A stretch of DNA of 64,000 nucleotides, from assembly GCA_965242725.1 (NCBI GenBank), contig CBDESZ010000016.1:128001-192000 (forward strand). The letters are read 5' to 3'. This stretch comes from Alkalispirochaeta sp. (lineage in GTDB: Bacteria; Spirochaetota; Spirochaetia; DSM-27196; Alkalispirochaetaceae). Positions 1-64,000 of this stretch are shown here, piece after piece. Below the pieces are notes generated by a model that was given only the letters and a program-made list of their open reading frames with translations, searched no databases and was not told where the DNA came from. Every line of letters starts with the position of its first letter. The first letter of the stretch is position 1. The translations under genes and the position numbers were made by a program.

Positions 1-13
1 CGGAGCGGGGGGC

Positions 14-2194
14 ATGGCGATGGCTCTCGGCATTACGAGGGCCATTCGCACGGCGGTGGCGGCGCACCATTACGCACGACGGTGGCGCACCCTCTCAATT
101 CTGATGGGGTTCTTTCTCGGCTGTTACCTCTGTACCGTTGTGCTTATCCTCTTCGGCCGTTCCGACGTCCTGCTCTTGCTGACGGGAATCGTCTTTCTCT
201 TCGGCGCGGCCTTTGTTCTTCTCGTCGTTCGCCTTGGACTGACCACAATCGAAGATCTCACGGAATCGGAGAAGCGATACCGGGGCCTCTTCAACGAGGT
301 TCCCGTGGGCCTCTATCGGACGACCCCCGCATCGGGCTTCGTCGATGCAAATCCGGCCCTCCTCGAAATGCTCGGCTATACCAGCCTTGAATCGCTTCGC
401 GCAGTCCCGACGGACAGCTTCTACACGGACCCTGCCGAGCGCGCGCGGTGGCGAACCCTCCTTGAAGAGACGGGTACCGTCCGCGATTTTGAAGTGAGTC
501 TCACCCGCGCCGACGGCGAGGTCATCTGGGTCAGGGACAACGCCCGGGCGATCCGCGGCGACGACGGCGTTCAGTTTCAGGGTGCCATAGAGGACGTGAC
601 GGAACGAAAACTCGCGGAAGACGCCCTCCGGGCGGCGAAAACGGCCGCGGAAAACGCAAACCGCGCCAAAAGCATCTTCCTCGCAAACATGAGCCATGAG
701 CTGCGGACGCCTCTCAACGCGATCATCGGATACAGTGAGTTGTTAATGGAGGACGCCGAGGAGCTCGGTCAGGAAGACTTCATTCCCGACCTCAACAAGA
801 TCAAGGTCGCGGGAAAGCACCTCCTTGAGCTGATCAACGCGATACTCGACCTCTCCAAGATCGAGGCGGGGAAGATGCAGCTCCACCTGGACACCTTCAA
901 TATCGCGGAAATGGTGCGGGACGTATGCACCACCGTTGACCCCCTCATGACCAAAAACAGCAACGCCCTCGTCGTGAACTGTCCCGAAGAAATCGGCGCC
1001 ATGCGGAGCGACCTCACCAAGGTGCGACAGGTCCTCTTCAACCTGCTCAGCAATGCGTCGAAATTCACGGAACACGGCACGATCACCGTCGACGTCGAGG
1101 CGGACGACTCCGGCGAAAGGATCATTATTCGCGTCACCGATACGGGGATCGGCATGTCCGAGGAACAGGTGGACCGCGTCTTTGAGGAGTTTGCCCAGGC
1201 GGACAGCTCCACGACGCGGCACTACGGCGGTACCGGCCTCGGCCTCTCCATCAGCCGCCGCTTCTGCCGGCTCATGGACGGAGAACTCTCCGTTTCCAGT
1301 CAGGAGGGCAGCGGTTCAACCTTTACCGTCACCCTGCCGCGAACCTTAACGGATATGAGCGCACCCGCCCAAAGCGCCGAGGGCGGTGCGGAAGGGCGCT
1401 CTCCCGATATTTTTCCCGCCGGAGCAACGTCGGTACTTGTCATTGACGACGACCCGGCGGTGCGGGAACTCATGTCGAGATTCCTTGCAAAGGAAGGTTT
1501 TCAGACGATCGCCGCCGCCGACGGCGCCCAGGGACTGGCGAAGGCGAAGGAGCTCAAGCCCGACATCATCACCCTTGACGTCATGATGCCCGGTATCGAC
1601 GGGTGGTCCGTATTGCGGTCACTGAAGGATGAGGAGGAGACGGCGTCCATTCCGGTGGTCATGCTCACCATCGTGGACGATCAGAACCTCGGCTTTGCCC
1701 TGGGAGCCGCCGACTACCTCTCCAAGCCGATCGACCGCAACAATCTCCTCAAAGTGCTTGGAAAACACTGCTGCACTCCCGAGCGCTGCACCGTGCTTGT
1801 CGTCGACGACGATCCGGAGACGCGGGAAATGCTCCGCCGTACCATGGAGAAGGAGCACTGGACGGTGGCGGAAGCGGTCAACGGCCGGGCAGCTCTCGAG
1901 CTTATCGCCAGGCAGACACCGGAACTGATCGTTCTCGATCTCATGATGCCCGAGATGGACGGTTTTGAGTTTGTGACCCAATTGCGGGCACATGAAAGGT
2001 GGCGTACCATTCCCATAGTGGTGATAACCGCGAAGGAGTTGACCCTGGAGGAACGGGAACAGCTCCGGGGAGAGGTGCAGCGAATCCTCCAGAAGGGCGG
2101 GCACACGAGAGACGATCTGCTCGCGGAACTGCGGACTCTCGTCAAGGCCACGGTGGTAACCGGGTGCGACGAGAACGAATCCGCACAGGGATAA
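14..2194 (+). CDS. Membrane-bound hybrid sensor histidine kinase (PAS, HisKA, HATPase, two REC domains); probably 5'-truncated by the window edge
   Basis: H-box FLANMSHELRTPLN, N-box VLFNLLSNASKFT, G-boxes DTGIGM and GGTGLGL; two receiver domains (LDVMMP, LDLMMP); reading frame is open to the window start. Confidence 0.95.
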   Translation: MAMALGITRAIRTAVAAHHYARRWRTLSILMGFFLGCYLCTVVLILFGRSDVLLLLTGIVFLFGAAFVLLVVRLGLTTIEDLTESEKRYRGLFNEVPVGLYRTTPASGFVDANPALLEMLGYTSLESLRAVPTDSFYTDPAERARWRTLLEETGTVRDFEVSLTRADGEVIWVRDNARAIRGDDGVQFQGAIEDVTERKLAEDALRAAKTAAENANRAKSIFLANMSHELRTPLNAIIGYSELLMEDAEELGQEDFIPDLNKIKVAGKHLLELINAILDLSKIEAGKMQLHLDTFNIAEMVRDVCTTVDPLMTKNSNALVVNCPEEIGAMRSDLTKVRQVLFNLLSNASKFTEHGTITVDVEADDSGERIIIRVTDTGIGMSEEQVDRVFEEFAQADSSTTRHYGGTGLGLSISRRFCRLMDGELSVSSQEGSGSTFTVTLPRTLTDMSAPAQSAEGGAEGRSPDIFPAGATSVLVIDDDPAVRELMSRFLAKEGFQTIAAADGAQGLAKAKELKPDIITLDVMMPGIDGWSVLRSLKDEEETASIPVVMLTIVDDQNLGFALGAADYLSKPIDRNNLLKVLGKHCCTPERCTVLVVDDDPETREMLRRTMEKEHWTVAEAVNGRAALELIARQTPELIVLDLMMPEMDGFEFVTQLRAHERWRTIPIVVITAKELTLEEREQLRGEVQRILQKGGHTRDDLLAELRTLVKATVVTGCDENESAQG

Positions 2195-2200
2195 CGGGAA

Positions 2201-2575
2201 ATGGCCAGGATATTGATCGTAGAAGACAACGAGATGAACCGGGACATGCTCTCCCGGCGCCTTGCCCGGCGGGGTTATGAAATCGAGACCGCCGTCGACG
2301 GCAGCGAGGGCGTCCGCGCCGCCCGGGAGCGACACCCCGACCTCGTGCTCATGGATCTCAGCCTTCCGGTCATGGACGGGTGGGAAGCGATCAGAATTCT
2401 CAAGGGCGACGACGCTTCAAAGGCGATACCGGTGATCGCCCTCACCGCCCACGCGCTGGTAACGGACCGTGAAGAGGCGCTTGCAACGGGAAGCGACGAG
2501 TTCGAGACCAAGCCGGTCGACCTGCCCCGGCTGCTTGAGAAGATCGAACGGCTCCTCGATGGCCGGAGCACGTGA
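2201..2575 (+). CDS. Single-domain response regulator (DivK/CheY-like)
   Basis: ILIVEDN...LMDLSLP...IALTA...KP motifs. Confidence 0.95.
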   Translation: MARILIVEDNEMNRDMLSRRLARRGYEIETAVDGSEGVRAARERHPDLVLMDLSLPVMDGWEAIRILKGDDASKAIPVIALTAHALVTDREEALATGSDEFETKPVDLPRLLEKIERLLDGRST

Positions 2576-3639
2576 TGAATGTCGAACAACCATATTCGAT
2601 CCTCGTCGTCGACGACAACGAGATGAACCGGGACGTCCTCGTGCGACGGTTGTCGCGGCAGGGTTACGCCACGGAAACCGCGGAAGACGGACGCGCCGCG
2701 CTTGACCGCATCGTCGCTGAACCGGGAAAATTCGACCTGATCCTCCTGGACATCATGATGCCCCGCATGACCGGTTTTGAAGTGCTTGAGACGCTCAAGG
2801 ACGACACGGCCCTCCGGCACATTCCGGTCATCATGATCTCCGCAATGACCGACCTGGAAAGCACGGTCCGCTGCATTCAGCTGGGAGCGGAGGATTATCT
2901 CCCCAAACCTTTTGAACCGACGCTGCTGAAGGCGCGCATCGGTGCTTCCCTGGAAAAGAAACGACTCCGCGACGTCGAGCAGGCATACCTGGCACAGCTC
3001 AGTGAGGAACGGGCGCGCTCCGAGCGGCTGCTCCTCAACATTCTTCCCCGGCAGATCGCCGAGCGCCTCAAGGCGGAGGAAGGCACAATCGCCGACTACT
3101 TCCCGGAGGCGTCGGTCCTGTTTGCGGACATTGTCGATTTTACGAGCCTCACATCCGAGGCGGCACCGGAGGAACTGATTCGTGTCCTGAATGAGATATT
3201 CAGCGAATTTGACCGCCTTGCCGTCACTCACGGCCTGGAAAAGATAAAGACCATCGGCGACGCCTATATGGTCGTCGGCGGCATACCCGAGCCCAACCCC
3301 CGGCACATCCACGAGGCGGCGCTGATGGCGCGGGAAATGCAGCGGACCGTCACATCCTACACCGGCTATGCCGGCAGGTCCTTTTCAATACGCGTTGGAA
3401 TGAATGTGGGCCCCGTCATCGCCGGCGTAATCGGAACAAGCAAGTTCATATACGATCTCTGGGGCGACACGGTAAATGTAGCCAGTCGCATGGAAGCGCA
3501 GGGAGTGCCCGGCGAGGTTCAGGTGACCGAAGCGGTACGCAACCGACTGGCCGACCGCTTTCACGTTACGGAACGGGGAAAGCTGTATATCAAGGGCCGG
3601 GGCGAGATGACCGCATTTCTGCTGGGTGAACCGAAATAG
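2572..3639 (+). CDS. REC-domain class III adenylate/guanylate cyclase, likely ATP-specific
   Basis: N-terminal REC domain; FADIVDFT, KIKTIGDAYM, YDLWGDTVNVASRME (Lys/Asp specificity pair of adenylate cyclases). Confidence 0.93.
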   Translation: MMNVEQPYSILVVDDNEMNRDVLVRRLSRQGYATETAEDGRAALDRIVAEPGKFDLILLDIMMPRMTGFEVLETLKDDTALRHIPVIMISAMTDLESTVRCIQLGAEDYLPKPFEPTLLKARIGASLEKKRLRDVEQAYLAQLSEERARSERLLLNILPRQIAERLKAEEGTIADYFPEASVLFADIVDFTSLTSEAAPEELIRVLNEIFSEFDRLAVTHGLEKIKTIGDAYMVVGGIPEPNPRHIHEAALMAREMQRTVTSYTGYAGRSFSIRVGMNVGPVIAGVIGTSKFIYDLWGDTVNVASRMEAQGVPGEVQVTEAVRNRLADRFHVTERGKLYIKGRGEMTAFLLGEPK

Positions 3640-3664
3640 GAGAAGTCCGGCGCGGAGCCCGGCG

Positions 3665-4411
3665 TCACTCCGCCCGGGCGACCACGTAAAGCCGTCCCGG
3701 TTCAATGGAGCCTACCCGGGCTTGTCCCGCCCAGTCACTCCTCATTATCGCGTCTTCAAGCTCCTCCTTCAGAAATCCCCGCCGTATGGAGAGGGCGCCA
3801 TCGTCGGGGGCAAAACTGCGGCGCAGAAACAGAGGCGCCGCGACGCGGTAGGCGGTGTAGGAAAGGCGGGAACGTTGAAGGTCATTGCACAACAGCGTGC
3901 CCGAGCAGAGCCGTCGACTTGTATTGAAAAAGGCAACGAGTTCCTTCGCCGACAGGTGGTGGAGAAAATGGTTGGAAAAGACGTAGTCGTAGGGGGAAGT
4001 GGCATCCGGGAGATCAAGGACGGAGCGCTCCACGACGGACACGGTCGGATAGTCCGCACACGCCCGCCTGGCGAACTCCGCAACCCGGGGATCGGCCTCA
4101 CAACAGTCTACATGCATGACCGCACCGGAGGTGTTCCTGGCCGCGCGGACGAGATATCGGGCGATATCACCTCCGCCTGCGCCCGCATCAAGGAGGCGGA
4201 CACTTCTGAGCCCCCTCCTGCGGATGTCTTCAAGCAAATACTGCTTCAGGAGGTATCGGGATCGGGAGACCAGGCGATTCAACAGCGGAAACTGCCGCAG
4301 TGTCCGCCGCAGGCGCCCGGGATCGCTGTGAAGGTCGTCCATACGTTCGACCGCGTCCAATCTCCCGGCAAGGTCGGGCCACCATGGTATCCGTTCCGGC
4401 GGTCTTGTCAT
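3665..4411 (-). CDS. SAM-dependent methyltransferase of the type commonly paired with type III PKS
   Basis: ERMDD N-terminal motif, LLDAGAGGGD motif I, SNHFLHHL, DGALSIRRGF; overlaps the PKS stop by 4 bp. Confidence 0.88.
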   Translation of the reverse strand: MTRPPERIPWWPDLAGRLDAVERMDDLHSDPGRLRRTLRQFPLLNRLVSRSRYLLKQYLLEDIRRRGLRSVRLLDAGAGGGDIARYLVRAARNTSGAVMHVDCCEADPRVAEFARRACADYPTVSVVERSVLDLPDATSPYDYVFSNHFLHHLSAKELVAFFNTSRRLCSGTLLCNDLQRSRLSYTAYRVAAPLFLRRSFAPDDGALSIRRGFLKEELEDAIMRSDWAGQARVGSIEPGRLYVVARAE

Positions 4412-5535
4412 ACCGCTTCAAGAAGCGCCGATTCCACCGTCAGTCCGGGACCGAAGGCCGCCGCAAAAACGCGTCCACCGTCGCCCCGTTCCAGAATTCG
4501 CCGCAGCACAAAGAAGATCGTCGCCGAGCTCATGTTCCCGTATTCCCGCAGCACCTCATAGGAGTCGGAGAACGCCTCCTGGTGGAGGTCAAGCGCCGCG
4601 GCGGCGCGGTCAAGGATTGCCCTGCCGCCCGGATGAATCGCCCAGGTATCGACGGAACGGCGGTTGTGCCCTGACTTTTCCAGGAGGCCGTCCACGATGT
4701 CACCGATGTTCTTCTGTATGAACTTCGGTACATAGGCGGAGAGGCGCATATCAAAGGCGATGGGACCGATGCGCCACGCCATGTCCGACTCACTGCCGTC
4801 GATGACACGCCCGGCGTAGTCGATCAACCTGAGGCCCCGTGCGCCGTCCCTCCGGTGGTCGGGAAGACCCGCCGGTCCCGTCATCAGTGCGGCCGAGACG
4901 CCGTCGGCAAAGAGGGCGTTTGCCACCATCATGTCCGTCTCCGCCTTCAGCTGCAGATGGAGCGAACAGAGCTCGGCATTTACAATGAGCACCCTGGCTC
5001 CGGGATCTGCGGTGCAGATACTGTGTCCGAGTTTGAGAGCGGGAAAGGCGGCATAACAGCCCATAAATCCGATATGAAAGCGGTGTACCGTCGGTGCAAG
5101 GGGAATTTGACGCATGATGTCAAAGTCGAACCCCAGCGCCGAAAACCCTGTGCAACTGACGGTAATGAGATGGGTGATATCCTCTGGGTCCATATCCTCC
5201 CGTCGGCGCAGGAGCGTCCGGACCGCCTCGAGTGAAAGAGTGCGGGCGTGGGTGATAAACAGATCATTCCGCTGTTCCAGCCCCGGTTCGGGCTCAAATT
5301 CGGCATTTGGTGCGTAAAAGGTGTGTTCTTCGGGCGGGCGGTGGTAGTCATCCACCACGGTGTGTCTCTTTTCGATTGCAGTACCTTCGTAAATGCGATT
5401 CAAAAAGCGTTTCTGCGCATCGGTATACCGGGAGAGGCCGGTGACAAACTGCCGCGCTTCTTCCTGTGTATAGGATTGGGACGGAACCGCGGTGGCAATA
5501 TCAGTAATGAATACCGGCGAGTTCGAGTTTGACAT
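4408..5535 (-). CDS. Type III polyketide synthase (chalcone synthase-like)
   Basis: Cys-His-Asn triad in GFMGCYAA, WAIHPGG and YGNMSS; ALFADG; FGPGLTVE. Confidence 0.96.
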   Translation of the reverse strand: MSNSNSPVFITDIATAVPSQSYTQEEARQFVTGLSRYTDAQKRFLNRIYEGTAIEKRHTVVDDYHRPPEEHTFYAPNAEFEPEPGLEQRNDLFITHARTLSLEAVRTLLRRREDMDPEDITHLITVSCTGFSALGFDFDIMRQIPLAPTVHRFHIGFMGCYAAFPALKLGHSICTADPGARVLIVNAELCSLHLQLKAETDMMVANALFADGVSAALMTGPAGLPDHRRDGARGLRLIDYAGRVIDGSESDMAWRIGPIAFDMRLSAYVPKFIQKNIGDIVDGLLEKSGHNRRSVDTWAIHPGGRAILDRAAAALDLHQEAFSDSYEVLREYGNMSSATIFFVLRRILERGDGGRVFAAAFGPGLTVESALLEAV

Positions 5536-5576
5536 GAAAAAAAAGTAACGGTAACTTCACCGCGAGTACAGCAGGA

Positions 5577-6407
5577 ATGGACCGGAACAGCTACAGACTC
5601 TCCGATCAAAGTGCCCGCGAAATCCTTGGTCATCCGGAGACAAAACGGGAGTATAACCGCCGCCTCTTTTCCACCGTAGCCCCCCGGTACTATCTGGCGA
5701 CACGACTGCTCTCCTTCGGTCGCGACCAGGCGTGGAAACGGACGCTCGTCGGGATGTGCGCCGAAGCCCTGCCGGCACAACCGCGCCGGATACTCGATAT
5801 CGCCTGCGGGACCGGAGATCTCACCCTCGCCCTTTCCTCCCGCTTTCCCGAAACAGAAGTGGTCGGGGTCGATTTGAATCCCCATATGCTCGCAGAAGCG
5901 CGACGCCGACGGGAATCGGCACCGCAGTCGGACGGCTTGGTGCACTTCATGGAAGGAGACATGACGACCCTCCCGTTCCCGGACGGGTCATTTGACCTTG
6001 TCACCGGCGGGTATGCACTGCGGAATGCCCCGGACCTCGCTGCCGCTCTCGGTGAAATACGACGCGTTCTGGTCCCGCAGGGTGTTCTGGGAATACTCGA
6101 TTTTTCCCGCTCTCCCCGCCCCGCCGTGGCGGCCCTGTCGCGCGCCCTTCTTTCTTTTTGGGGAAACCTCTGGGGTATCGTCCTCCACGGTGACGGAGGC
6201 GTATATGGATACATCGCCCGCAGTCTCGCCCACTTTCCCGACAGGAAGTCCCTGGCACGACTTCTCTCCCGCGCAGGTTTTCCCCGGCTGACCAGAAAGC
6301 TCCGCATGTTCGGCATGCTTGAGGTCATCGTCGCGACCGAAGATCACCGCCTACCTACGGGCCCACCGACGCCCTCCGACAGGCCCTCCATCGGGCCCCG
6401 CGAGTGA
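5577..6407 (+). CDS. UbiE/MenG/COQ5-family C-methyltransferase
   Basis: FSTVAPRY...LSFGRDQAWKR, ILDIACGTGD, LPFPDGSFDLVTGGYALRN. Confidence 0.88.
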   Translation: MDRNSYRLSDQSAREILGHPETKREYNRRLFSTVAPRYYLATRLLSFGRDQAWKRTLVGMCAEALPAQPRRILDIACGTGDLTLALSSRFPETEVVGVDLNPHMLAEARRRRESAPQSDGLVHFMEGDMTTLPFPDGSFDLVTGGYALRNAPDLAAALGEIRRVLVPQGVLGILDFSRSPRPAVAALSRALLSFWGNLWGIVLHGDGGVYGYIARSLAHFPDRKSLARLLSRAGFPRLTRKLRMFGMLEVIVATEDHRLPTGPPTPSDRPSIGPRE

Positions 6408-7711
6408 AGACTCCGCCGGAAGGGAATGGTCCGCATCGTGAAGTGGGAGGCGAGAAATCCCGCCGCTGCCGACCGAAGCAGCACCGCGATGACGATACTC
6501 CGGAGGGCCGACGGAAAGCGCCCCCGCAATGAACCGATGCGGGTCCCCAGGGCGGCGCGTCGCGCCGCGGCGCGACCGGAACGCATACGGGCACTCCGGT
6601 AGACCCGGTGTATCTCTTGTAACTCGAGCGGGCGGACCGATCCGGCGTCGCCCCCCTTTGCACGCCATTCCCGGACCAACAGGTCCGCCAACAGCTCCGC
6701 ATCGGCAAGACCGCTGTTCATACCCTGCCCGCCGATGGGTGACATCGTGTGGAGTGCGTCACCAACGAGAAAGCAGCGACCGATCCCGGCACGACGGGCA
6801 ATGCGGGTTACCGGTATGAATGAACTCGTCCAGGTGAACTTTTCGCTTATGAGCGCATAGCCCGTACGTTCCTGTACATGCTGCCGCAATAGGTCCCCGA
6901 TACGGCTTGTATCCGGCGTGCCTTCGGGTCGCCCGTCCGATAGCCCGACTGATCGCTGCCTCTCGGGAGGTCGGAATCGGCCGGGAAGCTGGGCGATCCA
7001 CCGTCGCCTGCCGTGGGTGAGCGGAAAGGATTCCACCGCTCCCCGGGGAGTAAACCAGAGGTGTGCATCGTTACCGAAACCGCTGTGATCGACGGTGTCC
7101 CCCATGATGAAGCGGTAGGGCATGTAACGGGGAACCCCGGCGACACCCGCATGTCGGGCGCCCTGCCCGTGAAAGCCGTCGGCCCAGACTATCCAGGATG
7201 CGTTGAGGACCCGTTCTTCTTCGCCGGAACGGCCGGAACCCAACGCCCCGGACGCATCCGCCCGGCGCAGGAGAACTCCCGGCGCGTCACTATTCCGCTC
7301 GCCGAGGCATGCCGGACGATCACCCGTCATCCCAACCACCTCCGTACCCTCCAGAACGGGCACGCCCAGCGCGGCCAGACGGCGGCGCAGCAGATCTTCT
7401 GTTTCTACCTGAGGCATCACCAGCACATAGGGGTGACTGCCGGAAATACCGGAGAAATGAAGTTGTCCGAGAGATCTGTACCCATCGTGGACGAAGGCCC
7501 TTCTCACCGGAAGACCCCGCTCCACCATGGAGCGTCCCAGACCGATTCGATCAAGGATCTCCAGCGACGCCGGCATGACGCCGATCGCCCGGGACCCTTC
7601 CCGCGGTCCCGACCGCCGTTCCACCACAACGGTATCCAGCCCGCCCGCGGCGCACAGCGCCGCAACGGTCATCCCGACGGGTCCGGCGCCGACCACTACC
7701 AGTTCGTGCAT
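6344..7711 (-). CDS. FAD-dependent monooxygenase (PHBH/UbiH-like aromatic hydroxylase family)
   Basis: VVGAGPVG, WADG and LVGDALHTMSPIGGQGMNSGLADA fingerprints. Confidence 0.92.
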   Translation of the reverse strand: MHELVVVGAGPVGMTVAALCAAGGLDTVVVERRSGPREGSRAIGVMPASLEILDRIGLGRSMVERGLPVRRAFVHDGYRSLGQLHFSGISGSHPYVLVMPQVETEDLLRRRLAALGVPVLEGTEVVGMTGDRPACLGERNSDAPGVLLRRADASGALGSGRSGEEERVLNASWIVWADGFHGQGARHAGVAGVPRYMPYRFIMGDTVDHSGFGNDAHLWFTPRGAVESFPLTHGRRRWIAQLPGRFRPPERQRSVGLSDGRPEGTPDTSRIGDLLRQHVQERTGYALISEKFTWTSSFIPVTRIARRAGIGRCFLVGDALHTMSPIGGQGMNSGLADAELLADLLVREWRAKGGDAGSVRPLELQEIHRVYRSARMRSGRAAARRAALGTRIGSLRGRFPSALRSIVIAVLLRSAAAGFLASHFTMRTIPFRRSLHSRGPMEGLSEGVGGPVGRR

Positions 7712-7754
7712 GTACTCAGTTTAATCTTCAGGGAGAAACGGACAAGGTAAAAAC

Positions 7755-8687
7755 CTACTCCAGCACCATCACCCTGTTTTTACCGGCGGCTTTGGCGTGG
7801 TACATCGCCGTATCGGCACGGTTGACGATCTGTTCCCACGAGTTGGTTTCATCGTCGGTGGGCAGGGTTTCACTCCACTCCTCAGCCTCCACGCCGCCGC
7901 TGACGGTGAGGCGGATGACTTTGCCGGGAGAGACGGGAATGCTGAGTGCCTCGATTGCGGCCCGGCATTTCTCGGCGACCTTGAGCGTCTGATTACGATC
8001 CACTTCCGGACAGAGAACGAGAAACTCCTCACCCCCCCAGCGGCCGCACACATCGGTCGTCCTGAGGACGGAGCGAAGCGTTTCCGCCACGGCGATGAGG
8101 GCGTTATCTCCGGCCTTATGTCCGAAACTGTCGTTGATACTCTTGAATCGATCGATATCGAATACGATGATCCCGTAGGACCGCTTGTTCCGGGCACACC
8201 GGGCGGATTCAATGGTAATGCGCTCAACCATATCCCGGCGGTTCGGCAGATCCGTGAGGGTGTCGGTCCGGGCCATTCGTGCCAGCTGCAGCGTGGTCTC
8301 CCGCAACTGCGCCTGATATCCGTCACTGATGGACATGATCTTGTCGAGCTGCTTCTGGAGACGGAGATAATTCTTTGCAAGCGTCGCGACATCCTTGTCC
8401 AGATGGCGCTTCAGACGTTCCGCGAGCGAAACGGCGAGGCTGGACTTTGTCTGTGGCGACCCCTTCGTGCTGCCCTGGGCGGGAACAATCGTCGGTTGTT
8501 CCACCGTTCGGATCAGTGCGTGGTACTTGTCGCTGATATCGAGAATTTTGGAAAAGCGCGAGGAAATCCTGATATACGTTTCCGCCAGATCACGAAACTC
8601 CGCGACGGAAACCGTTTCATCGGTCCCCTGCCCGGACAACTCGGACAGCCGTACCCTGAGATTCTCGATGCGCTCGTCGTCGTTCAC
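7755..8687 (-). CDS. siaD: SiaD-like diguanylate cyclase
   Basis: GGEEF motif, RxxD I-site (RTTD), repeated KIxxISDxY coiled-coil motif; last gene of a siaABC operon. Confidence 0.88.
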   Translation of the reverse strand: MNDDERIENLRVRLSELSGQGTDETVSVAEFRDLAETYIRISSRFSKILDISDKYHALIRTVEQPTIVPAQGSTKGSPQTKSSLAVSLAERLKRHLDKDVATLAKNYLRLQKQLDKIMSISDGYQAQLRETTLQLARMARTDTLTDLPNRRDMVERITIESARCARNKRSYGIIVFDIDRFKSINDSFGHKAGDNALIAVAETLRSVLRTTDVCGRWGGEEFLVLCPEVDRNQTLKVAEKCRAAIEALSIPVSPGKVIRLTVSGGVEAEEWSETLPTDDETNSWEQIVNRADTAMYHAKAAGKNRVMVLE

Positions 8688-9073
8688 GAGTACGCTTCTT
8701 CCGGAGTCACCGGAACCGTTTCAAAGGGAATTTCAAGATCCTCAAGAAACTCCTCGGCCAGCTCGAGAGCGCGTTCATTCTCCCGGTCATAGAGCCAGCG
8801 CACACGGACCGTTCCGCCCGCTTCGGCGCGTTCACTCACCACATCAAGAATGTCGAGCATGCATTTGGTGCTGCTTGAATTCATATACCGGATATTGATC
8901 TCCAGAATAAAGGAGTCAATCCTGGGCAGTTCCGTCTGAAGCCACTCAAAAACGGGTTCGTAAAACTCAAAGGAGTTCTCCGGATAGGATTCACCGGTAA
9001 TTGTCAAAATATGTAGTTTCTCATCGTATGTGACGGTGGGACTCGATGTCGTCCCTTCAATTAAAAGCATCAC
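8684..9073 (-). CDS. siaC: SiaC-family phosphoprotein (DUF1987)
   Basis: ITGESYPENSFEFY, YMNSSSTK, VRWLYD. Confidence 0.9.
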   Translation of the reverse strand: MMLLIEGTTSSPTVTYDEKLHILTITGESYPENSFEFYEPVFEWLQTELPRIDSFILEINIRYMNSSSTKCMLDILDVVSERAEAGGTVRVRWLYDRENERALELAEEFLEDLEIPFETVPVTPEEAYS

Positions 9074-9615
9074 GATTCTCCTGCCACCGACACTTCAAGT
9101 ATGAAGTAGTCATATTCATCATCCACGGCGTCAAAGTGGTACTCCATAGGCGCCGTTGCGCGGCGGGCAATGTCCAGGAGCCCCAGACCGGCACCGGTAG
9201 CCTCCGGTGGATGGTCACGCCGGAGCTGCTCCTTGTATGCCTTCCGCAGTCCCTTCTTGTCCAGTCCGCTCAACGTGTCCAGCCTGGACTTCAGATCGGG
9301 AACATCACTTTTCAATATATAGTTGCCCGCTGAAACGGTGTAGCGTTTATCTTCATAACCGATGACAACGATCGCCGCGTCCTTTCCTCGTTTCTTCAGC
9401 TCTCTGCGAACCGAGTAGTTCCGGACATTCTGCGTCTGTTCGACATAGACGGCAAAAACGTCGATGACCTGCTGGGGGGCGATCTTTTCCGCCTGCAGGT
9501 ACGTCTTTGCCGCGTTTCCAAGCTCTTCAATGAGACTGTGCGTGAAAGCACCGTTGAAGGCGATGAGAATTCCCTGTCGATCAAAAATGGTACGGAGCTG
9601 TGCGATATCCTTCAC
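9070..9615 (-). CDS. siaB: SiaB-family protein kinase
   Basis: AFNGAFTHSLIEELG, VYVEQTQNV, GAGLGLLDIAR; GTG start chosen after an AGGA RBS. Confidence 0.88.
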   Translation of the reverse strand: MKDIAQLRTIFDRQGILIAFNGAFTHSLIEELGNAAKTYLQAEKIAPQQVIDVFAVYVEQTQNVRNYSVRRELKKRGKDAAIVVIGYEDKRYTVSAGNYILKSDVPDLKSRLDTLSGLDKKGLRKAYKEQLRRDHPPEATGAGLGLLDIARRATAPMEYHFDAVDDEYDYFILEVSVAGES

Positions 9616-9628
9616 AATTTCCTGCCTT

Positions 9629-11614
9629 TTATGTATCGCGATCAGTTTCGCGTAATATCGGAGAGAAGGCAAGAAGGATCATATCGTCTTTGGGGCGTAG
9701 ATCTCCCCGATACTCATCAAGGGCGCGGGCCACTTCATGTTCCTGTTCCGACAGGGGCAGGGAGCAGGAACCGTGGAGAATCTCCTTCAGTCGTCGCCGT
9801 CCCAGCCCGTAGCCCCGTTTTCCGCCGGGCAAATCGAGGACGCCGTCGCTGAAGAGATAGAAGACGGAATTTCCCCCTGCCGGGACCGTCGTGTGCGACA
9901 GCGAGGGTGTTCGATCGGTGGACCGGAACCCGAGGCGGACGCGGTTTCCTCCAACGTGAACCATCTCTCCCCCGGAAGCGTAGAGGAGCGGCAACCCCGC
10001 CCCGGAGAAATCGATGGTGCCCGTTGATTCGTGGTATCGGCACAAGGCGATGTCGAAGCCGTTGTCCAGATGGGCAACGTCGTCGGAGCCTCGGAGACTG
10101 TCCTGAACGTATTGGTGGAGGCGGACGAGCATTTCCCTCGACAGGGTATTCACCGTTGACGTTTCAATTACCCGGTTCAACTGCGCTCCCACGAGCATCG
10201 TCATAAACGCACCGGGAATACCGTGTCCCGTACAATCGACCACGGCGGCGCAGAAACCGTCTTCCATCGGTCGCACAAAGGCAAAATCACCGCCCACGGT
10301 GTCCAGGGGGCGATGAATGATGAAACTGTCTCTGAAGTGGAGTTCACGGTCGGTCCGGGACGGCATGACCGAGTCCTGTATCAGTTTTCCGTATCGTATC
10401 GATTCAAGAATCCGCTCCTGGCTGCGCCGGAGTTCCTGCGTCCGTTCCGCAACCTCCCGCTCCAGATTTTCCGTGTAGTTCCCGACCTGTTCGGTCATGC
10501 GGATAAAGGTGTCGGAGACGTTTCCGATTTCGTCGGGTCGGGAGCGATCAAGTTCCACGTCAAAGTTGCCCCCCGCGACCTGGAGTGCCGCCTCCGCCAA
10601 CGTGCCGAGGGGTCGCAGGATTTGCCTGTCCAGCAGCAGGACAACAACCCCCGCAAGTGCGAGAAGGGAGAGAATCATCATGGCAAGGAGGGGAAGAAAG
10701 TCCCGGGCACCCATGATCTGCTTGTCGTCAACCAGAACCAGGTTATACCAGTCCAGTTCCGGAATATGCCCCACCGCTGCGGTGACCGACACATCACCAA
10801 CCTTCAGCGGAAGAGTGACCGGCGTCGATCCGACTGTGGAAAACGCCTCTTCCAGGCGGACCCTGTCTTCACCGCGGGAAAGGAGGGACGGCAGATCGAT
10901 GCGATCTTCATCTCTCGTAACCCGGGCGTTGTGATCGATGATGGACCGGTCGGGGTGGGCGAGAATCTGGGCGTCGCTGTTCACCACGATGGACGTCACG
11001 CCGGAACCTCCTTCGGCAACGAGCGTATCCAGCACCTCGCTGAGGTCCAGCCCCGTTCCTGCGGCGCCAATGGTCGTACCGTCGGAGTCCCGTACAAGAC
11101 TGTTGATCCAGACGCGGACCTCCTGGAGAAAGGCGTTGTAGTCGACGTTGATCCAGAAATTCCGATCCGACTCCAGGGTGGCAAAAAACCAGCGGTCCCG
11201 GGGATCATCCCGTTCCATCACCGTCAGCTCCCGCCCTGCGGTTTGCGGCGTTTCCACATAGTACGCCAGCGTCTCGGCAATGGCGACAAAATAGGAGTTG
11301 TCGCTGAAGAGTCGACGATAGCTGTCCAGCTGCGCAGCGGCGGCCCGTTCCGCCGCTGCGTCGTCGGGGTTGTTCATCCATTGAATAACCGCCGGATCGT
11401 CTGCGAGTTTCAGGCTCAGTGCGGCATCCCGTTCAACGACCGTCAGAATGCGTGAGCGTTCGAGAAGATTCCGGGAGACGGCAAAACGGTCCACATATTC
11501 CCGGGTGATTCCGTCGATGGTAAAGAGAAAAATGATACCTGCGGCGACGGCGGTAACGAGATACAATGCGCCGATGGCGACGATAAACCGTCGTTTCAGG
11601 GAACTTCGAATCAT
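9629..11614 (-). CDS. siaA: SiaA-family membrane sensor PP2C/SpoIIE phosphatase (Cache, HAMP)
   Basis: Two TM segments, HAMP (DEIG), VGGDF, DCTGHGIPGAFMTM, FSDG, DD. Confidence 0.9.
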   Translation of the reverse strand: MIRSSLKRRFIVAIGALYLVTAVAAGIIFLFTIDGITREYVDRFAVSRNLLERSRILTVVERDAALSLKLADDPAVIQWMNNPDDAAAERAAAAQLDSYRRLFSDNSYFVAIAETLAYYVETPQTAGRELTVMERDDPRDRWFFATLESDRNFWINVDYNAFLQEVRVWINSLVRDSDGTTIGAAGTGLDLSEVLDTLVAEGGSGVTSIVVNSDAQILAHPDRSIIDHNARVTRDEDRIDLPSLLSRGEDRVRLEEAFSTVGSTPVTLPLKVGDVSVTAAVGHIPELDWYNLVLVDDKQIMGARDFLPLLAMMILSLLALAGVVVLLLDRQILRPLGTLAEAALQVAGGNFDVELDRSRPDEIGNVSDTFIRMTEQVGNYTENLEREVAERTQELRRSQERILESIRYGKLIQDSVMPSRTDRELHFRDSFIIHRPLDTVGGDFAFVRPMEDGFCAAVVDCTGHGIPGAFMTMLVGAQLNRVIETSTVNTLSREMLVRLHQYVQDSLRGSDDVAHLDNGFDIALCRYHESTGTIDFSGAGLPLLYASGGEMVHVGGNRVRLGFRSTDRTPSLSHTTVPAGGNSVFYLFSDGVLDLPGGKRGYGLGRRRLKEILHGSCSLPLSEQEHEVARALDEYRGDLRPKDDMILLAFSPILRETDRDT

Positions 11615-11709
11615 AGGAAGCCGTCTTCACCCGATGCAAACATGTGCGTTAATTATGGGTGATACGGAACGAAACGGCAACGGGCCGGGTAACGGGCACG
11701 GTCAGCCAA

Positions 11710-12180
11710 TTACACATCCTTGCACAGCGTCGCCTTTAAATAGCCCTCAAGGTCGGGATTTGAAGCCTTTTTCAGCACGAAGTCGACCCAGGCGTCCCGC
11801 TCATGACCGATGAGGAACAGGTCCCACGCACACGCGGTAAGACCGGTAGGGGTCATATACGTCAGGGCTTCAGGCCGGTCGGTGGGCGACACGTACACGT
11901 GATGATGAAGCTCATTCTCATCTGCCCACCAGTCCACAAAGACAAAATTGCCGGTCTTTCCTTCATGAATGCCGACAAAGCCGACGCGGTAGTGGTGCGT
12001 CTTTTCCGCACTCTCCGACAACCGGTCATCCGTAACCCGACGTGCTGCGTCAATCAGGTCCTGCCTGGGACGCCCACCGGTATAGGAAATACCGTAGGTT
12101 TTCAGTCTCCAATGACCGGCTTTCCAGAGACCGAGAAAGCAGAGTGACCGTGTTTTATACGCTTCCGATATTGTGACCAT
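11710..12180 (-). CDS. Conserved-looking hypothetical protein (156 aa)
   Basis: ATG at 12180 after a GGAG RBS; protein-like sequence (VDWWADENELHHHVY, ACAWDL...HERDAW). Confidence 0.65.
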   Translation of the reverse strand: MVTISEAYKTRSLCFLGLWKAGHWRLKTYGISYTGGRPRQDLIDAARRVTDDRLSESAEKTHHYRVGFVGIHEGKTGNFVFVDWWADENELHHHVYVSPTDRPEALTYMTPTGLTACAWDLFLIGHERDAWVDFVLKKASNPDLEGYLKATLCKDV

Positions 12181-12223
12181 GCCGCACTCCGAATTGGAAA
12201 AATACGCCGACTCGCCGGCACCA

Positions 12224-13054
12224 CTACCGTTGCCGGAACCTCCCGCTTCCGGACATTGAAATCTCCTCGATGTCCGAACCCTTCGCCACTTCCACATCGC
12301 CTGACCCGGTAATACGCACCGTGACGCTGCCCGCCGCCAGGTCGCCGCCGCGAAAACTGCCCGAACCGGTCGTACGGATGCGTGCGGACGCCACCGCCCC
12401 GTCAACCGTCGCGGATCCGCTTCCGGAAAGGGAAACAACGAGCTGTTGTGCCCGTACGGACGTCGTCGCACCGCCGGAACCGGTCAAATCGATGGAAACA
12501 TCGCCCCCCTCGATCGTACCCGTCCTGATATCGCCGGAACCCGTCGCACGGAGCTCCACCTCACCGGCGCCGACGGACCCGACCTCAACGTGACCGGAAC
12601 CGGTTGAACGGACTTCCAACGAATCGGCGGTAATCGCGGCAAACCGGATATCCCCCGAGCCCGTCGCGGTCAGCTGCACGGCGTCACCGATCCATTGATC
12701 CCGGGACACAATGGATCCCGAAGAGGTGAGTCGCACCGCTTCAATTTCCGGCATCGTGATTGCCAGCCGGATCACATCGCCCCGGCGAATCCGCAACCAC
12801 GGTTCATCGGTATCTACAACCAGCGTTCCGCCGTCATTCCGAATACGAATGTCCCGGACGTACCGGTCGGGAATATCCGCCTCCACCGCCCAGTCCCCGC
12901 CGCGCTCAAGCACCGTCTCCGCGGGAATCCGGATATCCACACTCTCAAACCGCCCGTAATCGCGCCGTCCAAAGGGATCCTCCCCATCACCCGCCGCGTA
13001 TGCTATTCCCGCCGCCGCAACACACATCACAACCGTCGTCCACACATGTCTCAT
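12224..13054 (-). CDS. Exported GIN-domain (DUF2807-like) beta-solenoid protein
   Basis: Signal peptide; repeated TGSG(D/H)(I/V) turns; GAGAGG RBS. Confidence 0.85.
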   Translation of the reverse strand: MRHVWTTVVMCVAAAGIAYAAGDGEDPFGRRDYGRFESVDIRIPAETVLERGGDWAVEADIPDRYVRDIRIRNDGGTLVVDTDEPWLRIRRGDVIRLAITMPEIEAVRLTSSGSIVSRDQWIGDAVQLTATGSGDIRFAAITADSLEVRSTGSGHVEVGSVGAGEVELRATGSGDIRTGTIEGGDVSIDLTGSGGATTSVRAQQLVVSLSGSGSATVDGAVASARIRTTGSGSFRGGDLAAGSVTVRITGSGDVEVAKGSDIEEISMSGSGRFRQR

Positions 13055-13285
13055 AATTCACCTCTCGACACGTCCATTTGTGAGTGTAACACCGTTGCTG
13101 TTGTCTTCTGTCACCAATAAATATAATCGAACCATCCGGTTCCGCGGAGAGTAATCATCACATCGTCGGTCCAACACCGGGATCGGGGGGCAGGCGTCCA
13201 TGCGTTTTTTATCTGAAAAGGGCTATATCTGCAGGTACCGGAGCACTGAAGGTGTGGCCATCCCACGGTGTTTTTAGTTCCTGAG

Positions 13286-13294
13286 TGTTATAAT
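13286..13294 (+). promoter_or_regulatory. Extended -10 promoter element (TGtTATAAT)
   Basis: Perfect TGnTATAAT upstream of the FecR-domain gene. Confidence 0.55.
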
Positions 13295-13352
13295 CAACTA
13301 CATCGCCACGGTGGAGACGAATCCACACACGGCGCGTCAACAGGAGAACAAA

Positions 13353-14042
13353 ATGCTGAGAACGACCCAATCAATACGGAAAGCCCTCCCCGACCACATT
13401 GCCGGCCCCCTCATTGTGCTCGCCCTCTTCTTCTTTGCGGGAGCAACGATTTCGGCGCAGTCCCGGACAGTGGGCGCGCGCATCGTGTGGATGGACGATC
13501 CCGACGAGGTGATCATCCGCGACAACAACGGCGAGTCCATCCAATCCGATTTCGGGCTGATGCTGGAGGGCGGTTACTCTATCGAGACTGCGAATTCGGT
13601 GGTAGAGCTGGAACTCGTACCCAACGGGTCGGTCGTAATTCTCGACGCCGACACGTCGTTCCACGTAGACGGGCTCGCCGGGGAGAGACGCAATCGCGCA
13701 TCCCGTGAGAACGCCTTCTCTCTCGTCGCAGGGAAGATGCGCCTCGTCGCGGCTCGGAACACCGGGGCATCCTACGTGGTGCGCACCGAAACCGCCGTTG
13801 CCGGCGTCCGCGGGACCGATTTTTACCGCCAATACGATCCCGAAGAGGACAAAGACTGGCTCTGCGTTACCGAAGGCGCAGTGCAATTTTCCTCGCCGAA
13901 CGGCGACCGTAGTGTCCTCGTTCCTGCCGGTGCCTTTGTCGATCTCAATGTGGGTTTCGAGATCTCCCGGCCGGACGAGGAGTGGCTGCAGTCAAACCTC
14001 ACCCTGGAATCGCTTCAGGGCGCTGAGCTTCCATCGCGATAG
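13353..14042 (+). CDS. Exported FecR-domain protein
   Basis: Signal/TM segment; VRTETAVAGVRGTDF...CVTEGAV FecR motif. Confidence 0.85.
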   Translation: MLRTTQSIRKALPDHIAGPLIVLALFFFAGATISAQSRTVGARIVWMDDPDEVIIRDNNGESIQSDFGLMLEGGYSIETANSVVELELVPNGSVVILDADTSFHVDGLAGERRNRASRENAFSLVAGKMRLVAARNTGASYVVRTETAVAGVRGTDFYRQYDPEEDKDWLCVTEGAVQFSSPNGDRSVLVPAGAFVDLNVGFEISRPDEEWLQSNLTLESLQGAELPSR

Positions 14043-14131
14043 TGCTTCCGGCAGTACAAGCACGGTTCGTCCGTCTGCGATTGCAGCGCGATGCGCTGCA
14101 CGCAGCGGCAATCGGCAAAGACGGTGGCGTC

Positions 14132-14893
14132 TCAAAGAATTCCAAACAACCGCAGGGAACTCAGCGCCACTGTGGCAACGATGACCCAGCGTACTGCTCC
14201 GGTACCCCGCTTCACGGCAAAGTTCACCCCCACCCAGGCGCCGGTCATGGACCCGATACCAAGAAGCAGCCCGTAGTGCCAGAGCACCTTGCCGTAAAAC
14301 GCGAAGACCACCAGGGAAAGAATGGTGAAAAAAACGACTACCAGCAGTTTTGTGGCATTCGTCTTGATCAGGTCCTGTCCCAGAAGCACCGATACCGCGC
14401 TGATCAGGAGAAATCCGACACCGGCCTGTATAAAACCGGCGTATACACCAATCAGAAAGAATGACGAGTAACGGACCCAGACGGATGTGGTCCAGGACGG
14501 CCGTTCTCCCCCGCCTTCGGGCTTTCGGATAAAGAGGGTGAGAAGAACAAGGATCAACACAAATCCGAGAACGAGATTGAAAACGGCGTCACTCAGATTA
14601 GCCGCAATAAAGGCCCCGCCGATGGCGCCAACGAGCCCGGGCACCGCCGCCTGCCAGGCAACGCCGAGATCAAGCTGCCCTTTCCGTCTGAATCGTTCCG
14701 CGCCGACGAGACTCTGAAGAAGGACCGCAATGCGATTCGTGGCGTTGGCGACGGTACTCGGTATGCCGAGGAATAGCAAAGCCGGAATCGTCAGAAGAGA
14801 GCCACCTCCGGCAAGACTGTTTACAAATCCGGCGATACCTCCCGCCAGGACGAGGAGCGCGAGTTTTCCGATTTCAGTCCAATCCACATTCAA
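14132..14893 (-). CDS. TauE/SafE-family (TSUP) sulfite/anion exporter
   Basis: AGFVNSLAGGGSLL, ANATNR, YAGFIQAGVG; about 8 TM segments. Confidence 0.9.
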   Translation of the reverse strand: MNVDWTEIGKLALLVLAGGIAGFVNSLAGGGSLLTIPALLFLGIPSTVANATNRIAVLLQSLVGAERFRRKGQLDLGVAWQAAVPGLVGAIGGAFIAANLSDAVFNLVLGFVLILVLLTLFIRKPEGGGERPSWTTSVWVRYSSFFLIGVYAGFIQAGVGFLLISAVSVLLGQDLIKTNATKLLVVVFFTILSLVVFAFYGKVLWHYGLLLGIGSMTGAWVGVNFAVKRGTGAVRWVIVATVALSSLRLFGIL

Positions 14894-14938
14894 CTCCTGA
14901 AAAAAGCGTTATGCCCCGGCCGATCGACGCGGCAGTTG

Positions 14939-15784
14939 CTACAAACCCTCAAACACTTCCGCCAGCTGTCCCGCGTCCGGACGGGTACCGTACTCGCACG
15001 GCTCAAATGCCTCTGCCTCAACGACGGCGTTTCCGTGCTTCTCGCCGTATCGTTCGACCAGAAATGTTCGGTATCTGTCGGCAATCGTCGGAACAAATCG
15101 GTGTTTATAGTATCGTTCGAGCCACGCCTTCCGTTTCCCCTGATCCTGCGGAATCGGATCAGGATATCGCTCCACCCATGGCAGCCATTCAAAGAGCTGA
15201 CTCTCATGCTTCCCCAGCATATCCAGCTTGTCCCCGATAACGGGATCGATGTCTATCACAACCGCCGGTGCAAAGGGCCGGGGATATTCAAAGGCGTCAG
15301 CCCAGTAAAAAATGATCGGATTGTACTGCAACGGCTCACTGTCCGGCACCACGTGGGGTACCATGAACATATAGGCGGAATCCTGCACAAGCAGCGACAT
15401 ATAGCGGTGGTCCGGATGATAATCATTGGGTCGATTCGTGACGATGACGTCAGGCTTCACCTCACGTACAAGGCGTATTATCTTCTCGCGGTTCTCCAGC
15501 GTCGGCTCGAGGGACCCGTCAGGAATACCGAGAATCCGGCTTTCGGCGCCGATCCTCCCCGCCGCTTCGGCAGCTTCCTTCCTGCGTCTGGCCGCAACCT
15601 CCTCCGGCTTCATGAGATGATGCCCCGAGCGGCCGTCGGTCACACTCACAATGACGACTTCGTTTCCGGCCTGTGCCCATCGTGCCGCGGTTCCGGATGC
15701 CCGGAACTCGGTATCGTCGGGATGAGCGCCAAGGAAGAGAATCGTCATGGTTCCCGATTTCGTCGTCAATCGATTTTTATTCAC
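14939..15784 (-). CDS. PIG-L/LmbE-family deacetylase
   Basis: AHPDD, RRKEA, DYHPDH metal-binding motifs. Confidence 0.93.
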   Translation of the reverse strand: MNKNRLTTKSGTMTILFLGAHPDDTEFRASGTAARWAQAGNEVVIVSVTDGRSGHHLMKPEEVAARRRKEAAEAAGRIGAESRILGIPDGSLEPTLENREKIIRLVREVKPDVIVTNRPNDYHPDHRYMSLLVQDSAYMFMVPHVVPDSEPLQYNPIIFYWADAFEYPRPFAPAVVIDIDPVIGDKLDMLGKHESQLFEWLPWVERYPDPIPQDQGKRKAWLERYYKHRFVPTIADRYRTFLVERYGEKHGNAVVEAEAFEPCEYGTRPDAGQLAEVFEGL

Positions 15785-15816
15785 AGGGATACCTCCAATA
15801 CGTCAGGTAATATCGT

Positions 15817-16818
15817 TTATGGCGCCAGCGGAAGGGGAACGGTGACCCCTGATGCGGCAGACCGATACGCCGCGAGAACGACTTCCAACGCCACGCAGCC
15901 ATCTTCTCCGGTTGCGCCTTTGTTCTCTTTCCCCGCTATGGCGGCACAAAAATCAAGGATCATCTCGCGGCTTGTGTTTCGCCCGTAGGGCACATACTCA
16001 ACGGGTTTTACACCTTCACCATATCTGACAATCCGCGACGCCTGCGTGTCCACCCGCAGCGAGCGGAGAGAACCGTTTATTTCAAGGACGTTGTCTCCCC
16101 ATGTCGGAAAGCTCGCGGGTCGGGACCAGCTTGCGTCAATTGTAAGGGGAACGCCGCCCTGCATTTCGACGAGGACCAGACCTGCATCTTCTACGGCGAT
16201 ATCTGAAAAAAACACAGCCTGCTCCGCGTACACCCTTTCAGGTTCAAGACCGAAAATCCACCGCGCAAAGTCCAGCTGATGAACGATATGGTCCATCATG
16301 GATCCACCGCCGGAAAGCGCGGATTCCACAAACCATCCGCCCGGGTTCTGTCCCCTGTTCATACCCACAAGTGTTATGGGATCCCCAATTTCACCTCGTC
16401 TGACCAGGGGAACAAGCTGTTCTGCAGCTTCCGAGAACCGTGTCGTAAAGGCGATTTTCAGGATACGACCTCCGGCTGCGGCAGAATCGATGATTGCCCG
16501 GGCGTCGTACAGGGTCGTGGCAATCGGCTTCTCACACAGAACGTGTACCCCCGCGTCCAGTGCGGCGACGCAGTGATCCCGGTGGCGGCTGTTCTCGGAA
16601 CAAACAATGACACCGTCGGGACGGTCACCGCCGTTTCCGCCGGCAAGAAGTTGGTCGAGGTCGGGATAAAACCGCGTTCCATGTTTCTGCGCCGCCGCCC
16701 GACCCCGTTCGGCGTCTTCGTCGAAAATACCGACACATTCGATACCGGGGGTGCTGTTGAGAACCGCCTGATAGCGTTCCGCATGGACATGGGCAAAGCT
16801 GACAATTGCCAGTTTCAT
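15817..16818 (-). CDS. Gfo/Idh/MocA-family oxidoreductase
   Basis: SFAHVH N-terminus, HVLCEKP, GGGSMMDHIVH. Confidence 0.92.
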   Translation of the reverse strand: MKLAIVSFAHVHAERYQAVLNSTPGIECVGIFDEDAERGRAAAQKHGTRFYPDLDQLLAGGNGGDRPDGVIVCSENSRHRDHCVAALDAGVHVLCEKPIATTLYDARAIIDSAAAGGRILKIAFTTRFSEAAEQLVPLVRRGEIGDPITLVGMNRGQNPGGWFVESALSGGGSMMDHIVHQLDFARWIFGLEPERVYAEQAVFFSDIAVEDAGLVLVEMQGGVPLTIDASWSRPASFPTWGDNVLEINGSLRSLRVDTQASRIVRYGEGVKPVEYVPYGRNTSREMILDFCAAIAGKENKGATGEDGCVALEVVLAAYRSAASGVTVPLPLAP

Positions 16819-17708
16819 AGCATCACCGCCTCATTAGTCGTCACGCTCTCCCGGTATGCGGTAAGGGCACGAACGACGCGCCGCACCACACCGTTGTCCG
16901 GTTCGCCCGAACCGGTTGACAACCCGACGACGGGGCCTCCGTGGGGATCATGTTCAGTGATTCCTGCTTCGCTGCCATCCACCCGTGATTGCGGGGCGTC
17001 TTCCTGCGCGCCGATCCGTTGCGCCACCGTCTCAAGAGCCCTTCCAATCCCGGGTGGCCCGAGCGCGGTCGCCCCCTCGTCGATGTCGTGATCCGTTCCG
17101 AGGGAGGTGATTCCATGTGCGTGACGTCGCTCCCAGGCAAGCATCCCGCCCCGCCAGGCGTGTTCCCATTCGGTCGCCCCCGGTTCCGTGTCTTCCACGG
17201 CGAGATTGATATGCACCAGGGTACCGAGTTGCATACGCAGAATAATGAGGCTGTATTGCCCGTCGCCACATTCAACCGCACGAATCCGCGACACAGCACC
17301 GAGATTGCGTGCAAGGAAATAGAAGGCTTCACCCAATGCCCGCTGCCTGCGCACGCCCGCAGCATATCCCCCGGCGTAGCGCCAACTCATACGCAGCACA
17401 CCCATCCGGCTTTTTTCGGCCGACAACCATTGCGTCACAAGTGTCGAAAAAGAGTCGCCGTATCCGCAGGCAGTCAGAGCATAGATCGGCATATCCTCGG
17501 AGTCGGGAGAGAGCTGCCGGAGGATCGTCGGATCGGCACAGAGCGCCGGGTCTACCACAAGAGGGGATTTCCCGCGCCCTCGTTCAGGGAGTACTCCCGT
17601 CTCCCGTCGACGCCATCCGCCGGTGCCGGGCAGTTCATAGCTGCCAAGCGCCGCGTCCATTTCGCCGGCAATATCTTCTGCCGTCCAGACTGATACGTCA
17701 GACACCAT
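16815..17708 (-). CDS. Hypothetical protein, possibly a degenerate Gfo/Idh/MocA paralogue
   Basis: Fills the operon gap exactly, abutting/overlapping both neighbours; C-terminal beta-sheet pattern resembles its neighbours; lacks GxGxxG and EKP. Confidence 0.55.
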   Translation of the reverse strand: MVSDVSVWTAEDIAGEMDAALGSYELPGTGGWRRRETGVLPERGRGKSPLVVDPALCADPTILRQLSPDSEDMPIYALTACGYGDSFSTLVTQWLSAEKSRMGVLRMSWRYAGGYAAGVRRQRALGEAFYFLARNLGAVSRIRAVECGDGQYSLIILRMQLGTLVHINLAVEDTEPGATEWEHAWRGGMLAWERRHAHGITSLGTDHDIDEGATALGPPGIGRALETVAQRIGAQEDAPQSRVDGSEAGITEHDPHGGPVVGLSTGSGEPDNGVVRRVVRALTAYRESVTTNEAVML

Positions 17709-18710
17709 TCACGTGCCCGCTGTCGTTTCCAGAGAAGAGATCAGCTTCAGGGCGGTCTCTACCGCCAGCCGTGCATCCTGCAGGCTGATTTTGAAATCAT
17801 CCCCATCCCGCAGGCGGTCGCTGAAGTGCTGCAGCTCTTCCGCATAAGGGTTCGTGCCGAGTATAGGAGGAAGCTCGGAAAACTCCTTCCGCTCCCGTCC
17901 GCTTTCGGTGAACACCTCAACATAGGCGTGGCTGTTTTCGCGAAATTCGCACTCCATCGTCCCCTCTTCAAAAAGCATGCGAAAACCGCTGGTAAAGGGA
18001 TACGTCTGAGGCATAAGGTGGCTCGCTTCAATGCTCGACCGCCCGCCTGAGGGGTAGGTCAGAGCCGAAACAACATGGCTCGGGCCTCCGGGCTCCGTCA
18101 CGACTTCCCGTGCCATGAAATCGGCGGGGGCCCCGAAACACCAGTTTGAAATATCCAGGTCGTGAATGGAGAGGTCCATAATGGTGCCGCCGCTTTTACT
18201 CCGGTCCAGAAGCCAGCTGTTCCAGCTCCACGTCGGTGTAAAGGACTCCCTCCATGCCGAGAAGAAGAGCGGTTTTCCCATCGTTCCGGAATCGATAGTG
18301 CTTCGCAGGTACATATATTCGGGCTTGAAACGGCAGACATGGGCGACCATCATTCTCTGCCCGCTTTTCCGGGATGCATCGATCATTGCGTCGATGTCCT
18401 CGAGAGAAATTGCAAACGGTTTTTCCACGAGGGCGGCCAGTCCCGCGTCAAATGCCGCTTCCGCCGCTTTGCGGTGCAACGTGCTGGGCAGACAGATGTC
18501 GAGAACGTCAAGGTTTGCGCGTTCGATCATCTCCTCCATCGTTTTGTAGCCCGGGGCATCCGCCTCCTTCGCAAGGGCATTCCGCTTGGTCTCGTCCATC
18601 TCCGCGATGCCGACCACTCGGGCGCCTTTGACAAGGTGCCACGCCGGAACGTGTCGCTCGCCGATAAAGCCTGCGCCAACTACGCCAATTCGCAATTCAT
18701 CGTTCTTCAC
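17709..18710 (-). CDS. Gfo/Idh/MocA-family oxidoreductase
   Basis: VVGAGFIG, LVEKP, SGGTIMDLSIHD. Confidence 0.93.
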   Translation of the reverse strand: MKNDELRIGVVGAGFIGERHVPAWHLVKGARVVGIAEMDETKRNALAKEADAPGYKTMEEMIERANLDVLDICLPSTLHRKAAEAAFDAGLAALVEKPFAISLEDIDAMIDASRKSGQRMMVAHVCRFKPEYMYLRSTIDSGTMGKPLFFSAWRESFTPTWSWNSWLLDRSKSGGTIMDLSIHDLDISNWCFGAPADFMAREVVTEPGGPSHVVSALTYPSGGRSSIEASHLMPQTYPFTSGFRMLFEEGTMECEFRENSHAYVEVFTESGRERKEFSELPPILGTNPYAEELQHFSDRLRDGDDFKISLQDARLAVETALKLISSLETTAGT

Positions 18711-18723
18711 GGTACGCTCCTTA

Positions 18724-19713
18724 TCACTGTCGAATCGATCGCTCTCTATTGTAGAGGGCGAGCAGCAGTAGCAGGATACTGCCGTTGATAATCATCTTCA
18801 CCGGTGAACTTGCCCTGACCATAATGAGAAGACTTGCCAGAAGGGTAAGCACTATGGCGCCTACAACGGAGCCGGAATAACGTCCCCGGCCCCCGGAAAA
18901 CGGCGAGCCCCCGATCAGGACGGCGGCCACCGCCGGGAGGACGTAGTCGTTTGCAATGTTGATGTTTACAAATGTGTTGTACGCCGCAAACCAGAACCCT
19001 GCCATTCCCGCCAGCATACCGCTCAGGACATATACGAGACCGCGAATTCTGTTTGCCCTGATCCCGGCAAAGTTGGCGGCGTTCTCGTTACTCCCGGTCG
19101 CGAGAAACTGCCTCCCGAATACGGTGCGAAACATCAGGACATTCATGATAAGTATCATGAGGGCTCCCAGGATAACCATGTACGGCAGCCACGGGAAAAT
19201 ACGGGTTGTACCGATATAGCTGATTGCAGGCGCCGGTTTTCCGTCCGGCGTTCCTCCGGAGACGAGCATTTGTATCGTAATGACCACATTTGCCATTGAA
19301 AGCGTCATGACCAGCGGCGGAACCTTTGCCTTGATAATACCCAGGGCGTTGCAGAATCCTATTGCCGCGCCCGACGCCAGAATGATCAGTATTGCCGGCA
19401 GGATCATCGCGTTGTTCTGACGCATCACCTGAACCGCAATGATCGCTCCAAGGGACATGACCGATCCCATACTGATATCGATGCCCCCTCCCACAATCAC
19501 GACAAGGGTCTGCCCGGCTGCGGCGAGGGCGAGAATGACGCTCAAACCGAGTATGTTTCCGATATTCGCCGGGGACATGAAATTACTGTTCAGGAAGCGG
19601 CCGACGACGAGAAGCAGCAACGCAACAAGGATCATTGTGAATGTCTGATTCTCCCGCAGCCGCCTGTAGAACGCTGCCGTGCTCAGTTCACGGGCCGGGT
19701 CCGGCATTTTCAT
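18724..19713 (-). CDS. Sugar ABC transporter permease (CUT2/RbsC-like)
   Basis: GGIDISMG, FGRQFLATGSNENAA, AAVLIGG. Confidence 0.93.
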   Translation of the reverse strand: MKMPDPARELSTAAFYRRLRENQTFTMILVALLLLVVGRFLNSNFMSPANIGNILGLSVILALAAAGQTLVVIVGGGIDISMGSVMSLGAIIAVQVMRQNNAMILPAILIILASGAAIGFCNALGIIKAKVPPLVMTLSMANVVITIQMLVSGGTPDGKPAPAISYIGTTRIFPWLPYMVILGALMILIMNVLMFRTVFGRQFLATGSNENAANFAGIRANRIRGLVYVLSGMLAGMAGFWFAAYNTFVNINIANDYVLPAVAAVLIGGSPFSGGRGRYSGSVVGAIVLTLLASLLIMVRASSPVKMIINGSILLLLLALYNRERSIRQ

Positions 19714-20735
19714 ACCTCACCGTCCTCACCGGGTCCCGGTTCAACGATAACGACTTCTTTGCGACTTCGCTTGAAAAAGACGGCGCTGACCAGGCCGAAA
19801 ATAATGATAAGGTTCGCAAGTAAATCCTGGTAAAAGGTCGAAGGATTGAATCCGGGAATCATCACCTGCATGCGGTTGAACGCGAAAAAGACGATATTGG
19901 AGACGATAACGAAGAAAAGCGCTCCCGATACGGTTCCTCCAACGGATCCCCAGCCGGAGTCAAACATGGTACCTCCCAGGATGACCGTGGCAAGGGACTT
20001 GAGCGTGTAGGGCCCCCCGATCAGGGGATCACCCGCACCCATGTATGCGGTAAGGCTCAATCCCGCGCACCCGCTGAAGAACCCTCCGAGGGTGAAGGCG
20101 GCCAGTTTGGTCAGTTCCACATTGATACCGGAGACGTAGGCGTTACGCTGATTTCCCCCGACCGCCCGGATATGCTTGCCCAGGGGCATGCGAAAAATGA
20201 AGAGCCAGAGGAGCACCGCCGCGGCGATGACAAATACGGGAGTCGGAATACCCAAGGTAAAACCGCCGAAACGGGTGTAGATTTCCCGGGGTACCGAGCC
20301 GCCCGGCGACGGGAGGACTACCAGGGCAAGTCCGAGGACAATGGACATGCTTGCAAAAGTTGACAGAAAAGGTGGAAGCCGCACATAGGCGACAACAAGA
20401 CCGTTGAGAAAACCGATCGCCGTCCCGGCGAGGAGTGCCAGTGCCCACGCCTGGAATATCGGCAGGCCAAGCTGATTGCTCGCCGTAATGGCCACGGCGT
20501 TGACGAAGGCAATATTGGCTCCCAGGGAGAGATCGACGCCGCCGACGAGGATTACCGTCATTTGCGCCATTGAGACGAGGATTAACGGTGTCGCCGTATT
20601 GATGATGGAGCTGAAGTTCCACGGCCGGAAAAAATCCCCCCCCTGGATGAGAATATTGATCCCGATCGCGATAAGAACCAGCACGTATCCCGGTGCCGAG
20701 GGGGAGCTGCCAAGAAATTTTTTCAAACGCTTCAT
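19710..20735 (-). CDS. Sugar ABC transporter permease (CUT2/RbsC-like)
   Basis: GGVDLSLG, GKHIRAVGGN, ATVILGG. Confidence 0.93.
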   Translation of the reverse strand: MKRLKKFLGSSPSAPGYVLVLIAIGINILIQGGDFFRPWNFSSIINTATPLILVSMAQMTVILVGGVDLSLGANIAFVNAVAITASNQLGLPIFQAWALALLAGTAIGFLNGLVVAYVRLPPFLSTFASMSIVLGLALVVLPSPGGSVPREIYTRFGGFTLGIPTPVFVIAAAVLLWLFIFRMPLGKHIRAVGGNQRNAYVSGINVELTKLAAFTLGGFFSGCAGLSLTAYMGAGDPLIGGPYTLKSLATVILGGTMFDSGWGSVGGTVSGALFFVIVSNIVFFAFNRMQVMIPGFNPSTFYQDLLANLIIIFGLVSAVFFKRSRKEVVIVEPGPGEDGEV

Positions 20736-22231
20736 TTTTTAACCCCCAGCATCGCAGAGACGAGGCGCTCTTCCTTGAGACCCTCGCCGCGTAACACATC
20801 GACAATTCTGCCTTCATAGAAAACAAGGATCGTGTCCGCCAGATCCAGCAGCTCCTCGTTTTCACTTGAGGATATGATTATCGCTGTTCCGTCCTGGGCC
20901 ATACGGCGCAGCAGGGTGTGAATCTCGAGGCGGGAGGTGACGTCGACCCCTTTTGTCGGATCATCGAGCAGGAGAACCCGCGGTTTCACCTTGAGCCAGC
21001 GTCCAACAACCAGCTTCTGCTGATTCCCTCCGCTGAGACTGTTCGCCTGATCCGACGCACTTCCGATTTTTATTGAGAGTTTCTTGACCATCTCCTCCGC
21101 GCCGTCGGCAATGACGCCGGGACTGACAGGCGCGGCGATTGTCTGCTTTGCAAATTCCGCCATATAGATATTGTCTATGATGGGTCTGACGGGAAAGATC
21201 CCTTCCCGTTCCCGATCACCCGGAATAAAACCGAACCCATGACGGACGGCGTCCGCCGCAGACTTGAATCGTACCGATTCGCCGTCAATGAGTATCTCCC
21301 CGGAATCCGGTCTGAGATAGCCATAGACGGCGCGAAGGAGCTCTTCCTGGCCCTGCCCCTGCAGACCGCCAATCCCGATTATCTGCCCCTTCCTTGCTGA
21401 AAAGCTCACTCCCTGCACTTTGGGGTCAAGACGCAGATCGCGAACTTCCAACAGCACTTCCTCGGTCACCCGCGTTTCCTGATCCTCGTCGGAACGCTGA
21501 AGTTGACTCACCTTCATTCCGGTCATGTGGTATACCAGGTCGTGTTCTTCGACTTCCCCGGTGTGCACCTCCGCGACGCTTTTACCGCCGCGTAGAATGG
21601 TCGCCGTGTCGCACAGCTCAAACACCTCGTCCAGCCGATGTGAGACAAAGACGATTGCCATCCCTTCGTCCCGGAGCTTCTTGAGTACCGTAAAAACGCT
21701 CTTTACCTGTTCTCTCCGCAGGGAGGCCGTTACCTCGTCCAGCAGCAATACCTTCGGTTGCCGGGAGAGCGCCTTCGCTATTTCGACGATGCTTAAGGTG
21801 GAAGAGTCCAGGTCCATGGCGAGGGCGTCCATGTTTACTCTGGTGTTGAGTTGTCGAAGATACTCTTCAGCGAGAGCCGTTACCCGTCGTTCATCGACGA
21901 CGCCCCGCCGGGTCGGCTCGTTTCCGAGCATGATGTTTTCCGCAACGGGGAGGCGCGGAATGAGGCTGAGATCCTGATAGGCCGCCGCTATTCCCAGTAC
22001 GCGTGAATCCCGGGGAGAACGGATCTGCACCTTTCTCCCGTCCATGGTGACGGTGCCAGTGTCCCTGCGTACCAGCCCGCTCAGAATCTTCACCATGGTG
22101 CTCTTCCCGGAGCCGTTGGCCCCGAGAAGGGCCCGGATCTCTCCGGGCCGCACCGTGAGTGATGCCTCATTGAGGGCGTGGACCGCGCCAAACGCCTTTG
22201 ATACATTCGTCAGTTCAAGCAAGTCCGGCAT
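20732..22231 (-). CDS. Sugar ABC transporter ATP-binding protein (two ABC domains)
   Basis: GANGSGKST, LSGGNQQK, LLLDDPTKGVD. Confidence 0.95.
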   Translation of the reverse strand: MPDLLELTNVSKAFGAVHALNEASLTVRPGEIRALLGANGSGKSTMVKILSGLVRRDTGTVTMDGRKVQIRSPRDSRVLGIAAAYQDLSLIPRLPVAENIMLGNEPTRRGVVDERRVTALAEEYLRQLNTRVNMDALAMDLDSSTLSIVEIAKALSRQPKVLLLDEVTASLRREQVKSVFTVLKKLRDEGMAIVFVSHRLDEVFELCDTATILRGGKSVAEVHTGEVEEHDLVYHMTGMKVSQLQRSDEDQETRVTEEVLLEVRDLRLDPKVQGVSFSARKGQIIGIGGLQGQGQEELLRAVYGYLRPDSGEILIDGESVRFKSAADAVRHGFGFIPGDREREGIFPVRPIIDNIYMAEFAKQTIAAPVSPGVIADGAEEMVKKLSIKIGSASDQANSLSGGNQQKLVVGRWLKVKPRVLLLDDPTKGVDVTSRLEIHTLLRRMAQDGTAIIISSSENEELLDLADTILVFYEGRIVDVLRGEGLKEERLVSAMLGVKK

Positions 22232-22253
22232 CCTCTACCATGTGACTGCTGCA

Positions 22254-23291
22254 CTAATCGACAAAGAACTCGTCGACCTGCTCCTCGGTCATCACCGAGT
22301 CAATGTAGTCATTGTCAGCGAGATGGGCGGTCTTCTCTACCCACTCGTCCCGTGTGTCCCGGGTGATGATGAGATTCTGGGCGAGGCGGATGACATTTCC
22401 GTCTTCCAGTTTGGCGGGATCGAGTTCCTGTCCGCCGAGAAGCCGAACGCCGATCATTAATCCATGTACGCCCACCGCCGGCGGATTCTCAACCATGATT
22501 GAGTTGTAGTCATGCTCGGCCCAGGTTCGAAGTCCGTCGATAGACTCGTCACCACTGATCGCCTGGGGAAAATCCCGGCCGGCTTCCACAAATGCGGCCA
22601 CGATACCTGGAGTCGCCTCCTGGGTGAGCACCGCGTCTATCTGCGGATGTGCCGCGAGAAGTCCCGCCATGAGCTGCTTTGCCTTGGAGGTGTTCCATCC
22701 GTGATACTCGGTGGCGAGGACTTCCACTTCAGGATACCGTGCGAGATAGGCTTCGTAGATACTCTCCCGCTCGTCGTTTGCCGGTACACCCGCAATGGCA
22801 TTGAAATGAATGATCTTCCCTGAGTAGTCGATCTGCTCGAGCAACCATTCAACGTGGAGTTTCGCGTAGTTGTACTGGTCGTTGGTAACGGTAATGACGT
22901 CGGGATGGTCGATTGTGGAATCGACGGCAATAACGAGAATGCCCCGCTGCACCGCGCGATCGATGATCGGGTTCAATGACGTTGAAGAGACGGGATTGAC
23001 GAGAATCAGGTCTACCCCCTGGTTAACCAGTTGCTCCATTTGCTGCGACTGCACCGACGCCTCATTGTTGGCCGAGAATGCCGAGTACTCCGAGACAAGT
23101 CCCTGCTCCTTGTATTCGTCGATCTTCGCCTGAATGTTGTTTTCAAACTGGATTCTCCAGGCGTTGTTGTTATTTGCATTGAGCAACGCAACGCGATAGC
23201 CACCGCCCTCCTCTGCGGTCTCGACGGAACCCGCTGCAAACACCATAACCGCCATTGCAAAGAACAGGATTACTGCAGTTATTCTTTTCAT
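22254..23291 (-). CDS. Sugar ABC transporter substrate-binding protein (Peripla_BP_4-like)
   Basis: Signal peptide MKRITAVILFF...FAAGSVE; GVDLILVNP; GGAG RBS. Confidence 0.9.
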   Translation of the reverse strand: MKRITAVILFFAMAVMVFAAGSVETAEEGGGYRVALLNANNNNAWRIQFENNIQAKIDEYKEQGLVSEYSAFSANNEASVQSQQMEQLVNQGVDLILVNPVSSTSLNPIIDRAVQRGILVIAVDSTIDHPDVITVTNDQYNYAKLHVEWLLEQIDYSGKIIHFNAIAGVPANDERESIYEAYLARYPEVEVLATEYHGWNTSKAKQLMAGLLAAHPQIDAVLTQEATPGIVAAFVEAGRDFPQAISGDESIDGLRTWAEHDYNSIMVENPPAVGVHGLMIGVRLLGGQELDPAKLEDGNVIRLAQNLIITRDTRDEWVEKTAHLADNDYIDSVMTEEQVDEFFVD

Positions 23292-23387
23292 CCTACACTC
23301 CTTTGAAAGAATCTTTCCGAATACCGCCAACGGCGGCGTGTCGGTTCATGAATTACCGGAGCGCGCGGCAACACACGCTCCCGTCCC

Positions 23388-24323
23388 CTACATCAGCGGC
23401 GCATTGATGAGCGCCCGCATATACTCGTACGCCATCTGCGTCTGGTCGTGGACGTACTCAATTCCCTGCAGGACGTGGTCCTTCAGCGCGGGATGACAGA
23501 ACTCGAAGGACATGTAACCGTCGTATCCGCTCTTCTTGAGCTCATCCACAAAGGCCGGGTAGTTTACCTGACGCACCCCGAGGAACGGGTATTTGATCAG
23601 CTCCGGTTGCCCGTCACCGTCCCGCAACCACTCCCCGTTGTAATGGGAGAGCACCTGCAGATCGCCGGTATTGCGTACCGCCTGCCGCAGATGCGTCTCT
23701 CCCTGCGATGCTTCACACGGCGCGTCAAGGCAGCATTTGACCCACGGAGAATTGACTTCATTCACCATTTCCAGCATGTATTCATGGCCGTGAATGACCG
23801 GTTCGTGGTTCTGCAGGGCGAGATAGACGCCGTACTCCTCCGCCCATCGGGCGCACTCCTTGATGCAGTCGCGAACCCACCGCCATCGTTCGATTCGTGT
23901 GCTGTCCAGATTGCGTGCCCCGATGCCCTGTCGGGCGATATCGTACGTTGCCACGCCGTCCCGGAAGGTGATTCCGCTCCAGGCGGCAAAGATCCGCAGG
24001 TATTTTGCCCCCAAATCCCGGGTCAGTTTGAGCTGCTCGTGCACCATGACCAGTTCGTTTTCCCGCAGTTCCGGGATCGGACTGGAAAAATTGTTGTTCG
24101 CCGCCATCGCCGGTAACTCGATGTTTCTGCTCGCGGCGTATTCCACAAAGCGCTTGCGCCGGTCGTCGCTCCAGTCGAGGGGAAAGCCGTGCGGCCGCTT
24201 GAGGTCCAGCTCCACACCGTCAAATCCAATCTCGGCGGCACGGTCAACGAGCTGCTCCGGCGTGAGTGCATCTCCCCGGTACCACGTTCCGGAATAGGTA
24301 ATTGAATAGAGACCAAGCTTCAT
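23388..24323 (-). CDS. Sugar phosphate isomerase/epimerase (xylose-isomerase-like TIM barrel)
   Basis: GFDGVEL, LALQNHEP, CCLD, YDGYMSFE; GGAGG RBS. Confidence 0.9.
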   Translation of the reverse strand: MKLGLYSITYSGTWYRGDALTPEQLVDRAAEIGFDGVELDLKRPHGFPLDWSDDRRKRFVEYAASRNIELPAMAANNNFSSPIPELRENELVMVHEQLKLTRDLGAKYLRIFAAWSGITFRDGVATYDIARQGIGARNLDSTRIERWRWVRDCIKECARWAEEYGVYLALQNHEPVIHGHEYMLEMVNEVNSPWVKCCLDAPCEASQGETHLRQAVRNTGDLQVLSHYNGEWLRDGDGQPELIKYPFLGVRQVNYPAFVDELKKSGYDGYMSFEFCHPALKDHVLQGIEYVHDQTQMAYEYMRALINAPLM

Positions 24324-24334
24324 CGTTCCTCCCA

Positions 24335-26467
24335 TTACTTCAGTGCCTGTCTCAGTTCCAGAGACAGCGTATTCACGACGCGTCCGTTCGGGTTGACAAT
24401 CGCACCCCTGTCGGTGTCGTACCCGTCCACCATCAGTCCCGCTTCCGCTCCTTCCCGTACGGCGGCGTGCAGATTTCTCGGTGAAACCGCGTCTCCAACG
24501 CGTATGGTCGGAATACCCGCACGGCGGAGCTCTTCGTGAAGGCTCCCATCCGGCTGCATACGACAGCACACGACGGTGTCGGCTTCGATTTCCCGCGTTT
24601 TGAGATCCCCCGTAAGAACGACGACACGGTCCTGACGGATTTCCACAATCTCGGCGGCTTCCACAATTTCGACGGGATGTCTGAAAGGTTTTGTTTCCAG
24701 TGCAGGGGCAGTTTGCACTTTGAACTGCTGATTCATGACCCAGCGGTGAATCACCTCTATCCCGGCGCCAAACTCCACCTCGGATGTAACGATGGTGACC
24801 CGACGCCCAATCCGCGCGAGGTGAGCTGCCGTGTCCGCCGCAGGGTAGTGATCACCCCAGACAAGGACGCGTTCACCCGTCTTTACCGGCTTCCGGCCGT
24901 TTTGTGGATGAAACTCGCAGCTTACCTTCGGGCAGGTCATCACCGCCTCAAGGGGGAGTACATGAGCCCCCTCGGCTCCCGGCACCCGGGGTCGAACGGA
25001 ACGGGCACCGGTGGCGTCAATGACATAGTCAAACCGCCTGAGTTCCTCCACCGACGGCGGGTGGTTCAATTCCACATGAACCGGCGATTGTCTGATACGG
25101 TCTCGAATCCAGTCGGTGTACCAACGGATCTTTTCCTTGCCGTCTACGAGGCAGCACCCCAAAATGGCCCCGCCCAACTCGCCGCTTCTTTCAAAGAGCG
25201 TCACCGAATGTCCGCGGAGCGAAGCGATGCGTGCCGCCTCCATACCCGCGGGGCCGCCGCCCACCACGCCAACCTTGAGGGGGAACTGGGCGGGTTCGAT
25301 TTCGGTGAAGCGCATGTCGCCGCACGCCGGATTGATGGTGCACGCGATTTCACGCTTGGCCATGATAGAGTCCTGCCAGCACCCTTCAAGACAGGAAATA
25401 CAGCGTCGTATTTCCGACTCCCTGCCTAAAAACGCCTTGGTCGGCCACCAGGGGTCGGCGAGCAGCTGTCGGGAGAGACCCACCATATCGGCCTTCCCCT
25501 CAGCAAGGGCGCGGTCGCAAAATGCCGGATTGCGCAGGGTATGACTCGCCAAAACCGGAATCCGCACCCGCTTCCTGATCGCTTCGGAGATGTGGAGATT
25601 CCATCCCTCTTGTATCTGGATCGGATCGAGGCCGACCGACGGTGCGCCGCTGGTACTGACGTTGATACAGGCCACACCGGCACGCTCCAGCTCCTGCGCC
25701 ACCGCAATGGCCTCCTCAAGATCGCGCCCGCCCGGGGTAAATTCGACGGCGTTAAACCGCACCGAAATTGAGAAGTCCCGGCCGCACTTCTTCTGTATCG
25801 AGGCGACAATTGCGAGAGGAAAACGCATCCGGTTTTCAAAACTGACGCCGAACCGATCGTCCCGCCGATTGAGATAGGGACTCATGAAATCAGAGATCAA
25901 ATAGCCGTGGGCCGCGTGGAGTTCGACACCGTCAAAGCCCGCCTGTCTGACCCGCCACGCCGCCTCGGAAAAGAGGTCCACCATTTCAAGGACTTCATTG
26001 GTGGACATCCCCCGCGCAGTCGTTCCTTTCGACTCGTCATCCGCGTAGACAACTTCGTGACCGGAGCCCCAGAATATCCTGGATACCCGGTCATTGGTGG
26101 TAAACATGTCGCGTCGCGGTATTGAAGACTTTGGACCCGGATGCTGGAGCTGAACCATGCAGCGCGCTCCGTATCGGTGCATCACCTCCGCCAGTCGCGC
26201 CAGCCCGGGAATGTAGTTATCCCCGTCGGCGACGAGGCAGCCCACCGTGGGACGTCCGGTCGCTGCATCCGGCGTGGTGGCGCCGACGATAATGAGGCCC
26301 GTACCGCCCTTGGCAATTTCCTGATGGTGATGAATGTCCCGCTCGCTCACCGATCCGTCCGCGTTTGACGAGCTGGTATCCGTCGGCTGGTGGACAATGC
26401 GATTTGGTATAATCAGTGACCCCACTTCGATCGGCCTGAACAGGTGGGGATATCGCAGATCGTTCAT
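24335..26467 (-). CDS. NADH:flavin oxidoreductase (OYE/BaiCD/FadH-like; FMN, 4Fe-4S, FAD), paralogue 2
   Basis: GFDGVELHAAHGYL, CISCLEGC...CTINP, VVGGGPAGMEAA. Confidence 0.93.
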   Translation of the reverse strand: MNDLRYPHLFRPIEVGSLIIPNRIVHQPTDTSSSNADGSVSERDIHHHQEIAKGGTGLIIVGATTPDAATGRPTVGCLVADGDNYIPGLARLAEVMHRYGARCMVQLQHPGPKSSIPRRDMFTTNDRVSRIFWGSGHEVVYADDESKGTTARGMSTNEVLEMVDLFSEAAWRVRQAGFDGVELHAAHGYLISDFMSPYLNRRDDRFGVSFENRMRFPLAIVASIQKKCGRDFSISVRFNAVEFTPGGRDLEEAIAVAQELERAGVACINVSTSGAPSVGLDPIQIQEGWNLHISEAIRKRVRIPVLASHTLRNPAFCDRALAEGKADMVGLSRQLLADPWWPTKAFLGRESEIRRCISCLEGCWQDSIMAKREIACTINPACGDMRFTEIEPAQFPLKVGVVGGGPAGMEAARIASLRGHSVTLFERSGELGGAILGCCLVDGKEKIRWYTDWIRDRIRQSPVHVELNHPPSVEELRRFDYVIDATGARSVRPRVPGAEGAHVLPLEAVMTCPKVSCEFHPQNGRKPVKTGERVLVWGDHYPAADTAAHLARIGRRVTIVTSEVEFGAGIEVIHRWVMNQQFKVQTAPALETKPFRHPVEIVEAAEIVEIRQDRVVVLTGDLKTREIEADTVVCCRMQPDGSLHEELRRAGIPTIRVGDAVSPRNLHAAVREGAEAGLMVDGYDTDRGAIVNPNGRVVNTLSLELRQALK

Positions 26468-26477
26468 CTGTTGTCGC

Positions 26478-28607
26478 TCATGTGGCCGTCCCCAGTCCGT
26501 GCTGCAGCTCCAGGGAAAGGGTGTCCACAACCCGTCCATTTGGATTGACGAGCGGTGCACCTTCAAGTACCCGTGCTGCCTCCGCCCCTTCTCTCACCGC
26601 GGAGTGAAGATTACGCGGGGCGACAGAGTCGCCCACATTGACGACGGGAATGCCCGCCGCCCGCAGCTGGTCGTACAGCGAGCGGTCGGGAACCATTCGA
26701 CAGCACACAACGGTATCCGCAGGAATCTCCTGTTTCTCAAAACGGTCGTTCATCACCACCACGGCGTTGTCGCGAATCTCGACGATTTCACTCGACTGAA
26801 CCAGCCGCACGGGGTGCTTGAAGGGTTTTGAATCCAGCGCCTCCGCATCGGAGAGGGCAAAGCGCTTACGGAGCACATACATGTGAATGACTTCTATGTT
26901 GCGACCAAACTCGCTCTCCGCGGTGACGATGGTTACGTCCCGTCCCATGCGCGCCAAATGAGCCGCCGTATCCGCGGCGGGATAGTGATCGCCCCAGATC
27001 ACCACCTTTTCCCCCGTCTTATACGGCTTGCGCCCATTTTGGGGATGGTACTCGCAGGAAATCCTGGGGCAGGTAAGAACGCTCTCCATCGATACCACGT
27101 GACTCAGCTCATTCCCCGGAACGTCCGGTTTGGTCGAATGTGCGCCGGTGGCGTTGATGACCATGTCAAAGGAGGAAAGCTCCTCAACGGTGGGCTCATG
27201 ATTGCGCTTCACCGTTACATCCATTTCGCCGATCGTGTCGCGTATCCAATCGGCGTACCAGCGCATCTTCTCTTCCTTCCCTTCCACAAAACAGCAGCCG
27301 AGAATGGCGCCTCCCAGCTCGGCGCTTTTTTCAAAGAGGGTGACCTGGTGACCCCGCAGCGCGGCGATGCGCGCCGCCTCCATGCCGGCGGGTCCGCCGC
27401 CGACAACTGCAAGTTTGATCGCCTCTTTGGCCGGTGCAAGATTGTCGTAGAGGTCGTTTCCACAGCCGGGGTTGATGGAGCACATGATCTCTTTCTTGGC
27501 GAGCATTGAGAGCTGCCAGCACCCTTCCAGACAGGAGATACAACGACGTATCTTTTTCTCCTTGCCGACAAACGCCTTCATGGCCCAGTACGGATCCGCA
27601 AGGATTTGACGGGAAAGACCGACCATGTCGGTTTTGCCCTCCTTCAGGATGCGCTCGCAGTACTCGGGATTCCGCAGGGTGTGGCTGTTGATGACGGGAA
27701 TCCTGACGTGTTTCTTGATCTCTTCAGAATGGAAGACGGTCCACCCCTCGGGGTAGTACATCGGATCAAACCCCGCGGCGGGGCTCTCCTGCACGCACTG
27801 ACTCAAGTCCAGAGCGGCTACACCGGCACGCTCAAACTCCCTGGCTACCTCGACACTCTCTTCCAGGGTCCGTCCCCCGGGAACCCACTCGTCCACGGAG
27901 TAGCGCACGAGAATTGGAAAGCTCTTGCCGCACTTTTTCTGAATGGAAGCGATGATCGCCAGGGGGAAGCGCATTCTGTTCTCAAAGCTGCCGCCGAATC
28001 GGTCGTTCCGCCGATTGATGTAGGGACTCATGAACATTGAAATCAGATATCCGTGGGCGGCGTGAAGTTCAACGCCGTCAAACCCGGCCTGTTTCACCCG
28101 CCACGCGGCTTCGGAGAAGAGGTCCACCATCTCGAGGACCTCGTTCGTCGTCATCGCGCGCGCCTCTTTGCCATGCTCCTCGGCATTCTCGTAGACGATC
28201 TCGTGACCCGCTGACCACGGCAGTTTGAGGACCATGTCGTTTGTGGACATGATGTTGTGGCGGGGTATTGCGCATTGCCGGCCGGGGTGCTGCAGCTGGA
28301 GGACGCATTTCGCGCCGTAACGCTGCATCGACTCCGCCATCCGGGCGAGACCGGGGATATAGTTGTCCCCGTCGGCCACCAGACACGTGACGGTGGGACG
28401 TCCGGACTTGGCGTCCGGAGTGGTCGCCCCGACCACGATGAGCCCCGTGCCGCCCTTGGCGACCTCCGTATGGTGGTGGATGTCCCGCTCACTGACCGAG
28501 CCGTCGGCGTTTGAGGAACTGATATCCGTCGGGACGTGACAGACGCGGTTGGGAACGGTCATGGTACCGATTTCAATGGGTGAAAACAGATGGGGAAACT
28601 TGGTCAC
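26478..28607 (-). CDS. NADH:flavin oxidoreductase (OYE/BaiCD/FadH-like; FMN, 4Fe-4S, FAD), paralogue 1
   Basis: GFDGVELHAAHGYL, CISCLEGC...CSINP, VVGGGPAGMEAA. Confidence 0.93.
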   Translation of the reverse strand: MTKFPHLFSPIEIGTMTVPNRVCHVPTDISSSNADGSVSERDIHHHTEVAKGGTGLIVVGATTPDAKSGRPTVTCLVADGDNYIPGLARMAESMQRYGAKCVLQLQHPGRQCAIPRHNIMSTNDMVLKLPWSAGHEIVYENAEEHGKEARAMTTNEVLEMVDLFSEAAWRVKQAGFDGVELHAAHGYLISMFMSPYINRRNDRFGGSFENRMRFPLAIIASIQKKCGKSFPILVRYSVDEWVPGGRTLEESVEVAREFERAGVAALDLSQCVQESPAAGFDPMYYPEGWTVFHSEEIKKHVRIPVINSHTLRNPEYCERILKEGKTDMVGLSRQILADPYWAMKAFVGKEKKIRRCISCLEGCWQLSMLAKKEIMCSINPGCGNDLYDNLAPAKEAIKLAVVGGGPAGMEAARIAALRGHQVTLFEKSAELGGAILGCCFVEGKEEKMRWYADWIRDTIGEMDVTVKRNHEPTVEELSSFDMVINATGAHSTKPDVPGNELSHVVSMESVLTCPRISCEYHPQNGRKPYKTGEKVVIWGDHYPAADTAAHLARMGRDVTIVTAESEFGRNIEVIHMYVLRKRFALSDAEALDSKPFKHPVRLVQSSEIVEIRDNAVVVMNDRFEKQEIPADTVVCCRMVPDRSLYDQLRAAGIPVVNVGDSVAPRNLHSAVREGAEAARVLEGAPLVNPNGRVVDTLSLELQHGLGTAT

Positions 28608-28688
28608 GAGGCGATCCTTTTCACTTGTTGCGATATGGCGTCGGTCCCGACGGATTGTCCCGCCCGATTCCCCACGCCCATACCTGCG

Positions 28689-29540
28689 CTACAGTGACCG
28701 CAGAAACTCCACGGCCAGCCTGATATCGTCTTCCGGAGAATCACCAACTTCCCGCTCTATGGTGAGGAAGCCGGAGTATCCGATTGTGCGTAAAGCCGAA
28801 AGATAGCGCTCCCAGTCGACGCCGCCCTGACCGAGGGGGACCTCGTCAAAGTACTCGCCGAAATTGAGTCCTTCGATGCCTCCGACGGCAAAGGCTTCGT
28901 ACACTTTGACGGGGTCGCACGGGGCGTAGCGTTTGCCGTCCTTTGCGTGGGTGTGCACGATGTGGTTACCGAGAATGATCGCTTCCTGCGCCGGATCGAG
29001 GCCGAGAACCATGAAAAGATTTGCGGGATCGAAATTGACGGCCATACCGGCGGTGTCGACATCCTGAAGGAACTGCTTCAGACGGGCCGCCGGCTCGGGA
29101 CCCGTTTCGATTGCGAACTGTACACCCCTCGCTTCGGCATACAGACCGATCTCGCGACACGCCTCAACCATTATGGCGTAGGTGTCGCTGGTAACATCTT
29201 CGGGCACGACACCGATATGGGTCGTCACCACGGAGGTGCCCAGATCAACGGCAAGATCAACAATCGCCTTGGAGCGGGGTACTTTGGTGGTGTTTTCTTC
29301 CCGTTGCTGAAAACCGTGGCCACCCAGGTCGCCGCAGAGTGCCGCGATTTCCAGATTCTGACGGGCGCAGAACGCCTTGAAGTCTCTGCGATCGTCGGCG
29401 TTCATTCGCTCCGGGGCGGTGTCACCGTCGACGACCCATACCTGTACGCCGTCGGCACCAACCTCCCGGGCTTTGAGAATTCCTTCCCGCGTACCAACCC
29501 TGAAGGAGTCACTGATCACGCCGACTTTAAAATCCGTCAC
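28689..29540 (-). CDS. Sugar phosphate isomerase/epimerase (TIM barrel)
   Basis: FAIETGPE, VNFDPAN, HTHAKD, FLTIERE; GTG start after GGGGAGAG. Confidence 0.92.
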   Translation of the reverse strand: MTDFKVGVISDSFRVGTREGILKAREVGADGVQVWVVDGDTAPERMNADDRRDFKAFCARQNLEIAALCGDLGGHGFQQREENTTKVPRSKAIVDLAVDLGTSVVTTHIGVVPEDVTSDTYAIMVEACREIGLYAEARGVQFAIETGPEPAARLKQFLQDVDTAGMAVNFDPANLFMVLGLDPAQEAIILGNHIVHTHAKDGKRYAPCDPVKVYEAFAVGGIEGLNFGEYFDEVPLGQGGVDWERYLSALRTIGYSGFLTIEREVGDSPEDDIRLAVEFLRSL

Positions 29541-29624
29541 AAGGCTCTCCCCGCCCGCGGTCGCATCAACCGGTAACAATCGAGGTAGACGCAAACGATA
29601 AGCTAGTGAAAATTGGACTATTTC

Positions 29625-29653
29625 AGCGTAGACCCACTTTTATGGGCTGTCAA
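29625..29653 (-). promoter_or_regulatory. Sigma70-type promoter of the catabolic operon
   Basis: TTGACA-17 bp-TACGCT on the minus strand. Confidence 0.65.
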
Positions 29654-29655
29654 TT

Positions 29656-29701
29656 AATTTGTTTACTGAAATAACATATTTGTCGCTTGATGGAACAAAA
29701 T
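29656..29701. promoter_or_regulatory. Two overlapping 25-bp ROK/XylR-like operator palindromes
   Basis: AATTTGTT-N9-AACATATT (29656-29680) and TATTTGTC-N9-AACAAAAT (29677-29701) between the divergent operon and the ROK gene. Confidence 0.6.
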
Positions 29702-29724
29702 AATTGCTTCATAGTAGAAATAAT

Positions 29725-30969
29725 ATGAATACAGGCGGCGGCGTTTCCAACGGACTGGCGATCATGCAGGTACTCAACCTGATTCGGGTACATGGACCGG
29801 TCACACGGGCGCGACTCGGAGAAATGAGCGGCTATTCCCGCTCCACGATTTCAATAAACAGCGATCGCCTCCTTGAGATGGACCTGATCCGAGAGGAACC
29901 TTCCCAGACGGGCGGACGGAAGTCCAAACGGACACAGCTGCGGGTCAACGGCGAAAAAGGTGTCATCGCCGGCATCGAATTGGGCGCGACGGGCTGTGAA
30001 ATCGGACTCTGCAACCTTGAAGCCGAACTTCTCGGCTACGACTCCTACCCGATAACCATGAAGCGCGGCCCCGGACCCATCATGAAACACATACGGGATA
30101 CCATAGACGCGCTCCTCAGTCGGCCCGAAATCAAGGGGAAACCCCTCCTTGGCATCGGTGTCGGTCTTCCCTGTTCCGTCGATTTCAACAGGGGATTTGC
30201 CGTAAGCAGCTCGTTCATGCCCGGATGGACCGCCTTCCCGGTACGTGACATCCTCCGCGACGCGTATCAGTGTCCCGTATTTGTCGATAACGAAGTGAAT
30301 ACGATGGCCCTTGGTGAGTACTCTCTCGGGACGGATCGCAAGTATAAAAACATGCTCTACGTCAAAGTGGGGACAGGCATCGGCGCGGGCCTGATCATCA
30401 ACGGCGAAATCTATCGCGGAAGTACCGGCGTCGCAGGCAATCTGGGACATGTCTCCATAGACGGCAACGGAACGCCGTGCAAATGCGGTCGGGTCGGCTG
30501 TGTAGAGGCGATAGCCGGCGGGGGCGCCATCGCGGAACAGGCACGAAAAATCGTTGAAAGCGGAGAAGACGGCCTGCTCGCTTCGATATGTGCGGATGCC
30601 GGCCAGGTGACGGCGCAGGAAGTACAGCTCGCGGCGGAAGCGGGGGACCCCCGTTCCATAGAAATAATCCAACAGGCGGGAACCGTCCTTGGAGAAGTAC
30701 TCGGCAGGTTTGTCACCTTCCTCGATCCTTCCGTGGTGATCATCGGAGGCGGATTGGCGGGATTCGGTCCAACATACCTATCCTTTATCAGAGAAGGCAT
30801 CGTGCATCAATCGGAGCCCCGGGTACACGCCAACCTGCCGGTCCTCTTTTCAACCTTCGGGGACAAGGCGGGCATCATCGGCTCGGCGATCCTGTGCACA
30901 AAGGAAATTTTCAGAAGCGGCGAACTTCTCGCCTCCCTGTCTACTGAGGAGACGCCGTCAGACCGGTAA
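29725..30969 (+). CDS. ROK-family transcriptional repressor
   Basis: N-terminal HTH; VFVDNEVN, GTGIGAG, GH...CKCGRVGCVEA. Confidence 0.95.
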   Translation: MNTGGGVSNGLAIMQVLNLIRVHGPVTRARLGEMSGYSRSTISINSDRLLEMDLIREEPSQTGGRKSKRTQLRVNGEKGVIAGIELGATGCEIGLCNLEAELLGYDSYPITMKRGPGPIMKHIRDTIDALLSRPEIKGKPLLGIGVGLPCSVDFNRGFAVSSSFMPGWTAFPVRDILRDAYQCPVFVDNEVNTMALGEYSLGTDRKYKNMLYVKVGTGIGAGLIINGEIYRGSTGVAGNLGHVSIDGNGTPCKCGRVGCVEAIAGGGAIAEQARKIVESGEDGLLASICADAGQVTAQEVQLAAEAGDPRSIEIIQQAGTVLGEVLGRFVTFLDPSVVIIGGGLAGFGPTYLSFIREGIVHQSEPRVHANLPVLFSTFGDKAGIIGSAILCTKEIFRSGELLASLSTEETPSDR

Positions 30970-32133
30970 CGGGGAAATCTGATCGATCTGCTTTCGATTA
31001 ATGAGGACAAGCACCATCGCGATCAGCGGAAGCAGACCATACCCGCCGTATAAGACGTTGTAACCGTAGAGATCGACGATTCGGCCTCCAAGAGAGCTGC
31101 CGACAAACCCGGCGAGCCCAAACCCTATGGCAATATACAGGGCGATACCCAGTCCGCGGTGCTCAACCGGCGACCGTCGCCTGATAAAGGCGAGGGCGCT
31201 CGTGTGCAGGGTTCCATAGGTCAGACCATGCAGAATCTGCACAACATAGAGCGGCGCGATCGTCGGCGTAAGAAAGTAGATATACAGACGAACGGTCCCC
31301 GCACCGAGACTCACAAGTAACAACCGCGAAATGTTGAATCGTCTGATCAAATACCCGGAAAAGAAGATAAAGGGAACCTCCGCGAGGGGGCCTATCGCCC
31401 AGAATCCTGAAACCCGGGAAACACCGAATCGCTCCTGCACAAAAAGGGAGAAAAAATAGTAGTGCGAGGCCATCGCCATGATCATCAGAAAGACGATGGC
31501 GATACCCGCCCAAAAGACCGGCGGAAAGGACCTGAGCGCCGCGAGAGTGATTTTCGGCGGCGCCGCATCGATGTGCACCCGTGCTCGAGGCAGGAACTGT
31601 ACAAAGACGGCGTAGGTGACCGCCATCAGTCCGAAGCCGGTAATAATCGACACTAATGAAGAGGCATCGATCCAACCGGTCAACTGGACGACAAGGGCGG
31701 CGGAGAAAAATCCGAGGCTGCCCGCAAGACGCGCCTTGCCGTAATTCTGCTCAAACCCGGGCAGTGTGTGGGATGCGTAGGCGTCAATGAGCGAAAAATG
31801 GCTCTTGTAGAGGAAACCCATCGGTGCGATAAGGAGAAACGCGACCGCAGTCAGTGTGTTGAAGTACTGCAGTACGAACAGGCCGACCACAAGAAGGATG
31901 CTTCCGCTCATAATCCGTCTGAAGTGACCCGTTCTGTCGCCAAGCGCCCCCAGCGCGATGGGACCCAGCACGCCGGCAAGCTCGTACACGCCAAGCATCA
32001 CACCTATTAGCGACGCGGAATACCCCTTGCCCTTTAAAAAAAGCTGAAGAAAGGGCGTCATGATGCCCAGAGAGGCGTTATAAAAGAAAAAGCTCAGCGC
32101 AAAGGAAAGTATCGGTAGGCGTCCCATAACCAT
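30958..32133 (-). CDS. MFS transporter (MFS_1_like/HcaT-like)
   Basis: About 12 TM segments; YGKARLAGSLG, AEVPF, QILHGLTYG. Confidence 0.9.
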   Translation of the reverse strand: MVMGRLPILSFALSFFFYNASLGIMTPFLQLFLKGKGYSASLIGVMLGVYELAGVLGPIALGALGDRTGHFRRIMSGSILLVVGLFVLQYFNTLTAVAFLLIAPMGFLYKSHFSLIDAYASHTLPGFEQNYGKARLAGSLGFFSAALVVQLTGWIDASSLVSIITGFGLMAVTYAVFVQFLPRARVHIDAAPPKITLAALRSFPPVFWAGIAIVFLMIMAMASHYYFFSLFVQERFGVSRVSGFWAIGPLAEVPFIFFSGYLIRRFNISRLLLVSLGAGTVRLYIYFLTPTIAPLYVVQILHGLTYGTLHTSALAFIRRRSPVEHRGLGIALYIAIGFGLAGFVGSSLGGRIVDLYGYNVLYGGYGLLPLIAMVLVLINRKQIDQISPLPV

Positions 32134-32198
32134 GGCTCCTCCAACAGGATTTCGTACCGTATACGGGTCCGCCGTCCCGTAGCAAGAACCCGGAGAAT

Positions 32199-32222
32199 CG
32201 TCACGTCACGTCACGTCACGTC
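32199..32222. repeat. Pentanucleotide tandem repeat (CGTCA)x4.8
   Basis: CGTCACGTCACGTCACGTCACGTC in the divergent intergenic region. Confidence 0.85.
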
Positions 32223-32323
32223 CGGGAGGCCTCAAAAAAACGAATCCACGGCAACACCACTCAAAAACGCAGTAGAATGGACTCATATTGCATGCGGGGT
32301 ATCCGGAATCCAGGGAGAACAAA

Positions 32324-32728
32324 ATGGAAAAAACCATACCAGGGGTAGCGGCAATTGCGGGGAAGTGGATGGTATTGATCGGCATCACGTTACTTGCGAT
32401 ATCGTGTGTCGGCAGTCGCGAGGCGCTGAAGGAAGTCCGGGAAATGCCGATCGCCCACATTGAAATTTCGACAATTCCCGACGGGAGCTATGAAGGCTCC
32501 TTCAGCTATTCCAACACCATGCAGCGCGTACGGGTACGCGTCACCGACGGGCGGATCACCGCCATCGATGTCCTGGAGGGCAGCGAGAGCAGGCACGGAC
32601 TGCAGGGTCGCACCGTGCTTGAAAGGGTCATCGCGGAACAGCGCGTCGACGTTGAGGCGGTCAGCGGCGCCACAACAACAAGCAAAGCGTACCTGAAAGC
32701 GGTTGAGAAGGCACTTGCCGACAACTGA
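32324..32728 (+). CDS. FMN-binding (FMN_bind) lipoprotein
   Basis: LAISC lipobox; DGSYEG; VEAVSGATTTS, similar to the flavinylation motif. Confidence 0.85.
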   Translation: MEKTIPGVAAIAGKWMVLIGITLLAISCVGSREALKEVREMPIAHIEISTIPDGSYEGSFSYSNTMQRVRVRVTDGRITAIDVLEGSESRHGLQGRTVLERVIAEQRVDVEAVSGATTTSKAYLKAVEKALADN

Positions 32729-32731
32729 GAA

Positions 32732-33271
32732 TCAGCTACGCCTCACGGGAGTCGGGCCACCTTTGTTGCGACCGATACCCGGCACCCGCGGTATCCACAT
32801 CGGAACACTCCGCCTATACGCCTCGTAGTCCGTCCCGAATCTCCTCACCAGGTTCGGTTCTTCCCAAACCTTGAAATAGATTGAATTGGCGACCGAGAAC
32901 AGGACGGTCCAGCCAAACAACGACACGCGATTGGCCCACAGAGCTTCAGCCAGAATCATCAAAAGCACGCTTGAGATCATTGGATTTCGTGTCCTGCGAT
33001 AGACCCCCTGTGTAACGAGGTGGTGCGTCGGATCCCATGGCGCCAACGTACCTTTACCGACCGAGATGAATGTACGGAGCGTGACAACAAAGAATACAAA
33101 CCCACAACCAAACAACAGAATCGCGGTACCACGACCAACGAGTGGGTGACTGAGGAGCACATCGACCGCCGTTTGCGGAAAGAAGCGGACCAGAAGGCTC
33201 GGAACAACCACCACACTGGCCACCGGAAGTGAGAGCGCCTTGATATGACGGAACAACTCGGTATTCAGCAC
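32732..33271 (-). CDS. Isoprenylcysteine carboxylmethyltransferase/PEMT-family membrane protein
   Basis: GKGTLAPWDP, GVYRRTRNPM, EEPNLVRRFG. Confidence 0.88.
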   Translation of the reverse strand: MLNTELFRHIKALSLPVASVVVVPSLLVRFFPQTAVDVLLSHPLVGRGTAILLFGCGFVFFVVTLRTFISVGKGTLAPWDPTHHLVTQGVYRRTRNPMISSVLLMILAEALWANRVSLFGWTVLFSVANSIYFKVWEEPNLVRRFGTDYEAYRRSVPMWIPRVPGIGRNKGGPTPVRRS

Positions 33272-33342
33272 GACCGGCTCCCTCCCGGAAGATGGCGGCT
33301 ATCTGCGCGGATTGAACGTGGCTACCGCTTCCGGCAAAAATT

Positions 33343-34377
33343 TCATACATCGGTGCCTATCAGGTTGAGCTCCGCCACCGCCATTTCCAACAGGCCCTTA
33401 ATCTCAGGCCAGGTGGTGTCAAATTTGCGATCTGTATCAATGCGGTGTACCACCACAAGTTTTTGTTCCGGGAGCACGGCCAATAGGTGAACTCCCAGGC
33501 CGGTATGGTAGAAACCAAAACCTAACCCCGCCTCCTGCGGAATAATGCGCCACAAATAGCCGTAGGGATCACCGAAGGGATTTTCGACCGGATACACCGT
33601 GGTGCTCTCATCGATCCACGACTTCGGCACAATAACATTGCCTTCCCAGGTTCCTCCGTTGGCATAAAGCCTTCCGAAACGCGCCATGTCTCGGGAGGAC
33701 ATACGAAAGAAATACGACGGATGCGCTGATTTTTTTTCTTCCGTCACATATGTGCCGTCGCTCGGCGTAAAGTCCTCCATCCCGATAGGCTCTGCAATCT
33801 GCTCAAAGAAAGCCTCGAAGATATCTTCGCCGGTGACATTTCTGAAAATAGTACCGAGCGCATTGAAGTCCCAATTATTGTAGTAAAAGAAGGTACCCGG
33901 TGTATGACTTCCTCGCGGCGGTCGCGCATCAACCATCGAGGGGGCTTCTCCGCCCGCTTCATGATAAACGCCCGATCTTGATAGCAACAGATCCCGGACA
34001 CGTGCCTGTTTTTCTTCGTCGGTCAGACGCGGTGGAATATCGTCGATCCCGAGCTCGGCAAGCGATTGGTCCAGGTCAATCATTCCCCGGTCGCGGTAAA
34101 TCCCGTACAAAGCGCCCAAAAAGGGCTTGCGGATGGAGTGGCACTGATACTCGCGAGCGACATCCCCGAACTGGAATACCACCTGTCCGTCTCTCTCGAT
34201 CAACAGGACGGCAGTTCCTATCTCTTCCGCCCGCGAATATATGCGACGTATCGCCGCGTTATCGTGATCGTTCTCCGGCACGGTCGATCGTCGGGTTGCG
34301 TTTTGCTGACACGACTGCATCAACGTCGCAAGCACCAAAATTGCGACAACTTTCCTGTAAACCTGCCTAATTTGCAC
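33343..34377 (-). CDS. Serine hydrolase of the beta-lactamase class C-like family, probable lipoprotein (start uncertain)
   Basis: SIRK (SxxK), YNN (YxN), HTG; LMQSC lipobox. Confidence 0.88.
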   Translation of the reverse strand: MQIRQVYRKVVAILVLATLMQSCQQNATRRSTVPENDHDNAAIRRIYSRAEEIGTAVLLIERDGQVVFQFGDVAREYQCHSIRKPFLGALYGIYRDRGMIDLDQSLAELGIDDIPPRLTDEEKQARVRDLLLSRSGVYHEAGGEAPSMVDARPPRGSHTPGTFFYYNNWDFNALGTIFRNVTGEDIFEAFFEQIAEPIGMEDFTPSDGTYVTEEKKSAHPSYFFRMSSRDMARFGRLYANGGTWEGNVIVPKSWIDESTTVYPVENPFGDPYGYLWRIIPQEAGLGFGFYHTGLGVHLLAVLPEQKLVVVHRIDTDRKFDTTWPEIKGLLEMAVAELNLIGTDV

Positions 34378-34591
34378 GCCGGAGTAACCTCCTGCTCTCT
34401 TCCAGACGAGAAACCGGGACAAACAACCTTACTCCCTGCACCACGGTCTGGCCGATAGCAAGGCCGCCACAGTCGTCGGACCATAGTCTGCAGGGAATCC
34501 CAAAGCCATGAAGGATGTTGCGGGCCAGCTCCGCTTCGGGATGATTCCGAAACTCACCCACAACGACCCACGTATTTGAGTCGGTCTCCAT
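34367..34591 (-). CDS. DUF2007-like small protein
   Basis: EAELARNILHGFGIPC...GVRLFV...RRLL pattern; GGAG RBS. Confidence 0.7.
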   Translation of the reverse strand: METDSNTWVVVGEFRNHPEAELARNILHGFGIPCRLWSDDCGGLAIGQTVVQGVRLFVPVSRLEESRRLLRRAN

Positions 34592-34935
34592 GAGAAAATC
34601 TCCGAAAAGTACGCCGCTTTTACACGGCTGATACAAGTTTCGTTCGCGAGATTAAAAAGATCAATTTGTGGAACATAAGGTAGATTTGAGGTAGATTTCA
34701 GCGTCGAATCGCCCGTCTCTTATGTGCAAGAATTGAACCCCCGGAGGGGAAATCGGGATTGCACGAAACAACCTGCTGTCCGCTTTCACAGAAATCGCAG
34801 TGCGGTATCCGCCGTAACCAGACGTCTTTTTTTTGAAGGTCTCGGAGGTTCTCATTTGCGGAATCCCCGTATCTCTTGTCGTGAGGTATCTAAGTGCTAT
34901 CGCTGGAGAAGTAAAAAGTCGTTTCGATGACAGGC

Positions 34936-34959
34936 ACTTCGTGATCGAAGTTGTATATT
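34936..34959 (+). promoter_or_regulatory. TA operator palindrome and -10 box
   Basis: ACTTCG-TGAT-CGAAGT (34936-34951), then TATATT 6 nt before the GTG start. Confidence 0.55.
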
Positions 34960-34965
34960 TTTGGT

Positions 34966-35193
34966 GTGAAAGTTAAGACCTCCGTCATGCTTTCCGAAGA
35001 ACTCCTGGCTGCTATCGATCAAGAAACGCACGGAAAAAACCGCTCGGTACTTATCGAAGAAGCCTCCTGGAGTTATCTCCGATCGCGTAGACGTCAAGAA
35101 CGTCAAGAACGAGAACTCGACAGAATCAACAGCGACGCAGTAAAGCTGAACAAAGAAGCTCTCGATACAATTGAGTTTCAAGAGGTCGAATGA
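34966..35193 (+). CDS. Ribbon-helix-helix antitoxin
   Basis: KTSVMLSEELLAAID...NRSVLIEEA; 4-bp overlap with the toxin. Confidence 0.85.
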   Translation: MKVKTSVMLSEELLAAIDQETHGKNRSVLIEEASWSYLRSRRRQERQERELDRINSDAVKLNKEALDTIEFQEVE

Positions 35194-35519
35194 AACGCGG
35201 TGACATCTACCTCGTGAAAAAGCCGTCGAATGATGAGCCGGAGCGACGCCGGGCGTTTGTCGTCGTCAGTCGCCAGGTTCTTATCGATTCGAAGTACGCT
35301 ACCGTTATGTGCGCTCCGATTTATTCTGCAATCTCCGGATTGGACACCCAAGTCATCATTGGAACACCGGAAGGTATGAACCACGAGAGCGCAATTCATT
35401 GCGACAATCTGGTCAGTCTTCCCAAGTCCATCCTTACAGATCTCGTCGGATCCCTTGGCTCGGAAAAAACGTGCCAGCTTGACCAAGCGCTTTCTATTGC
35501 GCTTCATCTCGATGAATAG
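35190..35519 (+). CDS. mazF: PemK/MazF-family toxin (endoribonuclease)
   Basis: MKRGDIYLV, RRAFVVVSR, CAPI, SAIHCDNL. Confidence 0.9.
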   Translation: MKRGDIYLVKKPSNDEPERRRAFVVVSRQVLIDSKYATVMCAPIYSAISGLDTQVIIGTPEGMNHESAIHCDNLVSLPKSILTDLVGSLGSEKTCQLDQALSIALHLDE

Positions 35520-35629
35520 GCCATACGGTCATCTTCTTTGGTCGTGCCGCCGGTATGTATTCCAACCGCAAATATGTCTCGATCGATCGGTTGGGAAGTT
35601 CGTCGGAAAACACTCCGGGCGGATCAATA

Positions 35630-35762
35630 AACAGATGGTAGAGCTGAGCCGCTGGATACGGCGGTGAGCGTGAGCGAGCCGACTGGCGCGCCCGTTGCCG
35701 GCGCCAGCCGACTAGCAACGAGCGTGACAGAAGCAACAATCGGCTGGAACGACTTGTTAGAT
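35630..35762 (-). mobile_element. Integron attC site with a degenerate R' end
   Basis: Minus strand: ATCTAAC (R'') AAGTC GTTCCAGCCG ... internal stem ... CGGCTCAGC TCTACC; the expected GTTRRRY reads ATCTGTT. Confidence 0.72.
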
Positions 35763-35768
35763 GGCGAC

Positions 35769-36461
35769 TCAGACGGTAATTGGGTCAATCAGCGTTTCTT
35801 TAAGCGTCTTCACGAGCTCCAGCTCATATTGGATGTCATCAATCCTCTGTTGCGACGAGATCCCTGCGTGTTGATTGATCTGAATCGTGAAGCTTTTGAA
35901 AGGTATAATGATGCTCGAAAGCGTGGCCCCATCATCGATGAAACGATCGAAGATGGGCTCATGACTGAGATCTGCTCCAAATAAGGCGGATGCAGATACC
36001 CTAGTACTCACTTTTCGAAACCACGCTCCCAGAAAGTCTGGCACCCGCCCCTTGAGAGCATGGAGATCAAGCGTTAGCTCGTGGACTTTAGTTTTGAGTG
36101 TTGAGTTATTCTTGATAGTTCGAAGCACGTCTTTGGATACGAATGACTGTACTGCAATTAATCCAAAACCCTGTTCCGGTTCACGGTAGAACGGAAATTT
36201 GAAGTTTTTAAGGTATTCGTTGAAGTTGACACGAACGGGTTCGCCTTCGAAAAAACCAAAAGCGGTTCCGGAATCCTTGAGGATCATCTCGTGCGAGAAC
36301 TCGAACAATTCGAACCCGTGATAGTCTATGTTGCGCTTAGTGATTTGCGTATCCGGAGGCTTTGTAAACCCCTCCAGAGACTCACCCTTTGCCGTAGAAA
36401 TGGTCTCATTGATATCTAGTTGGGGAAAAGCTTCAACTCGGACGATTCTATAAGAGTTCAC
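35769..36461 (-). CDS. Hypothetical protein (230 aa), second gene of a two-gene integron cassette
   Basis: GTG start overlaps the upstream TAG (TAGTG); stop lies 6 nt before R''; low GC. Confidence 0.75.
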   Translation of the reverse strand: MNSYRIVRVEAFPQLDINETISTAKGESLEGFTKPPDTQITKRNIDYHGFELFEFSHEMILKDSGTAFGFFEGEPVRVNFNEYLKNFKFPFYREPEQGFGLIAVQSFVSKDVLRTIKNNSTLKTKVHELTLDLHALKGRVPDFLGAWFRKVSTRVSASALFGADLSHEPIFDRFIDDGATLSSIIIPFKSFTIQINQHAGISSQQRIDDIQYELELVKTLKETLIDPITV

Positions 36462-37228
36462 TATGCGAGTCCCTTTAAGTTGACGACATCCAAGGCATCG
36501 CTGGAGAGAGCCGAGAATAACTTGGCTCGAATGCTCAACGAGTTTTTGCTTACCCAAAGAGACTCATTGGCACTATTGGGTAGGCGGACCTTGCAGTCAA
36601 ACTGTTGAATGCTCTGCTCGGGTAGACGCCGAAGCCAATAAGAATAGAATGGACTCCGCTCCCCGTAGTCAATGCGTAACTCGAACATCCGCTCCGCACC
36701 ACTATCCTGCCTCATGTAGTTGCCAATAGTTTCCAGAAGTTGAGACAGTTGCGACATTCTACGCGAAGCGACCCTCATTGGCACGTCAAACTTTGCGGTC
36801 TTAATGAACAGTTCGAGTTGGTCGCCGTAAGGCTGAAGACGAAGCTCAATGAGAATTCGTTCCTGCCATATGAATGCCAAGTAGTCGTCGGATGATTGCA
36901 CGATCCGCGCCGTGCTATCACTAAGTGCAGTCGAGGCAGATCCAATGTCGAAATCGAGGACACTCCAATATCTCGCAGTAAGCTCCCATGATGTGTAGTC
37001 ATGTCGAAGCCGAAGGATGAGTCTTTGAACAAACAGGAACAATTTGTAGTTTGAGTTATAGAATGCCTGAAACGTCGCAATAAGATAACTGCCGAGTGCT
37101 ACTGCGCTTTCGATGGAATTCCATTCGGATATGATCCGGTCTCTGAAGACAAAATAGAGCGTTGGAACACCCAAAAAGAAGATGAATGCAAGTACCGGAA
37201 CAGCAAACCGTGGCGTCGATCTACTCAT
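36461..37228 (-). CDS. Hypothetical membrane protein (255 aa, two N-terminal hydrophobic segments), first gene of the two-gene cassette
   Basis: FAVPVLAFIFFLGVPTLYFVF and SAVALGSYLIATFQAFY; starts about 60 nt after R'. Confidence 0.78.
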   Translation of the reverse strand: MSRSTPRFAVPVLAFIFFLGVPTLYFVFRDRIISEWNSIESAVALGSYLIATFQAFYNSNYKLFLFVQRLILRLRHDYTSWELTARYWSVLDFDIGSASTALSDSTARIVQSSDDYLAFIWQERILIELRLQPYGDQLELFIKTAKFDVPMRVASRRMSQLSQLLETIGNYMRQDSGAERMFELRIDYGERSPFYSYWLRRLPEQSIQQFDCKVRLPNSANESLWVSKNSLSIRAKLFSALSSDALDVVNLKGLA

Positions 37229-37238
37229 CACATAGAGA

Positions 37239-37267
37239 ATATTAGCACGAGACGTTCTTGCACACAA
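37239..37267 (-). promoter_or_regulatory. Cassette-internal promoter
   Basis: TTGTGT-17 bp-TAATAT with TGn extension, 7 nt before GTG-ATG. Confidence 0.55.
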
Positions 37268-37287
37268 ACACGTGTTTAGTATTCGCC

Positions 37288-37403
37288 ATCTAACGTTGGC
37301 TTGAGCTGCTGGCTCCGGCCCGAGCAAAGCGAGGGATTGGCGCGGTTGTTGCGTACGCGACAACCGTGCCAAAGGAACAGCCAGCTCGAAGCCGTTGTTA
37401 TGT
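37288..37403 (-). mobile_element. Integron attC site (intact, 116 bp)
   Basis: Minus strand: ACATAAC (R'') AACG GCTT(C)GAGC (L'' with extra C) ... central hairpin ... GCTCAAGC (L') CAAC GTTAGAT (R'). Confidence 0.9.
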
Positions 37404-37438
37404 TGCACGCAACACAGGACAGCCATCGAATAGGGAAT

Positions 37439-38395
37439 CTACCTATCCGTCAATTCGCTCATGCTCTTTGTGTACGCGCGATTTCGAGAAACATCGAGTG
37501 ATTCCACGTCATGGAAACGCTCTTTTGCGTTGTTCCAGACGATCAACGGCTCATAATCCGGATAGTCACCGGGGCGTGCACTTATAGGGAACTTGCCAAC
37601 GAAAGTGTTGAGAATTCGTACGTAGGCGAATACGGACGTGTCTGTCTTATTCACGAACGCAATGTTGTGGTGTTGGTATTCTTCAAAAGGATCATACGCG
37701 TCGTTACTGCTTCGGACTACAGATATGTATTGGGCGTACTCGTTCGTGTATTGCCGATTTGATGCTGCCACTATCGCAGACCGTGCTTTGGCACAGCTCG
37801 GATCAGCCAAAAAACCCGTACCTAACCACATACTTGCAAGTTCAAAGGCGATTTTATACATCGCGATGGAAAGCTGAGCAAAGTCAATCGAAAACCTTAT
37901 GGTCATTGGCGGAGCTGGTTCATCAATGATCGTCATATCTCTAACTAGTTCATCTTTGCTCAAACACTGTAGTCCTTGTTTTCGTCTTTTCCGGTTTACA
38001 TGGTCCAACACCATGTCGATTTCATTGATATCTGCGGTCATGGTCACAAGTGTCCTGTCCGATTCGATAACCTTTTCTTCAAAAGAAAACGGCGCTACTA
38101 TCCGAGTTGGCTGCCCCCGATCATTAAATTCGTATGTGTACTTCTGTCCGTCCTGCCCCCGCAACGCCTTATTGTAAAACGCCGTTGAAAGCTTACCGTC
38201 CTTGTCCCGAATCTGATTTAGGAGCATTGCCATCCGAATGGGGAAACAATCCGTCAGATGTACGTCGACAGAATGCCCAAGTTTGGCGTTGCAGTCCTTG
38301 CACACGAACCGGACACACAGAGATCCTCCAATAGCTTCAGGAAAGACGTGCTCGTCACTGGGTTCGCAATTGCGCTGACAGAAAACGCAGGTCAT
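37439..38395 (-). CDS. HNH endonuclease (HNH_5-like) in an integron cassette
   Basis: CVFC...SDEHVFPEAIGG...VCKDCNAKLG. Confidence 0.88.
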   Translation of the reverse strand: MTCVFCQRNCEPSDEHVFPEAIGGSLCVRFVCKDCNAKLGHSVDVHLTDCFPIRMAMLLNQIRDKDGKLSTAFYNKALRGQDGQKYTYEFNDRGQPTRIVAPFSFEEKVIESDRTLVTMTADINEIDMVLDHVNRKRRKQGLQCLSKDELVRDMTIIDEPAPPMTIRFSIDFAQLSIAMYKIAFELASMWLGTGFLADPSCAKARSAIVAASNRQYTNEYAQYISVVRSSNDAYDPFEEYQHHNIAFVNKTDTSVFAYVRILNTFVGKFPISARPGDYPDYEPLIVWNNAKERFHDVESLDVSRNRAYTKSMSELTDR

Positions 38396-38421
38396 CGGCA
38401 GTCATTCTAACAGATTCGATT

Positions 38422-38434
38422 CGTGCAACATAAC
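38422..38434 (-). mobile_element. Cassette crossover core site (attI-like or secondary site)
   Basis: Minus-strand GTTATGTTGCACG is the exact complement of the cassette's inverse core CGTGCAACATAAC at 37397-37409. Confidence 0.75.
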
Positions 38435-38530
38435 ATCCTCCACTCCAGACTTTTCTGTATAACTCCGGTTCCCCGTCCTCCCCCTCACAACGTGGTTGTC
38501 AGACAAACGGGAAATCCTGGAAACTGATGC

Positions 38531-39379
38531 ATGACGAATTTCCTTTCGTTGGCCGAGCTTGAGTCGCGTCAAATCTCCGATATTCTGGCCGTCGCGAACG
38601 CGTTTCGCCGGAATCCCGTCGGGGACGATCTGGCGGGGAAAACGGCAGTGTTGTTCTTTCCGGAATCGAGTATTCGAACTCGAATTGCATTTGAGCAGGC
38701 GGTTTACAACCTTGGTGGAAATTCGATCCTTTTTCCTCCTGATGCCCTCGACAAGAAAGAAGAGATAAGGGACGTCGCGGGTTATATGGACAACTGGATC
38801 GATCTTGCGGTCATCCGACACGCCGATATTGAGAAACTTCGTTCCGTCGCCCGCTACGCCGGATTCCCGGTGGTGAATGCAATGACGTCGAACAACCATC
38901 CCTGCGAGATTCTTTCGGACTATTTCGGCATCAGTTTGATCAGACAGGACACCGACAAGCTTCGTTATACCTTTGTCGGTCCCGCCGGCAATATCCTCGG
39001 GAGCTGGATCAATCTCGCGGCAGTGATGAATCTGAAACTGGTTCATGTTTGCCGCGACGGCGAACGGGTCATGCCGGACTCCGCAAACTACACGTTCACC
39101 ACTGATCTGGAATCGGTGTTACCGGAAAGCGATGTGATTTTGACCGATCCGCTTCCACCGAGTTTTCAGAATGAATCGTATTATCAGTCGTACCGGATTA
39201 CGTCGCGTCATCTTGCCCTCCTCCCGGACGGCGCCATAGTAAATCCATGTCCGCCGTTTTATAGAGGGGAAGAGATCTCGGAAGAAGTGATCGCTTCGCC
39301 CCGGTTTGTGGGATACGGGTTCAAGAAGAACCTGTTGTATGTTCATCAGGCGATAATCCGGTATTGCCTGGTTACGTGA
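38531..39379 (+). CDS. Divergent ornithine/aspartate carbamoyltransferase-family protein
   Basis: FPESSIRTR, VVNA...HPCE, NPCPP...RGEEI; motifs are altered relative to STRT/HPCQ/HCLP. Confidence 0.85.
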   Translation: MTNFLSLAELESRQISDILAVANAFRRNPVGDDLAGKTAVLFFPESSIRTRIAFEQAVYNLGGNSILFPPDALDKKEEIRDVAGYMDNWIDLAVIRHADIEKLRSVARYAGFPVVNAMTSNNHPCEILSDYFGISLIRQDTDKLRYTFVGPAGNILGSWINLAAVMNLKLVHVCRDGERVMPDSANYTFTTDLESVLPESDVILTDPLPPSFQNESYYQSYRITSRHLALLPDGAIVNPCPPFYRGEEISEEVIASPRFVGYGFKKNLLYVHQAIIRYCLVT

Positions 39380-39537
39380 CACGATTCGGAGCACGTACAG
39401 TCGGGGTATGTGACGTCGCGCGCTACGGGACGGATCGCTTGAAACAGGTGATGCGCAGGTTATTCCGGCGGAAATACCTGAACTGTTGTTTCGTTACCAT
39501 ACAACGTCTCGCCCGTGCGTTAATCGGCAAAGTTTAG

Positions 39538-39975
39538 TCAATCAACGATCACATCGTCCGCGCCAAATCCGTCATTCGCAGGATCGATTTCCAGCTTGAG
39601 GATCTTCCAGATATCCTTTCCGTCTTCTTTCATGGTGAAACGGATATCAGTATCTGTGCCATATGTGGTACTGGATATTGTACTCGTTACAATCTCGCCG
39701 GAAATATTCAACGTCGAAAGAGAATGGTTGCTGTCCTGGAAGTCACTGCTCCAGAAATTCGCTGTTTTGCCTTGGTCGTACTTCGCCGCATCCGGATGGA
39801 TATGTTTGTACATGTTGCTGTAGTTGCCGTTGTTGGCGTCGGAAATGAACATGTCTATTCGCTCGGAGATCGACACGCTTTCCACTTCCGGCATCGGACA
39901 GGCGAAAAATAACGAAGAACCAAAAACGACGATCGCGATATAGAGTAATACGTGTACGGTGATGCGCTTTTTCAT
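39538..39975 (-). CDS. Putative lipoprotein (possibly NTF2-like)
   Basis: Signal peptide ending in FFAC; WKILK C-terminal strand. Confidence 0.7.
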   Translation of the reverse strand: MKKRITVHVLLYIAIVVFGSSLFFACPMPEVESVSISERIDMFISDANNGNYSNMYKHIHPDAAKYDQGKTANFWSSDFQDSNHSLSTLNISGEIVTSTISSTTYGTDTDIRFTMKEDGKDIWKILKLEIDPANDGFGADDVIVD

Positions 39976-39983
39976 GAATGCTC

Positions 39984-41024
39984 CTAAATATCGGCTTCTA
40001 CCAGTTGCGGAACGATGCCTTCTTCAAACCGCTCGAGGAAGACATGATACTGAGCGAGGAAATCCTGGTATACCGGATTATCCCGATCCAGTATATAACG
40101 CGTAGACAGCTCTACATACATTTTGCCGAGAACATACCGTCTCAGGGACAAGGCAGACAACGCATTGTACCGATAGTTGAGAACGACGGTCCTGTTGCGG
40201 GCGTTCATGTTGAGCAATTCCTGTCGGAGCGCTTCCCGTTCTTCTCCCTGTTCCATTTCCGTAACACGCTGGTACAGATCTTCCCGCTCGGCGCTGAACT
40301 CTTCATAGAGTTCATAGTATTCCCTGTTCCCTGCGATGAACTCATCCAATGAAGAAATCAGTGCGGCTGTTCCTTCAGAGGGTTTTTCAAGATAGCTCTT
40401 CAGCTGCTGTGCGTTCCAGTCGCTGAAGTCAATCGTCCTGCCCAACCACTCAAATTTCTCCCCCGGCGGCCCTCCGGGCGGGACTTCCACGCCTTCGTTC
40501 TGGGCGAGGCTCACCGTCTCGCCGGCGGAGGTGATGTCCACGAGGCCCGTTTCAACCAGAAAGAGACTGGCGCCGTTGGCGCCGGCGTAGACGGTGACTT
40601 CCGTGCCCCTGACGGCGGCGACGACGGAGGCGGTGCCGATGATCGGCTCCTCCCGTCCGGCAAGGCGGCGGAAGCGGTAGCCCACCGCGCCGGTGCTGTT
40701 GCTCATGACCTGGCGGCGCCGCCCGTCCCGTTCTATCTCCCGGATGGTGAAGACCGTGTCCGGATGGACGCGGATGAGGGCGGCGGCGCCCTGCTCCAGC
40801 TCCGCGTAGTCGGCCCGTCCGGTGACCACACTGTCACCGGCGCCAAGGACGCTGCCGAAGTCCAGCTGCTGTGTACCGCCCCCGGCGGTGCGGTGCTGCG
40901 GCTCCCCTTCCAGGTACGCCACCGATGTTTCCTGGGCAAGGGCGGGTGCGGCCGACAGTAACGCGAGGAGCGCGGCCATGACGAGGGCGCCCGGCGTTCG
41001 GTCTTTGATATTCAGATTATTCAT
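39984..41024 (-). CDS. Exported FecR-domain protein with a C-terminal helical region
   Basis: Signal peptide APALAQ; GDSVVTG, VAAVRGT, LVETG. Confidence 0.82.
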   Translation of the reverse strand: MNNLNIKDRTPGALVMAALLALLSAAPALAQETSVAYLEGEPQHRTAGGGTQQLDFGSVLGAGDSVVTGRADYAELEQGAAALIRVHPDTVFTIREIERDGRRRQVMSNSTGAVGYRFRRLAGREEPIIGTASVVAAVRGTEVTVYAGANGASLFLVETGLVDITSAGETVSLAQNEGVEVPPGGPPGEKFEWLGRTIDFSDWNAQQLKSYLEKPSEGTAALISSLDEFIAGNREYYELYEEFSAEREDLYQRVTEMEQGEEREALRQELLNMNARNRTVVLNYRYNALSALSLRRYVLGKMYVELSTRYILDRDNPVYQDFLAQYHVFLERFEEGIVPQLVEADI

Positions 41025-41503
41025 GGTCGGCCCTCCTCCGGTCCGGTGAATCCGAAGATCCGGGGCAGCGGGCGTATGCGTCCGATGTGGTCGCCGGTGA
41101 CGATGAGGAAGGTGCCGTGAGTGGTGTCGACCCGGGCGAGGCCGGGGTCGGGGGCGGCGTACTTCTCAAACCAGACGCGGGCGTCCATGGTGTCCGCAAA
41201 CTGAAGGTAGGTGGCGTCGGTGACCGGTCCCAGCTCTTCTATGGTGGCGTCGTGGAAGGTGAAACCCGCCTCCCGCAGGTTGGCCCACATCGTGCGTACG
41301 TCCGATTCCAGGATGACGATTTCGCCGTCCAGGAGGAAGGGGCGAGCGGTGAGCTCCATGAGACGGTCCGGCTCCGCCGTGTTGAGCTCCGTGATGAGCC
41401 GCTCCACCCGGTCGTCCCGCTGTGCAACGGGGACGGTGGTGCACGAGGCGGCAAGAATCGCCAGGCCCACAAGGACAACTATGACCGGTGCGTGTTTTAT
41501 CAT
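41021..41503 (-). CDS. Putative lipoprotein
   Basis: LAASC lipobox; high GC3 codon bias; overlaps the next gene by 4 bp. Confidence 0.72.
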   Translation of the reverse strand: MIKHAPVIVVLVGLAILAASCTTVPVAQRDDRVERLITELNTAEPDRLMELTARPFLLDGEIVILESDVRTMWANLREAGFTFHDATIEELGPVTDATYLQFADTMDARVWFEKYAAPDPGLARVDTTHGTFLIVTGDHIGRIRPLPRIFGFTGPEEGRP

Positions 41504-41597
41504 GTTGGTCAGGAGCATAGACCGGCGGGGACGGCTTTTCAAGTTTTTCCGGTCACCACGTCGCAGGTACGGTCACTTCATGGTACGATTTCCGGAA

Positions 41598-42167
41598 ATG
41601 GCGGTGGTATTCGTGCGCCTCTTCCAGGAACTCAATGAATATATTCTTCCCGCTCTTCGCCGGGAGCGCATGAAGAGGCGGTTCCCCCTTGAGGTCGAAC
41701 GTGACACGACGATCGCATCACTCCTCATGCGTCTCGGCGTGCCCCTGGCGGAAGTTGACCTGATTACCGTGGACGGCGAGTCCGTTGCACCTGACTTCAC
41801 TCCCGCCGACGGTGCGGAGGTGAACCTCTATCCCGTCTTTGAACGCTTTGATGTTGGTGGGGTGAGCCGTATCCGGTCGGCACCGCTGCGGGTGTCGCGC
41901 TTTGAGCTGGACGCCGGTCTGGAGGAGCTTGCACGTCTGCTGCGGGAGGGTGGTTTTGACGCCGAGCTTCGTACGCCCCATGACCGGCCCGGCCTTATTG
42001 AGCGCGCGCGGCGTGAACACCGGATCGTCCTGAGCCGGGACCCCGACCTGGTTCATGACGGGTCCCTGACCCACTTTATACGGATTCACGCCATCGACTC
42101 CCGGCGGCAACTGGCGGAAGTGCTGTCACGGCTGCAGCTGGATGACCACGGCTGCGTTCCGCTTTAG
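41598..42167 (+). CDS. Ub-Mut7C plus truncated Mut7-C (PIN) RNase-domain protein
   Basis: LGVPLAEVDLITVDG, VNLYPVFE, RFELD..L..LARLLR..GFD, RIVLSRD; no C-terminal zinc ribbon. Confidence 0.8.
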   Translation: MAVVFVRLFQELNEYILPALRRERMKRRFPLEVERDTTIASLLMRLGVPLAEVDLITVDGESVAPDFTPADGAEVNLYPVFERFDVGGVSRIRSAPLRVSRFELDAGLEELARLLREGGFDAELRTPHDRPGLIERARREHRIVLSRDPDLVHDGSLTHFIRIHAIDSRRQLAEVLSRLQLDDHGCVPL

Positions 42168-43180
42168 GGGAAGGAGATTTCCCGGGAGTTCCTGAGTTCT
42201 CTGATTTTCTCCACCGACAACTGCGCTCCCACCTGCTGAATGATCACCTCCGCAAGGTAGACGGCCATGCGGCCCGCATGGACGGCATCGGCCCCACCCG
42301 CGAGGGCGGCGAGGAACCCCGCGGCAAACATGTCCCCCGCGCCGGTGGTATCGAGAACGTTGACGGGCCGGCCCGGTACCGTTGAGGTCCGCAGGCTCCC
42401 GCCGGTGTTTTCAATGACGACGGCGCCCTCCTTCCCCGTCTTGAGGGCGGCGATGCGGACGTGTTCTCCCAGGGCGTCCACCAGTTCCGCCGGATCTGAA
42501 GTGCCGAAGAGGATGTGAGCCTCCTTCCGGTTGGCGAAGACGATGTCCACGTCCTCCCTGAGGAGGGCGAGAAAGTCGCTGCGGTAGCGTTCCACCGCAA
42601 AGGGGTCCGCCACGTCAAAGACGACGGCCGTCCCGGCGTCCCGGGCAACGCTGATCGCCCGTCGTATCGCCGCCTTCTGCACCTCCGTATCCCACATGTA
42701 TCCGGTGAAATAGAGGAACCCTGCGGTTTTGAGAAGCTCTTCATCGAGATCTCCGACGCCGAACTCCTGACACATGCCGAGGTGGGTGTTCATCGTTCGC
42801 TCTCCGTCGGGCGTGACGAGAATGATGCTTGATCCGGTCGGACCGTGACCCATAATGAGACGGGAGGTGATGCCGTACGCTTCAACCTGCCGTGTGTAGG
42901 CTCTGCCGAACTCGTCATTGCCGATCTTCCCGCAGATCACCGCGGGCACACCGAGCCCCGCCACCGCGAGAAGGGTGTTGGGCGCCGAGCCGCCGGGACG
43001 CAGAATCGGTTCCGTCCCGCTGAAGTACGCGAGGATTTCCTCCTGCCGCGCCCGGTCCACGAGATGCATGATGCCCTTGTCCAGTGAAAGGTTTGCGAGA
43101 TCGTCGTCCTGTGCGTGAAAGACCACATCGATGAGGGGATTGCCGATCCCGAATACCGTTTGCATCGTAGTGCCGCCCAT
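42164..43180 (-). CDS. PfkB-family kinase (adenosine kinase-like)
   Basis: GNPLID, PGGSAPN, DGERTM, DTTGAGDMFAAG. Confidence 0.93.
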   Translation of the reverse strand: MGGTTMQTVFGIGNPLIDVVFHAQDDDLANLSLDKGIMHLVDRARQEEILAYFSGTEPILRPGGSAPNTLLAVAGLGVPAVICGKIGNDEFGRAYTRQVEAYGITSRLIMGHGPTGSSIILVTPDGERTMNTHLGMCQEFGVGDLDEELLKTAGFLYFTGYMWDTEVQKAAIRRAISVARDAGTAVVFDVADPFAVERYRSDFLALLREDVDIVFANRKEAHILFGTSDPAELVDALGEHVRIAALKTGKEGAVVIENTGGSLRTSTVPGRPVNVLDTTGAGDMFAAGFLAALAGGADAVHAGRMAVYLAEVIIQQVGAQLSVEKIRELRNSREISFP

Positions 43181-43250
43181 TGGGTCATCCTACGTGTTTT
43201 GACGGGGGGCAACAAGTTGGTAGACTCGGACCGTCGCCGCAAAGGGCAAT

Positions 43251-43279
43251 AAAAAACCCGGTACCATGAGGCACCGGGT
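43251..43279 (-). terminator. Rho-independent terminator
   Basis: ACCCGGTGCC-TCAT-GGTACCGGGT followed by a T run on the minus strand. Confidence 0.75.
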
Positions 43280-43326
43280 AAAGTGTCAGATTTCTGCGAT
43301 TCCACGCGTCATCGCATGGCGTCGCA

Positions 43327-43563
43327 TCAGTAGGATTCGTCTTCGTCCTCGGTTTCCTCGTCGGATTCCTCGGATTCATCCTCTTCCATGAAACGACCGT
43401 CCTGAGGACCGCCGGGATTCAGATACTCCAGATAGGAGTTATCCTCTTCCGGTCCGTCACTGCCGGATGAGCGCTCGGCGCGTTCCCGTCGCTTCTGTTC
43501 TTTCTTCTTCTTTTTATTGAGCTCGCGTCTGCGTTTATCTCCGCTATAGTTATTACGCGCCAT
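43327..43563 (-). CDS. Small protein with basic N-terminus and acidic C-terminus
   Basis: NYSGDKRRRELNKKKKKEQK; follows the RRM gene closely and precedes a terminator. Confidence 0.72.
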   Translation of the reverse strand: MARNNYSGDKRRRELNKKKKKEQKRRERAERSSGSDGPEEDNSYLEYLNPGGPQDGRFMEEDESEESDEETEDEDESY

Positions 43564-43568
43564 TCCGC

Positions 43569-43922
43569 TCAGTATGCCCCGAAATCACCGCGACCTCCGT
43601 CACGATGACCTCCGCGACCGCCGCCGTAACCGCCGCGACCGCCGCCGCGTCGACCACCGCCGCCGCCGCCTTCAGTGCGGGGTTGAGCTTCGTTTACCCG
43701 AAGGGGACGCCCGTCGAGGTCGGCGCCATTCATCCGCTCGATGGCGGTTTCCGCTGCTTCGTCGTCTTCCATTTCCACAAATCCGAAGCCACGGCTCCGA
43801 CCGGTGTCACGGTCCATTACGATCCGCGTGTCCGTTACGTTTCCGAATTCTGAGAATGCGGCGCGAAGACCTTCTTCTTCAGTCCGAAAGTTGAGATTGC
43901 CCACATAGAGCGTTTTAGCCAT
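43569..43922 (-). CDS. RRM RNA-binding protein with a Gly/Arg-rich tail
   Basis: RNP2 LYVGNL, RNP1 [18 protein letters not shown]. Confidence 0.95.
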
Positions 43923-44137
43923 TGATCCTTCCTCCTTGGATCGCAGGGGCTGGACAGCGGATGGTACCGGAACATACACACGACGGAACAGCGTCTAAGG
44001 CACGCCGGGGTCGCCATCAACCCCACATACAAATTTCGGTCCGTCGTGAATCGGCTATAAAATAGCTCTTCAAGCGTACCACGGGCAGTATGGGGCATTT
44101 TTTTCACCGTGACAAGTAAAATGTGATATTGTTACCC

Positions 44138-44467
44138 ATGGCCAACCAAAATCGCCGTCAGGAACCACGGTTTTACATCTCACAGCTCATAGAAATGAGT
44201 TTCGGCAAGGAACGGTGGGTCCGCGCGACCGCACTGGATATCAGCCGCCACGGTTTCAGGGGACGCCTGTCCGACGAGATCGATCCCGGATCGGCGATGT
44301 TTGTCCTCTTTCATCTGGAAGATGAGGCGGTTCAGGTCGAAGCTATCGCGATGCACGTATCCAAAAATGAGGACGGGACCACCGACGTGGGTTTTCAGTT
44401 TACCACGGTGGACGAACGCGCCCGCACGGTGCTGGATTCATTTATAGACAACCTCGCAGGGGAATAA
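44138..44467 (+). CDS. PilZ-domain c-di-GMP receptor
   Basis: RxxxR (RQEPR) and DxSxxG (DISRHG). Confidence 0.85.
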   Translation: MANQNRRQEPRFYISQLIEMSFGKERWVRATALDISRHGFRGRLSDEIDPGSAMFVLFHLEDEAVQVEAIAMHVSKNEDGTTDVGFQFTTVDERARTVLDSFIDNLAGE

Positions 44468-44487
44468 TCCGGGGCGGCGCGGGTCGG

Positions 44488-45234
44488 TCAGTTTGTCCGA
44501 TCCAACGGACCGATCTCCGTCCAGTCTCCGATCTCCCGGTCCCACTTCCATAAAAAGCGTCTCGGCATATCCTCCGATACGGTAATGGCCAGCACCGTCG
44601 CCGACGGCCGGTCCCGGAGATAGAGGAAATCGTCATCCCGGTCGTACTCCTCCAGCCGCGGCGGGAGTCCCGCATCCTGGGTGAACCACATCGCACCACC
44701 GTCGTTCCATATCATGCCCGCACCGATGCGAAAAACGGCGTTCCGCAAATTATCGCGTCTCCCGTTGTCGGCGGACGTCGCGGCAGGCGCTGCGGAGGCG
44801 ATGAGCCGCTCCCTGAGAAGCGTGGCCGGGGTAATTCCCGACATGCGCTCGATTTCCGTTCCGTCGGGCCGGAGCAGAATCACCTCGGGTAATCGCTGTA
44901 CATTCCACTCCGCCGCGGCGGGATCGGTGTCGCTGATACGCACGGCGATCCATCCGCTCCGGATGAGGGCAGTCAACCCGGCGTCACTGAGGGAGTTTTC
45001 CTCAAACCACCGGCAGGGATCGCACCATACGCCGCCGGTGATCAGAAGAAGGACCGGTCGCTCCTCCCGTTGTACCTGATCAAGGGCTGCCCGGGGATCG
45101 TTGAGCCACTCCACCGACGATGTGCTTTGTGCCGGCGTTGCCGGAGGGAAGACGACTCCGGCGACTCCCGTGATCAGGACAAAGAGGGCCACAACCACGC
45201 CGTCAGGTGTTTTCTTTTTCTGTGCTTTCTTCAT
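44488..45234 (-). CDS. Exported thioredoxin-family protein
   Basis: TM/signal segment; WCDPC. Confidence 0.85.
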   Translation of the reverse strand: MKKAQKKKTPDGVVVALFVLITGVAGVVFPPATPAQSTSSVEWLNDPRAALDQVQREERPVLLLITGGVWCDPCRWFEENSLSDAGLTALIRSGWIAVRISDTDPAAAEWNVQRLPEVILLRPDGTEIERMSGITPATLLRERLIASAAPAATSADNGRRDNLRNAVFRIGAGMIWNDGGAMWFTQDAGLPPRLEEYDRDDDFLYLRDRPSATVLAITVSEDMPRRFLWKWDREIGDWTEIGPLDRTN

Positions 45235-45308
45235 CGGACCGCTGCTCCCCCAATAGTATACTCCATCGCCCGGTGCCGGCGGGGCGCCGTATTCAGAGCC
45301 CGGCGCCG

Positions 45309-45905
45309 TCAGTCCAGAGATGTCCTGCCCCGGAAGCTCCGCGCCAGGGTCAGACGATCGGCGTACTCGAGATCCCCGCCGACGGGGAGTCCCAGGGCGA
45401 GGCGGGTCACCCTGATTTCCCGCTGTTCCAGTTGTCGCGCCACGTACAGCGCCGTCGTGTCGCCTTCCACCGTGGGATTGGTGGCGATAATCACCTCGTT
45501 GACCCCTTCCGACGAAACCCGGGAGAGAAGCTCACGAATGGTCAGATCATCGGGACCGACACCCTCGATGGGGGCAATGACCCCCCCAAGTACGTGGTAG
45601 AGACCGTGGTACTCGTGACTCGCCTCGAGGGCGGCAACATCCTGCGGCTGTTCAACCACACAGATCGTCGCCCGGTCCCGTCCGGGATCGGTACAAATTG
45701 AACACGGATCGGTTTCGGTATAGCTGCCGCAGCGGGAACAGCGGATGATCGACTCGTGGAGGGTGTGAATGAGCGTCGCCAGCCGCTGGGCGTCACTTTG
45801 ATTTCCCTTCAGCAGGGCATAGGAAATTCTCGTAGCGCTCTTCTTTCCCAGTCCGGGAAGGCGGGAAATGGCCTGTATCAGCTGCTCAAGCGTGTTCAGG
45901 GCCAT
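45309..45905 (-). CDS. recR: Recombination mediator RecR
   Basis: LPGLGKKSA, C4 zinc finger, Toprim IATNPTVEGD. Confidence 0.97.
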   Translation of the reverse strand: MALNTLEQLIQAISRLPGLGKKSATRISYALLKGNQSDAQRLATLIHTLHESIIRCSRCGSYTETDPCSICTDPGRDRATICVVEQPQDVAALEASHEYHGLYHVLGGVIAPIEGVGPDDLTIRELLSRVSSEGVNEVIIATNPTVEGDTTALYVARQLEQREIRVTRLALGLPVGGDLEYADRLTLARSFRGRTSLD

Positions 45906-45911
45906 GGCAGA

Positions 45912-46232
45912 TCACGTGCCGCCGAACATGCCCGGCGTGATGGGAAGTCCGCCGGTGAGGGACGAGAGGTTTTCCTGTATGGACGCCCTGATCTTGGCCA
46001 CCCCGTCGTTGTGGGCTGCGCGGATGAGGTCCTGGAGCATCTCCTTGTCGTCGGGATCGATCACTTCCGGAGCGATCTCGACATTGAGGACGGTAAACTC
46101 CCCGTTCATCTCAAGTCGGACCATGTCGCCTCCCGCCGTACCGGTGACACGGGTTTCCCGCAGTTTGCGTTGCGCCTCCTGCATCGTCTCCTGCAGCTGC
46201 CCCATATTCTTCAGCAAATCCATCGGATTCAT
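45912..46232 (-). CDS. ybaB: YbaB/EbfC nucleoid-associated protein
   Basis: GTAGGDMV, DKEMLQDLIRAA; lies between dnaX and recR. Confidence 0.95.
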   Translation of the reverse strand: MNPMDLLKNMGQLQETMQEAQRKLRETRVTGTAGGDMVRLEMNGEFTVLNVEIAPEVIDPDDKEMLQDLIRAAHNDGVAKIRASIQENLSSLTGGLPITPGMFGGT

Positions 46233-47890
46233 GATTGTTCCTCCACAATTTCGCCGCGGAAAACCTTCCGGACCATTTCCGCCTCTTCATCCACCTGCTT
46301 CGATGCTTCTTCGGGAACGTCGCGGAGGGTGGAAATCCGCACCGACAGGGTAGCCCGCTGCAGCTCATCCATCGCAGCGGCCTGGACTGAATCGCGGTCC
46401 GGCGACAGCGAGGATGCGCCGAAATCATCGGCAAAGGCAATCGTCAACGTCTCGTCGCTCAGACGCCACAGCCGGGCGCGGGCAAGCAGCGCAGCCACGC
46501 TGATTCGCTGAGTCCGAAATCGTCCGATAATCGCCTTGATCTGTTCCTGGGTTATCCCCGATGTCTCCGGGGGCAGGTCGAAATCCACCTCTTCGTCGGC
46601 TTCCTCTTCCCGGGACGCCGTCGGCGGTTCCTGACCGTCAGGGGATTGTCCCGGTTCGTCATCATTTCCATCCCGAACTGCCGACTGCGGGCCCACCTGA
46701 CGATCCGCAGGGGATGTCGAGCCTGTGCGGTGCCGGTGCGCTCCTTCATGGAGGAGTTCCTGCTGCAGGTCCCGCACCTCCTTGACGAGGCGTTGCGGTG
46801 CCATCAGTTCCAGGAGGGAACAGAGGCGGCTCACCGCCAGCTCCAAATCAAAGCGTTGATTGATGGAGTAGCGCAGATCGCGGTAGAGCTGCAGCACGAT
46901 CTCGTTGGCCTGTTCCAGCTGATACCGGTCAAAACCGGTGCGAACCGCCTCGGGAATGCGTTCCACATTGATGCCGAGAATCGCCTCCCTGGTGATGCCG
47001 TTGGCGACGAGGAGAAGAGTCCGCAGGTAGTCGGCAAGGTCTATGGTGAAGCGCTCAACGGGAACCCCCGACTGGAGGGCGTCGTCCACGATTTTCAGTG
47101 CATCCGCCGACGCACCGGAAACGATCGCCCGGGCGAGCGAGTTGAGCCGCTCGAGACCGAGAAGTCCCAACTTCTCGTGAATGATTTCAAGACGCACATG
47201 CTTGTCCGAAAAGGCGACGACCTGATCAAAAAGGGTGTAGGCGTCCCGGAGACTTCCCGTCGCCTCTCGCGCGATCCACGAGAGGGCGTCCTCATCGGCC
47301 TTGATTCCCAGATCATTGGCCGCGGCGACGAGCATGGTTCGAATATCTTCCATGGGAATGAGACGAAAATTGAACTGCTGACAACGACTGCGAATCGTCG
47401 CGGGCACTTTATGTATTTCCGTGGTGGCGAAGATGAAAATGATGTAAGGCGGCGGTTCCTCAATCGTCTTCAAGAGCGCGTTGAATGCGCTGTTGGAGAG
47501 CATGTGAACCTCGTCGATGATGTAGATCTTGTACCGGGACGAGTTGGGAGCAAAGAGCACCTCGTCCTTGATTTCCCGGACGTCGTTGACACTTGTGTTG
47601 GAGGCACCGTCGATTTCAATGACGTCCAGAGCGGTTCCCCGGGCGATCTCTTCACTCCCGGACCACTCCTCGCACCCGTCGGCATTGGGGCCGTCGGGGC
47701 AGTTGAGCGCCTTGGCGAGAATGCGGGCGGCACTTGTCTTTCCCACGCCGCGGGGTCCGGAAAAGAGAAAGGCGTGGGCGATACGGCCCGATTTGAGACT
47801 GTTTTTCAGGGTGGCAACGACAAACTCCTGACCCACGAGTTCGTCAAATCGTTTAGGTCGTCTTCGTGTCGCCGTTACTTCATAACTCAT
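46229..47890 (-). CDS. dnaX: DNA polymerase III subunit gamma/tau
   Basis: GPRGVGKT, EIDGASN, IIDEVHML, TIRSRC. Confidence 0.97.
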   Translation of the reverse strand: MSYEVTATRRRPKRFDELVGQEFVVATLKNSLKSGRIAHAFLFSGPRGVGKTSAARILAKALNCPDGPNADGCEEWSGSEEIARGTALDVIEIDGASNTSVNDVREIKDEVLFAPNSSRYKIYIIDEVHMLSNSAFNALLKTIEEPPPYIIFIFATTEIHKVPATIRSRCQQFNFRLIPMEDIRTMLVAAANDLGIKADEDALSWIAREATGSLRDAYTLFDQVVAFSDKHVRLEIIHEKLGLLGLERLNSLARAIVSGASADALKIVDDALQSGVPVERFTIDLADYLRTLLLVANGITREAILGINVERIPEAVRTGFDRYQLEQANEIVLQLYRDLRYSINQRFDLELAVSRLCSLLELMAPQRLVKEVRDLQQELLHEGAHRHRTGSTSPADRQVGPQSAVRDGNDDEPGQSPDGQEPPTASREEEADEEVDFDLPPETSGITQEQIKAIIGRFRTQRISVAALLARARLWRLSDETLTIAFADDFGASSLSPDRDSVQAAAMDELQRATLSVRISTLRDVPEEASKQVDEEAEMVRKVFRGEIVEEQS

Positions 47891-47944
47891 TCGAACCTCC
47901 CGCCGACGCGTCCGGCAGCGGTACCGGGATTGCGCGAAAAAAAA

Positions 47945-48068
47945 CCCCTCCAGCTCCACCCAAGCGTTCTGCGGCACAGGCGCCGTCGCTTACCGCTGCT
48001 TCCTTCCGGATCTGACGGGGTTGGGCGACAACGACTTGCACAGGGCCCAGGCTTCAACACCGAAGGGG
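47945..48068 (-). ncRNA. ffs: Signal recognition particle RNA (small bacterial type)
   Basis: Conserved CAGATCCGGAAGGAAGCAG core; closing stem CCCCTTCGG/CTGGAGGGG followed by a T run; upstream of dnaX. Confidence 0.9.
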
Positions 48069-48074
48069 CAAAAA

Positions 48075-48162
48075 CGGAGAGAGGGGGATTCGAACCCCCG
48101 GTACCCGGTTAGGGTACAAACGCTTTCCAAGCGTTCACCTTCGGCCACTCGGTCATCTCTCC
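48075..48162 (-). tRNA. tRNA-Ser(GGA)
   Basis: Cloverleaf with AACGC-TTGGAAA-GCGTT, long variable arm, GTTCGAATC; CCA not encoded. Confidence 0.96.
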
Positions 48163-48227
48163 AGGACATGGATGCCCGCGACGGGCTTCTCATCTATACC
48201 ATCCACGGTATGGATGTGTCCATCTCA

Positions 48228-48315
48228 CGGAGAGGGAGGGATTCGAACCCTCGGTACGGACAAGCCGTACAACAGATTTCGAGTCTGCCCGATTCAACCA
48301 CTCTCGCACCTCTCC
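48228..48315 (-). tRNA. tRNA-Ser(CGA)
   Basis: GCAGA-CTCGAAA-TCTGT, long variable arm. Confidence 0.96.
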
Positions 48316-48367
48316 TGTACGAATGTCCGGGGATACTACCGTGATTTACCGGGAGAAATCAATAGAG

Positions 48368-48805
48368 TCACGGTTCCGGCGTGATCGGAACGATGTCGAT
48401 TTCCTGTCGAATGGTAAGCGAATCGGTAAAATCCCACCGTTCACCGCTCCAGCGTAATGGAACGACGATCCGGGTCACCCCGTCACCGTCGGCCGTGGTG
48501 GAAAGGGAGACGGTGGCCAATGCGGAATCTCCGTCCAGAGTCACGTCGTCAATTGTCGTGGTGATGTCGCCGCCGAACTCGCGGATCCCCTGGAGCCACC
48601 CGTCGTTTTCCGCGACGAGGTCAGGCGCCAGCTCGGCTATCGTCGCCTCGTCACCATCCGCGAGCGCAGAAAAAAACGCCCGCACCGTCTGGGCTGCGAG
48701 CGTTTCCCGTTCCGCGGTATCCCGACCGTTACATGCGGTCACCGCCACGGAAAGGACGATGACCGTCAGACATAGCCGAACGATCCCGCTAGTTGTAGCT
48801 GACAA
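48368..48805 (-). CDS. Putative lipoprotein (start uncertain)
   Basis: VAVTAC lipobox; NTF2/DUF4878-like pattern. Confidence 0.62.
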   Translation of the reverse strand: MSATTSGIVRLCLTVIVLSVAVTACNGRDTAERETLAAQTVRAFFSALADGDEATIAELAPDLVAENDGWLQGIREFGGDITTTIDDVTLDGDSALATVSLSTTADGDGVTRIVVPLRWSGERWDFTDSLTIRQEIDIVPITPEP

Positions 48806-49175
48806 CGGTCCCGCTGATCGTCGCGGTTGCCGGTGCGTAGAGCCCAAGGGTGATACCGTTCAGGATATAGTCAATAAAGGAAGCCTCGTACTCGACCGTC
48901 ACGTTTATCGCTGCATCGCCCGATCGCCGCTGGACTTCCCGCCGTATGGCATCGTAAATCTCATCGTCCATCGCCGTGGCGGAAAGGTTGAACAGGTTTG
49001 CCCCGCCGCTTTCGCCAAGAAACTCATTGACCTTTACCGTCGTCTCAAAATCACCGAGGGGCTGCATGCTCGGCATGTCCTCAACGACCTGTAAACCTGA
49101 CATCTGAAACGTCGTACACCCCGCGATTAACGCGATAGCGCCGACAACTAAAACAGCTTGCAATGCTCGCTTCAT
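48789..49175 (-). CDS. Bor-like lipoprotein
   Basis: LIAGC lipobox; LNGITLGLYAP motif; GGAGG RBS. Confidence 0.75.
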   Translation of the reverse strand: MKRALQAVLVVGAIALIAGCTTFQMSGLQVVEDMPSMQPLGDFETTVKVNEFLGESGGANLFNLSATAMDDEIYDAIRREVQRRSGDAAINVTVEYEASFIDYILNGITLGLYAPATATISGTVVSYN

Positions 49176-49431
49176 TGGATCCTCCCTTTCGTTTGTCCGT
49201 TTATAAGGTAGACCATCCGCGACAGAGATTCAACATTCCCGTCCGGGTCCGTCCCTCCTGTCCGGACCCTCCCGGCCGCCTTCGCCGCTAACGCGACATC
49301 CTGTCGCGTTGCGCTCCAGGTATTCGCGCCGCTGTAGGCGCGTTCCTCGCATCGGCGATTTGCCGCTGCGGTACGCGCCTTTGCTGCGTTTCGAGCCCAC
49401 TTTACCACCTGTTCCGCTCCCGGTGTCCAAT

Positions 49432-49467
49432 AAAAAAGCCGGAAGCTGTGTTTCCACAACCTCCGGC
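49432..49467 (-). terminator. Rho-independent terminator of the tRNA operon
   Basis: GCCGGAGGTTGTG-GAAA-CACAGCTTCCGGC followed by T6. Confidence 0.85.
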
Positions 49468-49472
49468 CTTTA

Positions 49473-49546
49473 CGTGCCTAAGTGGACTCGAACCACCGAC
49501 CTTTAGATCCGCAATCTAACGCTCTATCCAACTGAGCTATAGGCAC
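49473..49546 (-). tRNA. tRNA-Arg(GCG)
   Basis: TTAGA-TTGCGGA-TCTAA anticodon arm, GTTCGAGTC. Confidence 0.95.
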
Positions 49547-49625
49547 AAACATGGTGCAGATGCCGTAACCGCCCAAAGCGGGAAGTCGGCACACTGCGGT
49601 CGGACGCGCAACCGTCCGCACACTC

Positions 49626-49714
<89 letters not shown>

Positions 49715-49777
49715 AATTTGGATCAACCTTTCATCGGTCCGTTCCTCGGACTTCGTCCTCCGGTACGGACCTTAGCC

Positions 49778-49864
49778 CGGAGAGAGTGGGATTCGAACCC
49801 ACGGTACCAGCAAAGGTACAACGGTTTTCAAGACCGCCTCCTTAAACCACTCGGACATCTCTCC
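49778..49864 (-). tRNA. tRNA-Ser(TGA)
   Basis: GCGGT-CTTGAAA-ACCGT, long variable arm. Confidence 0.96.
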
Positions 49865-49876
49865 AGTGTGCCGGGT

Positions 49877-49905
49877 ACTATACTCAAGGCGGATTGCCTT
49901 GTCAA
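49877..49905 (-). promoter_or_regulatory. Sigma70 promoter of the tRNA operon
   Basis: TTGACA-17 bp-TATAGT, 12 nt upstream of tRNA-Ser(TGA). Confidence 0.8.
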
Positions 49906-49929
49906 TAAATGCCCGGTATAACTGGGGGG

Positions 49930-50352
49930 ATGACACACAAAGACAGAAAGCCGCTGCTGGTGGAACTCGATTTTCGGGTGAAGACATACGACATCGACTT
50001 TGCCGGCCACGTCAGCAACATCGTATACATCCGGTGGCTCGAGGATCTGCGCTTTGCCCTCCTGGATGCATACTATCCGCTCCAGCCGCAAATTGAAGCC
50101 GGATTCGCGCCTATCCTCGTACGTACAAACATTCAATATCGCCGATCGATAAAGCTCTTTGAGCCGGTCCGCGGCCGTATGTGGGTCCAGAGTGTCGGAG
50201 GCGCAAAGGCGCTCCTGTCGGCGCAGATTGTGGTGAATGAAGAGGTATGCGCGGACGTGCTTCAGGAAGGTGTCTTTGCGGACCTCAAGACGGGACGACC
50301 CATGCGTATCCCCGAGGCGTTTCGGAATCTCTACGAAAAATGGGATGGTTAG
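49930..50352 (+). CDS. 4HBT/YbgC-family acyl-CoA thioesterase
   Basis: YDIDFAGHVSNIVY. Confidence 0.9.
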   Translation: MTHKDRKPLLVELDFRVKTYDIDFAGHVSNIVYIRWLEDLRFALLDAYYPLQPQIEAGFAPILVRTNIQYRRSIKLFEPVRGRMWVQSVGGAKALLSAQIVVNEEVCADVLQEGVFADLKTGRPMRIPEAFRNLYEKWDG

Positions 50353-50395
50353 CCGATGTCGATGCCCCGCGTCGCTGGTGTTCCCGGAGCGGCGC

Positions 50396-51433
50396 CTACC
50401 CGTCGAGTCGACCTGAAAGCTGCTCCCTGAGAAACTGCGTGTACACCTCCCAGGAGTGGTAGCCGTAGTTTCCGGCCATGACAAAGAGAGCCGGCACGTC
50501 ATGCTTCCGTACCCACCGATAGAGATAGCTGTCCCGTTCCAGAAGCGCCGCGGCGTCCATCTTCAGGAGCTCCGCCGAGGGCAGCTGGTCCCGCTCATAC
50601 GGATCGGCACCGTCAACAACAAGGACGAAATCGGGGGGCGGACAGCTCGCTTCCATCCGTTCCATGCCGTCCCGTAGCCGTTTCAGATAGGAACCCTCCT
50701 CACCGGAGGCGATGGGAATATCCACCGTGCTGGGAATGTGAGAAGGGTTGGGCGTCCCGTCGGGCAACACCTGCGGTTGATCCAGGGGCCACCCGTGAGC
50801 CATGTGAATGCTCAGGGTGCAAATGGTATCGTCGTCCCGGGTGAGTGCGGCGGTGCCGTCGCCCTTGTGGGCGTCCACATCCACCACCCAGGCATTTTTG
50901 ACGCGTCCTTCCGCCTGGAGGGTCCGAATGGCGATAACCAGATCGTTCACCGGACAGAACCCCTCGCCCCAGGCGTACTGCCCGTGGTGCATGCCGCCAC
51001 CGAAGTAAAAACAAAACCGGTCGGGGTGATCCATGACCAGGCGGGCCGCATAGCTCGTTCCCGCCGCCAGCCGCAGACTCTGGTCCCGCAGCGCACAGAG
51101 ATCATACTTTGCCGCGGCGGGATCAAAGCGATGGTAGCTGCCGTTGGGATTCACCAGTTCAAAGGTACGCTGCATCTCCCGCTCACACGGTCCGTCAATG
51201 CCTGCTCCCGGCGACAGAAGGCGCTCCACATACTCAGGATCGTGGACCCGCGTCAGTGCCGCCTTGTCCAGGGGAGGCACGCTCTCCTGAATCAACCACT
51301 CATCCTTTCGTGCGGCGAGCTCGGGATCTGCGGTAAGGGCCTCGATCGTCCGTTTTGCGTTGGAGCCGAGGATGGGAATCTGAATGCCGTAGTCGGTCAT
51401 CGGTCGGCGTTGCGTCGGGTCGTAGAAAACCAT
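50396..51433 (-). CDS. Histone deacetylase-family amidohydrolase
   Basis: GGGMHH, GFC, DVDAHKGDG, GAD, AGNY. Confidence 0.92.
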   Translation of the reverse strand: MVFYDPTQRRPMTDYGIQIPILGSNAKRTIEALTADPELAARKDEWLIQESVPPLDKAALTRVHDPEYVERLLSPGAGIDGPCEREMQRTFELVNPNGSYHRFDPAAAKYDLCALRDQSLRLAAGTSYAARLVMDHPDRFCFYFGGGMHHGQYAWGEGFCPVNDLVIAIRTLQAEGRVKNAWVVDVDAHKGDGTAALTRDDDTICTLSIHMAHGWPLDQPQVLPDGTPNPSHIPSTVDIPIASGEEGSYLKRLRDGMERMEASCPPPDFVLVVDGADPYERDQLPSAELLKMDAAALLERDSYLYRWVRKHDVPALFVMAGNYGYHSWEVYTQFLREQLSGRLDG

Positions 51434-51461
51434 GGGAATACTGTAGTATGTGGATCGCCCA

Positions 51462-52148
51462 ATGACAACGCATCCTTCATCGGACTTTTTACATGAACTT
51501 GCGTCACAGAAGACGACAGACGTTGCCCGCAGCCTCATCGGCGCTTCGGTGTGTGTCACGGTGCCGGACAACACCGACGGCATCACCCGCCGACTGCGGG
51601 CCTGCGGCATCATCGTGGAAACGGAAGCGTACCTCGCCGATGATCCCGCCAGTCACAGCTACGGCGGCCCGACCCCCCGGAACGCCTCGATGTTTCTCTC
51701 TCCCGGCCACGTATACGTCTACCGCTCCTACGGCATCCATTTCTGCCTCAACATCGTGACCGCCCCCGAGGGGGTCGGCGAGGCGGTTCTCATCAGGGCC
51801 CTCGCACCTGCCGTCGGTTTGGAGGTGATGGCGGCGCGGCGCGGCGTGGTCATCCCGCGGGAAGAGCTCCCGGACAGGACGTCGCCTCTTTCGGCGGATC
51901 GACCCTCCCGGCGACTCCGGTCGCTCTGCTCCGGGCCCGGTAAGCTGTGCCAGGCTTTGGGGATCACCACCGCGCTGGACGGAGTTCGATTAGATGAAGA
52001 ACAGGATGACGGAGCGGTGATTTTTCTTCAGCCGGGAGTGACGGGGATCGAGGTGGCGACGACGGAGCGGATCGGAATTTCCCGGGGGCGGGAGCGGCAG
52101 TTGCGCTTTGTCCTGAAGGGCAGTCCGTGGCTCAGTCGTTCCCGATGA
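51462..52148 (+). CDS. mpg: DNA-3-methyladenine glycosylase (AAG/MPG)
   Basis: IVETEAY, YVYRSYGIH, AVLIRA, GPGKLC, RIGIS. Confidence 0.93.
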   Translation: MTTHPSSDFLHELASQKTTDVARSLIGASVCVTVPDNTDGITRRLRACGIIVETEAYLADDPASHSYGGPTPRNASMFLSPGHVYVYRSYGIHFCLNIVTAPEGVGEAVLIRALAPAVGLEVMAARRGVVIPREELPDRTSPLSADRPSRRLRSLCSGPGKLCQALGITTALDGVRLDEEQDDGAVIFLQPGVTGIEVATTERIGISRGRERQLRFVLKGSPWLSRSR

Positions 52149-53160
52149 CACCGGGGGCGACAAGCTCCACGAGACGCTCGAGATCGTCCATGGAGAGGTA
52201 GGTGATTTCAATCTTGCCGCGATCATCGGTGCCGTGCAGCAGGACCCGGGTACCCAGGCGTTCCATGAGACGCTGCTCAAGCTCCATCATTTCCACGGAC
52301 TTGCGGCTGCCGCCGTCACCGCTTCCGGAACGGACCGACGGGGAACGGTGATCTTCGTTCGCGTCCTGCGAAGAAGATTTATCTCCAATATCTACATTAT
52401 GAAATGAGGGGGTATCGGAGTCGGCGGTTTCCCTGTCCCCGGGACGGGTGATATGTGCGAGGGCGCCGTCCGCAGGGGAACCCTCATTCATCAGCGCGAC
52501 GAGCTGCTCCACGATTCGCACCGAGAGATCATCACGAATGATAAGCTCCGCAACGTGTCCGATCTGCCCGGGATCATTGAGGGCGAGGAGCGTACGGGCG
52601 TGCCCCGCCGACAGGGAGCCGTCGTTTACCCGCTCCTGTATTTCCTCGGGCAGACGCAGGAGGCGGACGGCGTTGGCCACTGCGGAGCGGCTTTTACCGA
52701 GACGGTGGGCCAGCTCTTCCTGGCTTCCGCCGGAACGCTCCATGAGATCCCGATACGCCCGGGCCTCCTCGATGGGGGTGAGGTTCTGGCGCTGGATGTT
52801 TTCAATAAGGGCTATTTCCAGCTTTTCGTCTTCCGAGAAGACGCCGGGAAGGACTGGCACAACGGTGAGACCCGCCAGTTTTGCCGCGCGATACCGCCGC
52901 TCTCCGGCGATAATGACGTACACGCCGTCATCATCCTGCTCCGCCAGGATCGGTTGAATGATGCCCCGTTCCTCGATGGAGCGGGCCAGCTCCTCCAGCG
53001 CCTCGGGTGAAAAGCTCTTGCGCGGCTGGTCCGGATTTGGACGGACGTTGTCGATGGGGACGCTGACGACGGAGTTGATGTCCCCCGTCTCGAGGCTTCC
53101 CAGATCGCGCCCCTGAAGGAGGGCGTCGATCCCCTTACCGAGTCTTCGTTGCCTGGACAC
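52132..53160 (-). CDS. parB: Chromosome partitioning protein ParB/Spo0J
   Basis: RLGKGIDAL, NPDQPR, IAGERRYRA, ENIQR, HTH, LSAGHAR. Confidence 0.96.
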   Translation of the reverse strand: MSRQRRLGKGIDALLQGRDLGSLETGDINSVVSVPIDNVRPNPDQPRKSFSPEALEELARSIEERGIIQPILAEQDDDGVYVIIAGERRYRAAKLAGLTVVPVLPGVFSEDEKLEIALIENIQRQNLTPIEEARAYRDLMERSGGSQEELAHRLGKSRSAVANAVRLLRLPEEIQERVNDGSLSAGHARTLLALNDPGQIGHVAELIIRDDLSVRIVEQLVALMNEGSPADGALAHITRPGDRETADSDTPSFHNVDIGDKSSSQDANEDHRSPSVRSGSGDGGSRKSVEMMELEQRLMERLGTRVLLHGTDDRGKIEITYLSMDDLERLVELVAPGVIGND

Positions 53161-53908
53161 GCTGGATGACCTCCTCAGCGAGTTTTTGATAGCTCCGAGC
53201 ACCGACGCAGTTCGGGTCGTACTGATTTACCGGGATGCCGTGGGAGGGCGCTTCGGAGAGGCGGATGTTTCGGGGAATGATCGTTCGAAATACGCGCTTT
53301 CCGAAATACCCGATCACCTCCTGGACCACATCGTTGGCGAGACGCGTCCGGGAGTCGTACATCGTGAATAGGATTCCGAAAAGTTCAAGTTCCTGATTGT
53401 AGGCGGTCTGCACCCGTTTGATGTTCTGCAACAGCTGGGTCAGACCTTCCAGGGCGAAGTACTCCGTCTGAAGGGGAATCACACAGTTGTCCGCGGCGAC
53501 GAGGGCGTTGAGGGTGAGAAGGCCGAGGCTCGGCGGACTGTCGATAAAGATGAACTCAAAGGCGTCGCGCTGGGGTTTAATCGCGTCCCGGAGAAAGTAC
53601 TCCCGTCGCTTCTCATTGACGAGCTCCACATTGGCGCCGGTGAGATCGGCACCGCCGGTGACGATTGAAAGGCCCGCCTGGGTCGTATCCTGTATGACCG
53701 CCTTCAACTCCTTTTCACCGCTGAGAACCTGGTAAATGCCGGGCCCGTCGTGGTCGGCCCCGACACTGGACGAAAGGTTTCCCTGGGAATCAAAGTCGAC
53801 GAGGAGTACGGAGTGACCCGCATCCGCGAGGCACGCTCCCAAATTTGCGGCGGTGGTGGTCTTACCCACTCCGCCCTTCTGGTTGGCAAAGGTTATGACG
53901 TTTCCCAT
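53135..53908 (-). CDS. parA: Chromosome partitioning ATPase ParA/Soj
   Basis: NQKGGVGKTT, DSPPSLG, EAPSHG. Confidence 0.96.
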   Translation of the reverse strand: MGNVITFANQKGGVGKTTTAANLGACLADAGHSVLLVDFDSQGNLSSSVGADHDGPGIYQVLSGEKELKAVIQDTTQAGLSIVTGGADLTGANVELVNEKRREYFLRDAIKPQRDAFEFIFIDSPPSLGLLTLNALVAADNCVIPLQTEYFALEGLTQLLQNIKRVQTAYNQELELFGILFTMYDSRTRLANDVVQEVIGYFGKRVFRTIIPRNIRLSEAPSHGIPVNQYDPNCVGARSYQKLAEEVIQRVQATKTR

Positions 53909-54154
53909 GGTCTCGCGGTTGAGTATAGCCGATGGCGGTGCGCCTGTCACTCCGCCGCCGACCGCACAGATCGGGACACCAATCGTGACGGATCGGGACG
54001 GGCCACACCGAGAATTATCGCCAACATCGGACGATATGGCGCCCTTCCGTCCGCTTTCTCACCGTATTCTCTTAGTTCGAATAAATATTCGCCGATTGAC
54101 CAATAATCGTATATTTTTTACAACTCTTGTATTCATTTCGAAAAGGAGTAAGGT

Positions 54155-54916
54155 ATGAAGCGAGTTGCACTCATTGTATTGATCGTCCTGATGGCCGTTG
54201 GTTCGGCGTGGGCCGGTGGACAAAAGGAAGCGGAAGGCGGTCCCCGGACGATTACGATCGCCACCGACGCCACCTGGCCGCCGATGGAGTATATCAACAC
54301 CGATCAGGAAATCGTCGGATTTGACATCGATCTCCTGAACGCCGTGGCGGAAGCCGCCGGTTTCACCGTTGAGTTTCAGAACACCGCCTGGGACGGTATC
54401 TTTGCAGGTCTCGCCAACGGCGACTACGATGCGGTGGCGTCGTCGGTAACGATCACGGAAGAACGGAAGCGGACGATGGACTTCTCCCAGCCCTACGTCA
54501 ACGCCGGACAGGTGCTGATCGTCCGTCAGGACGCACCCTCGGGATGGACCACCCTGGACGACCTCGCCGGAGAATCCGTAGGTGCCCAGATCGGTACAAC
54601 CGGCGCCATTGAAATCGACAACAACGACAATGTCGAGCTGCGCACCTATGACGAGATCGGTCTCGCCATTGAGGACCTCGCCCAGGGCAGAATTGCCGGC
54701 GTCGTTGCGGACGCTCCCATTGCGGCGGACTTTGTCCTGCAGAACGAGAACTATCGCGATGCTCTGCAAATTGTCGGCGAGCCCTTCACCGATGAGTATT
54801 ACGGTGTTGCCGTCCGGAAGGGGAACGACGAGGTTCTTGCGCTGATTAACGAAGGTCTCGACGTAGTCCTGAACGACGGAACGGTTGAGGAGTTGCAGGA
54901 TAAGTGGCTTCGGTAA
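54155..54916 (+). CDS. Basic/polar amino acid ABC transporter substrate-binding protein
   Basis: DATWPPME, GFDIDL, GAQIGTTG. Confidence 0.93.
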   Translation: MKRVALIVLIVLMAVGSAWAGGQKEAEGGPRTITIATDATWPPMEYINTDQEIVGFDIDLLNAVAEAAGFTVEFQNTAWDGIFAGLANGDYDAVASSVTITEERKRTMDFSQPYVNAGQVLIVRQDAPSGWTTLDDLAGESVGAQIGTTGAIEIDNNDNVELRTYDEIGLAIEDLAQGRIAGVVADAPIAADFVLQNENYRDALQIVGEPFTDEYYGVAVRKGNDEVLALINEGLDVVLNDGTVEELQDKWLR

Positions 54917-55710
54917 GCGACGGTTCCCAATCCACTCAGAAGACGCAAATCACCATAAGCGATGGAGCCCTCATCCCCGACCGGGGTGAGGCCTCCATTT
55001 TTTCGGCGTGGCGCATCAGCTTTTTTGGTGCCCTCGCCCTGGTGGTTCTGCTCCCTCTGCTTTCGCCGGATCCCTATCGGGAAATCATTACATTTCTCCC
55101 TGACGGAATACTGAAAACCTTTCAGGTGACGCTGATCTCCATATTTTTTGCCCTTATCATCGGTCTCGCCACCGGTCTCGGGAGGATATCACGGATCACC
55201 CTGGTCAACAGGATCGCCACCGTTTATGTGGAGGTGATACGGGGAATCCCGTTGTTGGTGCAGCTGTTCTATATCTATTTTGCCCTGGGGCGGTTTTTGA
55301 GTCTCGACCGGCTGGTTGCGGCAATTCTGGCCATGTCCGTCTGTTACGGCGCCTATATGGGAGAAATATTTCGCGCCGGAATTCAGTCGATTCCCAAAGG
55401 ACAGATGGAGGCTGCCCTTGCCCTCGGCATGAGTCGCCGACAGGCACTTCGGCTGGTTATCCTCCCCCAGACGATGCGGGTCATCCTGCCGCCTATTGGA
55501 AACGAGTTTATCGCCCTTCTCAAGGACAGTTCCCTTGTTTCCATCGTCGCCGTCAGTGATTTGCTGAGACGGGGACGGGAATATGCATCGACAACATTTT
55601 ACTATTTCGAAGCGTACACGATGGTTGCCCTGATATACCTCGTATTTACGCTTTTTTTCTCCAAGGTGGTCGCCATCATGGAAGAAAGGTTGGAACGCCG
55701 TGGTAGATAG
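54904..55710 (+). CDS. Amino acid ABC transporter permease
   Basis: [26 protein letters not shown]. Confidence 0.94.
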
Positions 55711-56434
55711 CAGAGTTCGTATTGAAAATGTGACCAAACGGTTTGGCACCATCCAGGCGGTGCGTAATGCATCTCTTACCGTTCTCCCCGGTGAGGTGGT
55801 TCTCATCATCGGACCTTCGGGAAGCGGGAAAAGCACCCTGCTCCGCTGTATCAACCGTCTTGAGACGGCAACGGAAGGGGATATCTGGATCGACGATGAT
55901 CGCGTCACCGATCCCCACGGCAATATTCGCCAGATCCGGGAAGAAGTGGGCATGGTCTTTCAGAACTTCAACCTTTTTCCCCATTTGTCCGCCCTGGACA
56001 ACATCACTCTCGCACCCCGCAAGGTTAAACGGGCGGATCGAACGGTTTCGGTCAAGCGCGGCCGGGAACTCCTGAACCGCGTCGGACTGGCGGACAAGGA
56101 AAACGCATTCCCTGAACAGCTTTCAGGAGGCCAGCAGCAGCGAGTGGCTATCGCCCGGGCATTGGCGATGGACCCGAAGGTAATGCTCTTTGATGAACCC
56201 ACCAGCGCTTTGGACCCGGAAATGATTAAAGAGGTGTTGGACGTCATGCTTCAGCTCGCCAGGGACGGCATGACCATGCTCGTTGTCTCTCACGAGATGG
56301 GTTTTGCCCGCGCGGCGGCCGATAAAGTCGTTTTTATGGACAACGGCGAGATCATTGAGACGGGTACCCCGACGGAGGTATTTGACAATCCCCAGGAGGT
56401 CCGAACCCAGACGTTCCTCAACCACATTCTCTAA
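55700..56434 (+). CDS. Amino acid ABC transporter ATP-binding protein (GlnQ-like)
   Basis: [26 protein letters not shown]. Confidence 0.95.
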
Positions 56435-56524
56435 TAAAAGTAATCAAACCGGAAATTTATGCCGATAAAGGTAGAAAAGTGAAAAATACTTGCAGTCGTA
56501 GTAAAATTGATTAAAGTGGTAAAC

Positions 56525-57589
56525 ATGGCGAACGGTGATTTTCGAACAGACAAGCGCATCATGAAAGAGTTCCCGAAAGTGGAACTTCATCGGCATATAG
56601 AGGGCGCATTTGCCCTCCCTACACTGCACCGGATCGCCATGAAGAATAAGCTCGACTACAGCTCGGATTTCTCGGAATTCAAGAAGGCCGTACAGTTTCC
56701 CCGGGAGTCCGAGCCCGATTTTTTGACCTTTCTCTCGAAATTCAACAACCAGTGGTACCGTTCCCATGAGGATGTGTACGAAGTCGTACACGACTCGGTA
56801 TTGCAGTTTGCCGACGACGGTCTCTTCTACATTGAAATGCGTTTTTCTCCCGAGCATTTTGCCCTGCACAATGATTTTAATCGGGAGGAGATTACACGCC
56901 TCATCGTCGAAGCATCCAACACCGCCGCCGCCACAACGGGCGTTCGAATGAAGTACCTGATCACCTTCAATCGGGGCAAACAGGATCAATTTGAGATGAT
57001 CGATCTGTACCATTCCATTCGCGACCTCAATTTAACCGATATCGTCGGTATCGATCTGGCCGGCGATGAAACGCAGTATCCTCCCCAGGATTTTGTAAAG
57101 TTCTTTCAGGTTGTGAAGGATGAGGGGATCTATAAAGCGACGATTCATGGCGGCGAGGTTTCGCCGTCACAGCAGATATGGGATTCCATTGAGCTCCTGC
57201 ACGCCTCCAGAATCGGACACGGCACGTCGTCGGTGGACGATCCCAAACTGCAGGAACTTTTGAAACGCGAAGGCATTGTTCTTGAACAGTGTATTACATC
57301 GAACTATCAGACCGGCTCGTGGGTAGACGAGCAACACCACCCCCTCGGGAAGCTGTACAGGAACGGCGTACCTGTCACTATCAACTCCGACGACCCGACA
57401 ATTCAGGACACCGACCTTACCGATGATTACATGAAAGCGTGCCGATATTTCGATCTTTCCCTCGACGATCTGGTCAACCTCAATAAAATTGCGATTGACG
57501 GCGCGTTTCTTCCGGACGACGAAAAAGAAAAGTTGCAGGCGGACTACGCCGTTGCCGTACAATCATTCCGCACCACCCACTCTCTGTAG
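56525..57589 (+). CDS. add: Adenosine deaminase
   Basis: ELHRHIEG, HGGE, RIGHG, NSDDP. Confidence 0.9.
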   Translation: MANGDFRTDKRIMKEFPKVELHRHIEGAFALPTLHRIAMKNKLDYSSDFSEFKKAVQFPRESEPDFLTFLSKFNNQWYRSHEDVYEVVHDSVLQFADDGLFYIEMRFSPEHFALHNDFNREEITRLIVEASNTAAATTGVRMKYLITFNRGKQDQFEMIDLYHSIRDLNLTDIVGIDLAGDETQYPPQDFVKFFQVVKDEGIYKATIHGGEVSPSQQIWDSIELLHASRIGHGTSSVDDPKLQELLKREGIVLEQCITSNYQTGSWVDEQHHPLGKLYRNGVPVTINSDDPTIQDTDLTDDYMKACRYFDLSLDDLVNLNKIAIDGAFLPDDEKEKLQADYAVAVQSFRTTHSL

Positions 57590-57615
57590 ACCGAAAAGCA
57601 AGTCAGACTATCATC

Positions 57616-57631
57616 TGTTTCACGTGAAACG
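57616..57631. promoter_or_regulatory. parS centromere site
   Basis: TGTTTCACGTGAAACG, 15/16 match to consensus. Confidence 0.88.
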
Positions 57632-58262
57632 TCCTGGTCCACTAACAGTGGTGATGGACGATCGGTCTTCTCCGCGCCTCCACGATCGGGCTTACAATCG
57701 GGCGGTTTCGCCCATCCCTCGGTGACATACCGATGCCACAATAGGGTGTTGAAACGTCGTACCGGCGGTTCTTCCCGCAATGGTGTCCATTTTTCGGGCG
57801 ATTTTAGGGAAATCCCCATCCGGCTCGGAGAATCGGCTGGGACGGGAACAACTACTTCCGTACCATATCGGCCCGGGAACGGGTGGCTACGGTGATCTCG
57901 GTTACGTATTCACGCCGCAAGGCGTCGCCGCGGCCAGGTAATCACGCCGCGAGGTACGGCCGCAACGATGTGTTTCGCCGCAACGCGAGGAGCGGACGTG
58001 TATTTCGGCTGTACCACATCGGTGTGGCAGCGGTTGGCTACGGCGGTACGCCGCAAAGGCTGCATATTGGTGAGCCGTTCTTCTGTATCCACACGCGTTT
58101 TGCAACCTGAAGACGGATTGTTTTCCATGATTGAATTGCCGCCATCATGGGGATGCTACGTCCGTAGATCCCTGTTCGCGCAAAGGCCTATCCTTCGAAA
58201 TGCAACACGAATCTATACACAGGCCGGGCATCCCGCAACGGAGAGTCATTTTTAAGGAGCTT

Positions 58263-58300
58263 CAGAAGGTTACAGAAGGTCACGGAAGGTTACAGCAAGT
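58263..58300. repeat. 10-bp imperfect tandem repeat (about 3.8 copies)
   Basis: CAGAAGGTTA CAGAAGGTCA CGGAAGGTTA CAGCAAGT. Confidence 0.75.
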
Positions 58301-58460
58301 GCGGCGCCACTATAATCCGGAAATACAAACAAATGATCGGGATTGGACCGGGAGAACATCGTCTGCAAGTACGGCTGACGCGGTACATTGTTTTACCGCG
58401 ATTCTGTCGTGAACGACTGTTGTATTGCACATTTTTAGACCCTGCGGGATGTCCGGGCCT

Positions 58461-58476
58461 TGTTTCACGTGAAACA
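58461..58476. promoter_or_regulatory. parS centromere site
   Basis: TGTTTCACGTGAAACA, perfect palindrome. Confidence 0.93.
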
Positions 58477-58939
58477 GTACACCCTCGGCCACAATGACAA
58501 GAAAGGATCGACAGGAGAGGCGTTCTTCTGTTCAGCACAATAAGTATTTCAATTACAAAGACGACCATTGTCGTTTTTTACAGCGTGGCCAGGTTCTCTA
58601 CCGTCCTTTTACACTTCGGGTTGACGCAGGGAATCGGCCGCATTGTTCGCGTGAATATCATCTCCGACATACCAAATCGAGGCAACACTCCCTGACTTCA
58701 ATAGAATACGGTTCTGACGACGGTAAGGGCGGGCAGGATTACGGAAAGAACCTAGTTGGTGTAGTTTGGCGTCGTTTGGTGTCGGCTCCTATTTGATATC
58801 TTCCTGGATCGCAATTGGGCCTCTTTTTGATCGATCCACCAATTACCGCCGTTATTCAACCAGTACTCAATTTTGACCCCATGTGTAGAACTTAAGGTTA
58901 CAGCGGGCGAACCGGGTCATAGTTACCTATTCTGCCTCG

Positions 58940-59539
58940 TTACTCGTCAATGGTCGCCGTAATTGTTCCACGTGAAACATTTTTTAACCCTTCCTGCAGT
59001 GACGTCACGACGCTTCGGTCGATGGTTCCGCGGATTATTACTTCCTCAGTAAAACCCTCGTCGCCGATCTCTCCACCGTGCTGTTCCAGGAGCGTCCGTA
59101 CCGTATTGTGCAGCTCGTATGGGATTTCGATTGTGAACGTTACAAGATCGCGTTTTTTCGTCGTTTTCAATACACCAAAGGCACCCTTGGCTGCGTCGCC
59201 GTAGGCATGGACGAGCCCGCCGGTACCGAGCTTCGTTCCGCCGAAGTACCGTACCACCGTTATCACACAATCCGTGACGTCACTTCCCTTCATGACTTCC
59301 AGGACGGGTCTCCCGGCCGTTCCTTTTGGTTCACCGTCGTCGCTCATTCCAAACTGTCTGGACGATGTATCTCCTATGGAAAAGGCATACACCACATGTG
59401 CGGCTTCCGGATGTTCGTCTCTGCGCTGTTGTATCTTTTCTTCTGCGGTCGCTCTGTCGGCACATCCCTCAATCTCTGCGATGAATCGGGAGCGCTTGAT
59501 TTCGATTTCGTAGCGGGCATTATCCGCGGGGATTTTCAT
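58940..59539 (-). CDS. yigZ: YigZ/IMPACT-family protein
   Basis: IKRSRF, SDDGEPKGTAGRP, VVRYFGGTKLGTGGL. Confidence 0.95.
   Translation of the reverse strand: MKIPADNARYEIEIKRSRFIAEIEGCADRATAEEKIQQRRDEHPEAAHVVYAFSIGDTSSRQFGMSDDGEPKGTAGRPVLEVMKGSDVTDCVITVVRYFGGTKLGTGGLVHAYGDAAKGAFGVLKTTKKRDLVTFTIEIPYELHNTVRTLLEQHGGEIGDEGFTEEVIIRGTIDRSVVTSLQEGLKNVSRGTITATIDE
58964..58979. promoter_or_regulatory. parS site inside the yigZ 3' end
   Basis: TGTTCCACGTGAAACA. Confidence 0.85.
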
Positions 59540-59739
59540 GATTCCCTACTGTCCACAACCGTGCGGGTGGACACGGCATAACGTATTGTAAATAGCTCAT
59601 TTCGCCGCGGCGACTTCGGTAAACCTATTCCATCCAGGCTATGTACCCGCAATTTCCTGGTAGACCGGGACATGTACAGGCGGCCGTCCCACGGTTGTGG
59701 ACACTGAACTCACGTCGCCGGCGCTCCGGGGATAGCGCT

Positions 59740-62343
59740 CTACGCATCTCCCCGTTCGGTATCGGCCTGTGTTCCCTCGGATCCGGCTTCCGTACCGTTG
59801 TTCGATTCGCCACCGGATTCCTTGTCAACTCCGGAGGAATCGGCGTCAGAACCATTTCCGCCTTCGATATCGCTGTCCGCGTCTTCATCGTCGCTTTCCT
59901 GAAGTTTGGCAACACCAACGACGTAGTCGGGACGGCCGACGTTCATGACGGATACACCCCGGGCGTTCCGACCCTGAAGGGATACATCTTCCGCGCGAAG
60001 CCGGATCGTCACACCCTGGGCGGAAACGGCGATAAAGTCGTCACCATCCATGACGGGGAGAACCGCTACCACCTCGCCTGTACCGCCTCCGTCGGACGCT
60101 TCGGTGACCGAGAATGCCCGCATTCCCTGTCCGCCCCGTCCGTGAAGGGTAAACTCCGCAAAGGAGGTTCGTTTTCCCGAGCCGTATTCGGTGATCAGGA
60201 GCACATATCCGTCGTCGGGGGCGAGACACGCTCCTGCAATTTCATCTCCCCGTCGAAGTTTCAGACCCCGCACACCCCGTGTATTCCGTCCCATGGTGCG
60301 GACGTCCTCTTCAACGATGCGCAGTCCCTGGCCTTTGCGGCTTACCAGCAGAACCTTATCCTCTCCGGAGGTGAGCATCACCGAGACGAGTCGATCGCCG
60401 TCAACGAGCTGTATCGCCCGTATGCCCCGCCGGCGGGCGTTGACAAAGGCGTTGCTCTTGATTTTCACCACCTGTCCGTGGGCGGTGGCAAAAAAGATAT
60501 TCACATTCGGATCAAACTCCTTGAGCGGCAGAACCGACGCGATGTCCTCATCGGCGGCGATCTCGAGCAGACTCTTGATGTGAGTGCCTTTTGCCTGGGG
60601 TGACGCTTCCGGGATTTCATGAACCTTCAGGTAATAGGCCTTACCGGCGCTGGTGAAGATCATGACATGATCGTGGGTGGAGCCGATAAAGACGTGTTCG
60701 ATAAAGTCGTCGTCCCGAAGGTTGCTCGATGAGTTGCGTCCGCGGCCGCCACGTCCCTGGGTACGATAGGTACTGTAGGCAAGGCGTTTCACATAGCCAC
60801 GGTGGCTGACGATCACCACCATGTCTTCCCGTTGAATGAGGTCCTCAATGTCGATGGACTCGATTTCGCTGTACTCAATGGTTGTGCGCCGTTCGTCGCC
60901 GTACTTCTCGGCGATTTCGTAGGTCTCCCGCTTAATGAGGGCCCGCAGCTTCTCTTCACTGCCAAGGAGTTCCTTCAGTTCTCGAATCAGCGCCCTGACT
61001 TCCTCAAGTTCATCAATTATTTTCTTTGTCTCCAGATTTGTTAGTTTCTGGAGGCGCATGTCGAGAATCGCCCTGTGCCTGTCGCTCCGAGAGCTCAAAT
61101 CGGCTCATGAGGGCGTTTCGCGCCGTTTCCACGTCGGCGGACTCTCGTATCGTCCTGATGACCTCGTCCAGGTTGTCCAGCGCGATTTTCAGTCCGATGA
61201 GGATGTGTTCCCGTTCCTCAGCCTTGCGAAGGTCGAATTTCGTCCGCCGGATCACCACCTCGTGACGGTGATCGATGAAGGCCTTCAGCATGTCCCGGAG
61301 GGTGAGAACCTTCGGTCGACCGTCCACGAGGGCAAGGGCGTTCACGTTGAAGTTGACCTGCATCTGGGTGTGGGTGAAGAGCTGATTGAGAATGACCTTC
61401 ACATTGGTATCTTTTTTCAGCTCGATGATGATGCGCATTCCGTTCCGGTCCGACTCATCTCGCAGGTCTGCGATTCCCTCGATCTTCCGGTCCCGGACAA
61501 GCTCGGCGATGCGGGTAATGAGCGTCGCCTTGTTCACCATGTACGGAATCTCGTGGACGACGATGACGTCCCGGCCCCGCTTGTTTTCTTCAATGACAAA
61601 GCGCGCCCGCACGGGAATGCGCCCCTTGCCGCTCCGGTACGCCGCCTTGATTCCCCGGGTACCGTAAATGATTCCGCCCGTGGGAAAATCGGGACCTTTT
61701 ATATAGGCATTGAGCTCTTCATTGGATATGTCGTCCTTGTCCAGCATTGCCGCCACACCGTCGGCGATCTCCCGGAGGTTGTGGGGAGCCATATTGGTCG
61801 CCATACCGACGGCGATACCCGAGGCACCGTTGGCGAGGAGATAGGGAAATGCCGCGGGGAGAACGAGGGGTTCTTCGTCCGAGTCGTCGTAGTTCGGACC
61901 AAAGTCGACAGTCTCCTTGTTGATGTCCCGGAGCATCTCCTCGGCGACGCGGTGCATCCGCGCCTCGGTGTACCGCATGGCCGCGGGAGGATCGCCGTCC
62001 ACCGATCCGAAGTTCCCCTGACCGTCCACCACGGGGGTAACGCATGGAGAATACCTGGGCAAGCCGGACGAGGGCGTCATAGACACTCTGGTCGCCGTGG
62101 GGGATGGTATTTTCCCAGAACGTCTCCGACGATGCGCGCCGCTTTCTTGTAGGCCCGGTCGGAGCGAAGTCCCATGGCGTTCATTCCATAGAGGATTCGC
62201 CGGTGGACCGGTTTCAGCCCGTCCCGGACGTCGGGCAATGCCCGGCTGACGATGACGGACATCGCGTAATTGAGATAGCTCTCCCGTACTTCATCCTCAA
62301 TCGCGACGGGTATGACGCGACCGGTCATGTGACTGTCAGACAT
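59740..62343 (-). CDS. gyrA: DNA gyrase subunit A (three apparent +1 frameshifts, likely sequencing errors)
   Basis: [26 protein letters not shown], GyrA-box QGRGGRG, acidic tail; reconstructs by removing one base each at about 62101, 62035 and 61072. Confidence 0.95.
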
Positions 62344-62429
62344 TCTGTACTCCTCGTAACGCGACGACTATCGATTGATCGTAAGTTCGAACGTCGCTGC
62401 AGGCGCGGTGGTTATGACGATCAGCGGAA

Positions 62430-64000
<1,571 letters not shown>

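What the first reader, a model, noticed from the sequence alone, without database searches (positions are those of the whole stretch)
35769..37293. Two-gene, self-promotered integron cassette of unknown function: candidate novel anti-phage system
Seen: a single cassette holds two ORFs coupled by a TAGTG overlap. One is a 255-aa protein with two N-terminal hydrophobic helices and a soluble C-terminal region. The other is a 230-aa soluble protein (FLGAWF...VSASALFGADL). A TTGTGT-17-TAATAT promoter lies inside the cassette. I recognise no family for either protein. Established: most cassettes are single-gene and promoterless, while two-gene autonomous ones are often TA or defence modules, and integron arrays are known to carry anti-phage genes. 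Inference: a membrane effector plus sensor/partner, flanked by an HNH nuclease and MazEF in a mini defence island.
Basis: partly seen in the sequence, partly recalled or inferred. Interest (0 to 1): 0.82.

Follow-up and report, generated by a model that had tools for sequence, protein, structure and literature searches.

The report
Rex-like two-gene phage defence cassette
An integron gene cassette carries a membrane protein and a DNA-clamp-shaped partner that travel together in prophages and defence islands of many bacteria, which makes it a likely but untested new relative of the phage lambda RexAB antiviral system.

The parts
36461..37228 (-). ORF1, 255 aa: two N-terminal membrane helices, a juxtamembrane helix, then two TBP/KA1-like alpha/beta domains; putative membrane component
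   Evidence: homologue starts align with this ATG rather than the 321-aa database call
35769..36461 (-). ORF2, 230 aa, GTG start: RdgC/RexA-fold soluble protein; putative sensor
   Evidence: 46 of 132 aligned relatives match phrog_18260, function unknown
37239..37267 (-). Promoter-like site TTGTGT-17-TAATAT with TG-extended -10, 10 nt before the ORF1 ATG, no Shine-Dalgarno
   Evidence: sequence; shuffles; not listed (7 of 12)
37288..37403 (-). attC of the upstream HNH cassette; its R' forms the 5' border of the two-gene cassette
   Evidence: 83% identical over 115 nt to an attC in a second array on contig C5
35625..35762 (-). attC of the two-gene cassette: R'' and L'' intact, L'/R' non-canonical (decayed); lower end approximate
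   Evidence: related to C5 attC sites; another contig of the same sample carries the same attC type with canonical L'/R'
37439..38383 (-). Upstream cassette gene, 314 aa, N-terminal HNH endonuclease domain
   Evidence: PF14279 E 4.8e-9; cassette ends complementary
38426..38462 (-). attI-like site heading the array (no attC hairpin, no adjacent integrase)
   Evidence: poor fold; a 33-nt look-alike at C11:39719-39751 ahead of another gene; attI label is inference
34951..35519 (+). RHH-type antitoxin (34951-35193) and PemK/MazF-like toxin (35190-35519); neighbour on the opposite strand, not a cassette
   Evidence: PF02452 E 8.5e-14; PF01402 E 0.029, below cut-off

Best explanation
A RexAB-type two-component anti-phage (exclusion or abortive-infection) system of an unnamed family, captured here as an integron cassette that expresses itself from its own promoter. 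ORF2 is an RdgC/RexA-fold protein (modelled) that probably dimerises as a clamp and senses phage DNA intermediates or a phage protein (inferred from RexA). It then engages the cytoplasmic domains of ORF1, whose two membrane helices oligomerise and impair the membrane, arresting the infected cell (inferred from RexB, SclB and RexBpp). Shown: gene anatomy, folds as models, pairing, neighbourhoods. Inferred: dimerisation, ligand, contact between the two proteins, pore formation, protection.
Against: No phenotype. No sequence link to lambda RexA (hhalign probability 0.2 for ORF2, 0.6 for ORF1); RexA's own structure appeared in no fold list, so the link runs through RdgC. ORF2 is acidic (pI 5.7; family median 6.0, net charge -4), which does not favour DNA binding. 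ORF1 is unlike RexB: two helices and a 190-residue soluble part, against four helices and 16 kDa. A simple hydropathy scan finds two helices in only 13 to 22 of 37 members by threshold, some rows being partial. In 13 of 35 paired loci the genes are convergent, so not co-transcribed. Remote haloarchaeal ORF2-like hits (6 of 251 genomes) have no ORF1 match. Neighbourhood counts are hand-classed and loci are not independent.
Confidence: 0.55

Rival explanations
1. Anti-phage, but by membrane-tethered DNA capture (Kiwa-like): ORF1 marks or senses the entry site and holds ORF2, which clamps incoming DNA and blocks its transcription or replication without killing the cell.
For: ORF1 has a large conserved cytoplasmic part (W81, N/S-P-Y/F 192-194, K228) with TBP-like subdomains; only two helices; RdgC-fold proteins encircle DNA.
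Against: No Kiwa profile matched any of 132 or 31 members; KwaA has four helices and the Kiwa text mentions neither RdgC nor RexA; ORF2 is acidic.
Confidence: 0.15
2. Anti-phage with reversed roles (Butters gp30/gp31-like): ORF2 is the toxic effector and ORF1 sequesters it at the membrane until infection releases it.
For: Precedent within the Rex class (PMC12894663); strict pairing fits a needed inhibitor; some haloarchaeal ORF2-like genes stand without a partner.
Against: No catalytic residues conserved in ORF2; three of the other four Rex-like systems besides lambda use the membrane protein as effector.
Confidence: 0.1
3. Not defence: an accessory module of prophages and mobile elements that modulates recombination or the lysis-lysogeny switch, as RdgC restrains RecA and RexA biases the lambda switch.
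For: Frequent position beside repressor, ImmA and integrase genes; RdgC and RexA have such activities; phage RdgC proteins top the viral fold list.
Against: Also found after lysins, among restriction-modification genes and in an integron cassette, where a switch regulator has no target; does not explain the obligatory membrane partner.
Confidence: 0.1
4. A toxin-antitoxin addiction module that stabilises the array or element.
For: Two genes, translational coupling and own promoter are typical of TA cassettes (established knowledge); TA cassettes occur in the genome's second array (labels from my reading of the sequences).
Against: Both proteins are 230-260 aa; no TA family match; convergent arrangement in 13 loci; no DNA-binding autoregulator domain in the membrane protein.
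Confidence: 0.07

Closest known systems
Lambda RexA-RexB and RexAB-type systems (Sbash gp30/31, CarolAnn gp44/43, P. putida RexABpp, Butters gp30/31)
   Same: Soluble RdgC-fold protein plus membrane protein; often next to a prophage repressor.
   Different: No detectable sequence similarity to lambda RexA; no Pfam RexA or RexB hit in 132 and 37 members; ORF2 is shorter (230 vs 279 aa) and acidic; partner has two helices plus a large soluble part rather than four helices; usual order is membrane gene first or convergent.
Sucellos (sclA-sclB) of the Vibrio cholerae integron (bioRxiv 10.1101/2024.07.02.601686)
   Same: Two genes in one integron cassette with its own promoter; RexAB-like by predicted structure; one membrane component.
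   Different: Sucellos homologues are reported in Vibrio integrons and Salmonella prophages; my profiles found no full-length match in 401 Enterobacterales or 251 Vibrio genomes.
RdgC-histone operon (histone, RdgC-like protein, membrane protein; PMC11390915)
   Same: RdgC-like protein coupled to an unknown membrane protein in Bacillus and Halobacteria.
   Different: That operon begins with a histone, its RdgC-like protein has two extra domains and its membrane protein has a winged helix; ORF1 and ORF2 models show neither, and only 1 of 35 paired loci has the RdgC-then-membrane order.
Kiwa (KwaA-KwaB)
   Same: Membrane protein plus soluble partner in a two-gene defence system.
   Different: KwaA has four helices, KwaB is DUF4868; no PADLOC or Pfam match.
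RdgC (E. coli 2OWL; Pseudomonas 2OWY) and CENP-L/Iml3
   Different: 8-11% identity; about 70 residues shorter; RdgC has no membrane partner (recalled).

Membership tests
Integron gene cassette | ORFs bounded by a GTTRRRY crossover and a complementary RYYYAAC, next to attC sites | tested here: met
   11-nt complementary ends and canonical upstream attC
Integron gene cassette | Own attC complete (R'', L'', L', R') | tested here: not met
   L'/R' non-canonical; intact sister attC in the same sample; no contig bridges the 31-nt repeat at 35673-35703, the join rests on matching depths
Complete integron | IntI integrase in the genome | tested here: not met
   TIGR02249 best 77 bits, cut-off 265; assembly 91.8% complete, so absence is not proven
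RexAB-type systems | Soluble component with RexA/RdgC fold | tested here: met
RexAB-type systems | Adjacent membrane protein always paired | tested here: met
   35 of 35 loci with flank
Lambda RexA / RexB protein families | Sequence match to RexA or RexB | tested here: not met
Lambda RexB-like effector | Small four-helix membrane protein | tested here: not met
   two helices plus soluble domains
RexAB-type systems | Soluble component dimerises and binds DNA non-specifically | not testable with these tools
   no homodimer job run; protein is acidic
RexAB-type systems | Both genes needed for phage exclusion; membrane damage | not testable with these tools
   needs phage assays
Sucellos | Sequence homology to SclA/SclB | tested here: inconclusive
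   sequences not obtained (bioRxiv supplements closed; one search found none); no full-length match in Vibrio or Enterobacterales samples, but whether those genomes carry Sucellos is unknown
Kiwa | KwaA four-helix profile and KwaB DUF4868 | tested here: not met
RdgC-histone operon | Histone gene first; membrane protein with winged helix | tested here: inconclusive
   no room for a histone gene in the window cassette and no winged helix in the ORF1 model; the published proteins were not compared directly, and genes under 80 aa were not scanned in homologue loci

The most novel reading that the evidence does not exclude
An undescribed branch of membrane-coupled antiviral immunity, spread over at least six bacterial phyla, in which an RdgC-fold clamp works with a two-helix membrane protein whose cytoplasmic TBP-like domains dock the clamp. 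The pair would tether and stall incoming phage DNA at the membrane, or gate a channel through a folded receptor domain that RexB-type pores lack. RexAB, Sucellos, the RdgC-histone operon and this family would then be one superfamily of RdgC-fold sensors with interchangeable membrane partners, reaching haloarchaea.
Probability: 0.2. Interest if true: 0.8.

Novelty: new variant of a known kind. Interest (0 to 1): 0.58.

Why it matters
Only five RexAB-like systems were counted in a 2026 paper (PMC12894663), plus Sucellos, and how the RexA-type protein switches on its membrane partner is still open. This family adds dozens of divergent, strictly paired examples, many from cultured Bacillota, with a membrane partner that has a folded cytoplasmic domain suited to structural work. 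It gives a testable function for two unannotated families (ORF2 relatives match phrog_18260) that PADLOC 2.0 misses. The integron capture itself is a second instance of the Sucellos pattern rather than a new phenomenon.

Full report
Observation. The unit is a cassette: it begins after the G|TT crossover at 37294 and ends at R'' 35762-35756, and its ends are 11-nt reverse complements. The upstream attC (37403-37288) is canonical, folds at -32.6 kcal/mol on the bottom strand and is 83% identical to an attC in a second array on contig C5. The cassette is 46.9% GC against about 58% for its contig. The promoter-like site is present with an extended -10 but only 7 of 12 consensus matches (not listed); a looser version occurred in 0.25% of leader shuffles, a post hoc test.

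Setting. The array is short: an attI-like site near 38432 (my inference), an HNH cassette (PF14279), then this cassette. No tyrosine recombinase in the assembly reaches the integron-integrase cut-off (77 of 265 bits; 91.8% complete). The cassette's own attC lacks a canonical L'/R'. Contigs from the same sample include another attC of this type, 5 differences away, with a canonical end and about three times the depth in two of four runs. Contigs break at a 31-nt repeat inside the attC, so the window's join rests on matching depths, not on a bridging contig. The cassette is therefore probably stranded and, if expressed, depends on its own promoter. The RHH/PemK pair lies on the other strand and is a neighbour, not a cassette.

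Families. Neither protein matches Pfam, PADLOC 2.0 or NCBIfam. ORF2 has 6 close relatives at 43-49%, and a profile of these found 159 representatives at E up to 0.001, of which 150 were listed; I aligned 125 near-full-length ones with the first 7 (132 rows). 46 of the 132 match phrog_18260, of unknown function; the window protein itself does not. ORF1 alone found only itself; relatives came from neighbours. The ESM Atlas placed both near unnamed clusters (scores 0.93-0.97, recognition below the mark) and gave CENP-L and RdgC as weak leads.

Pairing. 35 loci were found through ORF2: 12 by the metagenome scan, 3 of 4 viral motif matches and 20 of 94 genome motif matches. Five are too short (L009, L102, L104, L107, L112). 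All 30 others have the ORF1-type gene adjacent. A profile built from 10 close ORF1 sequences recovered it in 17 of the 19 distant loci at E up to 0.1; the other two (L044, L093) had a membrane-protein neighbour that I then added to the alignment, so those two are circular. From the other side, an ORF1 profile hit 6 of 401 genomes of a Bacillus order, and all 5 new ones had ORF2 adjacent. Arrangements: 21 membrane gene first, 13 convergent, 1 reversed. Record titles and protein names span Bacillota, Gemmatimonadota, Chloroflexota, Planctomycetota, Aquificota and Spirochaetota (phylum assignments from my knowledge). The family is rare: 0 of 400 other genomes in the window's phylum. Pairing fails at the edge: 6 of 251 Halobacteria genomes have weak ORF2-like matches (E 1e-7 to 9e-4) and none has an ORF1 match; one has a one-helix partner with a soluble domain (L125) and one a four-helix neighbour (L128).

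Neighbourhood. Pfam on 123 neighbours of 34 loci: 27 loci have a marker that I classed by hand as prophage, mobile element or defence (restriction-modification, MmeI, YhcG, RhuM, NACHT, reverse transcriptase, Mrr, AIPR, AbiV, DUF4145, AAA_15/21, HicB; integrase, recombinase, ImmA-type M78, S24 repressor, holin, lysin, tail, Rep, transposase). Seven had none (L015, L016, L045, L066, L077, L081, L097). In controls, chance motif matches from the same scan, 1 of 16 loci had such a marker; I scanned 72 of 126 prepared control proteins from 16 of 22 loci, and two controls are near duplicates. Three positive loci come from a viral collection by construction and several metagenome loci share an assembly, so no test statistic is given. 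No attC flanked the pair in any of 36 homologue loci.

Mechanism. The simplest account is a RexAB-type system: ORF2 as clamp-like sensor, ORF1 as membrane effector (0.55). Rivals are membrane-tethered DNA capture (0.15), reversed roles as in Butters (0.10), a prophage switch or recombination accessory (0.10) and addiction (0.07). Every step after fold, pairing and context is inference.

Comparison. Lambda rexAB sits beside cI. Sucellos is a two-gene, self-promotered, RexAB-like integron cassette in which both genes are needed (bioRxiv 10.1101/2024.07.02.601686, passages read; its supplements were closed and bear on the sequence comparison). PMC12894663 (passages) counts five RexAB-like systems and describes a four-helix RexBpp. 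PMC11390915 (passages) describes a histone, RdgC-like, membrane-protein operon of different architecture. PMC11785009 on Kiwa (passages) mentions neither RdgC nor RexA. PMC11077077: abstract, passages and section 19. Other papers were seen as search listings only. The pair works like RexAB on present evidence but is not a member of the RexA or RexB sequence families, and Sucellos membership is unresolved. The scan's own index had no look-alike of ORF2 by sequence and one note on a RdgC/RexA-fold protein with a soluble partner in another genome, which I did not check.

Verdict. Real feature; new variant of a known kind; interest 0.58. The family is unnamed, widespread, tightly paired and easy to test, but the class and even the cassette format have precedents, and no activity is shown.

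Noticed in passing
G000:C5:120000-142200: A second, larger integrase-less cassette array with attC sites of the same type, several toxin-antitoxin-like pairs, a 553-aa DUF262-like gene and insertion sequences (labels from my reading of the sequences).
   Followed up: partly
window 38430-38462 and G000:C11:39719-39751: The same 33-nt attI-like stretch precedes a GTTAT crossover at two unlinked places; at C11 it leads into a 419-aa gene that looks like a restriction endonuclease.
   Followed up: partly
G000:C6:94955 and C6:116739: Two identical 99-nt attC-like sites, each next to an identical IS3-like element and before the same AraC-like gene start.
   Followed up: no
window 37229-37238: An ATG-TGA mini frame overlaps the ORF1 start (ATGTGATG) about 7 nt after the -10 box, with no Shine-Dalgarno: possibly a leaderless start-stop that couples translation.
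   Followed up: no
L097:6641-8470: The pair lies directly after a truncated sigma-factor gene that looks like the 5' half of sigK, so perhaps inside a skin-type element (Sigma70_r2 hit; sigK label recalled).
   Followed up: no
L128:1456-2687 and L125:952-2845: Haloarchaeal RdgC-like genes next to a four-helix gene near an integrase-like gene (L128) or a one-helix partner and an endonuclease-like gene (L125): possible partner swaps.
   Followed up: partly
control genome Methanocaldococcus jannaschii: phrog_18260 rings in this genome only, of 14 controls, in line with the Atlas lead PF25924 MJECL33.
   Followed up: no
L016:708-1445, L032:7571-8276, L084:8431-8850: Frameshifted or truncated copies of one gene of the pair; decay or assembly error not told apart.
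   Followed up: no
window 24335-28607: Two tandem paralogous flavin oxidoreductase-like genes (743 and 709 aa; 71-74% DNA identity in two 300-nt blocks; function label from my reading).
   Followed up: no
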